A stretch of DNA of 64,000 nucleotides. It comes from Fistulifera solaris (lineage: Eukaryota). The notes under the pieces are model-generated. The model did not search any database and was not told the origin of the DNA. It was given only the letters and a program-made list of their open reading frames with translations. Position 1 is the first letter of the stretch, and each line of letters opens with the position of its first letter. The translations under genes were made by a program, and so were the position numbers. Positions 1 through 64,000 of this stretch are shown here, piece by piece. The stretch spans positions 186,001 to 250,000 of the forward strand of contig AP026123.1 of NCBI GenBank assembly GCA_030295235.1, written 5' to 3'.

Positions 1-821
1 CGCGTTGGTTCGATCTGCTGTTGCAGTTTCGCTCTCGGATCGCATTATTCTGCACGATGATTGTCTTTCTTTCCAGTTGGATGACAAAGCTTTGCCAATT
101 GAATGGCTACCTGCGAGTTGCGAGCCTGGCGAGTGGGCAATGCCTGGTTCACACGACGAATGAAACGCTGACATGAATATTGAGTCTCGTCAACAAACGA
201 AGCAATCTGAATTTGCATGAAAGTTCAAAGCGGTGCAGTATGAATCGGCAATGACTTGTATGGAAACGTCGAGGATGACGACGTCTTTTGTACATGTTGC
301 AGATCTAGGTATGTCATTATATATGGTTGAGCCCTTTTTGGACAATGGGCTACTTTCTTTGCTGGTTATCTCGGTTCCTTGAACTCACTACATGAATCAT
401 CAGCTACGGATACATTATAGGCAAAACGGAGGGAGGCTTCAACCTGAGGTGAAACTGTCAGAACTTTTTCTTCAAATGGAGGTATCGCTTCTTTTAGATT
501 CCTCGATACTGTTTCCCAAACAGTTCGACTAAAAAGCCCCGTGGTGTCCGCTTGGTCCAGTTTGTGATATTGACTCTTTCGAGCTCTTATACGGGCCCCT
601 TGTGGCTTTGGGCTTTACGGGATAGGGAATGGTCGATAGTGCTCCTCTGGGAGCTTGACGGAAATTACTCACTCCGAGCGGTTCCGATTATCTACGGTTT
701 CGATGTCGTATCGATTCCTAAATATCTATGAACGAAACTTGGTTTCAACGATAAATATTATCTTAAGCAACCGAAACGGTATGTTCGCTCATAACGCAAA
801 ACAAGTAATGTGTTTTTTGCC

Positions 822-980
822 AGAGAGAAAATTTCTCTCTGAAGTGAGAAAATTTCTCTCTTTAGAGAGAGATTTTCTCTCGATTTCTCTCTTAGAGAGA
901 AATTTTCTCCCTTAAAGAGATATTTCTCCCTATTTCTCTCTTTAGAGAGAAAGTTCTCTCTGTAGAGAGATATTTTTTCT
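822..980. repeat. Palindromic minisatellite block A, unit ~GAGAGAAAATTTCTCTCT(TA)
   Basis: About 7 tandem self-complementary units; near-copy of the block at 1655-1812. Confidence 0.9.
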
Positions 981-1654
981 ATGCTTTCGTTCACTTCTTT
1001 GTGTAATTACCAGGTAAGGTTAAAAATCGACGATGAAGAGACCTCAACACACAACGAACAACCGTTATCGCACAAAACAACCAACGCCAAAAACAAAAAG
1101 ACGGTGCAGCGAGACAAGCATTTCTAATTACTAAAATGTAATTTGTCCCCGATAGCTAGTCATCAATTGACCTCGTCAACAGGAACAATGGGGCTTAGCT
1201 TTGGAAAGACGAATGGCGTGTGCAGGCCGAGTGCCATTTTTGGCTCGGCGTCGTGCTGTTTGGTGCGTTCCATTTTCAATTTCCCTTTTGTTTTTACTGT
1301 GAAAACATATTTGATCCGCGGCTCATTGGACATAGTTTGTCTTTTCCATGCTGACTGAAGAGTCTGGCAAATTTCAGCGGTCTGGGGCTGCTTCGTTTTC
1401 CCGGGCTTGTTGAGTTTCCAGCACGCCACGGCCGCATCTCAGTTCGTCTCTCATTCTTGCCATTAATCAAAAGCGTTAGATAATAGGTTTTGAGTTGATA
1501 TGAATTACTCTTTTGCAAAATAAACCTCTTTCGATACTTGCCAAGCAGAAAAGTAATGCACCGACGCCAACGACGCCCGACGCCCACATTGTACAGTACA
1601 TAAAATTCGTTCAACAGAGGAAAACTCTAAACAGAAATCGTCTTACTCCATAAT

Positions 1655-1812
1655 GAAAATTTCTCTCTGAAGTGAGAAAATTTCTCTCTTAGAGAGAGAT
1701 TTTCTCTCGATTTCTCCCTTAAGAGAGAAATTTTCTCCCTTAAAGAGAAATTTTCTCCCTATTTCTCTCTACAGAGAGAATTTCTCTCTATAGAGAGAAA
1801 ATTTCTCTCTAT
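1655..1812. repeat. Palindromic minisatellite block B, direct copy of block A
   Basis: Starts GAAAATTTCTCTCTGAAGTGAGAAAATTTCTCTC as block A does, with the same order of unit variants. Confidence 0.9.
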
Positions 1813-2054
1813 AATGACAAAAAATTGCTTAGAGACAAACGGCATTTAAGCTTATAGCATAAAACGTGTATCGGAATTTATCGCGAAATGTTGTACAATT
1901 GAGTAGAGTACAAATGTTTCCGTTGAAATAATTACTATATAAGCGTAAACTGTATAGTATGTTACGGAGAGACTTCCGACAAGCACCCTGCGCGAAGCTT
2001 CGCTTGTTTCTGTTTTCGAATATTCACGACTGAGCTTTAGGTGCAGGGACTGGT

Positions 2055-2522
2055 CTATCCGTAGTAGAACTTACCAGCATGTGCATTTGGAATGATAGGT
2101 ACAAATTTTCGGCTTTGTAAACCTTTTTGGAGCAAGTTGCGAAGCTCATCGACGCCCATTTCTCGGTACATTTGAGGAACCTTTTCGGAGAACTTAATCA
2201 TTGTGATGAATCTTTCTAAACTCGAGCTTTCGCTGCTATCGACTGCTTCGTCATAGTTATTGAAATCGAAGTCTGTTAGCGCATTTCCAGGGTCTCTCTT
2301 GAATTCTTCGAACAGATCTAAAACGAAGAGGTTCATTTCCTCCATGTCAAGGATACTATTTGACCAGTTGTCGGGTTCCTGATCGTTCTCAGTGGAAGGG
2401 CGCACCTCCGCATCGTCTATTACTTCGTCTTCCATCTCATTGATTAAGTGTGTGGTGAATTGCAACCGTATCCTTGCGGCTGAGAGAACGTTGTACCACG
2501 CTCTCGTCTTTGAATGGTGCAT
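2055..2522 (-). CDS. Hypothetical acidic protein; true start may be the internal MEDEVIDD
   Basis: 155-aa ORF with protein-like composition; no recognised motif. Confidence 0.45.
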   Translation of the reverse strand: MHHSKTRAWYNVLSAARIRLQFTTHLINEMEDEVIDDAEVRPSTENDQEPDNWSNSILDMEEMNLFVLDLFEEFKRDPGNALTDFDFNNYDEAVDSSESSSLERFITMIKFSEKVPQMYREMGVDELRNLLQKGLQSRKFVPIIPNAHAGKFYYG

Positions 2523-2937
2523 TGTGTCCGTTATATTTTGGATCTGGTCTTAATATCGGAGGTGATGGGTTGTTCTCTCTCACATTTTCGTTAGCCAATT
2601 AAAACAAGCTTGTTTCTACAGCCCTGCTATCGTTGTCCAAAGCGTTCTAAATTCGATACGACAACACAAAGAATTTCAAACTATAGCTGTTCTCATCGGA
2701 TTTCATTGGCCAATGAAAGATTTTGTGATTTCGATGATTCTGCTTTCAACGCTTGCTAACGGAGGCATAAGATTATTCGTCCTCACCGTCGTCGAACCTT
2801 CCGGTCACGTCTTGATACAAACAACCATTCAGGACGGATGCCGAAACTAAAGCACCAGTAATCTAGTTATATATAAGTATAATTTAGACAGTTATGTTGT
2901 CACGGCAAAATACCAAAAGCTCGCTGCATCCGTCTTT

Positions 2938-5113
2938 CTATGCAACTTTCTCCTCAACTTCCACTTCGGCCGGCTTATCGCCGTACAATCGACCGACAAT
3001 GTCGGCATAGGTCGTGATCACCTTGTGACGGCGGATACTCATCTTGGGTGTCAACATACCGTTCGCGGCGGTAAAAGGCGCTACAAATGCCCACTTCTGC
3101 GGAACTTCAAACTTCTTCATGCGACTGCAGTTGCTCTCGATAGCGTGGTCAATCAAATCTTTAACACGAGGATCATTGGCCAGTTCTTCCTCCGAGACGC
3201 TATCATCAACACCAACAGCAGTTCGGATTGCCGTCCACTCCGGGACCAAGAGTGCCACGTTGTACGGACGATTTGCACCTGTCAACACGACTTGGCTGAT
3301 AAAACGGCTCAAGCCAATGGCTTCTTCAATAGGCGTCGGTACAACGTATTTTCCGTTTTCTAGCTTGTACTGTTCCTTTACACGCCCAGTTACTCTGATA
3401 TAACCGTTGGCGTCTTTTTGTCCAAGATCTCCTGTATGGAACATACGTGCTGTACCATCCGGCGAGGACGTAATAACTTCGGCCGTTGCCTCCGGATTCT
3501 TGTAATAACCTTGCATCACATTGGAACCGGTGCAACAAATTTCGCCATCCTGTCCGTCGGCAACCTCGTTACCGTTTTCGTCTACAATATATACTTTTGT
3601 GTCTCCAACGGGCAAACCAACAGTACCAACCGCACGTTTGTAAGGAGTGTTTCGGGCAATGATAGGACTGCGGGAATCAGCGAGGTGAGAAAAATGGATG
3701 GACGATCAATTCCCAATGCTGCTCGACTTACCTTGTTTCAGTAAGGCCGTAACCTTCGCAAACGGGAATGCCAATATTGTCCATAAAATCGATGACTTCC
3801 GTAGGACACGCTGCACCTGCTACGTAGCCGTGTCTCATGTTTCCACCAAATCTATCACGAATCTTGCTAAGCACCAACGAATCGAGCGCCTTGTATCTGA
3901 GCTTTTCGAATGGTCCCAAAGGAGGTTCGACACCTAACTTGGCATTGACGTTGCGCCGACCCATGGCCAAAGCGGATTTCATGAGATTTTTGCGCAGCGG
4001 GCTGGCCGTTTCCATCGTGTTGTTGACGCCGTCGTAAATCCTCTTGTAAAGAGTGGGTACAGCAAACAATGTCGTCGGCTTGACCATTTGCAAATCTTCC
4101 AAAATTTTTGGGATTCCTCGCGCGATTCCGAGTGCCGCACCGTGCGATACGGCTGCCCACAGTTCACAGGTCTGTCCGTACGAATGTGCCCAGGGCAAAA
4201 AAAGCGAGGCTGATATCATTCTCACGAATTAGATCATGTGGATCATCAACACCCGAGCGTGCTCCTGCTTTTACGTTGGTAGCAAAGTTGTGATGCGACA
4301 ATTCAACACCTTTTGGCTTTCCGGTGGTTCCGCTGGTGTAAATAAGACCCGCCAAGTCATCCGGTGTGGGAGCGTTAATGAAGAGACCTTCCGAATCCGG
4401 CGCCACGAGAGAAAGAGCGGTCGAAAAGGCTTGCTGTTCACCCATTTCGGAGTTGAAACAAAAGCTCTCGCGGACCAAAGGGGTATTACGAAGAACTTGT
4501 GTTCGAACTTGAAGGTAAATGTCTTCGGTAGCACAAAAGACAACTTTCGCACCCGAATCATTGAGGATATAGGTCCAATCGGATGCCAACTGTGCTTCGT
4601 ACATAGGCACCATATTTGCGTTCAAACTGAAGCAAGCAGCGGCAACAGCAGCCCATTCCCAGCGGTTGTTAGAAATGACACCGACCTTGTCATGCTCGCC
4701 GATGCCTGACAAGAAAATGCGACGCATAGAAAATCAGTTATCGTGACGAAATAACGAGCGACTCGTGTTCATTCTTGAGCTTTGCACTTACCGAGATCTT
4801 TCAAAAGAGCACGCACATGGTCGACTTGCTGACCAAACTCCCCAAAGGACATGAACTCAAACTGATTGGATGCTTCCGAGTACGTTCCGAAAAGCCTCTT
4901 GGGCGCAAATACCTGACAAGCTCTCACTTGCATTTCATGAAGAGTATCAAAGTTGAGCAAACGATTTTCGTCAAGAATTCCCGCTGCCTGAAACTCCTTT
5001 TCACGGTCCGTAGCCAACGAACGCGTCGTCGTAACTGACAAGGGAGCCGTCTTACGAAACTCCCTCGAGAAACGGCGACTGGCGCCTCGAAGCAAAGCAA
5101 CGGAACTCGACAT
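2938..5113 (-). CDS. LACS: Long-chain acyl-CoA synthetase (AMP-binding), probable mitochondrial leader; introns ~4706-4791 and ~3668-3731; apparent extra base in A7 at 4197-4203
   Basis: AMP-binding motif IYTSGTTGKPKG, EGYGLTETSP across the splice, FHTGDLG, RVKEQYKLENGKYV, LTPKMSIRR; GT-AG splice sites restore the frame. Confidence 0.93.
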
Positions 5114-5878
5114 GGTTAATGCGACTGGTAACTTTGAGTGATAGTTGACTATGACTTGATGAAACGAAGGTATCCTTTCAATATGATTCTTCGCTTGATT
5201 GATGTTTCGATGGCTGCAATCTGCAAAATCCATCTTCGGGAGGAAAAAAGAGAAAAAGAGTTGTCAAGGATTTCGTGCTGTTCTGAATCGCGCTTGAGAT
5301 CAATCCTGAATGGAAGACGCGGCTTTGACACTTTACACAATGATATAAATTGTACAGTCCGACATCTGCCGAACACTGAAACGTCTGTTCTCCGGTGTTG
5401 AACGAATAGGACCGTGACACCATCGGTCGGAAAGACATCGAGTGTATGAGCCAGTGTGTAGGACAGTCGTGCAGAAAGAACGTGACGCTTCGTTCTTCCT
5501 CCTTGTAACAAGACTCGTTTCATTCATGAACCAAATCAAGCTGAGCATTATAGTGCTGCAACCTACAAACGTATTGCCATTCTATCTAGTATAATGCAGC
5601 TATGCAACTCATTATAACTAGTTCGTATTGATGTTGTTGATTTTGTTGGATTGATTTACGTTAACAGCGCGTCAAAATTTATAGTTGCTGTTTACTATCC
5701 CTTCTAAGAGTGTATGCGACTTTTTGCCGACTGACTCAACTAAAAGCCAGTCACGCATGACGCGTCACGGGTCACGTCCATATTCTTCGCTCGTCCTGTC
5801 GGACAGACGCTCACTTCTTTGCCATCCGATTGTTTTCTCACATTATTTTTATTCTTCCTCTGTTTCGTCAATATAACC

Positions 5879-8176
5879 ATGGCGAAAAAGGCAAATCAAA
5901 AGAAGAAAGGCCCAAAAGGCAAGAAGGCTCGAGCAAAGGCTAAGCTTGAGCGGCAATGGGGAGAGCAGCCCTCGCAAGAGGTCGAATTGCGGAAGGGAAA
6001 GAGTCGGTTGTTGAAAGAGACGACGAAACAACCAACGACAAAACAACCAGAACGGACGGTTTCTCCACCACCCCAGGAAGAACAGCCGACACGAGTTCAC
6101 GATTTCTCTGCCGTAGAGGCAGAAAGTGATGATGACGGACGGAAGGCTTTTTCTTCTTTGCTCGATAATATTCAACGGAAGACTGGCGTGGTCGACCACG
6201 ACAGTGATGATTCCGAGAATGACGAAAACGACAGCATTCAAAGAGACGCTATCATGAAAGACAAGCCGGATTCCGACAGCGACGAAGAAGATGTAGATGA
6301 TCTCACGCTTTCATATGACCCATATACGGAACGTTTTGGGCGGGCTGATTTGCCAGAGGTTAGCCACGAAAAGGTCAAATTCGACATGACCCGCTATAGT
6401 CTACCGGTAGACCCCAATTTAGAAGTACAGCATACCGACAAACTTGCTGATGATCTCATTGCAAGAACAATTCATTCGTCAATCGATGATTCAGCATCGG
6501 GCTTTGTTCATTGGAAGTCGCTCGCATTGGCCTTTCAAAAGACGGTCAGAGACTCACTGCGAAAGCGCTGGGAGAAATTACATTCGCGTCGCATTCCCTT
6601 GGATCAACACCAGACGTTGCTTACTCCGTTCATGTTTTCCTATTCCGATGTTTCATGGATGACAGCAGATGCAAAGGAAGAACGAGATTCTACGGAGGCA
6701 TTGGCGGCATTACATGTTATGAACCATGTCATGACAAGTCGAGTTCGGATATTGCGTCACAATAAACAAATCAAAGAGCTTGAAGAAGACGGGAGAGCCA
6801 CTGCTGATGAGAAAGAAGATCTTTTTCGGGATCAAGGCTTTGCTCGTCCTACTGTTCTCATTCTTTTGCCCACCCGTGGTTGTTGCTATTCCTTCTTAAA
6901 GAACCACTTGCTTCCGTTGTTAGGTGATAGTCCGTCTGTAGAGAAAATGGATCGTTTTGAAGCAGAATACGGAAAACCTGAGTTAGAAGAAGATGAAGTA
7001 GAGGATCTTGCTTCCAAGCGTCGTCGGCAAAAGATTCTGGCCGAGAAAGGATCCGATTGGCGAGAATTATTTGATGATGAAGTCAATACAGACGACGATT
7101 TTCGATTGGCGTTGTCAATTAACCCGAAAGGTGGCAAACGCGGCGACTCGATATCGGACAGTAGTACCACTGTCAAGCTGTTCACTGACTTTTTCCGAAG
7201 CGATATCATTATTGCTTCGCCACTCGGATTGAAGATGACGGCGACTTCCGAATCTGGTGATTTCCAGGCGGACTACTTGTCGAGCATCGAAATTTGTCTG
7301 GTTTCCAGAGCTGATGTTTTGATGATGCAGAACTGGGATCATGTAAACGATGTGCTTTCTCTTCTGAATGACCAGCCAAACGAAACAAACGAGACCGATT
7401 TTTCTCGCGTGCGACCATACTTTTTAGACGGCCATTCGGCTAAATACCGCCAATTGATTATGTTGGCTCCGTTCATGGATCCTTTCTTTGCTTCTTCCTT
7501 CAAAAGGTACGCCACTAGTTGGAAGGGTCAAGTTAGATTCCGTCGACGAGTGGCAGCCGACGCGGCTAGTATCTCGAACGTACTATTGCCAACGCAACAG
7601 ATATTTCAAAGGGTTTCCTGCTCATCGGCGGCAAATCAAACGGAAGATCGTCTCAAGTATTTTGTGAACGTCGTATTACCTCAAATCAACAAGCCCAGCA
7701 ACAAGCAGAAACACACTTTGATTTATGTGCCTTCCTATTTCGACTACATTGCACTTCGAAATGCCCTACTGAAACGGGAATTAGAGCCCTATTTTGTGAG
7801 TGTAACTGAGTATTCTCGAGCCAGTGAAATAACACGAGGTCGTGCTCGTTTTCTCCAAGGACGTAAGCCGTGGATGCTGTATACCGGTCGTGCAAACTTC
7901 TTTCTTCGTCACAAGATCAAAGGTGCCCGACACATTATTTTCTATGGCATTCCGGAGCATCCTGAGTTTTATCCGGAACACGTCAATTTACTTAACGAGG
8001 GTTTAGAAACGTCAAAGATGTCGGAGGAGGATGCAAGCATGGTTCAAAGCGTATCAGCGAGCTGCCTTGTGCTTTTCACTAAGTTTGAAGCTCATGCTTT
8101 GGAACGTGTAGTGGGGAGTGCCAATTGCAGCAAAATGGTCAAGGGAGAAAAGGCCACTTTTCTCTTTTCGACGTGA
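5879..8176 (+). CDS. UTP25: U3 snoRNA-associated protein 25 (DEF/UTP25)
   Basis: RDQGFARPTVLILLP, DFFRSDIIIASPLGL, DYLSSIE, MQNWDHV, DFSRVR, LYTGR..F motifs. Confidence 0.93.
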   Translation: MAKKANQKKKGPKGKKARAKAKLERQWGEQPSQEVELRKGKSRLLKETTKQPTTKQPERTVSPPPQEEQPTRVHDFSAVEAESDDDGRKAFSSLLDNIQRKTGVVDHDSDDSENDENDSIQRDAIMKDKPDSDSDEEDVDDLTLSYDPYTERFGRADLPEVSHEKVKFDMTRYSLPVDPNLEVQHTDKLADDLIARTIHSSIDDSASGFVHWKSLALAFQKTVRDSLRKRWEKLHSRRIPLDQHQTLLTPFMFSYSDVSWMTADAKEERDSTEALAALHVMNHVMTSRVRILRHNKQIKELEEDGRATADEKEDLFRDQGFARPTVLILLPTRGCCYSFLKNHLLPLLGDSPSVEKMDRFEAEYGKPELEEDEVEDLASKRRRQKILAEKGSDWRELFDDEVNTDDDFRLALSINPKGGKRGDSISDSSTTVKLFTDFFRSDIIIASPLGLKMTATSESGDFQADYLSSIEICLVSRADVLMMQNWDHVNDVLSLLNDQPNETNETDFSRVRPYFLDGHSAKYRQLIMLAPFMDPFFASSFKRYATSWKGQVRFRRRVAADAASISNVLLPTQQIFQRVSCSSAANQTEDRLKYFVNVVLPQINKPSNKQKHTLIYVPSYFDYIALRNALLKRELEPYFVSVTEYSRASEITRGRARFLQGRKPWMLYTGRANFFLRHKIKGARHIIFYGIPEHPEFYPEHVNLLNEGLETSKMSEEDASMVQSVSASCLVLFTKFEAHALERVVGSANCSKMVKGEKATFLFST

Positions 8177-8884
8177 TATGCTGATCATTTTCTTAGTTTA
8201 CTTCAATAGCTAAATGATTTAGGACTGCTAAGTCGCTCCAACGCTATCGACACTCGCATGTCTACTCCTGCTTGATTACAGAGGACTTGCTTTTGAACTA
8301 AAAGTACTTAGACAAAAGGTAATTCAGTGGTTCAGTTCAAGAACTTCTGAAGAGTGATGCCTGTTGAAGACAAAATGAGTCCTCTAGTTCTTGCTCATCA
8401 GCTCTTTCTAGAAGTAGAGACTCTGTCTCCGTATGGTAAATTATTTTAGTTTTAGTTGACACTCGTGACTGACTCTCAATAGACGCGACGAATGACGGTG
8501 TAAACCTTTACTACCCACTCCGGGTAAGGTTACTGGGTAAGGTTACTACGTACTCCGTAAGTTACTTGTAGCCCGATTCAAAATTCCTTCTGTTTCTGTA
8601 TGTGATTCGCATTGCGGTACTCAAGACATTTTAATGTTAGCGAAAAATTGAATGACCGTTTTGTTTCTTTAGGGCATGTGCGCGATCTTCTGTCGTACCG
8701 TTATTTTCTGGTCCTACGTAATGCCTCGTCCAGTTTCGTGAAAAAAGCATCTGGTGGTTTTCGCGTTATCATAACCAGCATGCATGACGCTCGAGATAAT
8801 CTTTTATCTTCGTTCATGTGCTCTTTGTCATTATTTGATCCTTTCGTGCACTGACAATAATCGTAAAGCTTTTCGTTTTCTAAA

Positions 8885-10096
8885 ATGGCAGCAAACAACG
8901 CAGCAGGAGCCGGAGCTCGCCAAGCTGGCAACAACAACATGAATGAACATGTTGAATTCTCTGTAAGTATCGCAGATCGCTGCATTGCCGGCTGGACTTA
9001 AAGTCGCTGTGATTCCCAAAACTTATACATCTGTTTTCGTTTCAAGGTCAAAGCAGAGGAAGATTTGTACCTTTCGGGCACAGAAAATACGCTACGTCGT
9101 GTAACAGCGGAAACGAACTATTCATGTTTGATGTTAAAGACACAGCGCTTCTCTTCTCTCTTCCGTCACTACGCGAAATACCACGGTTTGCGTAAAGATG
9201 ACCTGGAATATTATTTCTGCAATATACTTGAGAATGAAGATACTCCAGAGTCGGTGCAATTGCAGCGAGGAGACACGATCATGGTACGAAAACGTCGACC
9301 TCCACCCATTCCTGAGGCTGCTGCGGATGACGAGGAGTTCTTTAAGGATATGAAAGAGTTGCTCGAGGATGAGGAGCACATGGACGTGTCATTTATTGTC
9401 GGTTCCTCGAGCAAGCCTTACAAATCAATTAAGAACGAGGATGCTGATGCTGTCATGGAGAATACGGAAGAGAACGTGGCGACCGAAGTCCGGGCTCACA
9501 AATGTATTCTTACCGCACGTGGAGAGTACTTCAAAGCTCTTTTTCGGACAAGACAAAAATCCGAAGGCGGTGCTTTTCGAGAGTCAGAATCATCTATTGT
9601 GCACGTAGAATCTATATTCACGGAGAATCACATTCGACACGTGCTTGAATTTGTCTACACCAATCGAATTAAGAACATTCAGAAGGTTTCGACGGATGAC
9701 ATGCTTTCTATGCTACACTTGGCTGACAAGTGGCTGCTTCGGGATTTGAAACGTCTCATCGAACATGAGCTCATCAACTCGCACATGACGGTGGATACGG
9801 TTGCTCGCTTGTACGGTGCTACAGAAGACTTCAATGCCAAACGTCTCAGCAGGGCGTGTATTGAATTTATCATGACAAACTTGCGTCAATTGGCTGGAAA
9901 CCCTACGTTTGAAGAAGAAATGAAACATTATCCTCACTTGTGTATTCCGGTCCTCAAAGCTGCCGCTGAAATGATTCCCGATGGTCCTCTTCACAAGAAG
10001 CAGCGAACGTCCGACCATCTTCACCACGGGCATGGAACCCCGAATGGTAGCAGCGACCCGGCGGGTTCCTCACCGGTTCCTGATTCTGATACTTGA
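8885..10096 (+). CDS. SUMO-like (Rad60-SLD type) domain + BTB/POZ(-BACK) protein; intron 8963-9046
   Basis: ATG 8885, GTAAGT donor and AAG acceptor keep the frame; FSSLFRHYAKYHGL..EDTPESVQLQRGDTIMV is SUMO-like; DVSFIVG..VRAHKCILTARGEYFKALF..LEFVYT..LADKWLL is BTB. Confidence 0.88.
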
Positions 10097-10204
10097 TAGC
10101 TTTCATAAGATAATGATTACTAATCCATTGTTTTAGCGTTTATGAAGTGGCGTTTGACCATCTTCTATAACATGAAGCAATCCAGTTAAAACGGGGTTAA
10201 ACTA

Positions 10205-11281
10205 CTACCTACTCGTCTCGGGAAACACCCATTCCACCGGAAACACATCGCTCGGGGGAGGCGCTGCAGTCTTCTTTCGCACCACGAGAGAGCCTTGTCG
10301 CTTTTGTTGCTCGACTGGTTTCATGGGTACTTCTAATGTGCTCCCGGCTGGGATATTGTGCAGGTGAAAGTCACCAAACCCCACTCGTATTAGCCGTGTG
10401 ACGGTCACTGTTTACAAAAGGAAAAGAGTGAAGCGAATGGAAACGGATGAGACAAATGTTGAAAAAACACAAACATCGAAATTCACTCCCAACGTACATC
10501 CAAATTGTTCCAAAACCTTACGCACTTGACGATTCTTTCCTTCCGAACAAGTAATCTCTAACCACGTATTCGCACTTTTCTCGCTGCGTTTTCTTCCACG
10601 AAGAGGTTCCGACGCCAGCGCGACTTTCATGGGTCGATACAAGCTATGATATTGGAGTTGTCGTTGCAAATACGGTATTGACACTCGTCCATGAACTCGT
10701 ACACGATACGTTCGGTGCAAATTGGACATTTCCATTTCTCTTGCGTACATTCCATCGTTTGTGAGTATGAGTAACCCTTCCGTCATCATATCCAATCGTC
10801 CGACGGCCTTGAAATGTTGTTTCGAACCCAACAATCGCTTCAATCGATGCATGACACAAGGACGACCCTGTGGATCCGAGTCGGCCACGAGTTCTCCAGC
10901 CATTTTGTGAACCAGTATCACGCGCGTGTTGTTGTTGTTAATGTTTTTAGTGCTATTGATGTGTTTCTCTCGCAGCAGCACAGGTTTTCCGTGTGCTTGT
11001 AATTGGCCCGGGGCAATATCTTCGGTGATCAGCTGTTGCGGCAAACGCACGATTTGTCCGTATAATGTCACGTCGCCTTGTACGATCCATCTTTCAGCTT
11101 CACGGCGACTAACACCGGCTGCTTGTGACAACAATTTGGATAAACGGATGGATTCCGTTCGTTCGCTCGAAGCACAGCGTATGATGGAAGGGCATCGTGT
11201 GAGAGGAGAAGAGATGATTCGATTATTTGATTTCTTCGGACCAGAAACGGCATTCCGCGTCAATTGAAACAACCACTTCAT
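10205..11281 (-). CDS. S4-domain rRNA pseudouridine synthase (RsuA/RluB family), probably organellar; intron 10408-10497
   Basis: RLSKLLSQAAGVSRREAE (S4), catalytic GRLDMMTEGLLILTNDG, EGKNRQVRK, spliced LTVTRLIRVGFG. Confidence 0.9.
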
Positions 11282-11524
11282 CTTCTTTCACAATAGATGG
11301 ATTGTAACAAAAACAAAGTATAGTATACATTAAGGCGAATGACCTTTGCATTACCAGGTACCAGGTACTCCGGGAGTGTTGTCGATCGACCCAACGATCA
11401 ACACAAAAAATCTCCTTGCTCCTTGTCCTTGGTCATGAGTCGTCATGAGTCAGTCATGACGGAAAATTGAATCGTGACTAGAATGCAGTCGTCGTTATGC
11501 GCAATTAAGACAAACTCGGAACAA

Positions 11525-11615
11525 TCGTGGCTCGTGGCTAGCACGAGCACGTGCTTCGTGCCTCGTGCTCGTGCTTCGTGCTTCGTGCTCATCGCTCATC
11601 GATCATCGATCATCG
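11525..11615. repeat. Heptamer microsatellite tract (CGTGCTT)n/(CATCGAT)n
   Basis: Directly visible imperfect 7-bp tandem units. Confidence 0.8.
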
Positions 11616-11764
11616 CTAAGCTCAATGTGTCAATGTGTAATCTACAGATATTACGTACACGTACTACGTAGTCACATGTCACATAAGACAAAGATTTTGA
11701 CAAGTCAAAAATATTATTAACCGTAAATAACAATACTCCGTAGTAGTAAATATCCCTACTACTC

Positions 11765-12172
11765 CTTATGGAAGAATCCCCTACCACATGGATCCACTAA
11801 AATCGCGAAAACCCTTATGGTAGAATAATTCTACCACAAGGAATTTTTTCGCACCTGTAATTTGTACGACAAACCCCGCCGGGCCCGACTTGGCGATCTG
11901 AAATTTTCTGAAAAATTTATTTTTCTCCAACAATATAAATAATAGATACTTTATCATCAGTTGTTCATGATAATAATGATGAAAGTCTTGAAAACATTAA
12001 TTTTTTCAACAAAATATGTGTTTCAAATATGATATATTAGGGGTAAGGATATTATCTGGTACTGAATCTACACAAAATTTACGTAGGAGCCATGTGGTAG
12101 AATTCTACCACAAGAGGTTTTGTACCAGAGACGTAGGTTTCTACGCTTAAGGTAGAATAATTCTACCACAAG
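11765..12172. repeat. AT-rich segment with repeated palindrome TGGTAGAA(TAA)TTCTACCACAAG
   Basis: Copies at 11818-11840, 12093-12114 (containing the perfect 20-bp palindrome TGTGGTAGAATTCTACCACA) and 12151-12172; degenerate copy at 11765-11790. Confidence 0.85.
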
Positions 12173-12600
12173 AAAATAGTTGGGATATTAGGTATCGAAC
12201 ATCGAACATAGTATTTGGATTTTGGATGGTATTAGGACTTAGGACTATTTTGTTCTTGTTTCTTGTTCTTCGTTTTGTGTTTAATAATTCTGTTTCCTGC
12301 CTAATTTATTAGCCATAGGGGAGTTTTCCTATTCACGGTGATTGACAAACCACGAACCACGAACAACATTCTGTACTTTCCAACTTCCGAATACTAACTT
12401 GACAACATGACGCCTAACTACTTTTAGTTGTACAGTAGTCTACATGGAGAATGGAGAATCATCATCTACCATCTACATTCCGTAACAAAAAACTGGCGCA
12501 TTCGCAGTTTGTATGACCTTTTCAATCCTCTCACAATTTTAAGATTCGTGAACATATCTATCTTCAAACGTTTCTATTTCTGCCAACAGTCAGTATTAAC

Positions 12601-13076
12601 ATGTTCCGCAACACCATCTCTGTTTTCTTCCTGTCCTTTCTCATCTCCGTCGTGGCTACGATGGCATATGATCATGATGATTATGATGTCTGTTTCGACT
12701 GGAAGTCGTATGCCCAAGAATTCAAAAGGCTTACGCCAAATGGAAAGCACCTTCCTGCTACAGTTTCACCTTCCATGATTGGGCGGTCGAGTATGGTGAA
12801 GGCATTAAGCGTGTTATCAAAAACGGTGAGGCTTTGCGCAAGAAACCTTATCGCGCATTGCAAACAATCGACGACTTCTACAAGTTGATAAAAAAGGAAT
12901 GCTTCCAAGACTGCCCGCACCATGGAGCTTCTTTCTGTGACATCGAATATACCAAGGATAGGAAAAGCGGCTTGGTTTATCCTTCGCGAGTCTTCATCCG
13001 AAGAGATCCAGACAATTCTGATGATTATGACAGCTACTTTATTGAGGATCTATGCATCAACAAATGTGACAAATGA
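12601..13076 (+). CDS. Small secreted Cys-containing protein, DUF6174-like; apparent missing A at 12724-12727
   Basis: Signal peptide; adding one A gives AYAKWKAPSCYSFTF..KRVIKNGE..QTIDDFYKLI..EY..SGLVYPSRVFI..DDYDSYFI, joining ORFs 12601 and 12834. Confidence 0.65.
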
Positions 13077-13454
13077 AAAACGAAGGGATAACGCATTCAC
13101 CGTAGAAGTAGGGTCGATACACATTTTACAGATATTCAAAAGATTGTCTTGTCGTTAGCATTAGCGGTAGCATTAGTTTTCATCGGGAAATTCTCCGTAT
13201 TGACACGCGACACCACGCCCCTTTGATGTGCACTATCACTTTCGGACTCTTACGACAACATTTAAAATGGACATAGCTACAACTCCCGACCAATGTCAAC
13301 AAGTCACGATGCAATTACTACGATCTCATTGATCCAGTTACTACTATTGATGCCGTTGCTGGATTGAATTAGATTACCGTCTCGTTGCCGACTTTTTTGT
13401 TGTTCGCGTTTTTGAACCCTACAGTACAAGTACCAAGAAACTGCGTTAAACTTA

Positions 13455-13588
13455 GGAAAGGACGTTAAAATTCTGCCTCGCCGTAGGCGCTACGTAGAAA
13501 AATGTACAGAATTTTAACCTCCTTTCCAGCGTCGTCGTCTAATCTACGTAGAAGCTTGTACTAGAGGCAGAAGTTTAACGTCCGTTCC
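13455..13588. repeat. 25-bp inverted repeat element with an internal extra arm
   Basis: GGAAAGGACGTTAAAATTCTGCCTC (13455-13479) vs GAGGCAGAAGTTTAACGTCCGTTCC (13564-13588), 2 mismatches; partial third arm at 13507-13527. Confidence 0.75.
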
Positions 13589-13906
13589 AGTTACATCCCG
13601 ACCTTCAGCGAGATCTTATAACGTGTAAAAGTGGACTAGGCTAGTAAGAGAGTTCCTCCGTCATTAAGAAGTAGAGAAAGTAATACAATAAAAGACAAGT
13701 TTCAAAAGGAAAGGAAGAGCGGTAAAGGGGAGCAGAAAGCAGAAAGGTTCTTCCCCCGACAGGCACACACGGACACGCAGTCTCGCCCCATTATCATGAA
13801 TCTAAATTATCACTAGCTAGATTGTCACTTTGCTACCAATAACATCAGTACTGTGCATCGTTTGGATTCATCAAAACTGCATCATCGTGACAAAGAAAGA
13901 AGCATC

Positions 13907-15823
13907 ATGTTAATGAATGGTTTACTCGACAGTATCGCGGCTCGTTTTTCCAAAGGAGAGGAAGAAAATGCCCTCGAATGTCTCTTATCGGCCATGGCGG
14001 CGCATCGAATCACTCAACAATCCTCATTTCTTTGTCACGAAGAACTACTGATACATGAACTACAGTCATCACTTGTTGATTTTACTATTACTTCAAAAGA
14101 CTGTTTGCTCGATAAGGAACTAGTGACCGCCTTGCAACACGCCGCTCAACACATTCTACCTTCATTGACTCCATTCCAATTGCACACCACCGTTCAACAA
14201 GCCATCGTTTGGGGAGAAATAAGCGATAATTCTGTCGAAGATAAAGACGGTGATACCACAACGGTCTTTACTTTCATTCGTCTGATACTCTGCTGTCATG
14301 CTCTTCAGCAATGTCCCGAAATGATTGTTAAACGACGAGAACGGTGGAGGAGCCTCTTGTGGGAGACACTCCATGTGTTTCAATTGTATTCCGGAAGCCA
14401 GTCATCTCAGATTCAAGGAGGTCGATCAGTATTTTTGTTTCTGTATCTGTGGATTAATGTTCTCGCGCCAGTGTTGACGCGTGTTTACGATGCATTGGAT
14501 AAAGGTATCGATCAAGCAAACTCGGTTGATCCGCGAGAAGTACGATTTCGCGTCGCTTGGGTGGCGGCAATGGTTGCCACCACTTCCCATTTGTTAAATC
14601 AATTCACTACGCGGCATATCTACCATAATCAGGACACCGATCCGAGTATTGCAACTATTTCAGAAAAATTGCTCAACCTGATGCGAGAACAAGTGATAGT
14701 GAAGACGGCAATATCGCAGGAATCGTTGCTGTGCTTTCATCCTGGGAGAGCAAATATTTCTTCACGGAAAATATTAACTTGTACAGAACCGTCATTTGAG
14801 GCGCTTCTCGCTGCGTATACGGTCATTAAAGACGACAGTGGTGATGATGACGATGACGGCGCTGTCGAACGAGATGTAGTTACAAAAGTGCGAGAAGAAA
14901 TGTGCTTCGTGGATAGCGAATGGAACCGCACCGGAATAGCGTTGCTGGTTGCGTCTTATTGGTGCATGAAGCCGCAAGTTTGGAGTCGGGAATATCAGTG
15001 GCGACTCTTTTTTCCTCATATTTCGTCACTCCTGCTGGTGCACGATGATGGGCAGATGGACCAAGATAGCAAGGGCACTACTAGAGGGCGGATGGCTTAC
15101 AGCGAGCAGGTACAACAAGTCGGTTTTGAGTTGTTGAGTTCTCTGATTCACGTTGCAACGAGAGCTTCCTTGAAAATGTCAAATACAGCCTTTGACAAGC
15201 CCGTTTCGCCTCTAGGATTGTTTCAATTATTGTCGAATCGAGTAGTAGCTAGCAGCTTGTCGAAAAGATCAGATACATTGCCATCTGCAGGACAAACGTA
15301 CCAGCTCATGAAAGATCTTTTGTCGGTGTATACACCTCAGACGCAGTATCAACTTGTCAAAAATTTGGTGCAGACATGTCCGCATCCAGGGATGAAGCCG
15401 AAGTTACTCGATCTCTGGAGAGGCTTTATTTCATGGCAGGACCAATCCGCTGTTCAATTGCTTCTTTCGTATCTTCAACATCAATATATTGAACGCCTCG
15501 CGCGTGACTATGTGGATCATTCCCATTCAAAACAGATGATCATTAATATCGAAGATCTGATTTCCTCTGCCGAGCTGCATGTGGCGGCGTTGGGCTTGAT
15601 TCAAATTTGGTTGAAAATGAGTCATTTAGAAGATCCTGCCACTTTAAATTTTTCTTTACCGTCACTAATTCAGATAAAGGGTTCTCTGGAAGCCACCTTT
15701 AAGAGTTGGACACTGGAGACTCCCGGACAACGACAAGACCCTCCTGCAGAAAGCTTTCGGCTTTATTTACTCCACGACGCCGTTTGCTTAGCTATCGAAT
15801 TGCTATCAGAGAAGGACATTTGA
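13907..15823 (+). CDS. Helical hypothetical protein, possibly glomulin/ALF4/YAP-binding-like at the C-terminus
   Basis: Long intact ORF; QYQLVKNLVQTCPHPGMKPKLLDLWR resembles the conserved glomulin/ALF4 segment (family call tentative). Confidence 0.7.
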   Translation: MLMNGLLDSIAARFSKGEEENALECLLSAMAAHRITQQSSFLCHEELLIHELQSSLVDFTITSKDCLLDKELVTALQHAAQHILPSLTPFQLHTTVQQAIVWGEISDNSVEDKDGDTTTVFTFIRLILCCHALQQCPEMIVKRRERWRSLLWETLHVFQLYSGSQSSQIQGGRSVFLFLYLWINVLAPVLTRVYDALDKGIDQANSVDPREVRFRVAWVAAMVATTSHLLNQFTTRHIYHNQDTDPSIATISEKLLNLMREQVIVKTAISQESLLCFHPGRANISSRKILTCTEPSFEALLAAYTVIKDDSGDDDDDGAVERDVVTKVREEMCFVDSEWNRTGIALLVASYWCMKPQVWSREYQWRLFFPHISSLLLVHDDGQMDQDSKGTTRGRMAYSEQVQQVGFELLSSLIHVATRASLKMSNTAFDKPVSPLGLFQLLSNRVVASSLSKRSDTLPSAGQTYQLMKDLLSVYTPQTQYQLVKNLVQTCPHPGMKPKLLDLWRGFISWQDQSAVQLLLSYLQHQYIERLARDYVDHSHSKQMIINIEDLISSAELHVAALGLIQIWLKMSHLEDPATLNFSLPSLIQIKGSLEATFKSWTLETPGQRQDPPAESFRLYLLHDAVCLAIELLSEKDI

Positions 15824-15871
15824 CGATTTTTGTACACATAAAAATACTTCTCCGTATAGATTACTTATGTT

Positions 15872-17281
15872 TCAAACTTCCATCTTTTCTCTTGCATGAG
15901 ACGCAACGATAGACGATGCCATCGAATGTTCGAGGGAACGTTGATCCAGGGCATAGTGGTTGAGCTTGGATAAAGCATCTGCTAAGACCGAACCGTCGGA
16001 TGATGACGTTCCTGTCGAAAACCCCGAAGAAGATGCCGATGACGAAGCTAAGGACACATGAGACGACGGAGAGTTGTTCGGAGATGATGCGACCGAAGGG
16101 GAAACTGTTGTCTCAACCGTCACGGCGCGTGCAACGCGGTCCTCTTCATCAACACAAAGATCAGACACCGGACTTGACTCTACCCGCTGGTCTGTTGTAA
16201 CGACACGAATTGTTTTCATCCACTCGGTTACCGCGGAAGCAGCGTTCGACTTGCTATCGATCGAAGAAGAACTCATGTCGACGTTGAACAAGTCCACGCT
16301 ATCATCGCTTTTATCTTCAAAGACGAACTCTTCCACAGAATTATCTTCGTCGTCTGCTTTAATGAATGCAGCCGTCGATTTGGTGATATTCCGACGTATA
16401 TGTGACAAAGTGCGTTGGGGCTGAGACCATTTCGTCGTGTAATTCTCCGATAAGAAACGCCGATACGGGGAAAGACAGTGCTCGGGGACAGCGGTAGAAA
16501 ACGGCGACTCAGTAATACTAGAGATCCGCCCAATTGATTCTAGATGACTTTCATTCTCCTGGGTGTTGGCCCCGGGGTTCCTAGCATTCGTTGAAGCACT
16601 AGGTGCGTCGTGATGACGCCGGTTGAATAGGACCAAGCGCTGAATCTCAATGTAGCCCCGGTCCTTGTGATGCTGGATCAGCATGCAGACTATTCCCAGC
16701 AAAATAGTACCACTGGTGCACATTAAGATGATGTCAAGCGTTGAAATGAGAGGATCCGTCGGAGTATCGGATTCAACCTGATCCGAAGTAACGTTGGAAA
16801 TAGAAGCCATTGGGCGCACCAACACGGTCGACACCGAGCCCAAGACGGGATCGGAGTTGATGAGAAACAAAAAATGCCCAAGAGATCTATTTTGAGCAAA
16901 ACTGAATTCTAACAGTTGACCTAATTGTCCTTGTAGCTGATCGTCGGTACGGTTTAAGAAGGTAACACCGGTAATGAGAAACTGAACACGAGTCGATCCG
17001 GATTCCGAGTTATTCGCTGATTTCAATGTGAGGTGTACAATGTCTTGTATCATAACCTCATTGTCATAAAAGTCTTGTGCTCCCTCTTTAGACTGTTGCA
17101 ACGTCAAAGTGTTGACAATAGCATCTTCGAAAGAGTGAAGAGCTTGCTTGTTCATCTCACCGCGCACCGGTCGCAAAAGCATGCGGTGCGGCAATGAAGA
17201 AATGAATCGTTCTTCTGCTTGAACACTCAGATGAAGACGAATGCTCGCAAAAGCAAGCCAGAATAGATGAGTGATCCTCAT
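15872..17281 (-). CDS. Type I single-pass membrane protein, hypothetical
   Basis: Signal peptide MRITHLFWLAFASIRLHLSVQA, TM helix IILMCTSGTILLGIVCMLI, Ser-rich cytosolic tail. Confidence 0.8.
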   Translation of the reverse strand: MRITHLFWLAFASIRLHLSVQAEERFISSLPHRMLLRPVRGEMNKQALHSFEDAIVNTLTLQQSKEGAQDFYDNEVMIQDIVHLTLKSANNSESGSTRVQFLITGVTFLNRTDDQLQGQLGQLLEFSFAQNRSLGHFLFLINSDPVLGSVSTVLVRPMASISNVTSDQVESDTPTDPLISTLDIILMCTSGTILLGIVCMLIQHHKDRGYIEIQRLVLFNRRHHDAPSASTNARNPGANTQENESHLESIGRISSITESPFSTAVPEHCLSPYRRFLSENYTTKWSQPQRTLSHIRRNITKSTAAFIKADDEDNSVEEFVFEDKSDDSVDLFNVDMSSSSIDSKSNAASAVTEWMKTIRVVTTDQRVESSPVSDLCVDEEDRVARAVTVETTVSPSVASSPNNSPSSHVSLASSSASSSGFSTGTSSSDGSVLADALSKLNHYALDQRSLEHSMASSIVASHAREKMEV

Positions 17282-17667
17282 GGTCGACAAGATTATTTGT
17301 TATCTATATCCATTTTCTCCGCCAAAAGCGGACGAGTGCTTGTCGGTCGACCATCGCATTGCTCAATACCAGTAACTATACTCAAGCTTGAGTTTAAAAG
17401 GTTAAGAATGCAAGCACATGAATGCTATCATCGTGGAAACTCCTTTCAACGATTTTTGTGCGCTTTAGATTTTCGTCGCAATGCGCGCAATAATGCTCAA
17501 TGCTGCATAATCAAGTCAAGCGCAATCGAGTCACGAACGGACGAGATCAGCCTAGAAGTGGAAGGCGGAAATGGAAAAGTTAGGCTGCATTTATGATACT
17601 ACTTCTGCGTCTTTCTACGCCTCGCTATAGTCAACAGATAAACGAGTTCGATTGGAATTAAGCTTTG

Positions 17668-18402
17668 AACAGTAGCAAGATACAGCGCTACAATGTCTAC
17701 GCGAATTTCGTGTAGCCGCCGTAGGAAATTTATCTCTGCAGGGGTACCCGGATATTGTGTATTTCGCCGTCGTCCATTCATTGGATCTGCAGCACTCAAA
17801 TGTCAATGTTACCTCGTCCATTGTATTTAAATGCATATCATTTCACAATAAGCGACATCGATTTAAAGACAAAGCGTTGAAGGAACGAATGATGCAACGC
17901 TTTGAAAGTTGACGTAGATTCCACGTAGCTTCTCGTAGGGAAATTTATCGACAGAGGGGTGACCCGGATATCGGGCAATTTCGATCACAACACTTATCGT
18001 GCGTCTTTTGGACACCAATGTCAACAAAATCATGCCTAACATCGCTTCCGTATGCATCAAGTATTAATCGACATTCGTTTGACCTGAAAACAAAAAACAG
18101 TAGATAGATACAGCGCTTTCAATGTCTACGCGAATTTCGTGTAGCCGCCGTAGGAAATTTATCTCTGCAGGGGTACCCGGATATTGTGTATTTCGCCGTC
18201 GTCCATTCATTGGATCTGCAGCACTCAAATGTCAATGTTACCTCGCCCATTGTATTTAAATGCATATCATTTCACAATAAGCGACATCGATTTAAAGACA
18301 AAGCGTTGAAGGAACGAATGATGCAACGCTTTGAAAGTTGACGTAGATTCCACGTAGCTTCTCGTAGGAAATTTATCGACAGAGGGGTGACCCGGATATT
18401 GT
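17668..18402 (+). repeat. Tandem 428-bp repeat (~1.7 units) built from two ~214-bp subunits
   Basis: 17668-17970 nearly identical to 18096-18400; core GTAGG(G)AAATTTATC..CAG(A)GGGGT(G)ACCCGGATAT occurs 4 times ~214 bp apart. Confidence 0.93.
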
Positions 18403-18592
18403 GACATTCGTTTTCTTTCGTGACAACGGACAGATGCCCACAATTTATCTTCCTACTTCCTACTCGGGGGGTAGCTTTTAGTAAAGCGGTAAGGCGTTTA
18501 TCGACCGCAACCCAACAACAAAACAAAAGTCTTCGTTTGCAACAAGCAAAGTCTTCGTCTTTTACTTTCCATTTGCAAATAAAACTTATAAG

Positions 18593-19126
18593 ATGGCGGA
18601 AACAAAAGCAAACCCAATGCGAGACATCAAAGTTGATAAGATGGTTATCAACTGCTGCGTCGGTGAATCGGGTGATCGATTGACCCGCGCCGCTCGTGTG
18701 TTGGAACAGCTCACGGGTCAGCAGCCCGTCTTCTCCAAGGCCCGTTACACCCTGCGATCTTTCGGTATCCGTCGTAACGAGAAGATCGCTGTGCATGTAA
18801 CAGTCCGCGGTGAGAAGGCTCTCGAAATTTTGGAGCGTGGTCTGAAGGTCAAGGAGTACGAGTTGCTCGACAAGAATTTCTCCGAGACGGGAAACTTTGG
18901 CTTTGGAATCAATGAGCACATCGATTTGGGTATCAAATACGATCCCACAACAGGTATTTACGGAATGGACTTCTTCGTGTGCCTGAACCGACCCGGAACT
19001 CGCGTTTCGCGACGCAAGATCCAACAAACGCGCATGGGCAAGAATCACAAGATTACCAAGCAAGATGCCATCAAATGGTTCCAAGATAAGTTTGAGGGTG
19101 TCGTTCTTGCGAACGCCGCAGCTTAA
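18593..19126 (+). CDS. RPL11: 60S ribosomal protein L11 (uL5)
   Basis: [47 protein letters not shown]. Confidence 0.99.
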
Positions 19127-19473
19127 AGTAAATTAATATAGTTGAATCATTTGCTGAGGTCACGATAGGTGTCGTTGTAGCCCCTGTCTTTAGTTGCTTG
19201 TAGCTGTAGCCTACCTGGTAGCAATATCTTCCATCCTCTAGTACAGTACCAACGCTCTTAAGCGCAACTAGAGCAACAGCAACAAATTTATAAACGCAGG
19301 ACAGGTTGCGAAGATGAGATGCTGACCAGTGACCAGGCAAGCATTAGCATCGCTTTGTTCCTTCGAACGGAAATCGGTTTATCCCTAATATTCAACTAAA
19401 ATCGGATTCGATATCCCTTGTGTAAAACCCAAATCTAAGGTATCTAATTGTTATGAAAACCTTAATGCCATGG

Positions 19474-19557
19474 GCTAGTTTGTTCGAGTGGTCTAAGAAG
19501 GCAGATTTAAGACCTGTTCCTCATTAGAGGGCGTGGGTTCGAACCCCACAGCTAGCA
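19474..19557 (+). tRNA. tRNA-Leu (anticodon TAA)
   Basis: Acceptor GCTAGTT/AGCTAGC+A, D arm TTCGAGTGGTCTAAGAA, anticodon loop TTTAAGA (one stem mismatch), long variable arm CCTC-ATTA-GAGG, T arm GTGGGTTCGAACCCCAC, followed by TTTT. Confidence 0.92.
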
Positions 19558-19608
19558 TTTTGCTGAATGGGCTCATTAGGGTCAATCTCGCGTTCCGAAT
19601 TCGAGGCA

Positions 19609-20814
19609 TTAAGGATTACTGCCGTGACTGATATTTGTTTTAGTCCCCAGTAGTGCAACAATGCCATCGCAACAACCGCATTTTTTGGTTGTTGTTGCTC
19701 GGATCAGCCATGTGATGAACTTGGGTGACTTCCTTATGGGCATTAGTAGCGCAGAAATCCATGCGACGCCGCTCCTTTTTGTTCTTGCAGTACTCGAACA
19801 TGATTTCCAGCCTCTTGGTAGACTCTCGCAGACTCGATTCATACCTGGAACAAATGTATGAGCGTCATTCTTGAGCGTTGCAATTGACATGTTTCAGCAC
19901 AAATCGGCACTTACCCGGTGTCCGGTTCATTAGCAGCATATTCTCTCGTTGCGTTACCCATTCCAGAAGATCCACACGATTGTCCCACCGTCGCCCCTTG
20001 TGATGCACGACGTGATTGACACTAGGTCGAGCTCCGAAATGAGACACAGCAACCAACCCAGCCACTGAGCATTTGTACCTGGTACCGTTGCAATCTTCAT
20101 CCGAAAGATTGACAAAGCGATAGTTGTCAGGGTCTGGCGCTGACAAGAGTAACTTATAAGAGCGCACCATCCAGCTGTCTACACGTGTCCCACCAGACTT
20201 CCACGATCGGTGACCAATCACTTCACCCGTTCCCTTGTTCAGATATTCTGTTGCCTTCTCTGTCGACACCCATCGGCGGTGACAAGCAACGACGAAGCCG
20301 GCCAGGTTCACATAATACACCACAGGGAGCAGAGGCAACCAATTGTTCGCCACATACACTCGCGTTCTCTTTTCCTTGTCGCCAAATCGCCCCTTCTTTT
20401 GTCCTTCCCAAACTGGGGTGAAGTCAGGGTTCTGTGCAACACGAAGACATTGCTCAAGGGTCAAAGTAGTTTTCTTCGTCCTTAGAGCGGCTTGAATGAA
20501 GCGTGGGACTTTGACCAAGGAGCTATCCCTGAACAATGAATTGACAATCGCAAGTTGCATGTAATACTCTTTGCCTTCGTCATCGGCATGAAAGCGGAAC
20601 CTTCCATGGTTGCCGTCCGGATCAATTCCCAAAATTCAGCCATCCCAACTTCATCCATGTACTGCGGAGGAGGGCAATTGTCGAAGCGGATACCCTTTGG
20701 ACGGGTCAAAGGATCAGCTGAAGGGTCGAACGTTCTTGCGTCTTGATAGGGCATCGAGGCCCATGGCAGCGGTGCCGTTTCTAGGGAATCAACGACTACC
20801 CTTTTGAATCTCAT
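19609..20814 (-). CDS. NUMOD4-like + HNH (HNH_3-type) endonuclease; apparent missing base at 20631-20634; probable intron 19845-19914
   Basis: WLPLLPVVYYVNLAGFV is NUMOD4-like; YRFVNL..SVAGLVAVSHFG..HVVHHKGRRWDNRVDLLEWVTQREN is the HNH motif; GTAAGT..TTCCAG splice is in frame with ORF 19609-19890. Confidence 0.75.
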
Positions 20815-21934
20815 CGTATTGATGATCGCCGGCGATGCGTTTTCAACAAACAAGTGAAATAATGAACGAGTTGACACGGACTCATGCGGGGTACAGTTCT
20901 TATTCTTCGATACTGTTGGAACTGGGAGACGACCCCCACGGGTCTAAAACACCGATTAAATGTGTTATTTGTCATCTTGCTTCAACTACAAGCAGTGTGA
21001 TGTATGATGTGTGATCGATGATAAACACGGAGGCGACTTGTTGTCGCCGGAAGCCGCAATTCAAGTCATTTTATAAAATCAACTCGCAAAACTCCTCCTC
21101 GCCCCACACTATCATCCAAAGAGAGAATCATCTGTGTTAATTAGTTTCCAAAAACGAAGGTCATTGACAAGATTTCTTTTTTTTTTTGGTGTTGACGTTT
21201 GGCTCCTCGAAGTGTTGAATGTGAACGAAAAAATGATTTCACAGTTGGCGGTTGGCGGTTGGCGGTCATCGTCATTCATCATTACTCCTCGTTCGGTTTT
21301 CGTTCGTTAAATGTGGTTTGTATTTGCTTGTCATTCCATTGAAAATTATTGTACAGAGTATTGAACTCGGTACCCATTCTACTCTGTCGTAGAAAGTAGA
21401 AGGCAGCAAGAATCATCATCAAAAGATCACGAATACCCGTTAGTGAATTACGGTAAAATCAAACTAAATTTTAATTATCGATTATCGACGATCACTTCTC
21501 TCTTTAAAAACAGCTAAATCCATCTAGTTCATCAGCTCGATCACCAAACATCCCAAACAATACCTTACTTCCTCAAATCGGCTGCGTGTAAATAGTCTGA
21601 AAAAGACAATACCTACTTCTTGGTAAGACGTTGGGAAACACCAATACTAGAGCAAAGCATTTGTCTTTGACAAACGTCTGAAATGCGAGGAAAGTAGGAA
21701 TGATCCAAACACACAAGACGGTTTTTAAAGCTCCACGGGTGCGGCAAGAAAAGTGAGCCTAAGCAATGCTGGTTTGATTCGAATATAATAGTGGACGCAC
21801 GATATGGCGTTTTTCCTACCTCGGGCTCTCGTTCTCTTGCGTGTAGATCTTTTCGCGGACTCGACGTTAATTGGCAAAGATAATCATAAATTTTAATAAT
21901 TATAATGCAAAAAAAACATTTCTTCTAACAAGGT

Positions 21935-23781
21935 TTACTTCTTAAATCGGTTGCGAATAAATCTGGAAACTCTTGCACGAGTGTTTGCAAAGCCACTTCC
22001 AGTCTGCTTTACCACTTTCGAACCCGTCTCCTTGACACGAGTTCCGGTTAGTTGTACGGATGCGCCAAGTTGCCGCCGGTAGCTTCCTTTGTAGCGCGCC
22101 AACTCTTCTTCTTTCTGACGTAGCTCATTTTCGAGGCTTGCCACCTTTCCCCTCAAACTAATGATCTCATCACCTTGCTGGGCGACTATTAACCTATAGC
22201 GTGCTTCTGACGCTGTTCTTTCTTTCTCTAACTCCTCTTTCTGCTTGGTCACGTCCCTTAATAACGACTGAAGCTGTACGCTGTTCTCTTTCGCTGCTTG
22301 CAACTCTGATTGCAGCTTCGTATTGCTGTTTCGTACTTCGTCGAGCTGCCTGTCGTATTTCTTCTTTAGCGTCGTTCTCTGCTCGCGGGATTCGCGCAGA
22401 GCTCCTTGCCATAAAGCCGTGAGCTCTGCACGAATGCTATCGTATCGCTTCTTCATTTGCTCTGTCTTTAATTTCCTTATTCGTTGCTCTTCCTTGAGCT
22501 CAAACTCTAATCTCCCCCTTCTCCGATTGAAAATCCAACCGTTCCTCCCGTAGTTGACTCTCCACCACTCGAATCTTGGCTTGCTCTTCCGCGATCTGAG
22601 CTTCTAGTTCTGCTTTCTCCTCTTCAAACTGCTTCAATTCCCGGGCCAATCGATCGGTCAGCATTTTGACTTTGATTTGTTCTTCTAGGAGCTTGTCCTT
22701 CAAATCTGCTTCTGTTTTCTGATACAGCTTTTCTGCTTCTTTCAAATACTTTTCCACCTGTTCTAAGCGTGCTTTGGTTTCGCCTATTTCATCTTGCATT
22801 TCCTTCGTCACTTCCTTGGTCGCTTCGCGTTCTCGATCCAACGCCCGCTGCGACTCTTCCAAGGCAGCACGCTGATCTTCCAACCGGGTCCTCAAGGATT
22901 CGCGTTCCTTGTTATACGCTTCCTGCGTCTTTTTTAACTCTTTTTCCGCAGCTTCTACCAGTAATTCCTGCTGCTTCAATTGTTGTTCAACCTTGAGTCG
23001 ATCGTCCATGAATTTGTTTTTCTCGGCATCCCACTGCGATTGAATTTCGGAAAGGCGTTTCTTCTCCCGATCGACCGTTTTTTGTAATTCGTCTTTTTCT
23101 TTTTGAAATTCCATCTGCTGGAACTCCAGTGTGTCTTCGACCGATAACAATCGCTCTCGCAGCTCTTCGGCGCGGTTCTTTTCCGATTTGAGTTGATTTT
23201 TGCAATGCCGGCAGCTGTCCCTGAAGAATCGAAACTTCGCGTTCCAATTTCTCCTGCTGCTCGGATTGTTCGGCCAGAATCTCGTCTTTGTCTTGCAGTT
23301 GATTCAAATACTGTTCCAGTTTCTCGCGTATCGTCATCCGCTCTTTCGCCGCTTGCTGCTGTCCTTGTTGCAATGCCGCTTCTTTCGTGGCCAATTCGCG
23401 CCTTAAACGAATCAACTCGCTTTCTAATGTTTCGACTCCAACATTGACTTTTTCCGATTCTTCCAGTAATTCTTCGTAACGAAACGCCGGAGGCGGTGTA
23501 TCCGGAGGTTTGGGGGCAAACTTGAACAGAGTCGCGAGAGGATTGTCGTTCTGGTCGGGTTGACCCGGTGGGGGAACGGGCGTCATACTTCCATTAATTT
23601 CCGACTCCTCTTCTACAACACTCGCTTCTTCTGCTTCTTCTGTCGCAAATAGAAAGGGGTATTGACGATGAAAGGCACGATGGCTAGAAGACGGTAGAAA
23701 CGCAAGGCATACACGGTTTGGGAGGAGGAGGGCCAGCAATACCCATTTTATGAGCAAAAGCTTGTCTTTGCGCAACGCCAT
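21935..23781 (-). CDS. Long coiled-coil protein with bipartite plastid-type leader; homopolymer frameshifts at ~23197-23201 and ~22514-22518
   Basis: Signal peptide ending VCLA-FLPS; three consecutive E/K/Q/L-rich ORFs join after single-base corrections. Confidence 0.8.
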
Positions 23782-24217
23782 TGCTTCGTTTCGTCGTTAG
23801 TTGTGGTCACGGGCTATCGGATTGTGTATTAGGTTGTATAGATAAATAATAAATGGCGTCCGTAACAGAATGCTTTTGAAATGCAACAACGGAGCGCGTA
23901 TCATCATCATGTTGAACGTTTGTCGCGTGACTGGTTCATCGTTGGTGGGAGGTTGAATCGCGAGTGAGTTGCAGTCGCGTTCAAGCGGGACCCATTGAAT
24001 ATAATTTCTGTCCATCCGCGATCCGACCCGTGGAAGACGGAAGACACCACGCAAAAGACGCCAAAGAAATTTTTTCCGAAATCCATTTTCAAAGTTGCTG
24101 CAACAACTTGCAACTTGCAACCTGCAACAACCATAACCACGTTAACAACTTTGAAAGAAGAACCTTAACGTGTCATCGGAAATAGATTTGCCTTTTCGAG
24201 TTCGCTCAACAACAATC

Positions 24218-25831
24218 ATGCAACAATCACTGCTGCGCGGCTCGGCGCTGCTTCTACTACTGCAACCAGCCGCTTGCTTTACTGCAATCACGACACCGTC
24301 TCGATTCGTCACTTCTCAATCACTCGCTATTTCCTCTTCTTCATCTCTTCGAAACGGAACACAGTATAGCGACGATGTACGTTCAATGCAGATTACTAAC
24401 TTTCAAGAAATGAACCGATGGGCGGACGCGATTGAATCGGCTCCGACCGCACAACGGGCCGTGCAAGCGGCCACCTATGTCGAACAGATACAGCAACAAG
24501 AGAGTGATGTGATTTCGCTGAATACGGCACTCAAAGGATGGGCGCGATGTGGACAGCGTCTCACGGAATTGCGTCATCATCACGTGGCGCCGCGCGGAGA
24601 TGCCGGACACACGGTCAACTGGGACCTTTTGGAAACCAAAGGGATTCACGAGAAATTCGTCATTTATACGCCTCGTGATGCGGTCGAACATGCCAGTGCT
24701 TTACTGGAGAGTCATGCCGATAAAGTTCCGGCCAATGCACAGTCGTACAACATTGTTATGGATGCTTGGTCCAAACTCAAGAACACACCGGATGCCATTG
24801 ATAAAATTCACAAATTGTTGAAAACGACACCGGAACCGGATGTCTTTGCCTACAACTCATTGATTGAAGCGTATGCGAGCTCGTCGACGGAACAAGGCCT
24901 GGAAAAAGCCGTCAACGTTTTTAACAAGTTGCCCATGGAACCGAATTCACACACGTACAATTCAGTCTTGCACGCCTACAGCAAACGAGCTGCCGTCGAC
25001 TATCGTCAAGCCAAAGAGTGTGCTCTCGCCGCAGAAAAGCTTTTGAATGAAGCGGCGATACATCAAAAAGCCGACGTCATGTCGTATACTTCGGTCATGG
25101 AATGTTGGTCTCGTGTCAACGACGGTGCGAGTCATGCTGAAGCCATCTTGGAGCGCTTCAAGTCGACGATCAAGCCCAGCGTATATACGTACAATGTCTT
25201 GATGCAAGCCTACAGGCGACCGAATAATATCAAGAAAGCTACCGCTTTGATGGAACAGTTGCTCGCGGCTATAGAACAGCCGAAGAAATCACAAGACGTC
25301 AAGGCCAACTCTATTGTATGCACCACGTACTTTTCCGTGTTAAAAAATTCCCGTACGGAGTCACAAGCTGTTGACGCGTTACGACTGATTCAGCGCATGA
25401 ATGAGCTATCTGTCTCGCACCCAGCCATCACGCCCTCGTTGGTCACCTACAATGCTGCCCTTGAGGTGTGTGCCCAGGTTCCGGAATCAAATGGCACGTC
25501 ACAGCTGGTGGCGTTGAAGATAGCGTTTGCTTTGTTAAAGAGTTTGGAGCAGCACAAGGTGTTAAAACCAAACAATATCACGTACAACACATTGCTGAGG
25601 GCCATTTCGTGTCTATTACCAATGGGGAGTCAGGAGAGGGATCAAGTTTCGAAGGCTCTTTTTGAAAAGGCCAAGGCCGCCGGACAAGTCGATACTAACA
25701 CACTGAAGAACCTGCAAAGAGCTGCATCAGTTGCGTCATATGCAGACGTAGTGGCAGAAATGGAAGGAGGAACGCACTTTTCCGCGGATAGTCCAATTCC
25801 AGCGAGCTGGTCTCGAAACGTTCGATTATAA
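24218..25831 (+). CDS. Pentatricopeptide repeat (PPR) protein, likely plastid-targeted
   Basis: Repeats SYNIVMDAWSK, AYNSLIEAYA, TYNSVLHAYSK, TYNVLMQAY, PNNITYNTLLRA; leader AAC-FTAI. Confidence 0.92.
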   Translation: MQQSLLRGSALLLLLQPAACFTAITTPSRFVTSQSLAISSSSSLRNGTQYSDDVRSMQITNFQEMNRWADAIESAPTAQRAVQAATYVEQIQQQESDVISLNTALKGWARCGQRLTELRHHHVAPRGDAGHTVNWDLLETKGIHEKFVIYTPRDAVEHASALLESHADKVPANAQSYNIVMDAWSKLKNTPDAIDKIHKLLKTTPEPDVFAYNSLIEAYASSSTEQGLEKAVNVFNKLPMEPNSHTYNSVLHAYSKRAAVDYRQAKECALAAEKLLNEAAIHQKADVMSYTSVMECWSRVNDGASHAEAILERFKSTIKPSVYTYNVLMQAYRRPNNIKKATALMEQLLAAIEQPKKSQDVKANSIVCTTYFSVLKNSRTESQAVDALRLIQRMNELSVSHPAITPSLVTYNAALEVCAQVPESNGTSQLVALKIAFALLKSLEQHKVLKPNNITYNTLLRAISCLLPMGSQERDQVSKALFEKAKAAGQVDTNTLKNLQRAASVASYADVVAEMEGGTHFSADSPIPASWSRNVRL

Positions 25832-26084
25832 AGTTATTAACGTTAAGAAGCAGATGCCTTATTCGGGGTTGTTTCCATACATTAAAAGCGCACGATGGAC
25901 GATTTGCGTTTGAGTGAAATTTAAAACTGTAACTTTCACAAGCTCTAATTGCTAAAGGACGTGATACTAGTAGCCTGATTATTTTCTACAATGTCAACTC
26001 ATGGTACCCTTTGGTCATCAGGACAGACAATAGGTTGCCTCTTTTGTTACTGAAGCCAAAAGACTAGCAAAAGGTCGGTAGTGC

Positions 26085-26561
26085 TCATTCAGAGTCCTGT
26101 CGAACGGGTCGAAACGCAAAATGTTTCATCAACGATCTTCGTCTCCGTTCCACGAGAGCTGGACTATTTAGATGATCAGTATACACTGCGATGGGATACG
26201 CAACTTTACCAGGTACATTTTCTGGTAGTCGAGTTGCAGCGAAGGTACTTTCGGAGTTGCAAGCGTTTCGCGCCTCAAGGCTAATGCATGTGCACCCAAA
26301 GAATTCGGTAAGCCATTCCATACCATGTGTCGTCTGCTGTGTTTTGTTTTCTTGATAACCTTCTTCAATGATTGATGGTTCTTCCTCAACAAAGGGAGAC
26401 GTTCCCAGACAGATTTGGCGCTGGGCGATCACAGCATGATTATCGTCATTAGCATCAAAAAATGCTCTTGCAGTTTCTTCATTTTTCCGGCCATTACCCT
26501 CAACAACGGAGTACAACTCAGGGGCTGACAAATGACAATATGTGTTTTCCAGTGGGGGCAT
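26085..26561 (-). CDS. Hypothetical protein
   Basis: 158-aa ATG-initiated ORF; no motif recognised. Confidence 0.35.
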   Translation of the reverse strand: MPPLENTYCHLSAPELYSVVEGNGRKNEETARAFFDANDDNHAVIAQRQICLGTSPFVEEEPSIIEEGYQENKTQQTTHGMEWLTEFFGCTCISLEARNACNSESTFAATRLPENVPGKVAYPIAVYTDHLNSPALVERRRRSLMKHFAFRPVRQDSE

Positions 26562-27100
26562 GATTCCGATAAGCCACCAGGCCGACTTGGTGAATAATTG
26601 TGAATTTTCGATCAGGAATGAGCTTCACATCAGATGGATTGCAACGAGCGAATACAACGGCATCAAGCGATTAGGTTGTTCAACTCTCAATTCTCCACCA
26701 TTTACTAAGAAATTTTCAAAATACGGTTTTTATTTAGGTTACTGATTCGCAGATAGACATACTACCCTAAGTAGCTTAAGAATACATAGGAGAAAGTACA
26801 AATTTACATAGCACGAGTGTGACAGTGTGACCCACTTCGCGCTTTGCGCTAACGACTACCAGGTATAGCTATAGCCGGTTTGATCACTCTTTTCTTATAA
26901 TCGAACTAATTTGAAGTATAAACTGCTCTTCAATACTTTGTTGTAATGACTCTAGCTAGCACATATTCCTCTGCAACACCGACCTGCTATCTGCTACGGA
27001 TGCCGTTACTCCGGAGTAAAATATATGTGAATGAAATTAGCTAAGGATGTAATACGAGCCGACATGTACATTGCCTTTGTGGTTTACGCATGAATATAGA

Positions 27101-27949
27101 TTACAAAGTTGTCGTTTGATGCTGATCCGTCGTGTGCTTCTTGCTCTTCTTTTTCTTGCTTGCTTCTACCTCAGCATGGGCGGCCAGAAGTTCACGTCGG
27201 GCTTCATCTTGAACTTCACGCTCGTGGTGTAGTCGTTCCATGAGTTCCGTGCGAATGCGGTGCATTTCCTCTACTCTAGCCATGGCGTCGGCTTCGGTGA
27301 TGAATTTTCCGTTCCGATCCATAAATTCCTTGAAACCCATTACGGAAAGCAACAAAGTAATTGTGGCGAACTGTCCGTAAACACGCGTATGCATGAGCTT
27401 GCTGCTAAGCTCCAAATGCTCTTTGCCACTACGGCCATAAAAGATACTAGCCACCGCGGGGATCGCAAAGCCGGCCAGCACTTTGATAGGGTTCTCCGCG
27501 GCATAGTTCGCCGCACGGTGGTATGTGTTGAGCTCATGTCCAGGTACAATCCTCACACCCGATTGAGAAATCGACTGCTGATACAATTCGTTTAGATGGG
27601 CGTTCGCGTTAAACTCTTCTTTGAGCTCGGCTGCCTTGGTAGCACGATGTTGCAGTTGTCGCTCGGCCCAGAGCACCGTATCCGCCGAGTGGCGATTTTC
27701 GTTGGCGATTTCCTTCATGCGGTTGCTCAGCTTGTGCTCCGACGTATATCCGAACATGAAGAGAGCCGGCATGATGATCAAAGCCGTTCGGCTTTGTACA
27801 TTGGTTCGAGCCCGGAAGGCAGGATACTGTAAAGCAGCAAAGACTGCTGCCGACGAAGGAATGAGTGTGATGGCTCCGTTCACCAGGCCTTCGTAGGTCG
27901 CATCCCAGGCGACATCGTGACGGCGTTCATTGGGTGTAAGAGACGACAT
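27101..27949 (-). CDS. HIG1-domain (Rcf2-like) mitochondrial membrane protein
   Basis: ENPIKVL..LSSKLMHTRVYGQFATI motif, hydrophobic helices, coiled-coil tail. Confidence 0.82.
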   Translation of the reverse strand: MSSLTPNERRHDVAWDATYEGLVNGAITLIPSSAAVFAALQYPAFRARTNVQSRTALIIMPALFMFGYTSEHKLSNRMKEIANENRHSADTVLWAERQLQHRATKAAELKEEFNANAHLNELYQQSISQSGVRIVPGHELNTYHRAANYAAENPIKVLAGFAIPAVASIFYGRSGKEHLELSSKLMHTRVYGQFATITLLLSVMGFKEFMDRNGKFITEADAMARVEEMHRIRTELMERLHHEREVQDEARRELLAAHAEVEASKKKKSKKHTTDQHQTTTL

Positions 27950-28745
27950 TGTCTTTGAATACTAATGGATGTTGTTACTCAAATTTTGAAATTTTATGGC
28001 AAAAGGCAATACGATCGAGCATCGACCTAAAGCGAAAAAAAATGGCCTGAGTAATTCGACAAGAACGAAACGGAACGCGAGAAAAGCCTGTGGTTCGCAT
28101 TTGCTTTCTCCGCGTCACTACTTTTGAGCGGATAGTGTGAAACGAGCGTTCTCATTTTCAAAATACCTGTAATTGTAGTTACAGCCGCTCAACAAAGCTA
28201 GATTATCGTCAATGCAAACTGCAGTTGAAATGAAGTCCACGTCCAAATCCTTCCTCATTATTAAGTTCATTTTCAACGCACTGCTATGCTACTTTTGACG
28301 GTCAAATCCAACCGGACCATTTACATCCGAATTTACTATAGTACCGAAGTGTTGTCCGTTTTCTCCAAGACTGGATTTCAGTCATCAGTTGTGAACGATA
28401 GTCAACAAATAAAGACTCGCCCTAGTTTGAAAGCTTTTTGATAATCAAACTTGTGTAATCTACCGACTGCTAGACTACATGAAATTGAAATGCATCTGTC
28501 ATGCTTTGCGTGAATAAAACACGTAAAAATATTTGCATTGAGATTATTCAGTCGCGAACACGATGTGTCTGTCTGTCTGCCTACGTCCCCGCTCCGCATC
28601 TCGTATCTCGTCGCCTTTTCTCGTCGGTTTTCCTTTTCTTCTCCATTCAAAATTCGAAAAAGTGACTTCTGTCAATTGAAATCATAATTAGAGCAAAGGA
28701 AGATTTTATTATCTTACCAAGTGCATATCCGCTTTTCTTAACACG

Positions 28746-29309
28746 ATGCCTCATCCTTCCAAACAGTCTGGTAGCAAAATTACCAAAGAAGAACGCCGTG
28801 CCAAGTACACCAAGATCGCACGAGATCGCAAACAAAAAGAACGAACACGCCTCAAAGAGTCCCAAACAACATGTTTTCATTGCAGGAAACACGGACACTC
28901 GCTTGCACAGTGTCCTGATAAGCCTCAGTCGGTGCAGCTATGTTTCAAATGTGGCTCGACGGAGCATGGTTTATGGCAGTGTCCGAAGCTGAAAGACAAG
29001 AACGACGCCGATCTCCCTTTTGCCAAATGTTTCGTTTGTCATAAAGAAGGTCATCTTTCACGACAATGTCCTCAGAATACCAAGGGGATTTACGTCAATG
29101 GTGGATCTTGTCGTCTTTGTGGATCAACGGAACATCGTGCGACCGATTGTCCCGACAACGATAAGAAGAAAAAGAAGAAACGAAATGATTCGGTGGATGA
29201 AGTGGAAGTGGAGGAGCTTCTCGAACAGCCCAATGAGCGTCCTGATGCAAAAGTTACAGAAACGAAAGCGGTCACTGCTAACAAAAAACGTCGTTTTGTG
29301 AAATTTTGA
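28746..29309 (+). CDS. ZCCHC9: Four-CCHC zinc-knuckle protein (ZCCHC9-like)
   Basis: Four CX2CX4HX4C knuckles including FAKCFVCHKEGHLSRQCPQNTKGIYVNGGSCRLCGS. Confidence 0.85.
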   Translation: MPHPSKQSGSKITKEERRAKYTKIARDRKQKERTRLKESQTTCFHCRKHGHSLAQCPDKPQSVQLCFKCGSTEHGLWQCPKLKDKNDADLPFAKCFVCHKEGHLSRQCPQNTKGIYVNGGSCRLCGSTEHRATDCPDNDKKKKKKRNDSVDEVEVEELLEQPNERPDAKVTETKAVTANKKRRFVKF

Positions 29310-29662
29310 AAAACATTGATGCAACACTCATCCCCAATCGGAGATGAATTTCACGATGACTCTTGACTCGCGGTATGTTTCGCACACTGCGGTTCACCGC
29401 TACTCGTGACAAGAATAGAACAGAATTGAACATGAAGAGGATTTATGAGATTCGGACCAGAATATCCGTGCTAAAATTGATGCTGGTTCTTGACTGCTGC
29501 TAAGCTACCCAAGTATGGCCACCAACGTCGGGGTTCATTATTTTACAAGTGAGTTGTAGAGAGCTAAATCCTAGAAAAAGCTATCGTATCAATTGTAATT
29601 GTTTCTTTTGTAAGACTTTTCCCTTTCATGATGTCTGAGCCACGTTAGTAAATTCTTATACT

Positions 29663-31632
29663 TTAATCAAGATCGTCGTATAGGGGACAGCTTTGTGAAT
29701 GTTCAATCAATGCGTATTCAAATCCATCCACCAGCGCATTGAGACTAGCCGATATAACGTTGGTATCGACGGAAACTGTCGTCCACTTTGTATCTTTCTG
29801 TGTGTCGCGAAATTCGATCATGACCCGCGTGGCGGCTTGTGTTGCCGACTGAGGATCCAAAATACGAACCTTGTAGTCGACCAATTCAATATTCTTCAGA
29901 TAAGGATGCGATGGTGTGACGGCTCTGGTCAAAGCTGCCGCCAGTGCGTCCACGGGACCGTTGCCGTCGCCAACTTCTAGTCGATCTTCAAACGGCGGAC
30001 GGTTTGTCGTGTCACAATCATCGTCGTCGCTGCTACCAGATACGGTTCGCACTTTTATGGTTGCGCGGGCCGTCGGTGCAAGAGAAGAGCTACTGATGCC
30101 ATGTTTTTTCATCACGCGAGTGGCGCTGTCGATGTTCGAATCATACACCTGTGCGCTATAATCTAAGACTCGGAAGGGTGGACAATAGCCCCGTGTTGCG
30201 TGCAAAATCATAAGATGGACACTAGCTTCGGCGCCTTCGAAAGTGTACCCAACTGCTTCTAGTTCTTTCACCCGATTCAATATAGCCAAGGCGCGATCAT
30301 TGGTTCCGGTTTCACTAATGTCAACTCCGGCCGCTTCCATTTTGCTTAAAATGTTCTGTCGTCCCGACAACTCTGAAATCAGAACGCGCATTTCGTTTCC
30401 GACTAAAGCAGGATCAATGTGCTGGTATGATAGTGGTGAACGCTCCATGGCAGCCACATGCAGCCCGCCTTTGTGTGCAAACGCAGAAATACCAACATAG
30501 GGAGCAGCAACGTTTGGCGATCGATTCAAAATTTCATCCACGTACCGACTGACACTGGTCAAATTTAGAAGCTGCTTTTTGCAAGCAATATTGCTTCCCA
30601 TATGTAGCGCAAGGGTTGGGATGATGGAGCATAAGTCGGCGTTACCGGTCCGTTCCCCAATACCATTGATGGTGCCCTGAATGAGACCGATTCCATTCTG
30701 ACAAGCAGAGACCGAGTTCGCCACTGCCATGCCACAATCATTGTGACAATGAATCCCAATGGTGACGTACCGATCAAAATGTCGAACAACTCGTTGACTC
30801 ACTTGACCCACCGTCCACGGCATGGTCCCTCCATTTGTGTCACAAAGTACTAGGCAGGTAGCTCCGGCATCCGCGGCCGCTTCACAGCACTGCAAGGCAT
30901 AGGCCGGATCGGCAGCATATCCGTCAAAAAAGTGCTCCATGTCCACCATCACCTGTCGGCCCGCATTTGTCAGGTGCTGTACTGTATCACGAATCATGTC
31001 AAGATTTTCTTGTAAATCCGCTTTCAAAATCTCTTGTACTTGCCACGAATGTGATTTAGCGACTATACAAACAGTGGGTGCCTTCGAATCAATCAGCAAT
31101 TGCACCTGTGTATCTTGGTCGGCTGAAGTATTTTTGCGTCGCGTACTGCCGAATGCCACTAGTTTCGCTCGGGCTGTTTCGGGCAACTCCGTTTGGGCGC
31201 GACGAAAGAACTCTGCATCTTTCGGATTGCTTCCCGGCCATCCTGCTTCAATGTAATCCACACCGAACTCTGCTAAACGACGACATATTTTTAATTTGTC
31301 GTCGGCCGAAGCAGATACTGATTCCCCCTTGTGTGCCATCTAGAAAGACCGGGTTTGTCAGTTCTTGAGCTTCGATTGCTTTCATCGGCCCATCGACGAC
31401 GCGTTCTTGAGTGTTACGTACCTCTTAACGTCGTATCATAAATAATAGCATGCTTCGGCCCTACAACACCATCTGTGGTCGGCGTGACTTGAAAGGCCTT
31501 TTGAACCCATTGATCTGATGATGTCTTAGTCGACGAAAGAGGAAACAGCCGGCAGTCGTTCCGCTTGGCGATAAAAGCGTCAGTCCATCGTAAGCAGAGT
31601 AATAGCAGTAAGTTGTTCTTCATCTTGTTCAT
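29663..31632 (-). CDS. cimA: Citramalate synthase / 2-isopropylmalate synthase family (bacterial CimA-like), plastid leader; intron 31340-31421; extra base at 31324-31328
   Basis: Spliced YDTTLRDGTQGES, IEAGWPGSNPKD, FGSTRR, CDTNGG, HCHND, GERTGNADL, HKGGLH, C-terminal regulatory GNGPVDAL; leader TDA-FIA. Confidence 0.87.
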
Positions 31633-32211
31633 TCAATTATGTTACGAGTTGATTATTTGCAGGTAGGAATGATCCTGATGTCAATCTGCCGATGATGGCA
31701 AAAGCGTCGAACAGTCGAAAAGATTTTATTATTTGGGCGGCGGAGAACAAAGCGAACGCTTTCTTTTTTCCTTCCGTCTTCCGATCATCCAGTACAATGT
31801 AGTGTACAGTGAGCAAGTGACACCCGTATGGTGGACAGACAGACGTGTTGCATAAGTATTCAGTCGTGGTTAGTACCGGTACACCACTAAACATTCTTAT
31901 ACTTATGTTTATATATTGTTCAAAATGTAGATTACTTTTTTATCTGTCAGTTGTGTAAACCATTCTTGCATCTTACCGGTATTGAAAGTTGTATTCAACT
32001 GACACGACAGCGCGAGTAATAAACGCATCGCGCGTGTTTCTGCGTTATTGCAACTCTTGCAACGAGCAACAACAAAAGGCACTTGTCCGTGCATGTCCTT
32101 AGCATTGATCAAGAAACAAAGCTGCGATAAACCTTGCGATTTGATACTGCGAAAGGCGCGGCGTTAAATTGTGATCGGGAGATTATTTTCGACAAAGAAC
32201 TGCAAAGTGTC

Positions 32212-35200
32212 ATGAGTCAAGATAATGATGCCCCAAACAGAAACTCGTCCCCATTCAATCGACAAACCTCTGCCTCGCATGACTTTGGTAATTTAAAGCC
32301 GCAAAGTCGTCTAAGACCGATGCGCTCACAGGGAATCTTTAGTGCCCCAGGATCATCACCTCGATATCCGACCATGTCGAAATCATCCTCTTATCGACCG
32401 GACGAATTTGCATCGCCTTTGTCTCGTCGAATGGTTTCTGCTTCAAGCCCCATTAAAGACCCAATATACCGATCACCCGACTCTTCTACCCCCAGTGCTG
32501 TATTAAAAGCTCCGCAGCCGCGTCCTATGGATAAACCTGCTTTCGGGAAGCGCTCGGCACGATCGTCGCTCGAAGACGATGTCCCCGAAGAATACCAAAA
32601 ACAATTTGAGCTCTTTAGCGCGGTTCCGAAATCTTCCTCTCACAGTGACGACCTATTCAGTGTTGATCGGGATGTGTCCTATACACCACAAACCAGTATT
32701 GGCATTCCGAATGATGCCCCCGGTGATACAGCGGATCCTTTTCATATTAGTAATTTGACCGAAGCCAGCATCCGATCCTCTTCCTCGAAAGAACTCAATT
32801 ATACGCCTTCGCAGCAGCTGCAATCTCCCCCGATCGAACGCAGCTCGTCCGTTCGATCTCGAGAAGCACCTGCCGAAATCTCACCGGCAACGGAGACTGT
32901 ATCCACTTCGTTTCATGATTTGACCGAGGAAGAGCTCATAGAAGCGGCTATCAAAGCTTCGGAACGCGAATACGACGCCTTGTCGAGGGAAGTTACATCG
33001 GGTGTTTTGTCGCAGCAAGAAGTTGACGAAATCAAAACGAACGCCAGAAATTTACAAGACGCTGCAAAGACAGAACATTTCGAAAATGAAATTGTTGCAT
33101 CGCTATTGGAAGTTTGTAAACATGATGTTGCTCGAATTGCGGATGCTGTTGAGTCAGCAGTCAGTCGAGGGGAGGAATTTGCAGGACTGTTTGAATTGAA
33201 CGATATTCTCACGGATGCAATTGCTGTCGGCGAAAATACCTTGAAAGATTACGAATTATCATCTTCCAAGGTGCAGGAGTATCTTGACCCTGAAACGCCT
33301 CGATTGGATTTTCCGAATCTCGTTGAAAACAAAGATATCTTCACCTTGATTTGTTCGTTACGTTCCCATAACACTTTCCGATTAGAGGCCACTTTGGCAC
33401 TCATGCATTTTGCGCGAGATGCTGAAGGAGGGACAATTGAGCAAATTCGATTACGAGATGAAATTCGGTCATCCGGGGGCATGCATTCCCTGCTGACAGT
33501 ATTCGAGTCTCCAAATGTCACTTATGAGTTGAAAGTTGTGGCGGCGATTGCTGTGGCGTATCTATCACCTTCCTTTGTGGAAGCATCGACGGACATGCAT
33601 GCCAGTATTGCATTAAAGCTTGTCGAGTGCATACGGTTTTTGACTAGATGTCGAGATGTAACGCCTCTGGGTGAAGTAATTTCAAGAGAAGATGCCTGTG
33701 TTGCAGCATCTGTGAGTCTTGCGGCTTTCTGGCTTACGTATCTCTGCCCGAAATTAAATTCTGACCTCTCGACAGCAATCGTGACTGTAGAAAACACACC
33801 TTTAGCGAAGCGATGGGGTAACGGGGCCGTAACTGATCAACGTAGAGAAAATATAGCATTGCGGGAAGTACTTGAAATCGCAGTGTCTCTGATAGTTGAT
33901 ATTGCGAATCAAAGCAATGCATCGGCGACGTCGCTTACTCTTGTCGAGCAAGTCTGCGCCGTTGAAATCGCAAGGCCCATCGCGGTCCGTGAAGGTATCC
34001 TCAAGACTTTAGTTCGGTGGTCAGAGTCCGGCGATGCCGAATTTATTCGTGCTGCTACCTTTTCCTTACAATGCCTAACGTCTGTCAACGATGCGTACCT
34101 AGCAGGATGGATACATTCAGAAATGGTCAACAAGGGGGCGGTGAAAGCATTGGCTAACTTGACACGCACTCCAGATATAAGCCATGATGTACGATTGTCC
34201 ATAGCTCAGATTCTGGCATCGCTCTGTGTAGCACCTCATACGCGTGCCGCTGTGGTCGAGGCGAACTGTATTCAGTTTCTGGTCGGATTTCTTTATGAGC
34301 CAGCTGAAGTATCTTTACGAGATGTCATCTTGTCGGCAGGAAGTGCATTAGTACATCTTGCTCGGGGTGCTATTACAAGGGCGACCATTATGAATGATGA
34401 ACAGGATGACGAAAGTGATATGTCGACACGAGATTGCGGAAAGATGCTTTTAGAGTAAGTACCCAGCGCGGCACAGATCCGATTATTTCTGCTGACTAAT
34501 TAGTGTTTGGTCGTGACTGCAGTGATATTTTTGGAAAGCGGCGCTGTCGATCAGTTCGTTGCAATAGCTCGTGATCGCAAGGATAGGTTAAGGTCAATTG
34601 CTGTCGAAGGGCTGCGCATAATCAGTGAGGATGTCAGTTTGACACGGCAGACGCGCCTCCGTCTTTGCAAAGATGGAGCTGCCGCCGCCCTCGGGGCTGT
34701 GTTGAAAGATATTGTGGATCCCATGCCAGCGAAATTTCATCTCAATCAGGCGGTGATGGGACTCTCGCAAGACGAAAAGAAGCAATTGCAGGAAGGTCTT
34801 TGTGCTTTAGCGAACATTTTAGAGCCGGTTCAAGATACTTCAAGGCGGAGGCGTTTATCAAGTCATGTTCTGTTAGACACGAACACTGTTTTGATCGAGG
34901 GTTGCATAGACACTGCAACGCACGGTGGCCTCGATTCAATTTTGAAAATAGCATTATTCCCCTTCACGATTACGTCGCAATTCAATGCAATCACCACCCA
35001 AACCAATGGTAGTTCAGGGTTGAGCCTGCTCGAAGAAGCTTGTCGCTCACTTGCCGCGCTTGCACCGTTACTTCTGACTCGTTCAGTCGCCGAACACGGC
35101 ATTGCCATAAGGGCTCATGATGTACTCAATGCATTTCACGCTGTCCTGAAAGGTCTTGTTAATTCACTAGAAACGGCCAGAAACCTAGATCTCGTCAAAG

Positions 35201-38200
35201 AGGCCGCGACTGATTTACGTGAAATTGTTTTGACTGGGTTGAGAGTTTTTGCGCAGTCAGAACCACTGATGATGCGTATTGTTGACGTAACGCTGCCTTA
35301 TTTAAGCAAATTGATTGGATCGGAGGAACCGTCAGGACCATCCAGCGCTGCTAGTCAGATATTGCAATCGCTTGATGTTTTTGAAGATGAAATTGTTTCG
35401 CAGATTGCTGGAAACAATCCGAGTTTATTAGCCGATTGGTTCTGTATCCAGCGTTCTCTCTTGATCCAAGCAATGGCTCGTGCTGAAATACGACGGCTTC
35501 TTGTAAATACCTGGAATCCTTATTTTCATGAAGCAAAAAAACCTGGACTGGCTAATTTGATAAGAGAGACAGGTGACAAGACACGAAGCGAAGACGGACA
35601 CGCTTATGTTGACATGTTTGAATATTTCGCCAATGATGACGACACTTTGGAAGCAAAGGCACTTATTGATTCAGCAGTACCATGACGTGTATGGACAAGA
35701 TGTAGACGGGCTCGGTTCTTTCAAAACCATGTTGCACTCAGACCAATGTGACGAAAGTCTACTGGAATGCCAGATTTATCCGCTTAACAGCAGCAGAACC
35801 GAAAGTCAATGGATTCTGGATCATTTCCAATTTTTAGAAGCACCAATGAATGAAACAAAGGGATCTGTTCCTCTCCTATCGAAGCACGTAAATGAGTTGC
35901 TGGACACGTACTTCCCGTCGGCTTTGCTAAAGGAGCAAATAGTACCCACTCGCGCGCTTCGTCCAAGGTGTTCCTACAATTTTCGGTCATTGATGATGCC
36001 GCAACGGCGTTACTTTTCTTTTCAACGAGAGGCAAAACTTTTGTCCAGAATATGCGATATTGAAAGCGCTTTGGCTAACGACGACAGCATTCATTGGACA
36101 TTGGGATTCACGAATAGTTCGTTTGACGAGGAGTTTGCTGAATCTCTTGTTAATTTTCTATATCTCTGTCCGACCGTCCGCGGTCTCTCTTTTGTAGGGA
36201 TGAAAAATGGGAGAGCATCAAAAACGCGGACAAGGAAACTTATGGAAGCGATGGGAGTTACTTGGTTGCTAGCTTGGCTGGGTCATTGCCTCCGTGGATT
36301 ACTCATTTGACGTTCGTCGACATGCTCACTCAAGAGGATCTGAGTACAATCGTTTCAATACTTGAAAACGTAGGGAGACTTTCTGAATCCCAAGAACCTT
36401 CAACGGAAGTGGGAACACAAGGGAAATTTTTGTTTTTATCCATAAGCAAGTCACAATGCATAGCGCCAGATGTCTGGCAACGATTCTTCGGACTATTTAG
36501 TCGAGCGGGAGTGCCAGTCTCAACAAGGGCTTTTTCTTCCCTCAGATCGTTGGACTTGAGTTTCAACGGCTTAGGGGATGACTTGTGCTCAAAGGTTTTG
36601 GAGTTTACACTGCTAGAGGATTGTTCTCGCTCTCTCGAATGTTTAGATTTGTCAGGAAACAACATCAGAGCTGCACAAAAAGTAATCCGAGTACTCCACA
36701 TCGCAGGCAGGCGAGGGAAGACATTCCTCCGTACACTCAATTTAGCGTCGAACAACTTGAGTAATAACGCTGCATGGCTGGACATAATCGACATATTTAA
36801 GCGCGATGCGTTCAGGCTCGAGGAACTTGATCTGTCTTCTAATGAAATATTCCTTTCCACCTTCGACGAAGCAGGACTTTTTGTCGGGTCCATTCTTTCA
36901 TATAAAACCCTGGTTCGGTTGAACATGTCAAACAATCGGGTTCATCCATCTGCCGTTGACTACATCCTTCGAAGCCTCGCCGACCCAGAGCAATCGAGCA
37001 ACTGCACAATCGGCTTTCTCGAGTTCGAAGACAACGATCCTCCGTTGAGTCCGGAGCAGAATAGTCTCCTCCTAGACTTTTGCGCTCGTTCACGGCGCAC
37101 GCTATTCGAGCGCTGTTTGTCAAAGCGAAACATCCAAGATGTTCCGGATAAAGAAGAAGAGGACGGCGATGAACGAGTGGAACGTGTTGATGATCTTCCA
37201 TACGAGGCATTCCCAGATCAAACGAGCTTAGCACCCGATGAGTCTCAGTTCCAGGACTCGCTGCCAATACCGGTGGAGATTGATAATGTTATCACAGTTC
37301 TTTTCTCTGCACCGTTGGTCTACAGGGACGGACAGAAGCGATTTCAGCCGTTCAAAAAACTAAATTTCGATATGGAGCGTGAGTTGATGTGGCAGTGCTT
37401 GAAGGAGGCGTCTAGAGACATTGAGCTTACTTTCGACAATGCGACCAGCGAGCGGCTTCTGGCAACCATCGCAAAGCGCTGTAGCTGCTTACACTATTCA
37501 GGCCACGGTCACGTTCAATTTCTCCCGTTTGAAAATACAACCGGGGGTGCTGAATGGTTTGCCGTTTCAAAGTTCAAGGAGTTAATCCAGAACGAAAGCT
37601 CGGTACCTTTTCGTTTCGTATTTGTTTCGGCGTGTCATTCAGGCCTAGCTGGTGAAACATTCGCCTCTGCTGGTGTGCCGCATGTCGTATGCTGTCAGCA
37701 AGAGTACGAACTAAAAGATACGGCAGCTTTGGCTTTCACTCGTCAATTTTACTTGGCTCTTGCTGTTGGAAACACAGTCAAGGAATCGTTCGAGCAAGGT
37801 TGTAGAGCCGTACGAGCAACGCCGAATCTCAAAGACGCGGAAAATGAAATGAAGAAGTTTTTGTTACTGCCTCGTGATGGCGATCATGATGTTCCTATTT
37901 TCAATGCCAAGCCAGTTCGCGAGTGGCCCCGTGTTTTAAGCGAAGAGGCCAAACGTTTGCGCCGAAATAGTCGGTACAATAAGAAAGGTTCTCTGCCCTC
38001 TGTCGCTTTGAGAAATCTGGAACTGAACGTAAGAAACTTGATTCAGGATGATCCCTCGCCCACCCCGCCGCAATTTTTCTTGGGACGCGAGGTGGAAATG
38101 TACCACGTGTTGAATCTCGTTTTAAGTAAACGTTTGATTAGTGTTGTGGGAGAGCCAGGAATCGGACGTTCATCTTTAGTCTGTTCTCTCTGTCACTATA

Positions 38201-38877
38201 TCAACGAAAGGCGAAATCTCATTTCTACGTCGATTGAAAAGATTTACTTCGTTAAGGCAAAAAAATTCAAGAAAAAGAGTCGCTTCGTGGCTCTTATCAA
38301 AACCCTTCTGAAGCGATTAGTTGATGAAGGCAAGGTACAAGAAGTTGCAGACGAAGATGACAAAGAAACTGTAATAGAAGCTATTTGCGGAGGATTAAAG
38401 AAGATGAAAGCGCTGCTAGTATTTGATCGCGTCGACCTTTTGGATGACACCGACGACTTGACGGAATTTCCCATGCTTTTGAGTGAATTGATTCGCGAAA
38501 CGAAGGACGTAAAAATTCTTCTGACAAATCTTCGACCGCTTGGAATTCCAGCTCTGGGCGAACAACATTTTAGCCTGGGACCACTCAACTTTGAAAATAC
38601 TGTGAGACTTTTCGCTCACCTTTGTCCTAATGTTCACCGTCCTGGAGACAGACAGAAACTAATCGATTGCCTTGTAACAAGCAAAGAAGTGGGTCAGCTT
38701 TTACCCGGTCCTGATATTCCAGAACCCGTCAAGTATCTATTTGACATGCTCGGACGGGGAATACCGTCACGGATCGAAAATGCTGCTTTTGTTTACACAA
38801 AGATATTGTCGACAGACTCCGAGATGGCAGCTTTCGTGATGACCTGTAGGTACTCGGCTTGTCAGGGACTCCGATGA
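32212..38877 (+). CDS. Very large multidomain protein: UIM, GAT-like, ARM repeats, LRRs, CHAT (caspase-like) protease, STAND-type P-loop NTPase; intron 34455-34522; indels near 34530, 35657, 36205 and possibly 38790
   Basis: Four contiguous same-strand ORFs join via one GT-AG intron and single-base homopolymer corrections; EEELIEAAIKASERE, LRSLDLSFNGLGD, LHYSGHG, FVFVSACHSG, GEPGIGRSS, LLVFDRVD. Confidence 0.8.
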
Positions 38878-39657
38878 CTTCGTCGGTATACCAAACTGGT
38901 TATTTTTACAATGGAATTAATGGTTGCTGTCTTAGAATCGATGCTTCTTTATAATGGAGGTGGCACATTGTAGAGGAACTGGATGTAGACTTCGAAACTA
39001 ACATCCGCTGTGATGGTTAGGGCGCGCTCGCTCCATCTACCTGTAGTTTGACTAGCTTGCACGCCAATTCGTAACTTTAACTATCATTTTCGCTGACTAG
39101 CCATTTTCGAAAGCGTTAGCTTTACTAGCTTAAACACTACAACGCATGGTCAGGACGTTTCCCACGACTACATTTCAGTCATGAGTATTTTTCCGAGCCA
39201 CACTGCTACCTAAGCTTCGCTCATTCTGCAGCCTTGTCGACTTATATTTGTTCCTATTACGGTGCAGTTGCCTTGAATGATAACTGCTTTATTTGCCCTC
39301 GATTCCGTGCGTCGAATGCTTGCGGATCTTCCTTTTCAATTGTTACTCTAGAGGTCGAAAGTGTTGTCCGTTTTTCGCCACGACTGCATTCCAGTCATGA
39401 TTTCCCACTGAAAGGCTCACAGTGAAAATTGGATGGAGCTTTTGTGATGATGCGGCGCTCAGCACCGAATGAATGAATAATTTTTTTTACTTATTACATA
39501 TCAACCATGATGGCACTGAGCAACGCTTTGTGTCAGTTATAAACAAGTTGTTACTACAAACTTTGTTGACTTGGATATCTTGATATCACGTGTAATTTCA
39601 TCTGTGTTCGCTTTCTCGAATAGCTTTGACACTAGGAAACAACAAATAGGCCGTTGC

Positions 39658-40800
39658 ATGCAGCAACAACAGTTCTTGAGAGCCATGAAACTTCGACAAA
39701 CGGTTACTGCGGCTTTCGTTGCCAGAGCCACTCGAAGAATACACAATCAAGTTTCGTCGTTGTCTTCTACCGCAAATAGTAATGAATTTGCTACGTCTTA
39801 TCACGCGCCAGTCATGTGGAAAGAATGCGTCGACGCACTCTTGGAAGGGAGAGAGGAACGACGACGGGGTTTGACCTTGCTGGATGGTACTTTGGGCGGT
39901 GGAGGACATTCCGAGGCCATATTACAACGCCTTACAGCGGGTGACGTACTATTCGGCTGTGATGTCGATCCAGAAGCCCTCAAGACTGCGACAAGACGAC
40001 TCGAAAGATTTTTACCCGGCAATACTTCCGACGGACCTTTCTTCGTTCCCGTGCAGTCAAATTTTGGAAATCTTGTTGAGACCCTCACAAAAACAATACA
40101 CCCTATTTCGAATGAGCCAGTCGTAGAGCCCTCACTGGATGGAATTTTGTTAGATCTGGGAGTTAGTTCACATCAGATTGACTGCGCGGAACGAGGATTC
40201 TCCTTTCAGCAACAAGGGCCATTAGATATGCGAATGTCGGGCGTCGGCATGACTGCAGCAGACCTATGCAACGAGTTAGATGTATTTGAGCTGAAACGCA
40301 TCTTGAAAGAATACGGCGATGAACCACGCGCAGCAAAGATAGCGGATTCAATTGTTCGGTGTCGACCTCTTGCGACAACATCTGATTTAGTTGAGGCAGT
40401 CGCCGCTGTTACACCGGAGTATGCGAAGAAAGGACGGCGTATGGGTCGGACAGCTACATTGGCGCGTGTCTTTCAAAGCCTTCGCATTGTTGTGAACCAG
40501 GAGTATCAAGTTTTGGAGAATGTATTGACAAAGGTAGCGCCGACTCTGCTGCGCAGTGGGGGAAGACTGGTTGTTTTGAGCTATCATTCTATGGAGGATA
40601 GGGCAACGAAGAGAGCTATGCGTGATGGTACATTAGAGAGAACACAGCGTGATGAACGAGACATGTATGGAAATACCATTGGACCTCCTCGCCCGTTTCG
40701 TACCTTAGGAAAGAAACGGAAGGCTACTTTGGAAGAAGTTGAAGTGAATCCGAGAGCACGAAGCGCAACACTAAGGGTGGCAGAGAAATTAGAGAAATAG
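39658..40800 (+). CDS. rsmH: 16S rRNA m4C methyltransferase RsmH/MraW (organellar); start uncertain
   Basis: HAPVM, DGTLGGGGHS, LLDLGVSSHQID, GPLDMRM, FQSLRIVVNQE, SYHSMEDR, NPRARSATLR. Confidence 0.96.
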   Translation: MQQQQFLRAMKLRQTVTAAFVARATRRIHNQVSSLSSTANSNEFATSYHAPVMWKECVDALLEGREERRRGLTLLDGTLGGGGHSEAILQRLTAGDVLFGCDVDPEALKTATRRLERFLPGNTSDGPFFVPVQSNFGNLVETLTKTIHPISNEPVVEPSLDGILLDLGVSSHQIDCAERGFSFQQQGPLDMRMSGVGMTAADLCNELDVFELKRILKEYGDEPRAAKIADSIVRCRPLATTSDLVEAVAAVTPEYAKKGRRMGRTATLARVFQSLRIVVNQEYQVLENVLTKVAPTLLRSGGRLVVLSYHSMEDRATKRAMRDGTLERTQRDERDMYGNTIGPPRPFRTLGKKRKATLEEVEVNPRARSATLRVAEKLEK

Positions 40801-40917
40801 ATTATAAAGTGCACTATAATCAGCTGTTAAATTGTACTGCATGAGTCACAGCTGATCACTATTCAGAGTGCATGTAATATCGGAATCGTATCGCATCTTG
40901 ATTGCAAAATAATGCGA

Positions 40918-42539
40918 TTACTTCAACGTAGGACGAGGGGCGCGAGAAACTTGAAGCACAGTATCACCCATCTGGACCTTGTTCCCATCGAACAGAGCAA
41001 AGTCTGCGGTGGCTTTGACAGTACCGTTGATTTTGGTGTTGCCCTTGGACAAGTCCCAAATCTGAATGAGTAGCTTTTTCTTCGAAAGCGAAAGCTTGAT
41101 ATGAGCATGATTGGCTAAAACAGATTTGTCTTTCGACAACGCGAGAGGAAGATGACCTTTTTCGACGGTTTGCTACCAATGCAATAGCGCTCTTGAGCGC
41201 CCTCCTGCACAACCCACTTTTCGCCCTTGTGGGGCCCTTCGATTGCCGTCAGTGTCGCTGCTTCATAGCGACGATCCTCCATGAGAGTTGGGGCATTGCT
41301 GCCCTGAGGATCGACATTTTCGGTAGCATTCCACACTTCATCTACTTCCATCGGGTCTGCTGCGCGTTCATCGCTTGGTACAGGATCGCGAACGGAGGAC
41401 ATGCGACGACGCGGGCTGCTTCTGGTAGCCCCGGCAGGGCTCTGCTGCGCCGATTTTCGCTTCTGAACCGGAAGTCGAACAACAAGCTGACCCAGCTTCT
41501 TCTCGAACAGATCATAGTTGGGTTTTGTTGCGTATTCGCAACGGCGACACTCGTCCCACAACTCTTGAAACAACGAAGCCATGTCGGACGGCATGCGATT
41601 GTAGAACTCGGATGATTTGTTCGTCAAATTCTGCTTCTTCTGCTGGAAAATATCGGCATCGGATTTGCCGTTGCTCCATGGCAGAAAAGATCCGGATTTG
41701 TACCAGAGCGCCTTAGGGTCGGTATGTGTAGCATAAACGACAATGACAAGTTCAGCCAGCAAGTAGAGCAGCGATTCAATATCATCTCGACGACTAATAG
41801 TCTGCAGTTCATGAGCATTGATGCTAGCATATAACGGTGTTCCGCGCAAAGAAGTCATCCCCTCATTGGCGCCATGCTTGCCATTCGAGTCCATGATATC
41901 TTTCAATAAAGCAAGATCCACCATTCGCAAGCGTTCCGCCACCGATCCTTCTCCTTTCGCCACCATGAAATTGTCGGCTTTTACATCCGTAATGAGCTTA
42001 TAAGCATCGTGAAATGTTTTGCAGATATACAGCATGCGCTGTGCCACAGCACTCAAGTCGACAGAATTCGATGCGACGGGAAGCGTCTTGACTGCTTCAA
42101 TCAAGGTCATCTCCATGCGTTCCATGACAATGAAAAGATACCCAGCTTGGACAAAATGTGAGAAAGCACGACAAAGAAACGACACAATACTTTCAAAGCC
42201 TCTTTCCACGCACCTTCCGCATCATTTTTGTATGCTTCCAGGGTCTTGGTGTCACCCGACGGCTTGGGAAGACGCGGAATGATCTCCCCCTTGAAGCCGC
42301 GCGAAGGTAGATTGATACAAGAGTCGCTCATATTAAAGAGCACGTTCATTCGCTTCACTGACTGATTGACGTGATTTGGTCGCCTTCGCAATCGCTGTGA
42401 TCTTGGCGCACCACTCGCTGTCCTCCCCATTCTCCTTCTTGAGAGAGTAAATGAAGCCCTGTGCCCCTTCGCCGAGCTTCGTTCCGAGTACGTGGCGACC
42501 TCTGCGATCAAATTTGATTTTCTTTAGTTGCGCAGACAT
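40918..42539 (-). CDS. CK1/VRK-like protein kinase with C-terminal FHA-like domain; intron ~42152-42213; apparent errors near 42333, 42288 and 41160
   Basis: LGEGAQG, WCAK, DVKADNF, RGTPLYASINAH..SRRDDIESL (CK1 group); LTAIEGPHKG..HAHI..DLSKGNTKING (FHA-like). Confidence 0.8.
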
Positions 42540-42954
42540 GTTTGTTGTACGAATCACCTTGTATTGCTTGCTACTGCACAAAGAATGAATACAATGAAGA
42601 CGCTTCCCACGAAAGAAAAAGCGTCAAGTGAAGCAAGGCGGACGTCTTGTTTTGCAGCTCTGGCGATATCCGTTGGTAGTGAGAAGAGGTTTTTACTATT
42701 TATAAAGATGCGCGGGATATTCCCTTTCCTTATATATAAAACGACATAATGGAAGGGTGCGCGTACAGGAGCTTCATGTCAAATTTGATCACGGAACGAC
42801 GTCGCATCGGCGAAAGATACTAATGGGTCTGACCACCGACCGTGACATCGGTGGTCCACGAAACTTTTCGCGTCCATAAGGTTTATTTTATTTTTCACAG
42901 TTATACCAGGTACTCCGGCATTAGGCAAGAGGAACATTCGATAGAAACACGCTC

Positions 42955-44064
42955 ATGTCTCCAAATACAACATTAGAACAACAACTTCCCGTGCTATCCG
43001 AAGATGTCTCTTCCTGGAAAGGCGCGAGCGTGCTGAGCGTCACACAAATGACACCCGGAGGACTGTCTTTGGTCTTTGAAATTGCCCATCAAATGCGCGT
43101 GATGGTGCAAACACAAGGCGCCGACACACGCTGTCAAGGGAAATTACTCGCTACAGTCTTCTACGAAGCATCGACTCGTACTGCATGTAGCTTTCAAGCT
43201 GCAATGATGCGATTGGGTGGGAATTTTTGCACGTCGATGGAGAGGGAGGAAACTCGTCTGCGGCGAAGAAAGGAGAATCCTTGACAGATACAGTTCGCTG
43301 TCTCGAATGTTATACCGATGTCACAGTTCTACGACATTACAATCAAGGCAGCGTCGGTACTGTCATTGAAGCAGCGACAAAGCCTGTTATAAATGCAGGT
43401 GATGGTGTCGGAGAACATCCGACGCAAGCATTGTTGGATGTATTTACGATTTACGATGAATTGAAGTTACCGCTATCATCAAATGCGACCGAAAATTCCA
43501 AGCCATTGACAATCGTTTTGTTGGGGGATCTGAAACACGGACGAACCGTGCATTCCTTGGCCAAATTGTTGGCGAAATCGCACACAGCAGGCGTAACTTT
43601 GCGTTATTGTGCGCCGGCTGGTCTAGAACTGCCCGAAGAGATTCAAGAATATGTTGCGCAATTTGATCATGTCACCCAGGAAACAATGACCGATTTACGA
43701 GAGGCTTGTCAGCAAGCTAACATTTTGTATGTCACGCGTGTACAACGGGAACGATTTGAATCGGACGAGGCTTACCAAGCGGTCAAGGTACGACATACTT
43801 TACAGGTGATATTTGCGCTTCAATTCCTCATCTAACACTGATTGTCCGACTGTTTGTCCGCAAATCTGATAGGGATCATATGTAGTGGATGCAGAACTGA
43901 TGCAACAGGTGCCTTCGGATATGATCGTATTGCATCCGCTGCCACGTATCGACGAAATTGACCCAGCCGTCGATTCCGATCCACGTGCTGCTTACTTTAG
44001 GGAAATGGAAAACGGCATGTACGTTCGCATGGCTTTGCTTGCGTTGGTTTTGGGGAAAGTGTAA
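42955..44064 (+). CDS. pyrB: Aspartate carbamoyltransferase (stand-alone); extra T at ~43224-43228; intron 43788-43872
   Basis: [47 protein letters not shown], spliced [26 protein letters not shown]. Confidence 0.95.
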
Positions 44065-44528
44065 CAATTTTCGGGTTAAAACTATAATTGACATCACTCT
44101 GCTACGCTCGATCGATACCAGTACAGCATTTGCAATGTTCAAATTTGCTCCCTCGACGCAATTTCTCCTGCACGCACAATAGTGTCACTATCAGTTCATT
44201 ATTAAATTTGCACAATGCGATGTAGCGTTAAGAATCGGGACTGGCTAGTATTATTGCGTCGAATACGACATTGGAGAGCGTCGCTCTCTCCTACATTTAC
44301 GTCGATCGCAGAATTGGAAGTAAAAAAAACCTTTTATGACAACTTTGATTTAATTTGATAGCTCGCATCCTGTATCGAATCAACCGATAACAGTTGCTAT
44401 TAGTATTTGCAGCATTTGCACAGTTAGACCGTTTCCAGTTGTTAGAAGCCTGACATGAACGAGCAGTTATACTACTACATCGTCGCGCAGACCGGCGCAT
44501 CCCTTTACGAAGCTAGAGATAGAGCAAC

Positions 44529-46874
44529 CTAATTCGAAGGAATGTGTCTTATACGCAAGACCTGATCGCGGTTCAGTGGCATACAAAACATGGCCCCATC
44601 TGCACCCATTACACCGCCTTCCCAATGATTTAGCCCAGGAAACGGACCACCAACGACCGAGACTTCTGGTTCGGAACCATCACCACGAGTTCGTATCCTG
44701 CAAGGGAAGTGGCATTGTCGAGCCTTATGAGCATACCGCGTGTACTCATGGTATATATTATTTACTGCACTCACCTTAGCACCGAGTTTCCCTTGAGTGG
44801 AATGCCATAAATTGTCCCATCACTTGCTGTGAATCCGTTCTGCCATTTGTTGTTATGACTCTTCTCGATATCGCGCAAATTAGGACCCACTTCGCGACAA
44901 GTATCCGTTGAAGGCTGCGAGAAAAACGAACCGCTAGTCATTAGTCATTACGAGAGCACTTCTGTTGTCTATCCCAAAGAAGAAATAAAATACTACACTT
45001 ACATCTACCTGAAGTACAAAGTCGCTATCCGACGGGAAGAAGTATACTTTGCCATCTGCACCAACAGCTCCACCCAAGTATTTGTATTTGCCGTCCGTCC
45101 GGTGCGATCCCGATCGCAGGACGCCGCCGATCGTGTGTATTTTCGGTTGTAAACCTGGAATCACTTTGAGAACGCGATCCGCTGTCACGATGAAGATAAT
45201 GTAAGCAAAGACGAACACAAAGGATTCGCAGCCATTAGCGACCCAACGTACCATGAGAAGGAATGCCATAAATGACTCCATTTGGAGCTACTACACCACC
45301 GTGCCATTTGTAACCTCCCGTCGGGAAGTCGCCGTGCAGTGAACAAGTTTGATCGGACGGATCTATTTTCAACACCGACGAATGACATTGATGAATAGCA
45401 TATATTGCACCATCGTTGCGCCCCAACAAGCCACCATACCACTTGTTCCGTCCGGGAAACGGCCCTCCCAAGAAGGAAACTTGTTCTGTTACAGGATCAA
45501 ACTTTAACACCGATTCCGCTCGTTGAGGTATACAATACAAACAACCGTCGATGGGTGAAATTTGCCCCCGTGCCATTTCCATTGCAAATTGGGATCTGGT
45601 GCGAGAGGATCGCTGTGATCCCATGTCAAGGTCGAAATCGATTCCGTGTGCGGATCAATGCGCAACAACGAAGAAGCGTGACATGGAATCCCAATAATGA
45701 TTCCTGATGGAAATTGTACGGAACGCAACCATTTGTATTTGCCTTGAAATTCCGGACCGATGAGTGTCAAGATCGGAGGTTCCACCGTCGGATCGATGCA
45801 CAAGACTTGTGTGGCGTGCCCGGGAATGACATATATTTTCCCATTTTGACCCGATTCTCCTCCCAGATACTTTTCGGCTCCCCGCAGCGGCGGATAACAG
45901 GACAAGAGAGCCAAATTTGTATGTTCATCGTGATAATGACGCAAGTCGGTTTCTGGTGAAACGACTAGTGGTTCAGAAGTCCTTTGATTCTTCTTTTTCT
46001 GGTGAGATTTGCCATTTTGATAGTTCTGCGCCACGCGCCGACTCCACTGTTCAAACGTCATGATCGAGGAATGTTTCTCATTAATCTGTTGCAACAGCGG
46101 AGAAGGCGGTACATGCAGTCGCGCGGTCAGAACGGGCCGTAGAAACAACGTCGCCGCCATTCGTTCCCCCGGTTGTTGTAAAACGCGATGACGACAGGCG
46201 GGAAAGTATTGACCGGTGATTTGGGAAAGGACGGAACCGATCATGACAATGGCCACTGCATGTCCCGATTGTAGTACCGAAACCCATTTTGATAAGGCAG
46301 AATTTCGATACTCGAGTCCATAACCTCCCTCTTGTACATCTGTGCGATCATGTATGACGATGGATATCAACGACGGATCAGTATGAGCAGGCAACCAGTG
46401 AGATTGTTTCTGTGATGGATCCTCATTTGTTGCGACAAATCGTTTCAAATGCCATTGACTACAGTGACGTGTGGGTCCCATAGTCGTTTCAAACCAATTC
46501 AGAGGTAAATGTAAATGTTGTTCCATGGCTCGTAGCACACTTTGCGCGACCAGATGTAATAAATCTTCCAATGGACGTGTCGTTACTGCGAAATCCGAAC
46601 TATGATCAATCGAGTTCATTCTTCCCTCATCGGACCACACAAAGCCTTCTCGAAACAAATTATAGCGACTCATACTTCCTCCAGCTGGATGATATCCTGT
46701 GACATGAGCCGAATCGGCATCGTGCGGAATGAGAGGAAGATTGTGCGGATTTTGGAAGGTTTGTTGCGCGGAGGAAAATGCTTTGGCTGGAATCGAAGCG
46801 GAGGAAGGAATATCAATGAGACTCAAACCGACATCGCGGAGCTCTTGTATTGTTCCTTCGTCAACAGTTATCAT
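44529..46874 (-). CDS. 2OG-Fe(II) dioxygenase fused to a beta-propeller-like repeat region; three introns and a frameshift near 45565
   Basis: AHTDPSLIS..ACRHRV..RMAATLF; repeats KYLGG/KWHGG/KWYGG..G.IY.IP..A..VL.IDP continue through ORFs 45235, 45185, 44934 and 44529. Confidence 0.8.
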
Positions 46875-47029
46875 CGTTATGATAAAGTGGTCTTGAATTT
46901 TACAGGACTTGACATAAAATAAAAAATATGCTGAGATCTTAGATCTTTCCATCATCATTCTTTTCTTGGCTGTTGCCGTTCATGACTTGAATAATCATCA
47001 GTCGCGGTTCTGTATCTGGACTCATCATA

Positions 47030-47201
47030 CAGAAAATCTGCTTATTGTCCAGAAATTCTGTAATTCATTTTCATCCTTCAGAAATTCTGCTAGTCTTCCA
47101 GAAATTCTGGACAAGGAGTATTTCTTGTAACCCTTAACCTTACAGATATTCTATGTACGCCTTACGTTCCACAAATTCAGGACTGAGTTCCAGAAATTCT
47201 G
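47030..47201. promoter_or_regulatory. Cluster of (C)CAGAAATTCTG near-palindromes in a divergent intergenic region
   Basis: Copies at 47049, 47079, 47098 and 47190, degenerate at 47030 and 47169; function inferred only. Confidence 0.5.
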
Positions 47202-47283
47202 ATTACGGATAGGGAAAAACAAAAAAGTAAAGCAAAAATTTTGCTTGATGTTCATTCTTGATCATATCATCCACAACAACAGC

Positions 47284-47835
47284 ATGCCGACGAGGCTATC
47301 CATTCTCACAACAAATCTTATCCTTTCTGTCTTGATTTACATGACACAAGCCTTTTCGTCACCAAAGCTGATATACAATATCCCCGGATCCGGTTGGACA
47401 TCACCACAGTGGAATTGGGGTTACGCGGTCGGCACTGGGCACGACTGTGCCCGCATTTGCCGTCAGCAGTACGCGACACGAGCCGCTCGTGTGGCTTTGC
47501 TACAAAATATTGCAACAAAACCAGAGAATTTCGAAGAAATTAAGCTAGTATTGGCACTGGCATGGCAAAAAGGTCGTTGGGATGGGACGGATGGTGGTCA
47601 AGGAGGATATGGACAAGTATTGGAAGCACTCGCGGCCGCCAATCGGTACGAATCAAGCAACAATTTACAGTTATTCTTTCTTGATATGCAAGAGAGATTT
47701 CATTTGCTAAAGCCTTCAGTCGACTTGCAGAAGAAAATGAATGCTTTGTCGGAGATGGAAAATGTAGAAGTGGCTGCACGACAATGCAGCGCCCTGGTTT
47801 TGGAGGCTATGGGGTTCGTTGAAACTGGTTTGTAA
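47284..47835 (+). CDS. Hypothetical protein with plastid-type leader
   Basis: Signal ending TQA-FSS; WTSPQWNWGYAVGTGHDCA and GRWDGTDGG look like constrained motifs. Confidence 0.75.
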   Translation: MPTRLSILTTNLILSVLIYMTQAFSSPKLIYNIPGSGWTSPQWNWGYAVGTGHDCARICRQQYATRAARVALLQNIATKPENFEEIKLVLALAWQKGRWDGTDGGQGGYGQVLEALAAANRYESSNNLQLFFLDMQERFHLLKPSVDLQKKMNALSEMENVEVAARQCSALVLEAMGFVETGL

Positions 47836-48029
47836 GCCATTATATCCAGGAGGTCAAATTTTACAAAGTAATAGCTAAAACACTAGTTTTAGCGAACCGC
47901 CGGTCTATTTATTGTGCTCTCGATCATCGTCAAAAGCAGCAACACCCGTCTATACGACCGTGTACAAAGAACTATATCAATCAAAAACAGATGTCAATTC
48001 CGGGCTATGCGGGCATTATACAAGCTTGT

Positions 48030-48604
48030 CTAGTTTTGCTAACATGGGTGTCCAAAAGAAGCGAAGAATGGAGTGATGGTGTGTGATCAGGATATTACCG
48101 AATATCCGGGTCTCCCTCTGTCGATGAATAAATTTCCCTACGAGAAACTACGTTAAACCTACGTAGATGTTCGGAGCGTTGCATCATTCGTTCCATCCAC
48201 GTTTTTCTTTCCTCCAATCGAAGGCGTTTAATGTTTCCTGACACGAAGCAACTACGGCTGACAAGGAAGCGTCGACACCTGTGCACTGCAAATTCAAGAA
48301 ATCGGATGATTTCGAAAAACGCAATATCCGGGTCTCCCTGCAGAGATAAATTTCCTACTACGGCTACACAGAATACGCGTAGACATTGGAAGCGCTATAT
48401 CTTTCTACTTTTTTATGTTTCAATGTCCAATGAGTGTCGATTATTGCTTAATCACGCGCATATGCGATGTTGGGCATAATTTGGTTGACACTATCGTTCA
48501 AAAGACTCGAAGAATGTTGTGATGGTGTGATCAGGATATTACCGAATATCCGGGTTTTCCTCTGTCGAAAAATTTCCCTACGAGAAACTACGTGAAACCT
48601 ACGT
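48030..48604 (-). repeat. Diverged inverted copy of the 428-bp/214-bp repeat family at 17668-18402
   Basis: AATATCCGGGT..C(T)CTG..AAATTT(C)CCTAC cores at ~48101, ~48323 and ~48545; flanks are reverse complements of the 17.7-18.1 kb unit. Confidence 0.88.
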
Positions 48605-48709
48605 ACCAGGGTAGACGTTCGAATATTCGAAGCACTAAAATTAACGTTGCAGTCGATTATTTACACGAAGGTGAAAGTGAAAGCATTGATTTATTTGCAA
48701 AGAAAGAAT

Positions 48710-49186
48710 ATGACCAGATTTCTACAAAGGATTATTCTCCTGTTGATTGTTTTGGTTGCGACTACCGAAAGCTTTGTTTCTCATTCCGCGGCGTCACGAT
48801 CTCGCAAGTGCGCAACATCGTGTTTTGCACAAATCACGGAACAAGAAGCACGGAAAAGCATTGACAAAGTAGTGGCTGCGTTACGAAAAGATAAGGAAGC
48901 AATAAACGAACTGGGTAGGCTCGAAAATGTAACGAATATTCTCGGTTTCGGTAGTCCTGTGGCTGGAAGTATTGCCGTTCGTTTCAATGCTTCTTTCCGA
49001 AAGGGAGGATTTGGGCGGTCTTCGATACCGATGCCATTCGGACTCGGTCAAACTAACAAGTCGGAAGGACGAGGGACTATGGTCGGTCAAGTGAAGGCTA
49101 GTCTCGACGCAAAAAGCGGAAAAGTTACTAGTTGCTCGGTCTTTCGAGATCTAGGATACGGAAGAGCATTCAATTTAAAGTGCTAG
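48710..49186 (+). CDS. Hypothetical protein with plastid-type leader
   Basis: MTRFLQRIILLLIVLVATTES-FVS leader; compact domain ending FRDLGYGRAFNLKC. Confidence 0.72.
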   Translation: MTRFLQRIILLLIVLVATTESFVSHSAASRSRKCATSCFAQITEQEARKSIDKVVAALRKDKEAINELGRLENVTNILGFGSPVAGSIAVRFNASFRKGGFGRSSIPMPFGLGQTNKSEGRGTMVGQVKASLDAKSGKVTSCSVFRDLGYGRAFNLKC

Positions 49187-49241
49187 TTACAGAATACGGC
49201 AAACTAAAGGCAACAAAATGATACCTGGTACTTTTAGCGTC

Positions 49242-50065
49242 TCAAATCTCGCCTTCTTCCGTCAACACAATTGTCTTCTTGTAGGCACCATTTAAGGTCG
49301 TCCACTGGACTTTCTTCTTATGCACGGTCTGCCGATCTTGAGCCCACTTTTCTTGCAGCGCCCGCTGTCGATCTTGCACTAATCTAGACTTGCGACCCAG
49401 TCGTTCCTCCCGCTTGGTCACCCAATGATCTTTGAGGTCCATTTGATCGGCAAAGCAATCGCTGAATAATGTTGAATTGGCAGTTGAAAAGGCATTTGTT
49501 GAAGCGTGGGTAGAGTCGTAACTCTCTCTGTGGAAGGTAATAGTTTCTTTTGGATTCGAATGTTCAAATGCGGCAAAATTCTTACTGCTTTCTCCAGTGG
49601 CACTGCTGCTTCTGCGTGCTCCCCGACGTGAAGTATCACGGGTGTTAGCCTCCAACTTTCTAGGCGAATTTTTAGGAACCATTATCTCTTTTGGGGAATG
49701 CTCTTCTGCTGAGGACCGACGACCTTTCTCTTTTGGTGCTTTCGGGAATTCCATGCAGGGTATTCGCTGTTGTAAGAAACCACCCTTCTTTTCGGTTCTA
49801 CCTGATTGTCGAGTTTGGCACTGCTATGCGCAGCGTGTTCTTGTTTTGGAGGCTCTTTAGCTATGGTGCTGCTTGGCGACTCTTGAGTAAGGGGGATATT
49901 GCTCTTTCGAGAGTCGTGTTGACGAAGGTGTTCTTTACTGGAAGCGGGTCTCTTTGAAACCTGTCCTTTCTGGAAGTGACTTTGATGCTTCTCGCTCACG
50001 CTAGCAAGCCATTGCCTTAGTTCGCTCACAGACATTTGCACAGGCGAGTCTCTATCATGGTTCAT
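49242..50065 (-). CDS. Hypothetical low-complexity protein; two ORFs joined by a frameshift near 49790
   Basis: ORFs 49682-50065 and 49242-49754 overlap and join with one indel. Confidence 0.55.
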
Positions 50066-50452
50066 TTTAAACGACTAGCTAGGTCTTTTATAAATGGCAA
50101 TAGTCACTTTATCAACGCTCAAGTCTTGCAAATGTTCTTTTTGTGAGGAAGCGAATCAAGGACGCATGCAAACATGCATTATGAATGGTTTCGTAATCGG
50201 TAAATTGATTTTTATTTCGTCACGGGAATGACATTTGATTATTGATGTCAGTCCGTTCTAATCGTCACGATTCTATGTATGTGCGTTTCTGTGAGGTGCG
50301 CAGTCGTGTCTCGTGTCTCTGGAAAGCGTTGCAATGCACCTCAACTTGCTGCAACGACAGCAAAGCTTATTCTTGTCGTACTTTATCACTTTGAAAAGAA
50401 GTGACGCCAGTGAATAGTGCTCCGGTGGATAGCAAAATCAGCAAGTTTCTTG

Positions 50453-51772
50453 TCAACCAAAAAGCTTTGTTGTCAGAGGAGCAGAACTCATGAGATCGGG
50501 GCAAGCTTGGATCATGCTGAAAATGATCTCCAAGGAAACATCATATTCGTATGCTAATTGGAAGGGAGTCCGACCCTGATTATCTTGCATTCGTGCTGAT
50601 TCGGGTGATTCTTGCAGAAGCATCTTCAAGCACTCGTCTGGTTGCCTCTGTTGAATGGCGATGTGGATTGGTAATTTGCCCTCACTGTTAGGAGTGTCAA
50701 CCGCCGGTCGATACTCATTAATTAAATACCTCACCACCGCCATGGATACTTTCGAATGAAGTGCTTTATGCAGAGGTAGCTCGCATTTGATTCTACATGT
50801 AGAAGACACCAAAGCTGGTTGCTCATCGACCAGCATTTCGACCACCGCCAACATGTCATCGGCAGTCATGCTCAACGAGTCGGAAAATACACAATCGAGA
50901 GAAGTTCTCCCCATGAAGTCTCGCTGTGCCAGTGCATCTTTGTGCATGTAGGATACGAGCAATCGGATGACTTGCACGTCTCGTCGCTTCAATATTGCTA
51001 AATGTAATGGTAAACACCCTTCGGAGTCCACCAACCGCGTACTATGGACACGTTTTCTTACGAAAAACTCGATCACTTCAATTTCATGATCGTATATAAT
51101 CGCCAGATGCAATGGCAGTCGTCCTTCGTTATCGGCTTTTAACAGGGCATCTGGATATTCTCGCGCCCAGTAACGAATCAATTCGGTCGTCGCACTTTCC
51201 ATCAATGCGTAGTGTAGTGGCAAACACTCGTAATCATCTGGCTTGCACAAAGCTTCAGGATATTTTGACACCAAGAGTTCGACTGTTTTGTGCGGAATCT
51301 CTTCGGAAACGGCCAAGTGCAGCGGCATACGGCCTTCCCCATCTCCTCGCTCGAGTCCCTCCGGAAACTTTTCGACAAGAAACTGTATGATATCTTTCGA
51401 TGCATTCCCTTGCACTGCGACGTGCAACGGCAGCTGTCCTAAATAACACGCCGTTTGAATGGCCCATTCGCATCGTTGATAGATAAATTGTACGATGCGG
51501 AGATCCGCATTTCCTTGACATGCTACATGCAATGGCATTTTTCCGTCGGGGTCTACTACAGAGACACACCGAGGATCCTCCGCAATTAAATCAATCACTT
51601 TTTGATACGAGCAGCAACCGGAATTCAGCTCGTACGTCAATTTCGAGTAAGGATCGAGCCGCGGCATTCGTTCATAGAACGCATCGGAAGCTCCAGACGA
51701 AACGGGCGGCGCCGACAGTCGACGTTTCGACTCGGCTTTTGCCTCCATTTGTAAGGCAAAGCAATGAAACAA
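50453..51772 (-). CDS. Ankyrin repeat protein; start uncertain (ATG 51748, or 51809 with an indel)
   Basis: About 10 G.LPLH.A repeats. Confidence 0.93.
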   Translation of the reverse strand: MFHCFALQMEAKAESKRRLSAPPVSSGASDAFYERMPRLDPYSKLTYELNSGCCSYQKVIDLIAEDPRCVSVVDPDGKMPLHVACQGNADLRIVQFIYQRCEWAIQTACYLGQLPLHVAVQGNASKDIIQFLVEKFPEGLERGDGEGRMPLHLAVSEEIPHKTVELLVSKYPEALCKPDDYECLPLHYALMESATTELIRYWAREYPDALLKADNEGRLPLHLAIIYDHEIEVIEFFVRKRVHSTRLVDSEGCLPLHLAILKRRDVQVIRLLVSYMHKDALAQRDFMGRTSLDCVFSDSLSMTADDMLAVVEMLVDEQPALVSSTCRIKCELPLHKALHSKVSMAVVRYLINEYRPAVDTPNSEGKLPIHIAIQQRQPDECLKMLLQESPESARMQDNQGRTPFQLAYEYDVSLEIIFSMIQACPDLMSSAPLTTKLFG

Positions 51773-52539
51773 CCGGCGCCGATAGACGTCGTGATTTAAT
51801 AGCAGACATGATTATGACGGAGAGAGAAATAATTCATTGCCCGAATCTGAGTTGCGAAGGGAATGTTTCTTTGAATGCACACAATAAGAAAGAGCGGAGA
51901 TCCTACCGACCGCGCAACCGCAAAAACAGCGAACACAGAAGAAAAGCAACCACGTTGCTCCAGCAACCCTCTACTCATCAACTAGACTAGTACCGAGTAA
52001 AGCAATAAAAGCCAACAACAGCATGCAGCATACGCAGCAAGACGGCGACGCAAGGACGCAAGACGCAAGACACACCCGCAAAAATCAAGGCGAAAATAAA
52101 GCGCAAATAATAAAACACGGCCCAAGAAAAAGCAACAACGAGAGATGTCCAAAACTGCACCCCCAAAAAGTACTGCACGTGGCACGATTTGACGCTTAAT
52201 CACTAATCAAGACCCACCTGTACACTTATTGTGATACAAACACAATCTTGTCTATTGCCCCGGTCTGTGTGTCACATTCTGTAAGGCAGTCATCCTTCTT
52301 CAATTTTTACAGGCATTCCTACGGTTTGTCTTTACATAAGGATACTTGCTGACGGATGGGCCCGTCATTTCTTTGGACCTTCCCGACTCAAAACAATACG
52401 CAACTTCCGATGAGAGGACGAGAATTTGAAAAAGGCCAACTTCCCAAGGTTTTGAGACTCAAAGAAAGTTCTCAAGCAACTTCCAAAACATCACTTTTAT
52501 CACAAAAAGGCGAAACAACTTCGAATGACCGTTTTGAAG

Positions 52540-53323
52540 ATGTCTTCGAACTTACAGCGGCTTTATACGGCGGCAATCGCGCTCAATAACATGGCGATCT
52601 CCTTTATCGAGCGCGGATTGTATGCACCCGCGAGCGAAACGTTAAACAGCGCCGCGATGCTCATGAAAGATATTTCCACTCTCTCGCTCGCACAAGCGGC
52701 GTGCTCTCAAGATGACGGAACTCGTCAGAAGATCGCGGATATGGTTCGCCGGGCGGAGGGTTATCTCGGGCTAACTGGAATCAAGCCGCAGTTCAGCGGC
52801 ATCACTCTTCGAGTGGTGAACGAAGATTCGGCAGTCTCTGCCGTTGGAGCCGCCCAAAACAAGGATCTCGCACTTTGGGAGACAAGAAGTATTGTAGTCA
52901 TTCGGATGGAAGTGGGATCGATTCAAGATCTCCGCTTCCGCGACCTAACGTTGATTCCAGTTACATTCTGTTCAACTTGGGGTGTGCTCAATTGTGCCGA
53001 GCCTTCAGTTTGGAGACGAAAAGCCTATCGCACGCACTCGTGAATAATGCTCAACGACTCTTTCTTTTCTCTCTTACTGTCTTAGAGAATGTAATTGAAG
53101 ATATGGAAGCTGGAGGAGACGGCAACGACGAGAGCGACCTGTGTTACATTTTACCGGCAGTCATTTTTGTTCTTCGCAACCTAACAAAACTGCATCTATG
53201 CTTGGACAGCATGCGAATGTTGAACTGTTTAGTTCTCAGGCAGATTCCTTTGAAGAATTCTTCATTGAGCAAACGTATCTAGCGTTGCTGTTTGCACCGC
53301 TTTCGGCTGCAGCAGCTGCATGA
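52540..53323 (+). CDS. Hypothetical helical/TPR-like protein; frameshifted
   Basis: AAIALNNMAISFIERG..ETL..A and ILFNLG pattern across ORFs 52525, 52875 and 53141. Confidence 0.55.
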
Positions 53324-53760
53324 AGGGCGGCGGCGGCCTTATCGAACTTTTGCTTTCATTTTTGACAGTATTACATTTTTAATGATTACCTCGCATCTAC
53401 CCTACCGTCTTGTTCTTCTTAGCAGATTGGTAGGAAGATTGGAGCGCTAGGGAACTCAGTGCCCTAGCTACCGTATCGCGTCACTTGATTGATGGCCGAC
53501 GGTCATCGTTCGTCATCATACATTTTACAATGATTACGTCACCGATACGTCACATACGTCAGGGTACACACCACATGATACACAGCCGTTCCAATGTCAG
53601 TGGAATGCCTATGCGGCTGACCTTAGACTTCCGTCGCATCGATATAGACGACGACTTCAAATAATAATGCAACATTTATTTTTGAAATCACAACGCTCAG
53701 TGGACTATTCTGATTGATAAAACCGTCTCGTTGCAAGATTTTACGCACAAGAGAAGCGAA

Positions 53761-54748
53761 ATGAAGCCGTTTCTATTCATTTTCCTACTCGCAAATCTCG
53801 GCGTGGCTTGGGCTATGACATCATCATCGAATTGTGCGGTATTTGGGGTCGGCGTTCTCGGCACCAGCCTCTGCCGACAAATTCTCGATGCCTATCCCGA
53901 AGCCAAGGTCACAGGAATCACCAAAACAACCAATCGACATGAAGAAATCTTGAATCACGTAGGCGGAACTCACAATGGGCGCTTCCATCTCTGTACAAGT
54001 GATCAAGTCAATCAAAGATACGAGAACGTCGTTTTTGTGCTCCACCATCCGGATTTGAAGATTACGCAGGCGCCGTGAAAGACGTCATCGACAATGTCTG
54101 GAGCGGGCCTGAAAATGGAGGCGTCTTTATATTTACTTCCAGTGGTGGAATGTGAGTGCAATCGTGTCTGCGGCGTCATTCTCGCAGAATCCTTCTCTGA
54201 CCAGTTTCTTTGTATTCATCTCGCACAGATACGGCGCCGGCAATCGCCAGTCGATTACAGAAGATTCCCCCGTAGCCGACCCGAAAGACAATCCCCGTGT
54301 AGCGCGTCTCATTGGTGCGGAAGAAGTCGTTCGTGCCGCCGGTGGATGCTGTCTCCGTTTGGCTGGACTCTACAATTTACAACGAGGACCTCACAATTTT
54401 TGGCTGACGAGTGGTAAGGCTGTTTCCGGTGGCCCCGATGGTATTATTAACATGCTGCATTACGATGATGCAGCTGGGGCATGTGTGGCTGCTTTGAAGG
54501 CGGATCCCGAGAAAATTCGCGGGAAGAATTTCCTCATCAGCGATGGCCATCCACTTTCACGTAAGCAGATCTGTGAAGCTGCGTTACAGGCTAGCGTTTA
54601 TCAAGCGTGCAATTTGCCGGAGTTCTTAGGGAATGACGATTCACTATCCAACTTGGGGAAAGTATACGATGGGACCTTCAGTAATCAAGAACTTCAATGG
54701 AAGCCTGAATATGAATCTATGTTCAGTTACTTTCGTCAGTACCAATAG
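53761..54748 (+). CDS. NAD(P)-binding epimerase/dehydratase-like (atypical SDR) protein with signal peptide; extra T at ~54032-54036; intron 54152-54228
   Basis: VFGVGVLG Rossmann motif, spliced FTSSGGIYG, LRLAGLY, INMLHYDDAA. Confidence 0.85.
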
Positions 54749-55089
54749 CTTCATTTGATAGAATAAACTAAATAGATTTGCTATGATTAATGAAGCCAAT
54801 ATCCTAGATCAAGAGCGCTATCCTCGAGATCGTTGTCGCAGCAGGTGTTTTCGACAATCCACTTCAAACTATAGTTACAATCAGTATCATTTTTGTTGAC
54901 AACAGCAGTACATCAAAAGCATTTCGTTCTAGATAATATACATCTATTGTGCCATTCCGGTGCAAAAGAGATGCAATTATCTTTCAAGGACTCCTCATGA
55001 CGCAGGAGTGAAATCCGGTCGTGGCATAGACATTCCACCATCATCTCTACTTTGTATAGTCTATCTATAAGCTCACATCGAAGCAGTAA

Positions 55090-56160
55090 ATCAAGATGCT
55101 GCGTTTCTTATGAGTTGGGTATCTAGATGACACCCAACAACTGCACTAAGATTTAAATCATAGCACTTTGCGCTATCATTATTTGTTATTTTGTGGCCCT
55201 CTTTGTAGCCCTTCTATTCGTTTTCCGAAATTGGGAGCGTGACTGAAGATCAGTCGCGGGTCACCGTAAACCAACACATTGATCCTATAGTGAAATGTCA
55301 GTCAATGATACGGAAGCGTTTCGAAGGCGTCAATGAAGCTGTTGCGCTTCGAATGAAATCAGTATTTTTACCACGACACCCGGAAAAGCCTAAAAATTGA
55401 TTTTACATTTTGCCCAATCAGTTGTGGTTCAGATTGTAGCCCTTCTATTCGTTTTCCGAATTTGGAGCGTGACTGAAGATCAGTCGCGGGTCTCCGTAAA
55501 CCAACACATTGATCCTATAGTGAAATGTCAGTCAATGATACGGACGCTTTTCGAAGGCGTCAATGAAGCTGTTGCGCTTCGAATGAAATCAGTATTTTTA
55601 CCACGACACCCGGAAAAGCCTAAAAATTGATTTGACATTTTGCCCAATCAGTTGTGGTTAAGTTTGTAGCCCTTCTATTCGTTTTCCGAATTTGGAGCGT
55701 GACTGAAGATCAGTCGCGGGTCTCCGTAAACCAACACATTGATCCTATAGTGAAATGTCAGTCAATGATACGGAAGCTTTTCGAAGGCGTCAATGAAGCT
55801 GTTGCGCTTCGAATGAAATCCGTAACTTTACCTCGACACCCAGAAAAGCTTAACAGTTGATTTGGCATTTTGCCCAATCAGTTGTGGTTAAGATTGTAGC
55901 GCTTCTATTCGTTTTCCGAATTTGGAGCGGTCTCCGTAAACCAACACATTGATCCTATAGTGATCTTGCATTCAATGACACGGAAGCTTTTCGAAGGCGT
56001 TTAAAATCAAGATGTTGCGTTTCAAATAAAATCAGTAAGCTGCATTGACACTCAATAACAGTCTTCAGATCGATTTGACCCGTGTATTTTGTACAATCAT
56101 TTGTGCCCGCGAGCTTGCCGTCGTTCTATTCGTTTTCCGGAGTAGGAACGTGACTGAATT
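55090..56160 (+). repeat. ~230-bp tandem satellite: 3 near-identical units, 1 internally deleted unit, degenerate flanks
   Basis: TGTAGC(C/G)CTTCTATTCGTTTTCCGAA at 55204, 55435, 55665 and 55895; remnant at ~56124. Confidence 0.95.
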
Positions 56161-56383
56161 ACAGATTGCAGTCGTGACAACCCCTAATATAGTACTCCGG
56201 AGTATTTTTTCCGCTCGTCATTTTTTGTCACATCACAGCGTTGACGACGACGATGATGCGATCATCTTCTTTCGCGTTTCGAAATGAGGTGAACTCTTTG
56301 TCAGAAGCACTCAAACAAGCGAGCAGACAGTATTGACCGGAATAGCTGCACAGGGAACTGACAGTCAGACAATAAGAAATCAA

Positions 56384-57613
56384 ATGGATCACTTATCTTC
56401 GAGAGAAGAGCGCAAAGCACGATGGTACTCTAAGGTGAGGCCGCGCTTTCTACAAATAGTTCCTGCACAGAAACGACAGGACTTTTTGAATGACACAAAC
56501 GACAATTCTAGAAGCATTCCCTATACATGGTTTCAGAAGGATGATATTGATGATACTTTTTCGATCACGGATCTTTTGCATACTTGTCTCCGCAAAGATG
56601 GCTTTGTCGTGATTAGTGGTGTCTTAAGCGATGATGAATGTCAAGCTGCTTTAATTCAAGCCTGGGACTGGTTGGAAGCTGCCAGTCGGGCGGAGCACAA
56701 TCTGCAGGGTAGTGAAACGCAACCAACAGGTCCGATGATTGATCGCAATGATATGACGACTCTTCGAACGGGTGTTTTCCCTACGAGCCTCGAAGGAGGG
56801 ATTCTACCATTTTACGGATCGGGCCATTCCACAGCGGCGTGGACCATTCGATCGCATCCGTCGATACGTGCTGTTTTTCGGACGTTGTTTCAGACGGATG
56901 ATTTAATCGCATCGTTGGATGGAATGGTTCTATGGCATTCCCATCAAATGCTAACGGATTTCGGATGGTTTCATATCGACCAGAATCCACGGGAGAAACC
57001 GGGGCTTTGCAGCTATCAAGGGTTGCTCAATTTACTTCCTGTGACTCCAAGCACGGGTGGGAATGTTGTAGTCCGAGGATCACACAATTTGTTTCCCGAT
57101 CATTACCTAAACCATCCAGATTCAAACTGCCGAGAGTTTTACAACATTCGCTTGGATGAGCTGAACGGTGACGATTGGATGGAAATCGATCCGAACGATC
57201 ACACAGCAATTCACCCGCAGAAAGTGATTTCGTTATTGCTAAAACCCGGGGACTTTCTCTTGTGGGACTCTCGAACCATTCACTGTTCCCACCCTCCATC
57301 CACAACACCCTTCGCTTCACTTTCACCCCAACTCGTGCGTGCTGCTACACTGGTCACCATGATGCCCACGAGTTGGGCAAATTCAGAAGTGCGACAAAAG
57401 CGACAGGAAGCTGTTCAACGACAAAGGACACTTTCACACTGGGCTAATCGCGTGGCTCCGTTAGGAGCTGAATGCGATGAACAAGTCCAGCTGGAGGCCG
57501 CGCGAGTAGATTTCATTCGTCAGTGGCAGGAAGCGACTCAACAAGTAATTCTTTGCGATTGGGACGATCTAAATCCTTACCAACAGTCTCTCGTCGTGGG
57601 AAAGAAACTATGA
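56384..57613 (+). CDS. Phytanoyl-CoA dioxygenase (PhyH)-family 2OG-Fe(II) oxygenase
   Basis: DGFVVISGVL, WFHIDQNP (HxD), QGLLNL, VVRGSH, GDFLLWDSRTIH. Confidence 0.9.
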   Translation: MDHLSSREERKARWYSKVRPRFLQIVPAQKRQDFLNDTNDNSRSIPYTWFQKDDIDDTFSITDLLHTCLRKDGFVVISGVLSDDECQAALIQAWDWLEAASRAEHNLQGSETQPTGPMIDRNDMTTLRTGVFPTSLEGGILPFYGSGHSTAAWTIRSHPSIRAVFRTLFQTDDLIASLDGMVLWHSHQMLTDFGWFHIDQNPREKPGLCSYQGLLNLLPVTPSTGGNVVVRGSHNLFPDHYLNHPDSNCREFYNIRLDELNGDDWMEIDPNDHTAIHPQKVISLLLKPGDFLLWDSRTIHCSHPPSTTPFASLSPQLVRAATLVTMMPTSWANSEVRQKRQEAVQRQRTLSHWANRVAPLGAECDEQVQLEAARVDFIRQWQEATQQVILCDWDDLNPYQQSLVVGKKL

Positions 57614-57714
57614 ATGAATAGATATCGTTGAATCACTGTTGGACTTGTAGCAATATCAAATTCTTGTTATACGCACGCAGCAACCAAATGTCTGGCTGGT
57701 TAAATTAAAATCTG

Positions 57715-58889
57715 TTAAAGTTTCACATTCCATCCGTACTTGTCTTCAACTTCACCATTCTGAATGGCTCGCACTTTGTCGTAAAGTTTACGTGTCACCG
57801 GACCAATCTCGCCTTCCCCGAATTTGTATTGCTTAATATCATCTCCATCCAACCGTGTAATACTACCCACCGGTGTCACGACAACAGCGGTGCCCACCGC
57901 CAAGACTTCATCGAATTCGTCCAACTCCTCAATGTCAATATCACGCTGCTCCACTTTCATTCCTTCCTCTTCCGCCAGTTGCATCAATGCCTTGTTGGTG
58001 ATGGATGGTAACACGGAAGGCGATTTCGGAGTGACATAACTGTTGGTAGCGTGTTTGATCCCGACAAAGTTACTGGTACTGAATTCTTCAATCTTGCTTT
58101 GCGTCTTCGCGTCCAAATACAGTCCAATCGGAAATCCCTGTTTCTTGGAAAGCATATTGGGCAGCAAGTCCGCCGCATAGTTCCCGGCCACTTTGGCCGC
58201 TCCCACTCCCGCGGTGCCGCTCGATCAAAGTCGGTAATCAAAAGACCCTTGACGGGACTGGCCAAGCCTCCCTTGTAATAATCACCCACCGGAATGACGA
58301 GACACACAAAGGTGTACTCATCGGCCGGTTGCAAACCAATGCGGGGACCCGATCCAAACAGAATGGGACGAATGTAAAGGGCTCCTCCAGAACCATACGG
58401 CGGAACATATTCAATATTATCGTTAACGACTGCTTTGACGGCATCAATGAACAAGTCGGTGGGCATTTGGGCCATGCGGATGCGATCACACGAAGCTTGC
58501 ATGCGTTTGGCGTTTTCATCGGGTCGGAAAATATTGACGGTCCCATCTTCGTGACAAAAGGCTTTGAGTCCTTCAAAACAGGCTTGACCGTAATGCAGTG
58601 CTGTCGCACCGATGTGTAGTTTGATGTAGGGTTCTGTGACCAATTCTGGTTTCCCCCAACCTTCCCCTTCTTTGTAAGTGACACGCACATGACTGTTGGT
58701 CGGGCGAAATTCAAATCCCAATTCTCCCCACGGAACATCTAATTCGGCGGTACCGGGTTTTTTCGTTTGCAGAGACATTTGAAGTTGCGTTGCATCGAGT
58801 GCTCTTGTAGGAATACCTGATGCAAGAAAGGCGAACGAAGAGACGGGCAGCCAACAGGCTAGTAACAAGGTGCTTTGTATAAATCTCAT
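57715..58889 (-). CDS. BCAT: Branched-chain amino acid aminotransferase, plastid leader; missing base at ~58208-58210
   Basis: LHYGQACFEGLKA, ALYIRP, corrected RAAPRGVGAAKVAGNYA (PLP Lys), LPSIT, GTAVVVTPV; leader SFA-FLAS. Confidence 0.95.
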
Positions 58890-59582
58890 GGTGTGCTTTG
58901 CGGATAAATGAATGGCTCTTTAGCCGTCGAATGATCCTGTCGACAAAAGTAATTTAACGAGCTTGTCTTATTGCTATGTAAAGGATGCGTTTGATTGGCA
59001 ATGATTGACGTCCTTAGAAACAAAACACAAAAAAATAAAAGCGGCTATCGATGATTGTGAACGTCTGGATCTGTCAGTTGTCAGTCAGACGGTACGGGTC
59101 TGAGCTGGTCCTTCATCGTGACGTCATAGAACCACACTTTACGTTTATAGTGAAAACTCGCAGAGATACTTCTTTTGAAATTTTGCCGCTATTAAAAGGT
59201 CTGGAGGCAAAAGTTTCCACATGAGGAACACGACTTTACAAGAAAATCATTAAGTTGAAATGGATCATGGCTAACGTAAGCTACACGTAGTCCGTATTTT
59301 CTTCTTGTATCATTACTCATGACTGAAAGGCAGTCGTGGGGAAATGTCTTCTATTACTCCGGACTCCGGAGTACTACGTAGTATTACACTTGGGGCTATA
59401 CTGCACAATCATTTTCGTCTGTCTTGGTCCGATTTTTGGGCGTCAGGGTCATTCATGTTGACAGCTCTCGATCGTTTCAAGCAAAGTGATATTTTTTGAT
59501 CGAGATGCCAACCATTGCAAGGCAAAATATCCCCTAGCATCAATTTTCCCCTGTCAAATAGTAGCAGAAAGACAAGTACCGC

Positions 59583-61237
59583 ATGTCAAACCTCAAGATG
59601 CTACGGGCAGCGTCAATTCACATCATCCTTCTCGCATGGGCACTGAATAGTGTATCGGCATTTGCCTCGCCGTCGGCAGGACGATCGGTGGCGCGTCCAA
59701 CACGCAGCACACTGCCATCGTACCATCGCAGTATCATTCCCAAGCATACAACTTCTTCTTCGGTCCGCATGGCACTAACGTTCCCCCGAGGAGGAGGAAT
59801 AGTTGCGAATGCTGCTTCATCACCGCAATCGTTGTTCAATTTCACGTTACTCTCTCTGGCTCTCACTACCATATTCGTAAAAGTGCTTCAAAAGCTACGG
59901 CGCCAACGATTGCGGAACAAGGTCGAGTCAACAAACCTGCTTCCATCCGTGCTTTGCAGACAAAATTCTTGCCCGTTTTTTGGCTGTTGCGTTGCGCCGA
60001 TTGGCTTCAAGGACCGTATTTTTATGAAGGTACGTCCATTTCGTTGTAATATTGAATCTAGTTGACCTTTCGTCATCTTTAGCTTACCAACTGTTGTTCT
60101 CTTCCAGTGTACGCTTCTAAAGTATTCAATGGTGTCCAGGCTTCGATGAGCTTGGTCAGTCGTTTGTTCTTGACGGGGTTCGCTTCGACCGCCGTGTTTG
60201 GACCGTCCGTGGGACGTGCTGCGGATCAGTACGGGCGGAAAAAGGCCACTCTTGCTTTTTCTCTCATATATGCGGCCGGAGCCTTGTCGACAAAAAGTCC
60301 TTTCTTGGCCGTACTGTTCTTGGGGCGAGTCTTGTCCGGTATCGGTACTAGCTTATTGTTCAGTGCTCCGGAATCATGGCTTGTAGGCGAGGCACAAAAA
60401 AGCGGCGATGATCCCGATGGCAAATATTTGGGAGAAACATTTGGACTGGCGTATGCGGGGGATTCGATCGTGGCCATCTTGGCGGGGCAAATGGCGGGTA
60501 TGGCGGCACTACGTCGCGGTTCGACTGGACCGTTTGAACTGTCAACAGCGATCCTTCTCACGGGTGGTTTATTGACGAGTCTTTTATGGAAAGAAAACGC
60601 CGCATCCAGGACGGACAAGTCGGAATCGAACACTATTCGAGATGCGGTTCAAGTGGTCAAGAAAGACCCCAAGATCATGTTGGTGGGAATTGTTCAATCT
60701 CTCTTTGAAGCGGCCATGTACATTTTCGTATTGCAATGGCCGCCCGCCATGGCAAAAGCAATCTCTTTGGCGTATGGACAAGCTGCGGTACCGTACGGGG
60801 CCATCTTTTCTTGTTTCATGGCTTGTTGTTTACTAGGGTCTACCCTCTTTGGTCAACTGGCCAAGATGGGTGTCACTACCGAATCGTTCACGCTCGGCAT
60901 GCTGTCCATCGCCACCATCGCCATGTCCAGTGCAACTTGGATTACATCTTCCGGCGCATCGGCCGCGCTTACGGGACTCATGGCGGCCTTCTTTGCTTTT
61001 GAGGCTTGCGTCGGCATGTACTTTCCCTCCATTGGGACACTGCGCAGCAAATACGTACCGGACTCGCATCGCTCGGTGATTATGAACCTGTTTGGCATTC
61101 CGCTCAATGTACTAGTAGTGAGTGTCTTTTTATCCATTCAAAAATTGGGTGTAACGGGTGCTTTGTCTATTTCGTCGGGAGCGCTTGGGTTGGCAACACT
61201 CGCCATGTTTCAGCTGAACCGCACAATTCGCAAGTAA
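59583..61237 (+). CDS. MFSD5: MFS molybdate-anion transporter-like (MFSD5/MOT2) with bipartite leader; missing A at ~59890-59893; intron 60030-60107
   Basis: Corrected ADWLQGPYFYEVY, GRVLSGIGTSLLFSAPESW, QSLFEAAMYIFVLQW, FEACVGMYFPSIGTLRSKYVP..R..IMNLF; leader VSA-FASP. Confidence 0.9.
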
Positions 61238-61412
61238 ACGTCTCTTTCTTTTGCTATCATTTATTGAGTACCTCGCTATGAACGAAGCATGTGGCTAGCG
61301 TATAATTTGCAAATAATATTATAATTGGATTGTGCATTATTGGTTTGATACATGTGCCTTCCTTCACTACATACCATTTTAGCAAAGATGACTCCTTAGC
61401 GACTAGAATTCA

Positions 61413-62387
61413 TCAATCTGGCTGCGTCCTTTCCAATACATTTTTGGAAAAACGAAACAGAGAAAATGACAGTGACGAAGCGATAGTAGTCTTGAGGACC
61501 GACGGCACGACACCTCGATAAAAGCTGCAAAACCCCTCTTCTCTCGCAATTCGTGTCACACAATCCATCATACCTTTATAAGGCGAAACGATGTCACCAC
61601 TGTAAAAGGCTTGATGCTGCAGTCTCCTCTTGACGGTATCCACTGGGTAAATCAGCAGTTTACTCATGGCCCCCGCAATGGATCCAGCATAAGCCGACAA
61701 CCCGACGCTTTTGTCTCCACGAGTGAGTGTATCATAAATGCCAAAGTTAAGACCCATGTAGGGAATGATTTGTACGACCGCCGGGTTCACTCCCGCATAA
61801 AATCCTCGAATCCCTTTTTGTTGATACAACTGTACGACGAATTGGCGCAGTGTTTTGGGCGGCAAATTGACGGGGGGACCGAAATGTGGTTCCGCCATGG
61901 AACCAAAGGGTAGTGATTGCACTTGTGGAACGATACCTCGGGCCGCAAAGGTCGTTCGACAAACATCAAAGGGATAGGTTGCCAATGTGGCAAAAGTCCC
62001 CGCTACCGCACCCGATACAAACGCCGAAGCTGTGGATGACAAAACACTTTGAACCTGTTCTTTGGTACGCCCGTAAACAGAGAATTGCACGGCCGCGTAA
62101 CCAATCCACAAATACACGGCCGCTAAATTGCCCCGAAACAATGCTGAAATTCCTCCTTCATTTTGTACAATATTGACCCAAGACTGCCACAAACTCTCAC
62201 TCGGGTACAATGTGGCGGGCGTTAATTGTCGTCGAATGCGAATGAGATCGAGAGGAGCCGTGGCCATGCGAGAACCGGCTCCGGCGACACCTCCGGCTAC
62301 CGCATTGTGCCAGGACGGATGAGAAAGAGTTGTCTTGTCTTTCTTATCATCATCATCGGCGTCGACGCTGTTGTTGTTGTGACTCAT
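61413..62387 (-). CDS. TPC1: Mitochondrial carrier, thiamine pyrophosphate carrier-like
   Basis: Three PxD..K/R.R motifs (PLDLIRIR, PFDVCRTT, PVDTVKRR); LFRGN..YAAVQF and QIIPYMGLNF resemble SLC25A19/TPC1. Confidence 0.82.
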   Translation of the reverse strand: MSHNNNSVDADDDDKKDKTTLSHPSWHNAVAGGVAGAGSRMATAPLDLIRIRRQLTPATLYPSESLWQSWVNIVQNEGGISALFRGNLAAVYLWIGYAAVQFSVYGRTKEQVQSVLSSTASAFVSGAVAGTFATLATYPFDVCRTTFAARGIVPQVQSLPFGSMAEPHFGPPVNLPPKTLRQFVVQLYQQKGIRGFYAGVNPAVVQIIPYMGLNFGIYDTLTRGDKSVGLSAYAGSIAGAMSKLLIYPVDTVKRRLQHQAFYSGDIVSPYKGMMDCVTRIAREEGFCSFYRGVVPSVLKTTIASSLSFSLFRFSKNVLERTQPD

Positions 62388-63076
62388 GAGAAATCAAGCT
62401 TATGATATCAAATCAGTCCTTCTTTCTCTTGACGTTCGAACAGCAAGTCGGGAGCAGTATTGCCAAGGCGATCCCAATGGAAACAGCAACGATGAGCGCT
62501 CGTTCTATTCGTGGCTCGGTTTCGTCATTCTCATTATCAGCATCCAAATTCAACTCTTTGCTCCTTTCCATGTATCACGTGCTCATTCAACCAACATTCA
62601 GTCTTTTTTTTATATAATGAAGGGAATGATAAATACATTTGACGAATGAATAACAGAAACGCCAGTTTTCCACTTGTAACCTTGCGGATAGAACCAACAA
62701 GCCGTTCATGACTGAAATGCAGTCGTGGTTAAGTCGATACATCACTTTTGGGCGCGTATGGCGTATACTTGTACCTTTTCGACATCATTCATCCGTCAAT
62801 ACGCAATACGGGCATTAAAAATGCTAAGGAAGAGCTTTTCATTGATAATAAGATCAAGTTAGGCCATCAAGCTTCTAAACCGAGAGAAAGTGAGGTAGCA
62901 ATCTTGCTTCGATCATTTTGGTAAAAGGTCGCGTAAGCCGTACTACGAATTATCTACCAGGTACTGTACCTGTACTGGTAGCATTGAGCATTGAGAGGAT
63001 CATTCATTATTTATTTAGGTTGACCGTTGACACGCTAATACAAGAACCATCACAACTCATTGCCACGAGAAAAGGA

Positions 63077-63916
63077 ATGCAAAACGAACGGACATGGCAA
63101 TTCTGGGATGACTACTACACATCGCAAGAGAAGGATGCCCAAGAATGGATTGTAGAACCAACGATCGATCTTTTGGAGAAATTGTCAGAGCATTTGCCTC
63201 GGCACAATCGCACCATTCATATACTCGAGATTGGATGCGGTATATCTACTTCGGCGAGAGACTTTTATAGCTATTTGTTGAAGAAAAACATTGATGCAAA
63301 TGTCATTGCGACCGACATTAGTCCAGTGTGTATTGCATTGAATCAACAACGTGATGACTTGACACCAACCGAACACCGCTTCGAATATCGAACTCTAAAT
63401 GTTGCGGAACAGCATCCTGATCTCAACGAGTCTTTTGATATTATTCTCGATAAGGGATGCTTGGATACCTTTGCGTTTCGCAGTAAACAACGGGGTCAAA
63501 ATCAACCGTACGCTTTATTGATTCGGACGGTACTCGACAACATTCATTCGTGGCTTCAACCCGATGGAGTTTACTGGGTCCTTACACCACGGCGAAAGTT
63601 TCGTTCGGTACGGGATTTTCGAGGATTTGAGACTGTGCACCGTGTCGAACTGACCACGATCCCACGAGGCGAGTTGGTATCCACACAGCAGCATACGTAC
63701 CTCCACGTGTGCCAGAAAAATCAACAGTATCTTCCAAATACAGACGATCATGCCTTTTGCAAGGGACACGAAGAAACCATAGATGACGACAGCTCTTGTC
63801 CGAAGTGTCACAAAACATTTTATGAGTTTCGTAAAGGAGAGCCCATGGATGGTCAGGGGAAATCTGTTTGGTGGCGACGATGGAGAGGCCACTGTCGGCA
63901 TTGCAAGCGGAAGTAA
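63077..63916 (+). CDS. SAM-dependent methyltransferase (EEF1A lysine methyltransferase/METTL13-like)
   Basis: FWDDYY..EW, ILEIGCG, TDIS, FDIILDKGCLD; C-terminal CxxC...HCxxC. Confidence 0.85.
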   Translation: MQNERTWQFWDDYYTSQEKDAQEWIVEPTIDLLEKLSEHLPRHNRTIHILEIGCGISTSARDFYSYLLKKNIDANVIATDISPVCIALNQQRDDLTPTEHRFEYRTLNVAEQHPDLNESFDIILDKGCLDTFAFRSKQRGQNQPYALLIRTVLDNIHSWLQPDGVYWVLTPRRKFRSVRDFRGFETVHRVELTTIPRGELVSTQQHTYLHVCQKNQQYLPNTDDHAFCKGHEETIDDDSSCPKCHKTFYEFRKGEPMDGQGKSVWWRRWRGHCRHCKRK

Positions 63917-64000
63917 GACCCTGTATTATTTTAACTTGCAATTTGCGATCAGACGGACATAACATATAAAGCGTGAAATCTTTTTCTTTATAAATTTTGA

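Follow-up and report, generated by a model that had tools for sequence, protein, structure and literature searches.

I-HmuI (PDB 1U3E) is an HNH homing nickase that a Bacillus phage encodes within an intron, and its DH...N motif holds what we take to be the catalytic His and the metal-binding Asn. The F-TflI/II/IV enzymes of phage T5 are reportedly HNH endonucleases encoded among the phage tRNA genes, so that an HNH nuclease gene stands next to a tRNA gene in that phage as it does at the diatom locus described here; the settings differ, however, the phage having a tRNA cluster and the diatom a single nuclear tRNA gene on the opposite strand. I-HmuI-like HNH_3 nucleases constitute group 2 of the His-Me finger nucleases (PMC5714182), and the table of that 2017 survey apparently places only 28 eukaryotic sequences in the I-HmuI/HNH_3 group, a figure that depends on how its columns are read. 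A Symbiodinium polinton-like virus encodes NUMOD4-HNH_3-AP2 proteins, and the authors who described it also matched the viral protein to I-HmuI (PMC12220804). The modules of this protein resemble those of the diatom gene and its setting is likewise a protist, a likeness drawn from the published description alone; there, however, the protein belongs to a viral element, whereas here the flanks are host genes and there is no AP2 part.

The window, that is, the whole stretch of 64,000 nt of Fistulifera solaris DNA that was analyzed, contains a tRNA-Leu gene with anticodon UAA on the plus strand at 19474..19557 (ARAGORN; Rfam RF00005 at 48.6 bits, where the gathering score is 29), followed directly on its 3' side by TTTT at 19558–19561. 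Tail-to-tail with it on the minus strand lies an HNH gene (19609–20814), whose frame, if the proposed intron is spliced, stops at 19609 and leaves 51 nt to the 3' end of the tRNA, in agreement with the preliminary description. On the combined testimony of alignments and a structural model, the locus is a diatom nuclear gene descended from I-HmuI-type homing endonucleases. We consider it probable that it represents a cut-down, probably non-mobile member of a diatom family of that type, in which exon 1 is intact, exon 2 is a remnant and the tRNA gene is a neighbor.

Exon 1 (19915..20814, minus strand) runs from an ATG (MRFKR...) to ...NRTPG; its HNH core is preceded by a NUMOD4-like sheet and by an N-terminal region that is specific to the family. 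In the window it occupies two frames, one for the N-terminal part that begins with the ATG at 20814 and another for the HNH ORF (19865–20635, minus strand), whose translation contains HVVHHKGRRWDNRVDLLEWVTQREN. The preliminary description joined the N-terminal region and the HNH part in one gene, which is correct for three other assemblies, but overlooked a 1-nt break near 20593. Here the window is one base short in a short homopolymer context; set against its DNA, the unbroken ORFs from three other assemblies place the indel site at 20588..20598 (minus strand). Across the break P0004, P0170 and P0171, from these three assemblies, read without interruption (...EGSAFHADDEGK...); the intact ORFs encode 316, 329 and 337 aa and all have the C-terminal NRTPGKCRFVLKHVNCNAQE. 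Because three other assemblies are uninterrupted, the frame break near 20593 is an assembly indel that is confined to the window. Nearly all differences of the X1 contigs (4 gaps) and the X2 contigs (3 gaps) from the window are gaps, the position of one indel site being fixed through protein comparison only, and pyrosequencing was used for the earlier F. solaris genome assembly (bioRxiv 10.1101/2021.11.10.468027). The deposited gene model FisN_5Hu087 is wrong, as its start lies after the assembly indel and its HNH motif is spliced out. As read in the other assemblies, the first module is an intact 316-codon ORF that keeps the putative catalytic His and Asn; without splicing it would close with ...NRTPGKCRFVLKHVNCNAQE and a stop codon at 19865..19867 (minus strand) to give a 316-aa protein. 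The locus serves as an example that assembly frame breaks here can be artefacts. The open 316 codons and the catalytic residues fit a working gene as well as they fit a relic.

The phage or large-virus character of the nuclease core, proposed at the outset, is borne out by domain profiles, phage protein families and structure. The Pfam HNH_3 match (PF13392; 19937..20056, minus strand, residues 194–233 of P0001) includes the putative catalytic residues HH...N; for the window ORF it reaches E 7.4e-6 and 25.9 bits, a narrow margin over the cut-off of 24.8, and P0004 scores 26.8 bits against the same cut-off. Six PHROG families, all named HNH endonuclease, are matched by the window ORF (best E 3.8e-10), and in a profile search I-HmuI is the only PDB sequence match below E 0.01 (E 8.3e-5). 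An AlphaFold model of P0004 (pTM 0.78; pLDDT of at least 90 for 155 of 329 residues) predicts an I-HmuI-like fold for 19928..20524 (minus strand), with an N-terminal sheet, an inserted hairpin and a beta-beta-alpha-metal core. The sheet and core of this model superpose on I-HmuI (1u3e_M; VIA-align Z 10.8, rmsd 1.9 Å over 99 residues with 26% identity, model residues 111–309), and when the whole model is compared by VIA-align no fold other than that of I-HmuI exceeds Z 4, the next match standing at Z 3.8. Foldseek against the PDB returned no match at E ≤ 0.001, the best being 1u3e at 3.8e-3. Phage and giant-virus HNH proteins make up the best BFVD fold matches of the model, the first of them being a phage entry that bears the name NUMOD4 (E 4e-6), and all Protein Atlas matches are of HNH_3 type (top score 0.83, used as a lead only). 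Relative to I-HmuI the diatom model has about 110 extra N-terminal residues as well as the inserted hairpin, and it lacks the C-terminal DNA-binding part, so that only residues 1–100 of the I-HmuI chain align; the N-terminal region (approximately residues 37–110) gave no fold match above Z 3.8 and is folded within the whole model.

The sheet that precedes the HNH core would be NUMOD4-like, as the model from residue 111 aligns to the I-HmuI chain from residue 1. Of the two domain profiles that were to be checked with HMMER, HNH_3 exceeded its cut-off, whereas NUMOD4 (PF07463) gave no match with the window ORF at E ≤ 1, and the NUMOD4-like reading comes from structure only; a relative, P0012, reached 16.9 bits with Pfam NUMOD4, below the cut-off of 23.4. 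The motif ...VVHH...N of the diatom gene aligns to VVDH...N of I-HmuI, such that HH (P0004 residues 284–285) and N305 correspond to DH...N and the Asp before the catalytic His is replaced by His. Among 25 aligned family members, at least 90% retain H285, and R276 and W299 are invariant in all. The doubt about activity that had been raised over a VAGLVA stretch and the missing Asp is thus weaker than stated, since the His is conserved in the family and both His and Asn align with those of I-HmuI. To judge from alignment and model, the single-module protein could still bind metal and nick or cut DNA.

Whereas the I-HmuI gene lies inside a group I intron, the diatom gene is nuclear and has a putative spliceosomal intron of its own. 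A 70-nt intron-like stretch (GTAAGT...TTCCAG; 19845..19914, minus strand) is found at the conserved intron position of the family, which is precisely the C-terminus of 22 of 44 family proteins (in ...DP[QK] or ...TPG) and past which the gene models P0007 and P0154 continue with G and then Y(E/D)SSLREST; the continuing forms, P0007, P0154, P0011 and copies of P0011, run on into a second module. The GTAAGT..CAG stretch proposed earlier as an intron does sit at the family position, but the donor is shifted in phase by one base: GTAAGT falls in the same codon as in the family, in phase 1 and not in phase 2 (the phase of the family being inferred from protein ends), because the G run is GGG. Lacking one G at the donor, the gene would leave its ancestral frame upon canonical splicing. 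A weak alternative donor, GTGCCG, with a 66-nt intron would restore the ancestral frame, and with it exon 2 may be less dead than we propose.

In the ancestral frame the exon 2 remnant occupies 19640..19844 (minus strand; BLASTP, tblastn); its 67 codons hold the YESSLREST linker, a decayed HNH motif (VHHMADPSNNNQKMRLLRW) and a stop, and it ends approximately 80 nt short of the tRNA gene. The suspicion that another frame of the last exon, reading QVHHMADPSNNN, is a second decayed HNH is confirmed by homology of this frame to paralogues: in BLASTP the remnant matches residues 316–342 of P0007 (E 4e-6), and its decayed HNH matches the HNH motifs of P0154 and P0007 (E 4e-4 and 0.012, respectively). 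The remnant has no Pfam match. This frame is that of unspliced exon 1, and a canonical splice thus puts the ancestral reading out of frame; the exon 2 that would follow the GTAAGT splice (19609..19844, minus strand) reads G-MNRVCESLPRGW...HGSNP and a stop, and no homologue of this reading was found. By tblastn, the second NUMOD4-like and the AP2-like parts of the paralogues are absent from the locus, where nothing matches the AP2-like part. An origin of exon 2 as a recent duplicate of the exon 1 HNH was considered and rejected, the DNA alignment giving 16 as compared with 17.4 ± 2.0 for shuffles.

At E ≤ 1e-3 the gene has 198 protein relatives, of which 18 pass the stricter limit of E ≤ 1e-10, and 44 family proteins match the exon-1 profile. 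The family includes at least four annotated F. solaris genes, among them the paralogues FisN_6Hu206 (P0007), FisN_4Hu481 (P0154) and FisN_12Lu391, and many environmental relatives. The closest paralogue, FisN_6Hu206, is 63% identical (E 1e-90) and has two HNH_3 stretches; P0009, an exon-1 ORF that shares a cluster with P0154 (identity of at least 90%), matches exon 1 at 47%, and P0011 has HNH_3 together with a sub-threshold AP2 match. Beyond the exon 1 module and the intron, full-length members go on to another NUMOD4-like/HNH module and then an AP2-like domain; for this second module (P0154 residues 195–428) a search retrieved a single relative, a fragment of the same gene. FisN_6Hu206 and FisN_4Hu481, each with two HNH parts and an AP2-like tail, have the intron position and the YESSLREST linker in common with the window gene, from which the second NUMOD4-like and the AP2-like parts are missing, and in which the second HNH is decayed and the donor is one base out of phase.

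These comparisons suggest a history in which the family would descend from I-HmuI-type homing endonucleases (NUMOD4-like plus HNH_3). Its full-length plan would consist of exon 1, with the N-terminal region and an HNH module, an intron at a fixed position in what is presumably phase 2, and exon 2, with the second NUMOD4-like/HNH module and the AP2-like DNA-binding domain. At the window locus one G would be missing from the donor, and exon 2 has shrunk to its 67 codons. Going by the reading frames, the product is most likely a single-module HNH protein of 316 aa, either unspliced or with a short non-homologous tail. Since the modules that give its relatives sequence specificity appear to be lost, the gene would probably be a non-mobile relic.

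The preliminary description had the nuclease targeting tRNA loci, and one can accordingly picture a selfish HNH nuclease, or its fossil, of a family that inserts beside or into tRNA genes by cutting near a Pol III gene and being copied by repair. Between the end of the HNH gene and the sole tRNA gene of the window lie 51–83 nt, and by our own arithmetic from published figures (just 76 predicted tRNA genes among some 20,455 genes; PMC5935921) a random gene would have a tRNA neighbor in about 0.7% of cases, which speaks for such insertion; the chance of adjoining the single tRNA within the window is, however, a few per cent. A metagenome scan with a four-sequence alignment yielded 44 phage-type HNH_3 loci (query residues 206–329, 30–59% identity), of which 4 have any tRNA and 1 has a tRNA within 250 nt, also contrary to this explanation; no diatom paralogue DNA was among the 44 loci of this single scan. 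A single case of tRNA adjacency in 64 kb does not exceed what chance would give. Nor does the DNA retain marks of insertion: no split or duplicated tRNA-Leu piece, target-site duplication or flanking or terminal repeat is present at the locus, no match to the tRNA-Leu longer than 12 nt occurs elsewhere in the window, and Rfam gives no second tRNA-like match at E ≤ 1 in 17000–24000. The claim of targeting is not upheld by these observations.

Contig depth is one copy over 19574–21913 and two copies in the flanks, where the second contig is ~95% identical, which hints that the other subgenome lacks the 19.6–21.9 kb segment or is strongly diverged there. A single-copy segment between two-copy flanks is the expected look of a mobile segment that was gained or lost, although no joint bridging the segment was among those listed for the contigs. 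Apparent presence in one subgenome only is in keeping with tRNA insertion, as is the lack of a second F. solaris protein above 63% identity; but a closest paralogue that is only 63% identical shows no sign of recent copying, and the DNA-binding modules that would confer site specificity are absent. Taking both sides together we regard tRNA insertion as distinctly unlikely, and the tRNA-Leu gene is most likely just a neighbor of the HNH gene.

It is highly improbable that the locus is what remains of a virus or polinton-like element that integrated recently and brought both the HNH gene and the tRNA. The Symbiodinium NUMOD4-HNH_3-AP2 proteins (PMC12220804) and the phage and giant-virus proteins among the best fold matches speak for such an element. 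However, no other viral gene is nearby, the flanking genes being those of the host (one for ribosomal protein uL5, the other an expressed gene for a coiled-coil protein), and the G+C of the locus is host-like (0.48–0.51 versus 0.43–0.50 in the flanks). A second, homoeolog-like contig covers the uL5-to-tRNA region, which makes an ancestral tRNA probable. In viral contigs, two scans gave 40 and 8 pattern matches, none of them confirmed as relatives, and the taxonomic origin that emerges is a diatom nuclear family. The conserved spliceosomal intron of this family and the host-like composition point to long residence in the nucleus; a virus-derived gene in the sense of a recent insert, as suggested at the outset, does not agree with an old diatom family, a closest paralogue at 63%, host-like G+C and host neighbors.

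Of the ~1.1 kb upstream of the gene that had been described as non-coding, 20815..21676 has no ORF of note, RNA family or repeat, and no diverged repeats of this DNA were found elsewhere in the window. The remainder, 21677..21911, agrees without any difference with an RNA contig from run X4 and is probably the 3' untranslated region of the coiled-coil gene ending at 21935 (minus strand, inferred from the neighboring ORF). A loose poly(A) end at 19148 marks run X4 as RNA; its contigs leave 19340–21445 uncovered, which in so small a run says nothing on expression.

The gene might instead have been domesticated as a host repair, defence or regulatory nuclease, in single-module form or spliced from the weak donor, under selection and unrelated to the tRNA, an alternative that we hold possible though doubtful. 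The 316 codons of exon 1 are open in three assemblies, the catalytic His and Asn are kept (the His throughout much of the family), the structural model is confident, and a conserved spliceosomal intron and host-like composition suit a host gene. But the apparent absence of the gene from the other subgenome implies that it is dispensable, exon 2 shows decay and a shifted phase, and no named orthologue occurs in other sequenced diatoms among the 20 clusters examined, in which the named members are from F. solaris only.

By itself the locus is modest, one more eukaryotic nuclear member of the I-HmuI/HNH_3 group, and as a probable cut-down relic it documents a conserved intron that divides a two-module nuclease family. 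A full-text literature search found no paper on the diatom double-HNH/AP2-like family. More speculatively, and in our view unlikely, the double-HNH/AP2-like genes would be nuclear homing-type elements that settle by or in Pol III tRNA genes, with a pair of nickase-type HNH modules, in tandem on one chain, jointly making a double-strand break and the AP2-like domain reading the target, and the window locus would be a fossil of one such insertion, found in just one of the two subgenomes of this allodiploid diatom. If it is true that these genes move and prefer tRNA genes, they would constitute a new kind of nuclear mobile element.

The HNH ORF (19865-20635, minus strand) reads ...SVNHVVHHKGRRWDNRVDLLEWVTQRENMLLMNRTPGKCRFVLKHVNCNAQE*, narrowly passes the Pfam HNH_3 profile (E 7.4e-6, 25.9 bits; curated cut-off 24.8) and matches six PHROG families (best E 3.8e-10), which all bear the name HNH endonuclease. 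The N-terminal part begins with an ATG at 20814 (MRFKRVVVD...), in a frame that in the window differs from that of the HNH ORF; the gene reading in the preliminary description had overlooked this break. Three ORFs from other assemblies, P0004 (329 aa, JGI contig), P0170 (337 aa, NCBI contig) and P0171 (316 aa, 2462-nt Logan contig), are intact across the junction, which they read through as ...MEGSAFHADDEGKEYY...; apart from the junction they are identical to the window. The more distant relative P0006 has SAFHADDDD at the junction; thus the window lacks one base near 20593, in a short homopolymer context. Two independent genomic contigs, from runs X1 and X2, span 19.5-22.0 kb, and their differences from the window are almost all gaps: over 19526-22010 (~2.47 kb) there are 4 gaps and no substitutions in X1, and 3 gaps and 2 substitutions in X2. 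Pyrosequencing was used for the earlier assembly of F. solaris, as stated in bioRxiv 10.1101/2021.11.10.468027. From the read-through ORFs, the gap-type differences and the pyrosequenced assembly we conclude, on sequence comparison, that the frame break is an assembly indel and that exon 1 is intact, with 316 codons open from its ATG onwards. Since the differences are dominated by gaps, frame breaks elsewhere in the assembly may also be artefacts. The deposited model of the locus, FisN_5Hu087 (P0005), spans 19640-20560 and starts at MQLAIVNS, downstream of the indel; it contains an extra intron that shifts the frame and removes the HNH motif, followed by the GTAAGT..CAG intron into the YESSLREST frame. 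Its want of a precomputed Pfam domain is due to this start past the indel and to the splicing out of the HNH motif, and the gene model is probably wrong.

An AlphaFold2 model built on a 25-sequence alignment (mean pLDDT 78.9, pTM 0.78) was compared with all structural representatives. The best match is I-HmuI, the HNH homing nickase of a Bacillus phage (1u3e; Z 10.8, rmsd 1.9 Å over 99 residues), of which chain residues 1-100 align with model residues 111-309; the next row has Z 3.8. I-HmuI is also ranked first by Foldseek against the PDB (E 3.8e-3) and is found by sequence profile search at E 8.3e-5. Predicted viral structures give 60 matches at E <= 0.001, and the 50 listed are all phage or giant-virus HNH/NUMOD4 proteins. 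The NUMOD4-like segment noted earlier is thus upheld by structure (predicted fold and I-HmuI alignment) and not by the Pfam NUMOD4 profile, which has no match to the HNH ORF at E <= 1. The HH...N of the model aligns with the DH...N of I-HmuI, whose His and Asn reportedly act as base and metal ligands (2004 structure paper); at least 90% of family members retain the His of this HH pair, and R276 and W299 are invariant. The N-terminal stretch of residues ~37-110 shows family-wide conservation, with confident modelling from ~60, and the search with the whole model returned nothing above Z 3.8 for them.

An exhaustive profile-free search found 198 proteins at E <= 1e-3, 18 of them at E <= 1e-10. 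Three more genes of F. solaris give the best matches: FisN_6Hu206 (1013 aa, 63% identity to the window gene), FisN_4Hu481 and FisN_12Lu391; many further family proteins come from environmental contigs, and among 20 clusters looked up the organism-named members are from F. solaris only. Weaker matches (E 1e-9 to 1e-4) cover the HNH region only and are NUMOD4/HNH_3/NUMOD1 proteins of the usual phage style. FisN_6Hu206 contains two HNH_3 stretches (E 1.5e-14), and the environmental relative P0011 has HNH_3 with an AP2 match under threshold (28.2 bits vs 33.3); full-length members are therefore built of a pair of nuclease modules plus an AP2-like tail. The paralogues differ widely at their ends: FisN_12Lu391 (P0016) begins with an acidic extension of ~290 residues and ends within the fold of exon 1, and FisN_6Hu206 (P0007) has ~450 more residues beyond the AP2-like part; either the family is structurally unstable or the gene models are poor.

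In the alignment, ORF-called relatives mostly end exactly after ...KENxDP[QK] or ...NRTPG, and the two eukaryotic gene models run on as G-Y(E/D)SSLREST... into the second module. No residues follow the last exon-1 profile position in 22 of 44 stored family proteins (some near-duplicates, and the forms from the window itself, are counted in this set), and at most 2 follow it in 4 more; the relatives sharing this fixed stop are only 20-60% identical. Such a stop would be expected of a donor in phase 2 (xx|GTAAGT or xx|GTGAGT), in which the G completes a codon and TAA or TGA follows. Because the GTAAGT...CAG stretch proposed earlier as a 70-nt intron (19845-19914, minus strand) lies at exactly this position, it is very probably genuine and an ancestral intron. 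The phase does not agree: the G run at the locus is GGG, so that the donor here is in phase 1, not the family's presumed phase 2. The sequence ...NRTPGKCRF... is common to all three other assemblies. There are three candidate readings, all on the minus strand: an unspliced one with its stop at 19865-19867 (316 aa); the canonical 70-nt splice, ending at 19609 with a 77-residue tail without homologue; and a 66-nt splice from a weak GTGCCG donor that lies 4 nt further downstream, ending at 19640 and giving in-frame ...NRTPGK-YESSLREST...

Exon 2 in the ancestral frame, which is that of unspliced exon 1, comprises 67 residues. Residues 1-27 (YESSLRESTKRLEIMFEY...) align with the FisN_6Hu206 linker (E 4e-6), and VHHMADPSNNNQKMRLLRW matches HNH motifs of the paralogues (E 4e-4 and 0.012), lending modest support to the earlier suggestion of a second decayed HNH in the last exon. 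The remnant lacks the NUMOD4-like stretch between linker and HNH motif and everything past that motif, the AP2-like part included, and Pfam finds nothing in it. Derivation of exon 2 as a recent copy of exon 1 was rejected (DNA alignment score 16 vs 17.4 ± 2.0 for shuffles).

The single tRNA gene found by ARAGORN in the 64-kb window is tRNA-Leu(taa) (19474-19557, plus strand; Rfam 48.6 bits), with TTTT immediately 3' of it; Rfam finds no other RNA families in the window. In run X4 one RNA contig stops at 19148 and runs on into poly(A), placing the 3' end of the uL5 mRNA 325 nt short of the tRNA gene. The stretch 17691-18374, immediately upstream of uL5, contains a pair of 255-nt direct repeats that are 99% alike, with 429 nt between them, and has contig depth of 1000-3000 vs 15-45 around in both genomic runs and many joints and loose ends; it is a high-copy genome repeat. 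A 29-nt near-repeat with one gap (21565-21593 and 21935-21962), spotted post hoc, scores 31 in local alignment vs 17.9 ± 2.5 for shuffles (reached in 0 of 300), and its right copy is the last codons and stop of the coiled-coil gene.

A recent insertion or viral island at the locus is argued against by the flank-like G+C of the gene (0.48-0.51) and by its neighbours, the ribosomal protein uL5 gene (Pfam E 2e-22; covered by a poly(A) RNA contig) and an expressed coiled-coil gene. The window has no tRNA-Leu pieces >12 nt elsewhere, no second tRNA-like match and no flanking direct or inverted repeats of note; no relatives were found on the viral contigs scanned, and the nearest paralogue is only 63% identical. 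A discrete, dispensable segment around the HNH gene is favoured by two results. The flanks (17000-19573 and 21914-24000) show about twice the contig depth in each of the two genomic runs, together with second contigs ~4-10% different, and 19574-21913 is covered by the window's own contig only. In the collections, a second protein from F. solaris with more than 63% identity is absent, although the identical uL5 protein occurs on two contigs. On the other subgenome, then, the HNH gene and the DNA upstream of it appear to be missing or strongly diverged. This is not unusual by itself, as PMC5935921 reports, besides 9007 homoeologous pairs, 2441 genes on one homoeologue only.

One adjacency with one tRNA gene in the window is not significant. 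The 76 predicted tRNA genes and ~20,455 genes stated for F. solaris in PMC5935921 give a chance expectation of a tRNA neighbour of 0.7% per gene; among 44 control loci of phage-type HNH_3, 4 have any tRNA gene and 1 has one within 250 nt. Over 501-2131 the metagenome contig L025 (2.3 kb) has four tRNA genes (Asn, Ser, Leu, Tyr) and, 244 nt past the last, a phage-type HNH_3 match, an example of the phage-style pairing of tRNA clusters with HNH genes. It is unlikely that the gene family targets tRNA genes, and the locus gives no evidence that the adjacency is functional.

The nuclease core is of the I-HmuI type, His-Me finger group 2 as classified in PMC5714182; proteins that combine NUMOD4, HNH_3 and AP2 are known in phages, and PMC12220804 notes the combination in a Symbiodinium polinton-like virus. 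Compared with these known proteins, the family adds an N-terminal region of its own, an inserted hairpin, two HNH modules in tandem and a conserved spliceosomal intron. Full-text literature searches, mostly of journals outside subscription, returned no account of a diatom nuclear family of such design. The new features are the family's and not those of the window locus, which lacks half of the family's features. The locus holds a real gene of known kind, truncated, that is probably not mobile and may still code for an HNH protein with a single module.
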